A DNA stretch of 14,926 bases from Thermoplasmata archaeon (GTDB taxonomy: Archaea; Thermoplasmatota; Thermoplasmata; GCA-020350865), in contig CP070751.1 of NCBI GenBank assembly GCA_020348445.1, positions 3,169,315 to 3,184,240 on the forward strand. The letters are read 5' to 3'. Every line of letters starts with the position of its first letter. The first letter of the stretch is position 1. Made by a program: the position numbers and the translations under genes. The notes under the pieces were generated by a model. That model did not search any database. It was not told the DNA's origin and saw nothing but the letters and a program-made list of their open reading frames with translations. Positions 1 through 14,926 of this stretch are shown here, one piece after another.

Positions 1-82
1 GGGGTGTGTACATACGAATAATAATCCCTGGCGAGGAGATAAGAGGATTAAAGCGTTAAAATGCTTTCCTGTCATAATCAGT

Positions 83-2665
83 GTGCTTTTTATCATATCA
101 ATTACAATGTTGATTGTTTCTGATGAAGATTTAATACTAACCTCAAGTGGTACAACAATTTATGTTCCTAACGATTATCCCACAATTCAAGAAGCTATAA
201 ATGCTGCAAAAGATGGTGATACGGTCTATGTCTACAGCGGGATATATTATGAAAATGTATTGATAAATAAAGCATTAAATTTGACTGGAGAAAATAAGGA
301 ATTTACTATTATCAACGGTGGAGGAGCCGGAAACACAGTTCATATAAGTGCAAATTGGGTGAATATCACAGGATTCACAATCACTGCTGACCACCCTAAT
401 GTTGACGGGCTGGTAGTAAATTCTGATCATGATACCATTGCAGGTAATAAATTTTCAACCACCGAGATTGGAATTTATATCTTGAATTCCAGTGCCATTA
501 ATATCTTTGATAATATTATGGATAGTAATGGAATTTATATTGAAGGTGATCAACTTGAGTACTGGAACACACACGAAATTGACAAGTCAAACATAGTCAA
601 TGATAAACCGATTCATTATTGGAAAAACCAAATAGAGGGCATAGTCCCCTCTGATGGGGGACAGGTTATCCTCGCAAACTGCACGAACGTCATTGTAGAG
701 GGACAAATGATTGCTAATGTTTATGTGGGTATTTACCTTGGATTTTCATTTAACAATTTTATTATAAATAATGGAGTTTCTGCATGCAGGGGCAGACATA
801 GCATCAATCTTTATCGTTCAAGCGGAAATAACCTCATAGGTAATTTTGTTGAAAACAATGCCGGTATTGGTCTTTACCTCCATCATTCTCACGAAAACAA
901 CATATCGGGCAATACATTTATGAACAATTACTTTGATTGTATCCGTTTTACTAATTCACATAGAAATTACATCACAGGCAATTTCATATATTCACCATTC
1001 GGAATAGGGGATGGCATCCATCTCGAACATTCAGATGGTAATTACATTATTAGCAACAACGCTTCATTCAATTCTATTGGTATCCGGTTGTTGTATTCAT
1101 CGAACAACACCATCGAAAACAACACCTGCGATCGGTGCGCTTTTGGTATTATTCTTCGGGAATATTCCCTTGGCAGTACCGTCAAAAACAACCACCTTCA
1201 CCGGAACTCATACGGAATCGATATCAGTGCTTCCAATGAGACCACCATCGTAGGCAACAACATTGCCCACAATGGTGAAGACGGTGTTGATATCGGTTCA
1301 TCCCATAGAAACATCATAACAGGCAACACCATCTTCTCGAACGGCGATTGTGGTATCTCATTCTGGTCGTCCTATGAGAACAGCCTCACTCGCAACAACA
1401 TATCCTTTAACGACGAGTCCGGTATTAAGCTCGAATATTCTGAGAGGCATACCATCCATGACAACAATGTTACGAATAATAAGCATGGATTGTATCTTTA
1501 CAGACTTTCACACAACAACATTATAACAGGCAATACAATATCATCGAATAATTACGACGGTATTCTTCTTGAACTGTCATCGAACAACAAAATAACAGGC
1601 AATGATATTTCCGACAATTTAAGAGGCATAAATCTTTCCTTTTTTTCCTTTCCCTCAAGCAACAATGTTATATTAGGCAACAACATTTCGAACAACAGCC
1701 TAGGCATAAGGCTTTCTTCAGCATTGAACAATGCTATAATGGGTAACAATATTACTTTGAACAGTTTGGATGGCATCCGCTTACTCTCTTCTTCCGACTG
1801 GCATAGCATTATAGGTAATACCGTCTTCTCGAACGGCAACTATGGTTTCTATTTAAATGACTCGACAAATAACAGTATTTACCACAACAACATCATAAAC
1901 AATACAAATCAAGCTTATGATGGCACGAATAATGGAAACCGATGGGACGATGGCTATCCTTCAGGCGGGAATTATTGGTCAGATTTCGATGAATCAAGCG
2001 AAGGAGCATATGATGAGTATAATGGGGAAGATCAAGATAAATTAGGAAGCGATGGTATAGTTGATAATGGGACCATTGGAAGTGGTGGTAAGAATCCCTA
2101 TGTGATCGATTCGAATTCTCAGGACAACTACCCCCTTATCGAGCCCTACAAAAATTATATGATTTTAAAACAGGGGTGGAACCTCATTTCTCTCCCTCTA
2201 ACCCAGGAAGAACAAAACCTTACAAAAGTGCTTGGGTCAATAAATGGATTGTATGATGCTGTTCAATGGTATAATATCACAGACGAAAAAGACCAATGGA
2301 AGCATTACAAAGTAGGTAAGCCCTATGGTAACGATTTATTTGAGCTGAACGAGAAAATGGGCTTTTGGATTCATATCACCCAGCCAGGGGATACGATATT
2401 TTTCTATAATGGCACTCGGTTAGCCGAGAATCAGAACATTGCTTTAAATCCGGGATGGAACATGGTAAGCTATCCCTCTCTGAGCAATAGGGACAGAACC
2501 GCAGCTTTGAACAACATCGATTTTCCATCTGATGTCGATGCGATCTGGACCTATAATTCTCATACACAAAAATGGCAAAAGATGGGACCATCTGATTATT
2601 TCGAGGTCGGAAGAGGATATTACATCCATGCTAAAAGTAAGTGCGATTGGGAGGTCCCGCTTTGA
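83..2665 (+). CDS. Secreted parallel beta-helix (NosD/CASH-type) surface protein with duplicated GWN C-terminal module; the true start is probably upstream of 83
   Basis: 860-aa ORF with N-cap TIYVPNDYPTIQEAINAAKDGDTV, many ~22-aa GIxLxxSxNNxIxxN coils, an NIVNDKPIHYW..GQVILANC insert, a GGNYWSD linker and GWNLISLP/GWNMVSYP repeats. The frame is stop-free back to position 2 and encodes a basic n-region (HTNNNPWRGDKRIKALK) before the hydrophobic stretch. Confidence 0.93.
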   Translation: MLFIISITMLIVSDEDLILTSSGTTIYVPNDYPTIQEAINAAKDGDTVYVYSGIYYENVLINKALNLTGENKEFTIINGGGAGNTVHISANWVNITGFTITADHPNVDGLVVNSDHDTIAGNKFSTTEIGIYILNSSAINIFDNIMDSNGIYIEGDQLEYWNTHEIDKSNIVNDKPIHYWKNQIEGIVPSDGGQVILANCTNVIVEGQMIANVYVGIYLGFSFNNFIINNGVSACRGRHSINLYRSSGNNLIGNFVENNAGIGLYLHHSHENNISGNTFMNNYFDCIRFTNSHRNYITGNFIYSPFGIGDGIHLEHSDGNYIISNNASFNSIGIRLLYSSNNTIENNTCDRCAFGIILREYSLGSTVKNNHLHRNSYGIDISASNETTIVGNNIAHNGEDGVDIGSSHRNIITGNTIFSNGDCGISFWSSYENSLTRNNISFNDESGIKLEYSERHTIHDNNVTNNKHGLYLYRLSHNNIITGNTISSNNYDGILLELSSNNKITGNDISDNLRGINLSFFSFPSSNNVILGNNISNNSLGIRLSSALNNAIMGNNITLNSLDGIRLLSSSDWHSIIGNTVFSNGNYGFYLNDSTNNSIYHNNIINNTNQAYDGTNNGNRWDDGYPSGGNYWSDFDESSEGAYDEYNGEDQDKLGSDGIVDNGTIGSGGKNPYVIDSNSQDNYPLIEPYKNYMILKQGWNLISLPLTQEEQNLTKVLGSINGLYDAVQWYNITDEKDQWKHYKVGKPYGNDLFELNEKMGFWIHITQPGDTIFFYNGTRLAENQNIALNPGWNMVSYPSLSNRDRTAALNNIDFPSDVDAIWTYNSHTQKWQKMGPSDYFEVGRGYYIHAKSKCDWEVPL
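1769..2665 (+). repeat. Colinear 897-nt 3' segment shared by gene 1 and gene 2 (copy at 4261-5157)
   Basis: An identical 33-nt block starts at 1769/4261, and the stop codons (2665/5157) have the same 2492-nt offset. Protein sequences align without gaps. Confidence 0.9.
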
Positions 2666-5157
2666 GGGAAAAAATTCAATCAATCATAATCTGTTTAATG
2701 CTTATTTTCGCTATCTTTGCTACCATTGATTTGGCATTTGAATTTGCACCTACTTGTGGAAGTTCAACGATTTATGTTCCCACTGATTATCCCACTATAC
2801 AGGATGCGATAAATGCAGCCAAGGATGGCGATACCGTCTATGCCTTTAGCGGGACATATTATGAAAATGTGGTGGTAAATAAGGCCATTGACCTGATAGG
2901 ACAGGATAAAAAAACCACAATAATTGATGGTGATTGGAATGGAGATGTTATCTATGTGGGTGTTAATTGGGTGAACATCACAGGATTTACACTCACTAAA
3001 AGTGGTGGGAATTCTGAGGATGCGGGAATAGAATTTAACAGTGTCCAGAACTGTAGATTCATTGACAATAATGTTTCATTAAATGGCAGACAAGGTATTT
3101 ATATTTATAATTCCAACTACATCAACATAATAAGAAATAAGGTGACTTCGAACTCCGGTCGCGGTATTTTTCTCGATTCTTCCAACCAAAACTATATCAT
3201 AGGTAATAATGCTTCAGACACCAAATTTGATGATGGCATCCGTCTTGATTGGTCATCGGGCAACACGATCGAGAACAACATCGCCTCGAATAACGAGAAA
3301 TATGGCATCTGCCTCTGGCAATCCCATGGGAACAATATCATTAACAACACCTGCAACTCGAACTTTTGGGACGGTATCGAAGTGAGTTACTCATCCAGCA
3401 ATATGATCGCTAACAACACTTTCTCAAACAATGATTATGCTGGTATAAATATCGATGATCACAGTCCAGACAACAACGTCATAGGAAATACCATCTCCTC
3501 AAATCTCGAGTGTGGCATTATTAACTTTCCTAATTCGGATGGCACCAACATCACCGGTAACAATGTTTCGAACAATGATTGGGCAGGTATCTATATCGGT
3601 TCCTCCTCAAACCACATAATAACAGCCAACACTGTTTATTCGAACAATTGGAGCGGCATTGCTATATATTACCCCTCGGAAAACAACACAATCACAAACA
3701 ACTATGTATTATCGAATAATGATAGCGGCCTCCGCCTCGAGTCAACACCAAACAACACAATCACTGGTAATAATATAACGAACAATAACGATGGCATCTA
3801 TATTCTCGGTTCATCAAACACAATTTCAAGCAACAATGTCTCATCAAATAGTCGGGATGGTATCATAATTCTGGGAACATCAAACACAATTTCAAGCAAC
3901 AATGCCTCATCGAACAGTGAGAACGGCATCCGTCTTGGCGGTTCATCAAACACGATCACAGGCAACAATGTATATTCGAACAATAATAGTGGTATCCGCT
4001 TTGGTTCATCACAAAACAACAACATAATCGGTAATAATATAGTAAATAATTGGGACGGCATTGATTTCTATTACGATTTAAACAACAATGTAACATACAA
4101 TCATATATCATCGAATAATAGGGATGGCATCCGCCTTGTCCAGTCATCAAATATCAACATCTTGGGTAACGTAATTTCAGACAATTTAGAAGGTATAAAT
4201 GTATCCTCATCATCAGACGACAATAAAATATCAGGCAACAAAGTTTCTTTAAACAATAATGATGGCATCCGCTTACTCTCTTCTTCCGACTGGAATAACA
4301 TTATAGCCAATACTATCTTTTCAAACAGCAACTTTGGTTTCTATTTAAACGACTCGACAAATAACAGTATTTACCACAACAACATCATAAACAATACAAT
4401 TCAAGCTTACGATGGTACCAATCATGGAAACAGATGGGACAATGGATATCCTTCAGGCGGCAATTACTGGTCAGATTTTGATGAATCAAGTGAAGGGGCA
4501 TATGATGAGTATAATGGAGAAGGTCAAAATATTTTGGGTAGCGACGGTATAGTTGATAATGGGACGATTGGAGGGGGTGGAAAGAATCCATATGTGATCG
4601 ATTCGGATTCCCGGGACAACTACCCGCTTATCGAGCCCAACAAAAATTATATGATTTTAAAGCAGGGCTGGAATCTGATTTCTATGCCCCTGATCCAGGA
4701 AGAGCAAAACCTAACAAAAGTGCTTAAATCCATAGATGGCTTGTATGATGCTGTCCAATGGTATGATATTACCGATACAAGAGATCCCTGGAAACATTAC
4801 AAAGTAGGCAAGCCCTATGGAAATGATTTAAAGAAGCTAAACGAAAAAATGGGTTTTTGGATTCATATAACTCAGCCGGGAGACACGATTTTCTTTTATA
4901 ATGGTACTAGGCTAACCGAGAACCAGAACATCGCTTTACATCCGGGATGGAATCTTGTTGGCTATCCCTCACTGAACAATAGGGATAGAACCGCGGCCTT
5001 GAACAACATCGATTTCCCATCTGATGTTGATGCGATCTGGACCTATAATTCCGCGCAACAGAGATGGGAGAAGATGGGTCCGTCTGATTATTTCGAGATC
5101 GGAAGGGGGTACTATATTCACTCCAAAGTCACAAAGGTTTGGGATGTAACTCTTTGA
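2662..5157 (+). CDS. Secreted parallel beta-helix (NosD/CASH-type) surface protein, paralog of the preceding gene
   Basis: Track ORF is 2641..5157. I prefer TTG 2662: GGAGGT at 2650-2655 lies 6 nt upstream, TTGA overlaps the previous stop, and it gives the signal peptide MREKIQSIIICLMLIFAIFA. Same N-cap, coils and C-terminal module as gene 1. Confidence 0.93.
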   Translation: MREKIQSIIICLMLIFAIFATIDLAFEFAPTCGSSTIYVPTDYPTIQDAINAAKDGDTVYAFSGTYYENVVVNKAIDLIGQDKKTTIIDGDWNGDVIYVGVNWVNITGFTLTKSGGNSEDAGIEFNSVQNCRFIDNNVSLNGRQGIYIYNSNYINIIRNKVTSNSGRGIFLDSSNQNYIIGNNASDTKFDDGIRLDWSSGNTIENNIASNNEKYGICLWQSHGNNIINNTCNSNFWDGIEVSYSSSNMIANNTFSNNDYAGINIDDHSPDNNVIGNTISSNLECGIINFPNSDGTNITGNNVSNNDWAGIYIGSSSNHIITANTVYSNNWSGIAIYYPSENNTITNNYVLSNNDSGLRLESTPNNTITGNNITNNNDGIYILGSSNTISSNNVSSNSRDGIIILGTSNTISSNNASSNSENGIRLGGSSNTITGNNVYSNNNSGIRFGSSQNNNIIGNNIVNNWDGIDFYYDLNNNVTYNHISSNNRDGIRLVQSSNINILGNVISDNLEGINVSSSSDDNKISGNKVSLNNNDGIRLLSSSDWNNIIANTIFSNSNFGFYLNDSTNNSIYHNNIINNTIQAYDGTNHGNRWDNGYPSGGNYWSDFDESSEGAYDEYNGEGQNILGSDGIVDNGTIGGGGKNPYVIDSDSRDNYPLIEPNKNYMILKQGWNLISMPLIQEEQNLTKVLKSIDGLYDAVQWYDITDTRDPWKHYKVGKPYGNDLKKLNEKMGFWIHITQPGDTIFFYNGTRLTENQNIALHPGWNLVGYPSLNNRDRTAALNNIDFPSDVDAIWTYNSAQQRWEKMGPSDYFEIGRGYYIHSKVTKVWDVTL
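3812..3970 (+). repeat. Three tandem 66-nt beta-helix coil repeats inside gene 2
   Basis: CATCAAACACAATTTCAAGCAACAATG is identical at 3812 and 3878; a variant CATCAAACACGATCACAGGCAACAATG is at 3944. Confidence 0.85.
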
Positions 5158-5256
5158 TCGAGTTCGATCCTAAATAGAAACTGAAAAACGATTAGACCCA
5201 TCTTCTGGAAATTCAATGAACTTTCATATAGTCTTGACATTTTCTAATAAAAAAGT

Positions 5257-5290
5257 CTTTTGCGGAACGTTCCACAAAAGGTATATATAC
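5257..5290 (+). promoter_or_regulatory. Archaeal BRE/TATA promoter with overlapping 24-bp palindrome
   Basis: CAAAAG (5275-5280) followed by GTATATATAC (5281-5290). CTTTTGCGGAAC|GTTCCACAAAAG (5257-5280) pairs at 11 of 12 positions. An equivalent promoter sits at 10281-10297. Confidence 0.65.
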
Positions 5291-5390
5291 ACCAACTAAC
5301 AACTATTATGCAAAGGAAGGTACTTTAAGAAATATTACCACTTGAGAAGTTGTCACGCCATTAATAAACACGGAGAGGGTGGAGGTGATA

Positions 5391-5516
5391 ATGAAGCATC
5401 AGAGGAGGGATAACAATATGATAATCCAGTTGAAACTTTCAAGAACCAACCCTTTGATATTTTTGAGCTGTGAGATGTTAGCGCGCCGAGGTGGGGCGCG
5501 GTATAAATACCAATAA
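5391..5516 (+). CDS. Possible 41-aa upstream ORF (MKHQRRDNNMIIQLKLSRTNPLIFLSCEMLARRGGARYKYQ)
   Basis: GGAGGTGA at 5381-5388 directly before ATG 5391; a second in-frame ATG at 5418 follows GGAGG. Protein-level conservation with the paralogous region is poor. Confidence 0.25.
   Translation: MKHQRRDNNMIIQLKLSRTNPLIFLSCEMLARRGGARYKYQ
5402..5513 (+). repeat. Conserved leader element, copy 1 (copy 2 at ~10381-10494)
   Basis: Identical blocks TCCAGTTGAAACTTTC (5425-5440/10404-10419), GCGCCGAGGTGGGGCGCG (5483-5500/10461-10478) and TATAAATACCAA (5502-5513/10483-10494). Confidence 0.9.
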
Positions 5517-5550
5517 ACTCCTTATATCAAGGGGAGGAAGGTGATTAAGA

Positions 5551-6066
5551 ATGAGAAGATTCATAGCAATATTAGGAACACTATTAATAGCAGCGGTATT
5601 TATCATAAGCGGGTCAGCCGTCGCAGGATATGTAAATGAGTATATACCTGAAGGTTCTTCAGCTGTTACGAATCCAGATGAAGCAGAGGGGCCTGAAGAC
5701 TATACTTATGCCACCGTGGGAATAAATAGTCCTCCCACGCTCGGAGTACTGCTTCTCGATCTAGGTGATGAAGAGAATTGGATGGATGCTGAACAAGATT
5801 TCACGGTTTATGGCTGGGAGTATGGTCCAGGCACTAACATTTTCGAAGAATATACCGTTGTAATATATAACGATGGCCTAACTGCTCGTTACGGACCATA
5901 TTACGGAGATGATGATGAGGATAAAGTCTTTCAAACACCTAGCACCCCCACAAACCCAGATTGGCGCTATATTGAGATCAATGGTACATCAGGGGAAGTC
6001 GATTTTGAGAACCATGATGATACAATCTACGGCCCGGAAATAGATGCAGTGGGTTGGAGAGCCTAA
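5551..6066 (+). CDS. Small secreted acidic protein (YGPEIDAVGW C-terminus), probably a beta-sandwich/jelly-roll; function unknown
   Basis: 171 aa with SD GGAAGGTGA (5536-5544) and a Sec-type signal MRRFIAILGTLLIAAVFIISGSAVA. Clear paralog at 10517..11017. Confidence 0.9.
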   Translation: MRRFIAILGTLLIAAVFIISGSAVAGYVNEYIPEGSSAVTNPDEAEGPEDYTYATVGINSPPTLGVLLLDLGDEENWMDAEQDFTVYGWEYGPGTNIFEEYTVVIYNDGLTARYGPYYGDDDEDKVFQTPSTPTNPDWRYIEINGTSGEVDFENHDDTIYGPEIDAVGWRA

Positions 6067-6100
6067 ACCGTGGAGATAGAACAAATAACATACAAATTAG

Positions 6101-6150
6101 CCTGGGAGCAAAACCGACTCTCAGGTATCTCCCTATTTTTCTATTCTTTT
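6101..6150 (+). terminator. Putative terminator: hairpin plus T-rich tract
   Basis: CCTGGGAG (6101-6108) / CTCTCAGG (6118-6125) form an 8-bp stem with one G-U pair, followed by TATTTTTCTATTCTTTT. Confidence 0.5.
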
Positions 6151-6176
6151 GGGTTAAAAGGCGAAAAGTGTATAAG
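6146..6176 (+). promoter_or_regulatory. Putative BRE/TATA promoter of the beta-helix/CARDB gene
   Basis: CGAAAA (6162-6167) then GTGTATAAG (6168-6176), conserved with 11114-11128 upstream of the paralogous gene, about 50 nt before the SD-preceded start. Confidence 0.55.
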
Positions 6177-6225
6177 ATAGTAAAACAATTGATAAATACG
6201 GTGGTCTAGGTAAAGGAGGGTTGTT

Positions 6226-9039
6226 ACGAATAAAAGACTAGCCTCGATTGAAATCGTATGCCTGGTAATCACCGCAGGATTTCTGGTTTTCATCACTTCT
6301 GAATCGGAGATCGTGAGCGCGACCAACGTATGGTACGTGGGTTCGGGCTTTGGTAACCACTCGGGTACGATAAATGGCGGTATAAGTCTTGCAAGTGATG
6401 GGGATACGGTTTTCGTACATAGCGGAACATATTACGAGAATGTGATTGTAGATAAAACAATAAACCTGACTGGCGAAGATAGGGATAGCACGATAATTGA
6501 TGGGGGTGGGTATGGGGATACGGTAACGGTTATTGTTGATTGGGTGATTATTTCGGGTTTTACTGCCATTGGAAGCAGTGATGAGTGGGATGATGGAGGA
6601 ATAAAGCTTGATATGGTCCAAAACTGTAGGGTCTTTGACAACAACGCATCGGGCTGGAGAAATGGTATCATCCTCCTTTACTCTCACTATAATATCCTCG
6701 CCGATAACATCGGCATCCAGAATAGAGCGCCTTTAGGAGCAATTGGAAATGGCTTATATTTGTTATCTTCCAGCAACAATATCATTATCAACAACACTTT
6801 CTCTACCTGGAATAGAGGCATCTATCTTGGAGCGTCACACGAAAATATCATAAAATGCAACAATTGTTCTTATAATGGGGATGGCATCATGATCAGCGAG
6901 TCCAGCAACAACATTATCGCCAATAACGCCATCTTCAGGAACCCGGTGAGTGGCATTGTAATCACTCATTGCAGTAACGGCTACAATACCATCATCGGTA
7001 ACACCATATTCTCGAATGGGAACGGCATCTGGGTTTATGAATCCAGCTACAACACCATAATCGGTAACACCATCTCCTCGAATGAGGACGGCATCTGGAT
7101 CCGTTATCATGCTAGCTACAACACCTTCATCGGTAACAGCATCTCCTCGAACTGGTACGGTATCCACATCGATTGGTCCAGCTACAACACCATCATCAGT
7201 AACACCATCGTCTCGAGTATATATCACGGCATTTATATCCATCACGACGGTTACAACACAATTTATCATAACGCCTTCACCGATAACAATGGCAGCGGTG
7301 TTCAAGGGTTAGACTATGTAGGTACCAACATTTTGAACGATAGTTATCCCAGCGGAGGAAATTACTGGAGCGATTGGACAACTCCGGATATGGCAAGCGG
7401 TCCGAATCAAAACCTGCCTGGACCTGATGGTATAGTTGATTTTCCTTATCTTCTTGACGGAGGCTCAGGTGCAATGGATTATTATCCTCTGACGACCCCA
7501 CCACCTGATGTGGAAATACCTGATCTGGAAGTAAAAAACAGTGATATAGTCTTTGATCCATCAAGTCCAGTGGGAAATGGCACAATAGTTACGATCAACG
7601 CGACGATTCACAACATGGGTCTTGACGAAGTCAGGGATATTATTGTTAGGTTCTATAATGGCGATCCAAACATGCCCGGAAGTTATCAGATAGGGAGTGA
7701 TAAATATATACCTTCAATCGATGGTGGAAGTAATGCGATTGTTGATGTTCAGTGGAATGCTAGTCCCGATGGCATCCATAATATCTATGTCGTTGTCGAT
7801 CCCGATAATACGATCATAGAAATAAAAGAATGTAATAATGTCGCCTTTAAAGCTCTCGAAGTGATAGAACGCGATAATATACCCCTGACGCTTTACATCA
7901 AAGCAGTGGGAGAAAATATCGTCCTCAACTGGACACAATCTGGAACACAAGGACTGGCATACTACCTAATCTACCGCGCAACTTCACAAACAGGATTTGA
8001 TTTCTCTTCTTTCTGGGTAAATACCTCCTTTCATGATGACAATGGTACCATTCCCCATAGAACCACCTGGAACGACACATATGCTGCATTGGGGAATGCC
8101 TCACAAGAATACTACTATACAATAAGACCTGTTTATGAGAACGGTGATATCGGACCCTCTTCAAGGACAGTTGGAAAATGGACAACGACCTTTTTACCCG
8201 GTGTTTCGACACTAGCCCTCCCACTTGAGCCCCTACAATCAATATGGACCGATAATTTCACGACGGATACAAAAGCTGATTATATCAAATACATGGATCC
8301 CGTGACCCACATGTGGCGGCAGCATGATCTTGGGGACGGCAATAATAACAATACAAAGATGAGATTGGGAGAAGGTTATGAAATCAAGTTCAGCAACAAG
8401 GCAAACTATACCTTTTGCGGGCTGCCTGCTGCCATGATCATTTTCAAAGATGACAAGAGTTTCTTAGGATTTGACCCGATGTTCGAAGCACAGAACCTTG
8501 AAGTTACAATCAGTCCTGATGGGGATGTGAGCTTGACCTGGCAGGAACCTCTAACTATGGCCCCCGGAGATTATTACGAGATTTATTATTCAAATACAAG
8601 GGATGGCTTTTTTAAAGACATTGATAATAATTATTATCGGGTTGAACCTCCTATAGATTTTGGAACCAATACCACCACCCATGTCGGTGCAGGGGCAAAC
8701 AATCCCGGATCGAGGCTGTATTACATGGTGGTTCCTTTCAATGCCCTCGATATCCAAGGGGCGAGCACCTACAGCGTGGGAATCTGGACCGAGGAATATT
8801 CTGAGGGATACGATACGATGGGGATACCGCTGAAACTGGATGTGAACCATACTGCTGATTGGTATTGCGACAATATACCAGATTGCGTTGGAATCAACTA
8901 TTTTAATAACAGCAAGCAGCGGTGGTATTGGCATTCAACTGTAATGCCCGAAGGTGCTTTCGATACTGTTTTGAAGATGACGGAGGGATATCAGATATCG
9001 ACTTCAGATACCACGAAATTCACTTTTATTGGGAAATAA
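6226..9039 (+). CDS. Secreted beta-helix (NosD-type) + CARDB + 2x (FN3-like + divergent GWN-type repeat) surface protein; putative ACG start
   Basis: Track ORF is 6313..9039, but the frame is open back to TAA 6211 and encodes a full signal peptide (T/M)NKRLASIEIVCLVITAGFLVFITSESEIVSA. A CARDB-like block PDLEVKNSDIVF...IYVVVDPDNTIIEIKECNN spans ~7519-7860. FN3-like blocks are IVLNW...YYLIYR...YYYTIRPV and VSLTW...YYEIYYS...YYMVVPF. The CDS is confident; the start position is less so. Confidence 0.9.
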   Translation, partial: TNKRLASIEIVCLVITAGFLVFITSESEIVSATNVWYVGSGFGNHSGTINGGISLASDGDTVFVHSGTYYENVIVDKTINLTGEDRDSTIIDGGGYGDTVTVIVDWVIISGFTAIGSSDEWDDGGIKLDMVQNCRVFDNNASGWRNGIILLYSHYNILADNIGIQNRAPLGAIGNGLYLLSSSNNIIINNTFSTWNRGIYLGASHENIIKCNNCSYNGDGIMISESSNNIIANNAIFRNPVSGIVITHCSNGYNTIIGNTIFSNGNGIWVYESSYNTIIGNTISSNEDGIWIRYHASYNTFIGNSISSNWYGIHIDWSSYNTIISNTIVSSIYHGIYIHHDGYNTIYHNAFTDNNGSGVQGLDYVGTNILNDSYPSGGNYWSDWTTPDMASGPNQNLPGPDGIVDFPYLLDGGSGAMDYYPLTTPPPDVEIPDLEVKNSDIVFDPSSPVGNGTIVTINATIHNMGLDEVRDIIVRFYNGDPNMPGSYQIGSDKYIPSIDGGSNAIVDVQWNASPDGIHNIYVVVDPDNTIIEIKECNNVAFKALEVIERDNIPLTLYIKAVGENIVLNWTQSGTQGLAYYLIYRATSQTGFDFSSFWVNTSFHDDNGTIPHRTTWNDTYAALGNASQEYYYTIRPVYENGDIGPSSRTVGKWTTTFLPGVSTLALPLEPLQSIWTDNFTTDTKADYIKYMDPVTHMWRQHDLGDGNNNNTKMRLGEGYEIKFSNKANYTFCGLPAAMIIFKDDKSFLGFDPMFEAQNLEVTISPDGDVSLTWQEPLTMAPGDYYEIYYSNTRDGFFKDIDNNYYRVEPPIDFGTNTTTHVGAGANNPGSRLYYMVVPFNALDIQGASTYSVGIWTEEYSEGYDTMGIPLKLDVNHTADWYCDNIPDCVGINYFNNSKQRWYWHSTVMPEGAFDTVLKMTEGYQISTSDTTKFTFIGK
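6980..7265 (+). repeat. Five tandem 66/69-nt beta-helix coil repeats inside gene 4
   Basis: GCTACAA(T/C)ACC-type units start at 6980, 7046, 7115, 7181 and 7250, each encoding YNT(I/F)(I/Y).N. Confidence 0.85.
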
Positions 9040-9208
9040 TATCGGATAAGATATAAATAGCATTTGACTATTTTAAATTTGGAAAAAATTACGAGATTCA
9101 TTCAAACGTCACGAAGATTTGTATCGTTCTCATATGATATTCTATATAAGGTTTTTCTGGATATAAAAATAAAAGACAATTCATTACTCCCCAGTTCCGT
9201 CAAAAAAA

Positions 9209-9691
9209 TCAACGAACTGTTTTTTTTATATTTTTTAGAGATACAATATCAAGTGTACCATCCTTTTTTAAGTTTGTATAGATATCCATCTCTATAATTC
9301 CCTGGTAAATTTTCTTTTTCTCTAAATAAGGCGTTATATTCTTTAATTTCATTGTTTTCAATGTATCATTTGATAGCTTCAATGTAATCGATAAGTTTGA
9401 TAATCCTTTTTCTAATTCTCGTGCATATTTTTTTCCATCATCTGTGAGAAAATAATATTTAATTTTTCTTTTACCACATTTTGTGTGTCCAACACCTTCT
9501 TGAATATAACCCTCTTCTATCAATTTATTAAGTGGTCTGTGTATATATCCACGTTTTATATTAACATTCTGGGCAATACCAATCTGTGTTAATTCGAAAG
9601 GTAAATCAAATAGACTTATAGAACTATGATAGTTCAACAGATGGAGGAGAATCCTCATATCTGCTGAAATAAGGCTGTTGTGCCGTTGCAT
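9209..9691 (-). CDS. Winged helix-turn-helix (MarR-like) DNA-binding protein, putative transcription regulator
   Basis: RILLHLL...ELTQIGIAQNVNIKRGYIHRPLNKLIEEGYI...KRKIKYYFLTDDGKKYA is a typical wHTH with wing and LTxxG motif. ATG 9691 follows GAGG; the track start TTG 9718 is the alternative. Confidence 0.85.
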   Translation of the reverse strand: MQRHNSLISADMRILLHLLNYHSSISLFDLPFELTQIGIAQNVNIKRGYIHRPLNKLIEEGYIQEGVGHTKCGKRKIKYYFLTDDGKKYARELEKGLSNLSITLKLSNDTLKTMKLKNITPYLEKKKIYQGIIEMDIYTNLKKDGTLDIVSLKNIKKTVR

Positions 9692-9880
9692 TTTTGTCAA
9701 TCCTCGCAAATATCGCAACAGTCTGACTATTTCTATAGGGATGGTTAGAGATAAAAAATATTACCGAAATTCCATGGTCAGATCGAAACTGATCTTTATA
9801 TATTACCTCAGCAGGTATCTCATTATAATCGCTCGCAATATTTTATACCTCACCCTTAGATTTTTTAGTATTTTAAGTTG

Positions 9881-9895
9881 TATAAAAACCCTTCG
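9881..9895 (-). promoter_or_regulatory. Putative BRE/TATA promoter of the wHTH gene
   Basis: The - strand reads CGAAGGG TTTTTATA, about 190 nt upstream of ATG 9691. Confidence 0.45.
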
Positions 9896-10217
9896 TAAAA
9901 ATTTGTACAAAACTTATTTATATGAGAACATTTGAAAACTCTAATCAGCCTACAATAAAAGAACTTTTAGATTGTATCGCTCCATGCAAAATAATCGCGG
10001 CTATCTGACCCGAAAATTTTTCCTTAAGATGGGATTGGGGTACATTCTTCAAAATAGAAAATATGTCCGATAGATGAAGATTATCGAGTTAATTGAACAA
10101 TAAAAATATATCATGAAACTAGAAACAGTTTTGGATTTTATTAAGTATGCTCTATACTTAATCAGTTTTATTGATGATAGAGTCTGGATAGTATCTTTAT
10201 TTTTTCGAATCTTTTGC

Positions 10218-10270
10218 CTATATATACCTTTCTATCAACTGGCTACTTTTCTAATATATAAAACCTTTTA
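10218..10270 (-). promoter_or_regulatory. Two leftward BRE/TATA-like elements
   Basis: The - strand reads TAAAAGGTTTTATATATT (10270-10253) and TAGAAAGGTATATATAG (10234-10218). The latter shares 13 nt (AAAGGTATATATA) with the promoter at 5277-5289. Confidence 0.4.
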
Positions 10271-10297
10271 GTTCATGAACCAAAAAGGTATTTATAG
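10266..10297 (+). promoter_or_regulatory. Archaeal BRE/TATA promoter with overlapping palindrome
   Basis: CAAAAAG (10281-10287) then GTATTTATAG (10288-10297). TTTT-A-GTTCA|TGAAC-C-AAAA (10266-10285) has one mismatched pair. Confidence 0.65.
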
Positions 10298-10380
10298 AGG
10301 GGGTGAGCACTATATTATCGCTACAAGCTCTTTGAGCAGATGACGTTGCTGTAGTAAGGGGAGGTGACAAAAAGGCGGGA

Positions 10381-10494
10381 GAGGAAGGACAATAATACGA
10401 TATTCCAGTTGAAACTTTCTAGAACCAGCCCTTTGACATTTTTGGGCTCTGATATGGCAGGCGCCGAGGTGGGGCGCGACGATATAAATACCAA
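10381..10494 (+). repeat. Conserved leader element, copy 2
   Basis: Aligns to 5402-5513 with the same three identical blocks. Confidence 0.9.
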
Positions 10495-10516
10495 CAAGAA
10501 AAGGAGGTGAGAAAGA

Positions 10517-11017
10517 ATGAAAAGAATTATTACAATATTGGGAACATTACTAACCGTAATAGTTCTGATGAGTGGATCAGCAGTCGCCCAACCAACATGG
10601 CATTATGCAGTTGATGTAGCAGATTCCGAAGACTGTACGAACCCAGATTGGGCACTCGGTGCGCCAAATCCTTATGATGCTGCCCTTGGGACGAACGGTC
10701 TCGATCCCAAACTCGGATGGATGTTACTCGATCTGGGTAGCGGCAATGAGATGGGGGCCAGCCAAGACTTCACGGTGTATGCCAGCTCTTCTGTGCTTGA
10801 GTATTATCGGTTATATATATGGACTGGTGAGGCTAAAGATCCCCTGTACCCAGAGGATGGTTGGCTCAGGGATGATACACAGGACTATGGTTTTACTACG
10901 CCATCGACCCCAGGAATGGAATGGCGCTATTTCCATTTTGTTGGGATATCAGGGATATGTGATCCAGGGGATCCATACTACGGAGCGGATATAGATGCAG
11001 TCGGCTGGTACGGGTAG
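10517..11017 (+). CDS. Small secreted acidic protein (YGADIDAVGW C-terminus), paralog of 5551..6066
   Basis: 166 aa with SD AGGAGGTGA (10502-10510) and signal MKRIITILGTLLTVIVLMSGSAVA. Shares NPD.A.G, LG..LLDLG, A.QDFTVY, TPSTP, WRY and IDAVGW motifs with its paralog. Confidence 0.9.
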   Translation: MKRIITILGTLLTVIVLMSGSAVAQPTWHYAVDVADSEDCTNPDWALGAPNPYDAALGTNGLDPKLGWMLLDLGSGNEMGASQDFTVYASSSVLEYYRLYIWTGEAKDPLYPEDGWLRDDTQDYGFTTPSTPGMEWRYFHFVGISGICDPGDPYYGADIDAVGWYG

Positions 11018-11083
11018 AAGAGATTGACATTGTTCTGAACAAAGCTCGTAGTTACTAAGATAAGAAAAGCTCCTAAACATCTC

Positions 11084-11102
11084 TTTATTTTTTCCTTTTT
11101 TT
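11084..11102 (+). terminator. Putative oligo-T archaeal terminator
   Basis: TTTATTTTTTCCTTTTTTT lies about 70 nt after the stop, in the same position as the T-tract at 6136-6150. Confidence 0.5.
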
Positions 11103-11128
11103 GGGGTAAAAAACGAAAGGTGTATAAG
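11096..11128 (+). promoter_or_regulatory. Putative BRE/TATA promoter of gene 11188..13113
   Basis: CGAAAG (11114-11119), G, then TGTATAAG (11121-11128); homologous to 6162-6176. Confidence 0.55.
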
Positions 11129-11187
11129 GAATAAAAGCAATATAAGTAATAATAGCGGTTTAAATTACACGAAATAGAGGAGAGGTT

Positions 11188-13113
11188 GTGTTACAAATTA
11201 ATAATAACTACATGAGGAGAGATCATGGGTTAAAATTGGTAAAACACCTATCAGTTATGGTTAGTATACTTTTTGTTATAACAATTGTTACGTTCGTTGT
11301 TCCTAATAAAAATCTAATATCAATTGCAAGTGGTGGCATTATTTATGTAAATACTACCGGTTCTGGAGGGGCTTATATGAGTATACAGGATGCAATTGAT
11401 GCAGCTAAGGATGGGGATACGGTGTATGTATACAATGGGACCTATTACGAACACATATTAATAGAAAAAAGCATTAACTTAACAGGCGAGAACATTCTTG
11501 GTATGCGACCTATTATTGATGGGTGCGGGGATCCTTACGTAGTTTATGTGAGTAATGTAAATTACTTCAATATGAGCTGGTTTGAGGTGATAAATAGCAG
11601 TATAGGCTCGAGTCATTCAGGTATATTAATAATTTCATCATCGAACGTAAATATCAGTAACAATATAGTTCATGATTGTTGTTTTGGAATTCGTATTTAC
11701 TCGTCATCTTCATTCATAAATATTCAAGGGAATGAGATTTATAACAATGTGAATGGTATCTGGACCACGGATTCATCAAACAATACTTACATAAACAATA
11801 CAGTTCACGATCAAATAAAATCAGGAGGAGTCGGAGGCACTGGTATCTTTTTTTCGGGAACTCCATACTCCAACAACAAAATTATAGGAAATATTGTATA
11901 CAATAATGAAGCCGATGGGATACACCTTGAAGACCAAACTTCCAATGACGAATTCATATTTTGGAATAATAGCATCATTTACAATACCGTCTACAACAAC
12001 GCACTTGATGGCATATCCATAGTGCAAGGAACAAATAATTTCGTTATTGACAATGTCGTTCATCACGATGGATTAGGTAGCATCAACCCAAGTGGCGGTA
12101 TCCGACTTAGCTCATCCTTAAACAATGTTATCACAGGAAACACATTGCACAATAACGAGCACGGCATTATGCTTACACTAACATTTAGCGGTCGACCTTC
12201 TAAGAATAACACTGTTGCTAACAACACCTGCTCTAACAACGAGTATGGCATCTATCTCGATCGTTCCGACGAAAACAACATCATTGGCAATACCGTCCTC
12301 TCGAACACCGATTATGGTATCTATTTATCAGATTCAAGTGAAAATGTATTTCACCACAACGACATCACAAGCAATATGAATCAGGTGTATTTGGATACCA
12401 CTAATTGTTTCAATAACATTTGGGACGACAGCATGGGTGAAGGTAACTATTGGAGCGATTATTCTGGTCTGGATGATGGCAGCAATGGTCGCACTGCGGG
12501 CGATGGTGTTGGGGATACCGAGATACCCCATCCTTTTATTGATCAAGGAGAGGGGTATTATCAACTGGATAACTACCCGTTAGTAGTTCCCATTGGAAAT
12601 TACATCTTTTTATATGAGGGTTGGAATCTTATCTCAATCCCGTATATTCAATCCAACACAAGCGTAGGCGACGTTCTATCTTCAATAAACGGTTCATACA
12701 AAGCAGTACAATATTATAATGCAATGGATAATAACGACCATTGGAAGCATAATTGTTCCTTAAAACCATCTCATTTGAACGATTTTCATGACATAGACCA
12801 CACCATGGGCTTTTGGATATATATCACCGAGCAAGGTGGTGCTCTATTCGAATACTTTGGAAGCCCACCCTTCGAAAACCAGATAATTACCCTATATCCT
12901 GGTTGGAATATTGTAGGGTATCCATCTTCGAGCAATAAGACCAGAACCGAGGCTTTGAACAACATAATTTTTGATCAAGATCTTAATGCGATCTGGACCT
13001 ACGATGCCTCGACCCAAACTTGGGATGAAATCGAGGAATTCGATTATTTCGAGGTGGGAAGAGGATACTATATTCACTCAAAGCATGAGCGGATTTGGGA
13101 TGTTCCCCCATAA
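11188..13113 (+). CDS. Secreted parallel beta-helix (NosD/CASH-type) surface protein with duplicated GWN C-terminal module
   Basis: 641 aa. GTG start follows GAGGAGAGG (11177-11185). Has a signal peptide, SIQDAIDAAKDGDTV cap, coils, GNYWSD linker and GWNLISIP/GWNIVGYP repeats. Confidence 0.93.
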   Translation: MLQINNNYMRRDHGLKLVKHLSVMVSILFVITIVTFVVPNKNLISIASGGIIYVNTTGSGGAYMSIQDAIDAAKDGDTVYVYNGTYYEHILIEKSINLTGENILGMRPIIDGCGDPYVVYVSNVNYFNMSWFEVINSSIGSSHSGILIISSSNVNISNNIVHDCCFGIRIYSSSSFINIQGNEIYNNVNGIWTTDSSNNTYINNTVHDQIKSGGVGGTGIFFSGTPYSNNKIIGNIVYNNEADGIHLEDQTSNDEFIFWNNSIIYNTVYNNALDGISIVQGTNNFVIDNVVHHDGLGSINPSGGIRLSSSLNNVITGNTLHNNEHGIMLTLTFSGRPSKNNTVANNTCSNNEYGIYLDRSDENNIIGNTVLSNTDYGIYLSDSSENVFHHNDITSNMNQVYLDTTNCFNNIWDDSMGEGNYWSDYSGLDDGSNGRTAGDGVGDTEIPHPFIDQGEGYYQLDNYPLVVPIGNYIFLYEGWNLISIPYIQSNTSVGDVLSSINGSYKAVQYYNAMDNNDHWKHNCSLKPSHLNDFHDIDHTMGFWIYITEQGGALFEYFGSPPFENQIITLYPGWNIVGYPSSSNKTRTEALNNIIFDQDLNAIWTYDASTQTWDEIEEFDYFEVGRGYYIHSKHERIWDVPP

Positions 13114-13250
13114 AATTTTATAGAAGAGATGAAAAAGAAGGTATTTGAAAGGTGAAGGAAAATAACTTTATTTATTCACTCTCTACCACAACAACCTTCA
13201 ATGGCAATAGTAAATTCTTTAGATTCTTCTGATTTATTCTCCATTCTCAG

Positions 13251-13262
13251 AATCTTTATATA
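13251..13262 (+). promoter_or_regulatory. Putative TATA box of the last beta-helix gene
   Basis: TTTATATA at 13255-13262, about 50 nt upstream of AGGAGG (13309-13314). Confidence 0.5.
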
Positions 13263-13320
13263 TACACATAACCATATTAAATAAGTAAATTTAGATTTTG
13301 CAGGATAAAGGAGGGGGCGT

Positions 13321-14926
13321 ATACATACGGATAATATCTGGCGAAGAGAGAAAAGGGTTAAAGCGCTAAAACGCTCATCTGTCGTAGTTTGCTTGCTTTT
13401 TATCATATCAATTATTATGTTCATTGCTCCTGATAAAAATCTAATACCAACCTCCATTGGTGCAACAATTTATGTTCCCACTGATTATCCCACAATACAG
13501 GAGGCGATCAATGCGGCCAAGGATGGGGATACTGTTTATGTCTACAGCGGGACATATTATGAGAATGTGGTAATGAATAAGACAATAAATCTCACAGGTG
13601 AAAATCAGGATACCACGATAATTGATGGCGGAAATATGGGAAATGTAATAAATGTTGTCGCGGACTGGGTAAACATCACAGAATTTACTCTTATAGGGAC
13701 TAGCCCCATGACTAGAACAGGTATAAAATTAGACAATGTCCAGAATTGTAGGGTTATGAACAACAATATGTCATCAAACAGTTGGGGTATCGATCTTGAT
13801 GATTCATCAAACAATATTGTTTTAGGCAATAATATATCGACCTATTGCGGCATCAATCTTTGGTTATCCAATAACAACAACATCACAAATAATAAGGTTA
13901 CACCATTGAATAGTCGATGGGGTATTCACGTTGGGCGTTCTTCCAATAATACAATTATAGGTAACAACATAGCCCCAGGTGGTATTCTTATAGGAGGATT
14001 ACAACTGTCACATTTCAATTCTCACAATATACCTACTAGCAATATTGTTAATGGAAAGCCTTTGTATTACTACAAGAATTGCAGCGGCTTTAATATCGAT
14101 GGGATACCAATCGGACAGTTGATTCTTGTCAATTGTTCAGATATCAACGCGAAAAACTTGCATATAAATAAGACCACGTATGGAATAAATGTTGCATACT
14201 CAATGAATATTAACATTACAGACAACAACGTCTCGGGTTGCTATTATGGTATAATTTGCTGGTATTCCAGCGGAATCAACATCTCTGGGAATAAGGTTTC
14301 AAAAGACCTTGTTGGCATCAAACTCATCTCGATATCAAACAGCAATATCACAAAAAATGATATGCCCCTTGAAGGTAATGAAGGTATAAGTCTTTATACA
14401 TCTTCAAACAATAATAATATAATCGGTAATAATGTTTCATTCAGTGAATGGGGGATTGAGCTTCGCGGTTCATCAAACAATAACAATGTGCGAGGTAACA
14501 ATTTATCTTATAATTTTTATAGCATCTCTCTTTCGTGGTCTTCAAGTAATAACACTATAACAAGCAACAAAGCATATTGGAACGGTTGGGGCATCATCAT
14601 TAAAGACTCGGACAATAACATTATTAAAAACAATACTATAATATTGAATTATTTGCGTGGCATAACACTCGAATCATCATCTGATAATAGGATATATCAT
14701 AACAATATTATTAATAATACCGATCAAGCATTCGATGATACCTATAATGGAAACCAATGGGATGATGGCTATCCGAGCGGCGGTAATTACTGGTCAGATT
14801 TCGATGAACCAAGTGAAGGGGCATATGACGATTATCTAGGACGAGAGCAAAATGTGGTGGGAAGGGATGGCATAGTTGATAATGGATCAGTTGCAGGTGG
14901 TGGTAAGAATCCATATGTTATAGATG
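13321..14926 (+). CDS. Secreted parallel beta-helix (NosD/CASH-type) surface protein, 3'-truncated by the window edge (not in ORF track)
   Basis: Frame 1 is open from 13309 to the window end: IHTDNIWRREKRVKALKRSSVVVCLLFIISIIMF...TIYVPTDYPTIQEAINAAKDGDTV...NIVNGKPLYYYKN..GQLILVNC...GGNYWSDFDEPSEGAYD...GGGKNPYVID. The first canonical codons are TTG 13393 and ATG 13417, so the start is uncertain. Confidence 0.92.
   Translation, partial: MHTDNIWRREKRVKALKRSSVVVCLLFIISIIMFIAPDKNLIPTSIGATIYVPTDYPTIQEAINAAKDGDTVYVYSGTYYENVVMNKTINLTGENQDTTIIDGGNMGNVINVVADWVNITEFTLIGTSPMTRTGIKLDNVQNCRVMNNNMSSNSWGIDLDDSSNNIVLGNNISTYCGINLWLSNNNNITNNKVTPLNSRWGIHVGRSSNNTIIGNNIAPGGILIGGLQLSHFNSHNIPTSNIVNGKPLYYYKNCSGFNIDGIPIGQLILVNCSDINAKNLHINKTTYGINVAYSMNINITDNNVSGCYYGIICWYSSGINISGNKVSKDLVGIKLISISNSNITKNDMPLEGNEGISLYTSSNNNNIIGNNVSFSEWGIELRGSSNNNNVRGNNLSYNFYSISLSWSSSNNTITSNKAYWNGWGIIIKDSDNNIIKNNTIILNYLRGITLESSSDNRIYHNNIINNTDQAFDDTYNGNQWDDGYPSGGNYWSDFDEPSEGAYDDYLGREQNVVGRDGIVDNGSVAGGGKNPYVID

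Follow-up and report, generated by a model that had tools for sequence, protein, structure and literature searches.

To our knowledge, few cis-regulatory RNAs are known in archaea, and we are aware of almost nothing on the co-ordinated expression of exported proteins in these organisms. The described systems that come closest to the leader analyzed here are the H-type pseudoknot riboswitches (preQ1-I, RF00522; SAM-II; guanidine-III; and fluoride), in which about 35-45 nt of the 5' leader just 5' of the start codon form a single GC stem, the loop of which pairs with a strand further 3'. A functional analogy may also be drawn with the exonuclease-resistant pseudoknots (xrRNA) of flaviviruses. 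For a Shine-Dalgarno (SD) look-alike placed far upstream in a leader, the precedent is the STAB-SD of Bacillus thuringiensis cryIIIA (Agaisse and Lereclus 1996, as cited in PMC7509114), and a related 5' stabiliser is that of hbs mRNA (PMC5737220).

We analyzed a window of 14,926 nt (the whole stretch of DNA; positions below are counted from its first letter unless they are given for the genome) from a Thermoplasmata archaeon of the Methanomassiliicoccales, whose genome consists of one contig of 5.16 Mb with 41.5% GC. This genome is unusually large for its order, the relatives in our sample having 1.2-3.7 Mb. A sequence-only reading of the window had pointed to a conserved leader element, duplicated upstream of two small-protein genes. 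Both copies (hereafter copies A and B) are indeed at the places described, but a whole-genome search with window positions 5372-5520 as the query identified ten full-length copies rather than two, with 75-86% identity and E values of 1e-14 to 1e-41. All ten lie directly 5' of one paralog each of a family of small proteins with signal peptides. The element is also longer than had been proposed: copies A and B can be aligned from about 5372 and 10345 to 5515 and 10497, respectively, well above the level of their flanks, which places the 5' edge further out, at about 5372 and 10350. The main features of the two units are as follows.

5257-5290, plus strand: promoter region of copy A, with a 24-nt near-perfect palindrome at 5257-5280
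about 5281-5290, plus strand: TATA box of copy A, next to an A-rich BRE-like stretch abutting the palindrome, both as read from the sequence
5381-5478, plus strand: 5' module of copy A, including the SD look-alike 1
5481-5516, plus strand: 3' module of copy A
5551-6066, plus strand: small secreted protein of copy A, 171 aa, with a signal peptide and a beta-sandwich predicted by an Atlas model
10264-10296, plus strand: promoter region of copy B, with a 25-nt palindrome at 10264-10288 and a TATA box at 10289-10296
10360-10458, plus strand: 5' module of copy B, including the SD look-alike 1
10460-10497, plus strand: 3' module of copy B
10517-11017, plus strand: small secreted protein of copy B, 166 aa, 43% identical to the copy A protein

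Of 40 relatives searched, only two, both congeneric genomes, proved to contain the full element. A scan of JGI metagenomes with the stem-1/loop pattern gave no matches, and a protein-guided scan of JGI metagenomes yielded 18 loci. The regions upstream of these loci contain the whole element in eight cases and its 3' part alone in seven, the latter preceded by different sequence, which at four of them (L036, L038, L039, and L051) is a nearer promoter-like box. Besides these, three more small-protein paralogs in this genome (genome positions 4774076(+), 3863312(-), and 2240941(-)), together with L041, have the same pseudoknot behind a different conserved 5' module of about 130 nt, and one gene family therefore uses at least two leader modules. 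The leader is modular, in that a family-specific 5' module is joined to a generic 3' pseudoknot module.

In each copy, an A-rich BRE-like stretch and a TATA box lie about 200-240 nt 5' of the ATG and have the same form as other promoters in the window, which supports the proposal of the sequence-only reading that the leader runs from an upstream BRE/TATA-like promoter to the small-protein ATG. The predicted start sites are near 5310-5315 for copy A and near 10320 for copy B. Palindromes are found at the same position in other copies, where they are flanked by T4 and A4-5 and abut the TATA box; their core differs between paralogs with the symmetry kept (GGAACGTTCC, GTTCATGAAC, and GGTTAGCTAACC), and they could be operators with diverged specificity or could form hairpins. 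The proteins of the family have 135-171 aa, share only 37-60% identity with each other, and had no match to a Pfam family. Downstream of the genes are T-runs (6131-6153 in copy A and 11073-11098 in copy B) followed by a separate promoter for a gene encoding a NosD-like beta-helix protein, and thus the small genes look monocistronic.

Several other features of the neighborhood were observed. The regions 6131-6210 and 11073-11135, each before a large surface-protein gene, contain a conserved BRE/TATA composed of CGAAAAG or CGAAAGG plus TGTATAAG. The window holds five large, internally repetitive genes for NosD/beta-helix (and CARDB) surface proteins, and a gene for a winged-helix/PadR-like regulator (9209-9718, minus strand) is located between the two units. 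Genes for HTH regulators also end just 5' of the small-protein genes in L036 and L051 (a relative and a metagenome contig). A simple k-mer scan detected no CRISPR array in the 5.16-Mb genome, and mimicry of a CRISPR repeat end (UUGAAAC) was dropped as an explanation.

The 3' end of the leader is an H-type RNA pseudoknot in which both helices covary. It measures about 32-45 nt and consists of a GC hairpin with a 4-6-bp stem (S1) and a GAGGUGG loop, whose UGG pairs with the CCA of the AAAUACCAAUAA box to form a second helix (S2). The two copies in the window are built as follows.

5482-5487 with 5495-5500, plus strand: helix S1 of copy A, closing the loop 5488-5494
U5492, G5493, and G5494 with A5512, C5511, and C5510, plus strand: helix S2 of copy A
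5501-5509: A-rich loop 3 of copy A, containing TATAAATA
10461-10465 with 10473-10477, plus strand: helix S1 of copy B, closing the loop 10466-10472
U10470, G10471, and G10472 with A10493, C10492, and C10491, plus strand: helix S2 of copy B
10478-10490, plus strand: loop 3 of copy B

Both copies contain the features listed by the sequence-only reading (GC stem, GAGGTGG loop, and TATAAATACCAA stretch), and the covariation in additional copies that it had proposed as a check is seen in S1 as well as in S2. Across 27 leaders, 90% of the S1 positions pair and three of the five base pairs show changes in both partners, with a score that none of 500 shuffles attains; in 67 aligned instances S1 is 96% paired. 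Its pairs are variously GC, CG, UA, or AU, with many G-U pairs. The complementary strand would have mismatches in place of the G-U pairs; the structure is therefore RNA and is made from the plus strand. Thus, the hairpin noted earlier is a real RNA structure, as its compensatory changes and G-U pairs demonstrate, yet it is part of an H-type pseudoknot and not a simple hairpin.

The evidence for S2 comes from outside the model used to collect the instances. The covariance model, R1, was built with the hairpin alone, and the loop-to-box helix was left out of it; S2 is nevertheless 94% paired in the 67 aligned instances. The fifth base of the loop (U or C) changes together with the base that follows CC in the downstream box (A or G). 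The first pair of S2 is UA in 42, CG in seven, and UG in three instances, where the CG covariation may stem from as few as about three independent events, and the second pair shows one AU exchange. Cells changed on both sides number 23, compared with 3.7 in shuffles, and none of 500 shuffles reaches 23. When the partner strand was slid by 1-3 columns as a control, only 27-60% of the positions were paired. Hardly any variation is seen in GAGG, the unpaired first four bases of the loop, and loop 3 is rich in A; A9 is found in all 66 distinct rows of the alignment, and G8, G10, and G11 each in at least 60 of the 66. Because the loop pairs with the CCA of the box, it is not a free SD, and the SD-like role that had been assigned to it gives way to one in which it is mostly engaged in the pseudoknot.

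S2 has a length of only 3 bp, and a number of leaders deviate from the pattern. At the covarying pair of S2, a C-A mismatch is seen in three leaders. At least three rows combine a loop A with a box C in a non-standard way (columns 12 and 38 of alignment A6; for example, L075, L077, and L111), and three further rows with a loop A are gapped at the box column, the C sitting in the gapped column in L074 and L096. Loops that read GAGGAGG or GAAGAAG go with a C in place of the A after the box CC, a correlated but non-Watson-Crick change. S1 is degraded in copies c5, c9, and c10. Insertions were observed too. Some leaders have an extra hairpin of 30-75 nt inside loop 3, between the GC stem and the AAAUACC box (genome positions 1107768(+), 1690364(-), 1110688(-), 1115940(-), and 469926(-)). 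In a metagenomic homolog (L044:181-386), about 95 nt are inserted within the hairpin and flanked by a 9-nt direct duplication of the 5' half of the hairpin, which resembles a target-site duplication.

The pseudoknot is by no means special to this gene pair; it is widespread in leaders of Thermoplasmatota. R1 matches about 25-30 sites in this genome, among which copy A ranks first (61.7 bits) and copy B fifth (48.1 bits), and both copies have the GC stem, the GAGGUGG loop, the AAAUACC box, and the place just 5' of a strong SD. For the class, 151 genomes were sampled and 19 of them, this genome counted, had sites, covering 10 of 66 genera; a phylum-wide sample added three further genomes. The pseudoknot is patchily spread through Thermoplasmatota. 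A signal-like hydrophobic N-terminal segment is present in 57 of 65 downstream proteins and is lacking from the other eight. At loci from further families of this class (L088, L089, L090, and L095), the pseudoknot precedes a conserved cytosolic protein of about 154 aa that starts with MPL(V/L)NKRT and has no signal peptide; the motif is therefore not strictly tied to exported proteins.

Between the pseudoknot and the start codon, the leaders fall into two spacer classes, the SD starting either 8-11 or 17-24 nt 3' of the pseudoknot. The corresponding features in the window are given below.

5518-5523 with 5531-5536, plus strand: hairpin 3 of copy A, whose 3' arm enters the G-run of the extended SD
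5537-5544, plus strand: SD of copy A, GAAGGUGA, followed by the ATG at 5551-5553
10503-10510, plus strand: SD of copy B, GGAGGUGA, followed by the ATG at 10517-10519

In long-spacer leaders the spacer forms a small hairpin (hairpin 3): all 29 distinct ones fold better than their shuffles, with a mean z of -3.06, and the stem sequences differ widely among them. As in copy A, the 3' arm of this hairpin extends into the G-run of the SD. Copy B has no hairpin 3 and a spacer of only 9 nt. The 3' end of the 16S rRNA is GGAUCACCUCCU, with which the true SD pairs over 8-9 nt and which the SD look-alikes match as well. Mini-ORFs were noticed in some other pseudoknot leaders, in which an AUG follows the GC stem after 1-3 nt (genome positions 634087(-), 468036(-), 2073984(+), and 4623482(-)); some of them end in the UGA of the main SD, and none occurs in the ten small-protein copies.

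The 5' module differs from the 3' module in that, within this genome, it is present only at the ten small-protein genes. Its parts are the following.

5372-5388, plus strand: G-rich tract of copy A with the SD look-alike 1, GGAGGUGA, at 5381-5388
5389-5478: family-specific module of copy A, a purine-rich tract followed by the pyrimidine tracts UUCC, CUUUC, and CCCUUU
5446-5452 with 5465-5470, plus strand: possible hairpin of copy A
10360-10367, plus strand: SD look-alike 1 of copy B, GGAGGUGA
10425-10431 with 10444-10449, plus strand: possible hairpin of copy B

The sequence-only reading had considered that this part, about 100 nt, might be structured. It is conserved in sequence, but no fold is supported. 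The CAGCCC/GGGCUG stem (stem 1) showed no covariation (81.6% paired, compared with 79.4% in shuffles), and no excess folding energy was detected for the module (z of +0.99 in copy A and +0.50 in copy B). The pairing of the SD look-alike 1 with the CCCUUU tract showed no covariation either, and the predicted accessibility of the real SD in 16 leaders, compared between native and shuffled modules, gave no consistent sign of masking by the 5' module. For the full leaders, RNAalifold predicted no more than a weak pairing (-1.26 kcal/mol) between the SD and a distant pyrimidine tract; with 11 close copies as input it gave stem 1, GGAA/UUCC, and a CUUUCU:SD pairing, weak proposals that depend on the sequences included. 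A helix found by hand, AGAGGGC:GCCCUUU, has two apparent compensations (c1 and L037) but is out of register across promoter types, and it was rejected.

The SD look-alike 1 is complementary to the 16S 3' end, and no usable or conserved start codon lies behind it. It is kept in most copies, weakened in c5, c6, c10, L031, and L048, and absent in L050; among its variants in homologs are GGAGGCGA and GAAGGUGA. This variation weakens a strict STAB-SD reading. The 5' module might act as a platform for binding in single-stranded form, as a ribosome dock resembling STAB-SD, or as a site in the DNA.

We consider it rather probable that the element is a transcribed, cis-acting 5' untranslated leader of about 200-240 nt, carried by monocistronic mRNAs for small secreted proteins and involved in post-transcriptional control. 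We infer that its function is probably the control of translation or of mRNA stability. Transcription would begin at the predicted start sites, and the leader would then present, in this order, a family-specific 5' module that opens with a perfect SD look-alike, the pseudoknot, a hairpin in some copies, and an unusually long SD with the start codon. The pseudoknot, with the hairpin where present, would fold compactly and so make up a block bordering the ribosome-binding site on its 5' side. Such a block may tune the loading of the 30S subunit, or may block 5'-to-3' decay and so stabilise the downstream message, or do both, while the upstream SD look-alike might serve as a stabiliser at which ribosomes dock in the manner of STAB-SD. 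Being common to many genes for exported proteins, the motif would keep the output of these genes in step, and a factor or ligand recognizing the invariant loop bases may mediate this.

A stronger version, in which the pseudoknot is a receptor that either senses a small signal as a riboswitch or binds a dedicated protein or a ribosomal or SRP component, seems unlikely to us on present evidence. If it were true, a Thermoplasmatota cell would use it to co-ordinate the translation, stability, or membrane targeting of all its mRNAs for exported proteins, the pseudoknot would be an RNA tag of a 'secretome regulon' with no described archaeal counterpart, and the family-specific 5' modules would add a second layer of control.

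Regulation at the level of DNA is rather improbable as an account of the element. It would treat the 5' module (5381-5478) as an operator or enhancer-like site, read by a factor such as the winged-helix/PadR-like regulator encoded between the units, or would place a second promoter in the leader with TTTGATATTTTT or TATAAATA as the TATA box. The 5' module could act as DNA, given that it shows no covariation, no excess folding, and no consistent effect on SD accessibility while its sequence is conserved; the HTH regulator genes that adjoin several loci (9209-9718, L036, and L051) and the palindromes in the promoters also fit such a reading. However, the G-U pairs and the pseudoknot covariation mark the 3' module clearly as RNA, and operators located at least 100 nt 3' of the start site would be unusual in archaea. 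The idea of a second promoter at TATAAATA, raised by the sequence-only reading, fares poorly in particular. The TATA-like letters of TATAAATA (5502-5509) vary in homologs, in which AUACCAAUAA or ACCAAUAA is kept, and the box is preceded by the GC stem without the GAAAA-type BRE of the real promoters here. A start about 25 nt past either box would cut into S1 or into hairpin 3, two elements whose structure is under selection, and this makes an internal promoter at TTTGATATTTTT or TATAAATA unlikely. TATAAATA is loop 3 of the pseudoknot and not a promoter.

We give little credence to a separate small or processed RNA that functions in trans and lies upstream of the genes only incidentally. The processing of long archaeal leaders is known, and the 5' module has both a conserved sequence and its own upstream promoter. 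Nonetheless, no T-run terminator was found between the module and the ATG, and the element invariably accompanies this one gene family, with a constant distance to the SD. A whole-genome search for a complementary partner returned only matches of 14-19 nt, which are at the level of chance, and such a trans-acting partner was discarded.

The preferred reading as an untranslated leader is also consistent with the way in which the element is conserved. Across ten aligned gene units, positions 5391-5480 are the best-conserved segment, with a mean pairwise identity of 0.77-0.85, compared with 0.63-0.64 in the upstream promoter block and 0.3-0.6 in the coding sequence; the leader diverges 2-3 times less than the coding sequence and the promoter-distal flanking DNA. 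In the shared frame, the mean pairwise difference among the ten copies is 0.14, 0.23, and 0.18 at the first, second, and third codon positions, so that the second position is the most variable, whereas the real coding sequence shows the normal pattern (0.41, 0.35, and 0.53). This contrast indicates that conservation acts on nucleotides. We found neither a conserved start codon nor a conserved frame nor codon-level conservation in the leader. The earlier conclusion from two copies, that conservation is not at the protein level, therefore extends to all ten.

These data leave very little room for a short upstream peptide whose translation would control the main gene, be it a frame of 45-48 codons from the GTG at 5379 and 10364 or an ORF started by the SD-like loop. 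The long frame is open in eight of the ten copies and in L031 and L035, and elsewhere in this genome there are genes with an AUG placed after the hairpin at a spacing like that of an SD. Its start codon, however, is not conserved (copies with a type II promoter have two stops just 5' of the GTG), 1-nt indels interrupt copies c6, c8, and c10, and in the metagenomic homolog L047 the open frame is shifted with respect to the conserved bases; the ten copies all lack an AUG 3' of the hairpin. It is likewise hard to believe that the element has no function and is a remnant of recent gene duplication or of gene conversion among paralogs, as paralogous units in one genome with repetitive adjoining genes might suggest: the leaders are 75-86% identical while their proteins are 37-60% identical, the leader diverges less than its surroundings, the identical pattern across species and in metagenomes already contradicts this explanation, and, in further families of this class and phylum, unrelated genes have the pseudoknot module in front of them.

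A cmscan search of the whole window on both strands against Rfam 15 (E up to 1) gave no matches, which agrees with the sequence-only reading, in which no known riboswitch had been recognized. We also found no relevant description of an archaeal motif of this kind in the literature, and the pseudoknot motif is apparently undescribed. A small, covarying motif that marks dozens of genes for signal-peptide proteins in a genome offers a testable handle on post-transcriptional control in uncultured relatives of methanogens. It is worth noting that the same pseudoknot is placed behind at least two different, strongly conserved 5' modules, which is unusual and suggests layered regulation.

Compared with the H-type pseudoknot riboswitches, the motif is similar in its size and in its place in the 5' leader, in the single GC stem whose loop pairs with a downstream strand (here with the support of covariation), and in the A-rich third loop and the nearly invariant unpaired bases. 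It differs from them in that the pseudoknot leaves out the SD, which begins 8-24 nt past the 3' strand of S2, and in that the regulon comprises diverse signal-peptide proteins plus a few cytosolic ones, with no metabolic pathway. Thus, two features that define these riboswitches are missing. The flavivirus xrRNA resembles the motif only by functional analogy, as a compact pseudoknot 5' of a sequence that it might protect; there is no similarity in sequence or topology and no ring-like three-way junction. Unlike the STAB-SD, the leader belongs to an archaeon and not to a Firmicute, its look-alike is not invariant among homologs, and the look-alike is accompanied by a pseudoknot. What it shares with the STAB-SD is an SD look-alike with 8-9 nt complementary to the 3' end of the 16S rRNA, located a long way 5' in the leader and not followed by a start codon, and an association with genes for secreted proteins, whose products may be abundant.

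Follow-up and report, generated by a model that had tools for sequence, protein, structure and literature searches.

Results

The window analyzed here, a stretch of 14,926 nt from a Thermoplasmata archaeon, carries a long reading frame ending at position 9039; this frame and the features described below lie on the forward strand. The frame is bounded upstream by an in-frame TAA (6211..6213), which is followed directly by a Shine-Dalgarno (SD) motif, AGGAGG (6214..6219), a 6-nt spacer (GTTGTT, 6220-6225) and an in-frame ACG (6226..6228), the proposed initiation codon, after which come AAT AAA AGA CTA. A sequence-only reading of the window had singled out this arrangement, and each of its elements was confirmed in the window letters. 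Translation of 6211-9039 gives a stop, RRVV, TNKRLASIEIVCLVITAGFLVFITSESEIVSA and then an open frame to 9039, and the ~900-codon frame described earlier is indeed intact, with 937 codons plus stop from the ACG (full CDS, 6226..9039). Translation of the window showed no ATG, GTG, or TTG in frame between TAA 6211 and GTG 6313 (6313..6315). This GTG is the first canonical codon, where the ORF listing begins a 908-aa protein (6313..9039) in the same frame as ACG 6226, and where the public call for the gene (P0001) also begins, with MSATNVWYVGSG.

Since the 3' end of the genome's 16S rRNA reads ...GGAUCACCUCCU, of which ...CACCUCCU faces the SD, AGGAGG pairs with it at six of six positions. An out-of-frame TTG, 1 nt from the SD, opens only six codons plus TAG, as had been claimed (TTG TTA CGA ATA AAA GAC TAG, 6221..6241); this mini-ORF is probably irrelevant, and its TTG is absent from the corresponding head in the related genome G003 (GTTAGT). 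Further upstream lies a conserved promoter-like block, GGGTTAAAAGGCGAAAAGTGTATAAGATAG (6151..6180), containing a BRE/TATA-like GTGTATAAG at 6168-6176 and also found 5' of six orthologous or paralogous heads and of the window gene at 11188. This block may act as the promoter, in which case transcription would start so as to leave a short leader of ~25-30 nt.

The encoded protein appears to be secreted and to combine a right-handed beta-helix (NosD/PbH1) with a CARDB domain. Pfam matches were obtained to PF05048 (3e-36; 125.3 bits vs. a gathering cut-off of 23.6), PF13229 (7.7e-33; 113.8 vs. 25.9), and PF07705 (1.4e-13; 51.4 vs. 22.7), all above their cut-offs. The label "adhesin" is only a guess from these NosD/beta-helix and CARDB domains. 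When read from the ACG, the protein begins with a putative signal or anchor peptide, (M)NKRLASIEIVCLVITAGFLVFITSESEIVSA (6226..6321), whose n/h/c layout was assigned by eye: NKR, then LASIEIVCLVITAGFLVFI, then VSA at the cleavage site. An uncleaved membrane anchor, instead of a cleaved signal, is possible. GTG 6313 sits at the end of this peptide, where the earlier reading had placed it, and most likely is merely the valine codon at -3 of the cleavage site.

It could be argued that the gene is not translated from its ACG at all, i.e., that it starts at GTG 6313 and yields a signal-less protein, or that it is a silent, archived copy or a fresh start-loss pseudogene. Public gene callers choose GTG 6313, GGAG is present 3 nt 5' of it, and the family numbers >70 copies, which makes redundancy plausible. 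However, codons 2-29 are constrained at least as strongly as the rest of the gene, with dN/dS values of 0.11 and 0.16 vs. 0.30 and 0.21 for the remainder (whole gene, 0.29 and 0.22). In six sequences, synonymous changes in the head codons equaled or outnumbered non-synonymous ones, and the N, K, R, and L codons directly after the ACG varied synonymously. The 28 codons between ACG 6226 and GTG 6313 are under purifying selection. GTG 6313 is kept in five of six close relatives, but a close paralogue has GCG in its place, and the SD before the ACG is perfectly conserved. A start-loss pseudogene was rejected on the grounds that the 937-codon frame is intact, as is the gene in several species (dN/dS 0.2-0.3), and that the SD is perfect and conserved. 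Moreover, a beta-helix surface protein without an export signal makes little sense, and ACG is also retained in a single-copy, conserved gene (see below). We consider it improbable that the ACG is bypassed in any of these ways.

P0001 is not the only public call affected. Two other truncated calls, P0004 and P0008, were matched to DNA contigs L157 and L113, respectively, by a DNA pattern scan, and P0005 and P0024 are further examples. Very probably, public gene calls cut off the export signal of ACG-led proteins. The L157 copy has an ATG four codons after its ACG and may use this canonical start.

We compared the homologous codon across the family. Paralogues within the same genome (G000) have 33 ATG and 5 ACG, and the copies of four related species have 17 ATG, 3 ACG, and 1 ATC; in all, 50 paralogous or orthologous copies have ATG opposite ACG 6226. 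G001, G002, and G003 retain ACG, with ACG heads that read AAGGAGGGTT(G/A)GT ACG, and five metagenome contigs (L098, L113, L118, L150, and L157) carry AGGAGG together with ACG. The SD is invariant in all ACG copies, and the single family head with ATG among the metagenome contigs found has AGAAGG as its SD. Within a six-sequence clade, the ACG is constant while the spacer varies (GTTGTT, GTTGGT, GTTGAT), and ACG orthologues share 64-72% amino-acid identity. The possibility raised earlier, that orthologues might all have ATG and this allele be under relaxed selection, does not hold, as the closest orthologues have ACG. A pattern scan of GTDB genomes located family heads in the same genus only (G001-G003), the other seven matches being chance bacterial ribosome-binding sites.

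These data also bear on whether the true base at 6227 is T and the ACG an assembly or sequencing error, as the earlier reading had allowed. Contigs from two studies (P1 and P3) match exactly over 6151-6433, with C at 6227 in both, while in a divergent contig from a third (P2; 92% identical) the SD and ACG are unchanged among the 31 of 39 differences listed. With C present in independent assemblies, and ACG also in the genomes of three other species and five metagenome contigs, the probability of such an error is virtually nil.

Some paralogues have ATG and others ACG, and a quick tree, from which rows <150 aa were excluded (including L058, the G002 orthologue), requires 3 to 5 ATG/ACG changes. 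Therefore, the ACG copies do not form one lineage. Such alternation is what might be expected if ACG/ATG were a single-base ON/OFF phase switch flipping within populations, as the sequence-only reading suggested. However, the ACG is fixed across species and among orthologues as diverged as those above, and amid many neighboring differences. Neither repeat tracts nor inverted repeats that would raise the mutation rate are present at 6227, and the T variant was absent there from the contigs of all three studies, although these are Logan contigs, in which rare variants can stay hidden. The switch did not withstand these comparisons, and we regard it as extremely doubtful.

The strength of the SD was associated with the start codon. 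Exact GGAGG marked all 9 ACG/ATC copies and all 6 GTG/TTG copies, but only 8 of the 47 with ATG (Fisher p = 3.2e-6); the p-values make the case look stronger than it is, since paralogues and common "head" cassettes do not count as independent observations. The median SD:anti-SD duplex energy was -10.5 kcal/mol for near-cognate copies vs. -5.9 kcal/mol for ATG copies. Genome-wide, 2.1% of GGAGG-N6-8-ACG sites open an ORF of at least 150 codons just after a stop, vs. 1.8% for GTG and 0.15% for background codons (odds ratio 14, p = 1.5e-6, inflated by paralogues). The GGAGG-spacer-ACG layout exceeds chance, and by this measure ACG preceded by GGAGG resembles a start as much as GTG does across the genome. 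The ACG had been proposed to serve lower expression, and it may do so; the strict association with perfect SD pairing, however, suggests compensation rather than simply low output.

ACG starts are very probably a habit common to at least four gene families of the genus, judging from comparison of gene heads, with some of the additional cases coming from a GGAGG-anchored scan. A second family of surface-protein heads has ACG in 8 copies and ATG/GTG in 4 copies, the latter being those with a degenerate SD. This head occurs twice in the window. In gene 1 (frame 2..2665), the ACG lies at 14..16, its SD lost in an assembly gap just 5' of the window. In the last gene, the head spans 13309..13329 and comprises AGGAGG (13309-13314), ATA 13321, and ACG 13327. 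The ACG is the conserved codon, kept in seven further G000 copies and in the G003 copy; ATA 13321 was rejected as the start, given that paralogues read GTA, ATT, and TAA at its position. In a single-copy KaiC-like gene (genome position 254190), every one of the five species of the genus has ...GGAGGGATTTAA ACG; among 25 other Thermoplasmata orthologues, most carry ATG, GTG, or TTG there or no more than a few codons away. Read from the ACG, the KaiC-like protein would begin (M)SLASEIVGK; a start at the downstream ATG would give MVIKV. A membrane-protein gene at genome position 211026 keeps its ACG in G003 and has a canonical ATG start nearby in G001, the G005 N-terminus being unalignable. For a gene at genome position 2874908, with ACG 7 nt after GGAGG, we found no alignable N-terminus among relatives. 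In this genome, ATA, ATT, ATC, and CTG likewise occur where a start codon is expected.

These additional codons are relevant to a further possibility, that C-to-U editing of the mRNA converts ACG into AUG, so that ribosomes would meet a canonical start. In plant organelles, C-to-U machinery edits ACG start codons to AUG, and the genomic ACG at the initiator position is the same here; every case is likewise an ACG, one C-to-U step away from AUG. However, the ATA, ATT, ATC, and CTG starts of this genome are beyond C-to-U repair and cannot be accounted for by organelle-type editing. In addition, the strict requirement for a perfect SD fits a weak codon, not a restored AUG, and we know of no C-to-U editing of mRNA in archaea. 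Editing is thus a very unlikely explanation.

We also searched the translation machinery for special features. Initiator tRNAs are characterized by three G:C pairs in the anticodon stem, and the initiator-like tRNA of this genome carries a CAU anticodon. A dedicated ACG-reading initiator tRNA was rejected, as the sole tRNA-Thr(CGU) in the assembly, which has gaps, possesses an ordinary anticodon stem. An altered aIF1 was likewise rejected, an alignment of the genus's aIF1 with 19 other Thermoplasmata showing no notable genus-specific changes, as was loss of t6A synthesis, with Kae1/TsaD and Sua5 both present.

Discussion

The locus at 6226 combines a conserved N-terminus upstream of the first canonical codon, a matching SD, relatives with canonical starts, and a conserved ACG, i.e., sequence hallmarks of an SD-led near-cognate start. 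Real initiation at this codon, as the sequence-only reading had it, is strongly supported on comparative grounds: the ACG is conserved where paralogues have ATG, the SD is perfect, and the codons that follow are constrained. We therefore hold, with considerable confidence, that SD-guided, near-cognate initiation by the initiator tRNA makes ACG 6226 the true start. In the mechanism we propose, the gene would be transcribed into an mRNA with a short leader, on which pairing of the perfect AGGAGG to the 16S rRNA 3' end would bring the ACG, located 6 nt further on, into the P site. There, the CAU anticodon of initiator Met-tRNA would accept the ACG with one central mismatch, and the protein would start with methionine and retain its full signal peptide. 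Decoding by Met-tRNAi is what this model predicts, and the weak start codon and the strong SD may jointly set the initiation rate. Beyond this gene, ACG is likely to be a regular, selected start in the genus, heading ~4% of GGAGG-led genes, decoded by Met-tRNAi and dependent on a near-perfect SD.

If this is true, the natural set of archaeal start codons is wider than NCBI table 11, whose start list, to our knowledge, is missing ACG. Our literature search turned up no description of natural ACG starts in archaea. If ACG, ATA, ATT, ATC, and CTG are real archaeal starts, current gene callers misplace starts and systematically shorten such proteins. In the present case, the public call drops the whole signal peptide, making a secreted surface protein appear cytoplasmic. 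Predictions of localization, of N-terminal domains, and perhaps of genome completeness in uncultured archaea would be distorted in the same way. The genus would also offer a natural test bed for how eukaryote-like aIF1/aIF2 and a bacterial-type SD set start-codon stringency, with coexisting pairs of ATG/weak-SD and ACG/strong-SD copies in one gene family providing a ready-made comparison.

Near-cognate ACG initiation is familiar from eukaryotes and their viruses, e.g., AAV VP2 and the Sendai virus C' protein, where eIF2-bound Met-tRNAi is checked by eIF1. As there, the initiator tRNA would here read ACG as a start with one mismatch. Unlike those cases, the ACG is found with SD pairing at a spacing of 6-7 nt (12 nt in the second head family) rather than in a scanning/Kozak setting, and it is the gene's only start, not that of an alternative isoform. 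Among bacteria, the AUU of E. coli infC is a weak start codon behind an SD. In contrast to infC and its product IF3, there is no sign here of an autoregulatory loop.

Archaea have aIF2/aIF1/aIF1A type machinery in common with eukaryotes, and Sulfolobus aIF1 rejects AUU in vitro (review PMC4705826). Compensatory evolution between GUG/UUG starts and SD strength has been described (Belinky et al., 2017; PMC5622118), and the same trend, a weaker start accompanied by a stronger and better conserved SD, is seen in the exact-GGAGG counts of our GTG/TTG (6/6), ACG/ATC (9/9), and ATG (8/47) copies; ACG itself is absent from that study (0 occurrences). Measurements of initiation from all 64 codons in E. 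coli place ACG in the 0.1-1% class relative to AUG (Hecht et al., bioRxiv 10.1101/063800). ACG can thus initiate there, and the N-terminus was mostly methionine by mass spectrometry, but it is no natural start in that bacterium, whereas here selection keeps ACG as the sole start codon in intact genes. Finally, ribosome profiling of Haloferax volcanii showed that ~30% of putative alternative initiation sites are near-cognate (Gelsinger et al., 2020; PMC7261190). Those sites, mostly alternative or internal, were put aside by the authors as potentially spurious, whereas the ACG described here would be the main start of conserved genes and is backed by evolutionary evidence.

The ACG at the head of the focal gene

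The secreted beta-helix gene at 6226..9039 (+) very likely begins, on comparative sequence grounds, at ACG 6226. An in-frame TAA (6211-6213) is followed on the + strand of the window by an AGGAGG motif (6214-6219), the spacer GTTGTT, and ACG (6226-6228), after which come AAT, AAA, AGA, and CTA. The TAA, AGGAGG, and ACG share the frame of the ORF ending at 9039, for which a mechanical ORF list gives GTG 6313 as the start, and translation from TAA 6211 yields RRVV, then TNKRLASIEIVCLVITAGFLVFITSESEIVSA, and is then free of stops up to 9039. Counted from ACG, the gene has 937 codons and encodes NosD/right-handed beta-helix and CARDB domains. The out-of-frame TTG 6221 opens a six-codon ORF and follows the AGGAGG by just 1 nt. 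Since the frame, the translation to 9039, and TTG 6221 were all as an earlier sequence-only reading had given them, its description of 6211-6325 was accurate in every detail. The 16S rRNA of the source genome (G000) ends in ...GGAUCACCUCCU, making AGGAGG a perfect 6-bp Shine-Dalgarno (SD); just the final ~125 nt of this rRNA gene are assembled (G000:C1:692126-692248), beside a run of N. Positions 6151-6180 form a conserved block that includes GTGTATAAG and resembles an archaeal BRE/TATA; if it is the promoter, it would leave a leader of ~25-30 nt.

Small secreted proteins of 171 aa (5551-6066) and 166 aa (10517-11017) are 43% identical, end in ...IDAVGW, and have no Pfam match. Each is encoded ahead of a conserved promoter-like block and of a beta-helix gene, in what looks like a repeated two-gene module.

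Conservation of the ACG among strains, species, and paralogues

The window's DNA was found in sediment metagenomes. Over 6151-6433, Logan contigs of two studies (P1 and P3) match the window exactly, and a contig of a third (P2) spans 6074-6567 at 92% identity. Among the 31 differences listed of 39 in the P2 contig, the SD and ACG are unchanged, a limit covered by the ACG in independent sequences of relatives. Flanking bases are altered in this contig (6224 T>A and 6231 T>C), and the stretch from ACG to GTG 6313 has seven synonymous and four conservative codon changes. The sequence-only reading had allowed for an assembly error hiding an ATG; the contigs of all three studies carry ACG, and together with the independent relatives they exclude sequencing error at this codon.

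The focal family comprises >70 secreted beta-helix genes in G000. When the codon aligned with ACG 6226 was taken, whatever lay upstream, it was ATG in 33 copies, ACG in 5, and ATC in 0 in G000, as compared to 17, 3, and 1 in four related species, the 3 ACG coming one each from G001, G002, and G003. Public metagenome contigs, scanned with a DNA pattern permitting AG(A/G)AGG and TA(C/T)G, gave five further family heads (gene start segments), all with AGGAGG and ACG, plus one with AGAAGG and ATG. Within the closest clade (n = 6; the window gene, its paralogue, the G002 orthologue, and metagenome contigs L098, L113, and L157) the ACG is invariant. In the same clade the spacer (GTTGTT/GTTGGT/GTTGAT) and the upstream promoter-like block are variable, and the codons after ACG vary synonymously (AAT/AAC, AAA/AAG, AGA/AGG, CTA/CTG/TTG). 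A quick maximum-likelihood tree built on 60 N-terminal regions requires five changes to account for the ACG copies, and well-supported branches force at least three of these. A population ON/OFF switch at this single base, also raised by the sequence-only reading, is extremely unlikely, as the ACG is fixed across species and no variants occur in the contigs of three studies.

The L157 orthologue keeps AGGAGG-GTTGAT-ACG and also has an ATG four codons downstream (R-M-A-S-I-E-I), at which the public protein call P0004 begins; this copy may be reverting toward a canonical start.

For codons 2-29, i.e., from ACG to GTG 6313, dN/dS was 0.11 against the paralogue and 0.16 against the L113 orthologue, as compared to 0.30 and 0.21 for the remainder of the gene. 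These low values argue that the gene is no pseudogene and that selection acts on its N-terminal targeting peptide, and they count against the relaxed selection that the earlier reading had considered. The paralogue has GCG in place of GTG 6313, which supplies the Val at position -3 of a likely cleavage site, VSA. The public call P0001 (908 aa) starts at GTG 6313 and the paralogue's call, P0020, later still; both therefore lose the signal peptide.

SD strength and near-cognate starts

An exact GGAGG lies upstream in 9/9 ACG or ATC copies of the focal family, 6/6 GTG or TTG copies, and 8/47 ATG copies (Fisher's test, ACG/ATC vs. ATG, p = 3.2e-6); given the relatedness of the copies and a possible exchange of head segments, such p-values set an upper limit on how strong the evidence is. 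SD:anti-SD pairing was predicted to be stronger in ACG copies (median duplex energy -10.5 kcal/mol) than in ATG copies (-5.9), and typical heads differ in sequence by only two bases (AGAAGGGTTGGT ATG vs. AGGAGGGTTGGT ACG). Any SD is tolerated in this family with ATG, and the weak start codons are confined to copies with a strong SD.

All GGAGG-N6-8-X sites in G000 were counted and scored as gene-start-like when X opened an ORF of ≥150 codons, with an in-frame stop just before it and no canonical start nearby. The start-like share was 13% for ATG, 4.1% for TTG, 2.1% for ACG (seven sites, four of them focal-family members), 1.8% for GTG, 0.7% for ATA and ATT, 0.5% for ATC and CTG, and 0.15% for all other codons. 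Behind a strong SD, ACG thus resembles a start codon as much as GTG does. An ACG start elsewhere in G000, at position 3963803, was also confirmed. Other near-cognate starts in G000 include ATA (a TiaS-like gene and two signal peptides), ATT (pilin-like genes), ATC (a radical-SAM-like gene), and CTG (a Rossmann-fold gene); G000 seems to make general use of near-cognate starts. C-to-U editing of the mRNA, which would make ACG into AUG, is very improbable, as it leaves the ATA, ATT, ATC, and CTG starts and the requirement for a perfect SD unexplained. Intact genes that lack a canonical start and have one of these four codons 7 nt after GGAGG lie, e.g., at G000:C1 2807867(-), 2701256(-), 1804482(+), 817175(+), 2526516(-), and 2603224(+).

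ACG starts in other genes

A second head family of surface proteins, with a leader unrelated to that of the focal family, carries GGAGGGGGCGTATACAT ACG. In G000, ACG is present in 8 copies, including those at 14-16 and 13327-13329, and is kept in the G003 copy; 4 copies with a degenerate GGAAGAGG or GGAAAAGG carry ATG or GTG in its place. At 13309-13329, ACG lies 12 nt after GGAGG and 9 nt after GGAGGGGG, and ATA 13321, two codons before it, lacks conservation, paralogues having GTA, ATT, or TAA there. For window gene 1 (ACG 14-16), the SD is lost in a run of N immediately before the window. Window gene 2 probably starts at TTG 2662, 7 nt after GGGAGG (2649-2654) and overlapping the TGA stop of gene 1 (TTGA), instead of the listed GTG 2641. 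ACG also stands 7 nt after GGAGG in a membrane-protein gene at genome position 211026. The orthologue in G003 shows the same 7-nt spacing between GGGGG and ACG, with divergence in the residues that follow.

The single-copy KaiC-like (DUF7090) gene at G000:C1:254190-254756 (L166:101-667) starts at an ACG immediately after the TAA stop of the preceding gene (...GGAGGGATTTAA ACG AGT TTA). This ACG is present in 5/5 species of the genus, and the next codons vary synonymously. Orthologues in other Thermoplasmata families (n = 25 examined) mostly have ATG, GTG, or TTG there or within a few codons, with the same gene arrangement where it could be traced. By this distribution, the ACG arose once, in the genus ancestor, and was then retained in this conserved cytoplasmic gene. 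A start of the focal gene at a downstream codon, or a silent copy, is very unlikely in view of this single-copy case, the conserved SD, and the constraint on codons 2-29.

Mechanism and comparison with known systems

To judge from the conserved ACG and SD, the ATG in relatives, and the constraint on codons 2-29, ACG initiation here is very likely a real feature, a form of near-cognate initiation, in line with the real non-AUG initiation first proposed. Most economically, SD pairing would set the ACG in the P site, where Met-tRNAi would accept it with a central C:A mismatch. Decoding as Met is suggested by analogy to E. coli, in which ACG initiates at 0.1-1% of the AUG level and GFP initiated at ACG carried mainly Met (10.1101/063800).

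G000, in which the window is G000:C1:3169315-3184240, is a single scaffold of 5.16 Mb (41.5% GC) in a genus of five species representatives, and its 35,300 N mean that absences need cautious reading. The initiator-like tRNA has anticodon CAU and a GGG/CCC anticodon stem. An ACG-reading initiator tRNA was rejected, as the sole tRNA-Thr(CGU) in this gapped assembly is an ordinary elongator. The t6A genes are present, as is an aIF1 that is unremarkable beside those of 19 other Thermoplasmata; no special machinery for ACG initiation was found among the tRNAs, aIF1, and t6A genes of G000. A dense array of ~20-25 tRNA genes on one strand (G000:C1:4640570-4643566) holds a second CAU tRNA whose anticodon stem is likewise GGG/CCC but whose anticodon loop (CCCATGA) and acceptor stem are odd; the array or this tRNA may derive from a mobile element or provirus.

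Reviews give AUG, GUG, and UUG as the archaeal start codons and describe rejection of AUU by aIF1 in vitro (PMC4705826). In Haloferax volcanii, ribosome profiling placed ~30% of putative alternative initiation sites at near-cognate codons, but these were set aside (PMC7261190), and a full-text literature search turned up no natural ACG start in archaea. GUG and UUG starts are reported to be compensated by the SD (PMC5622118); the focal family agrees with this and extends it to ACG and ATC.
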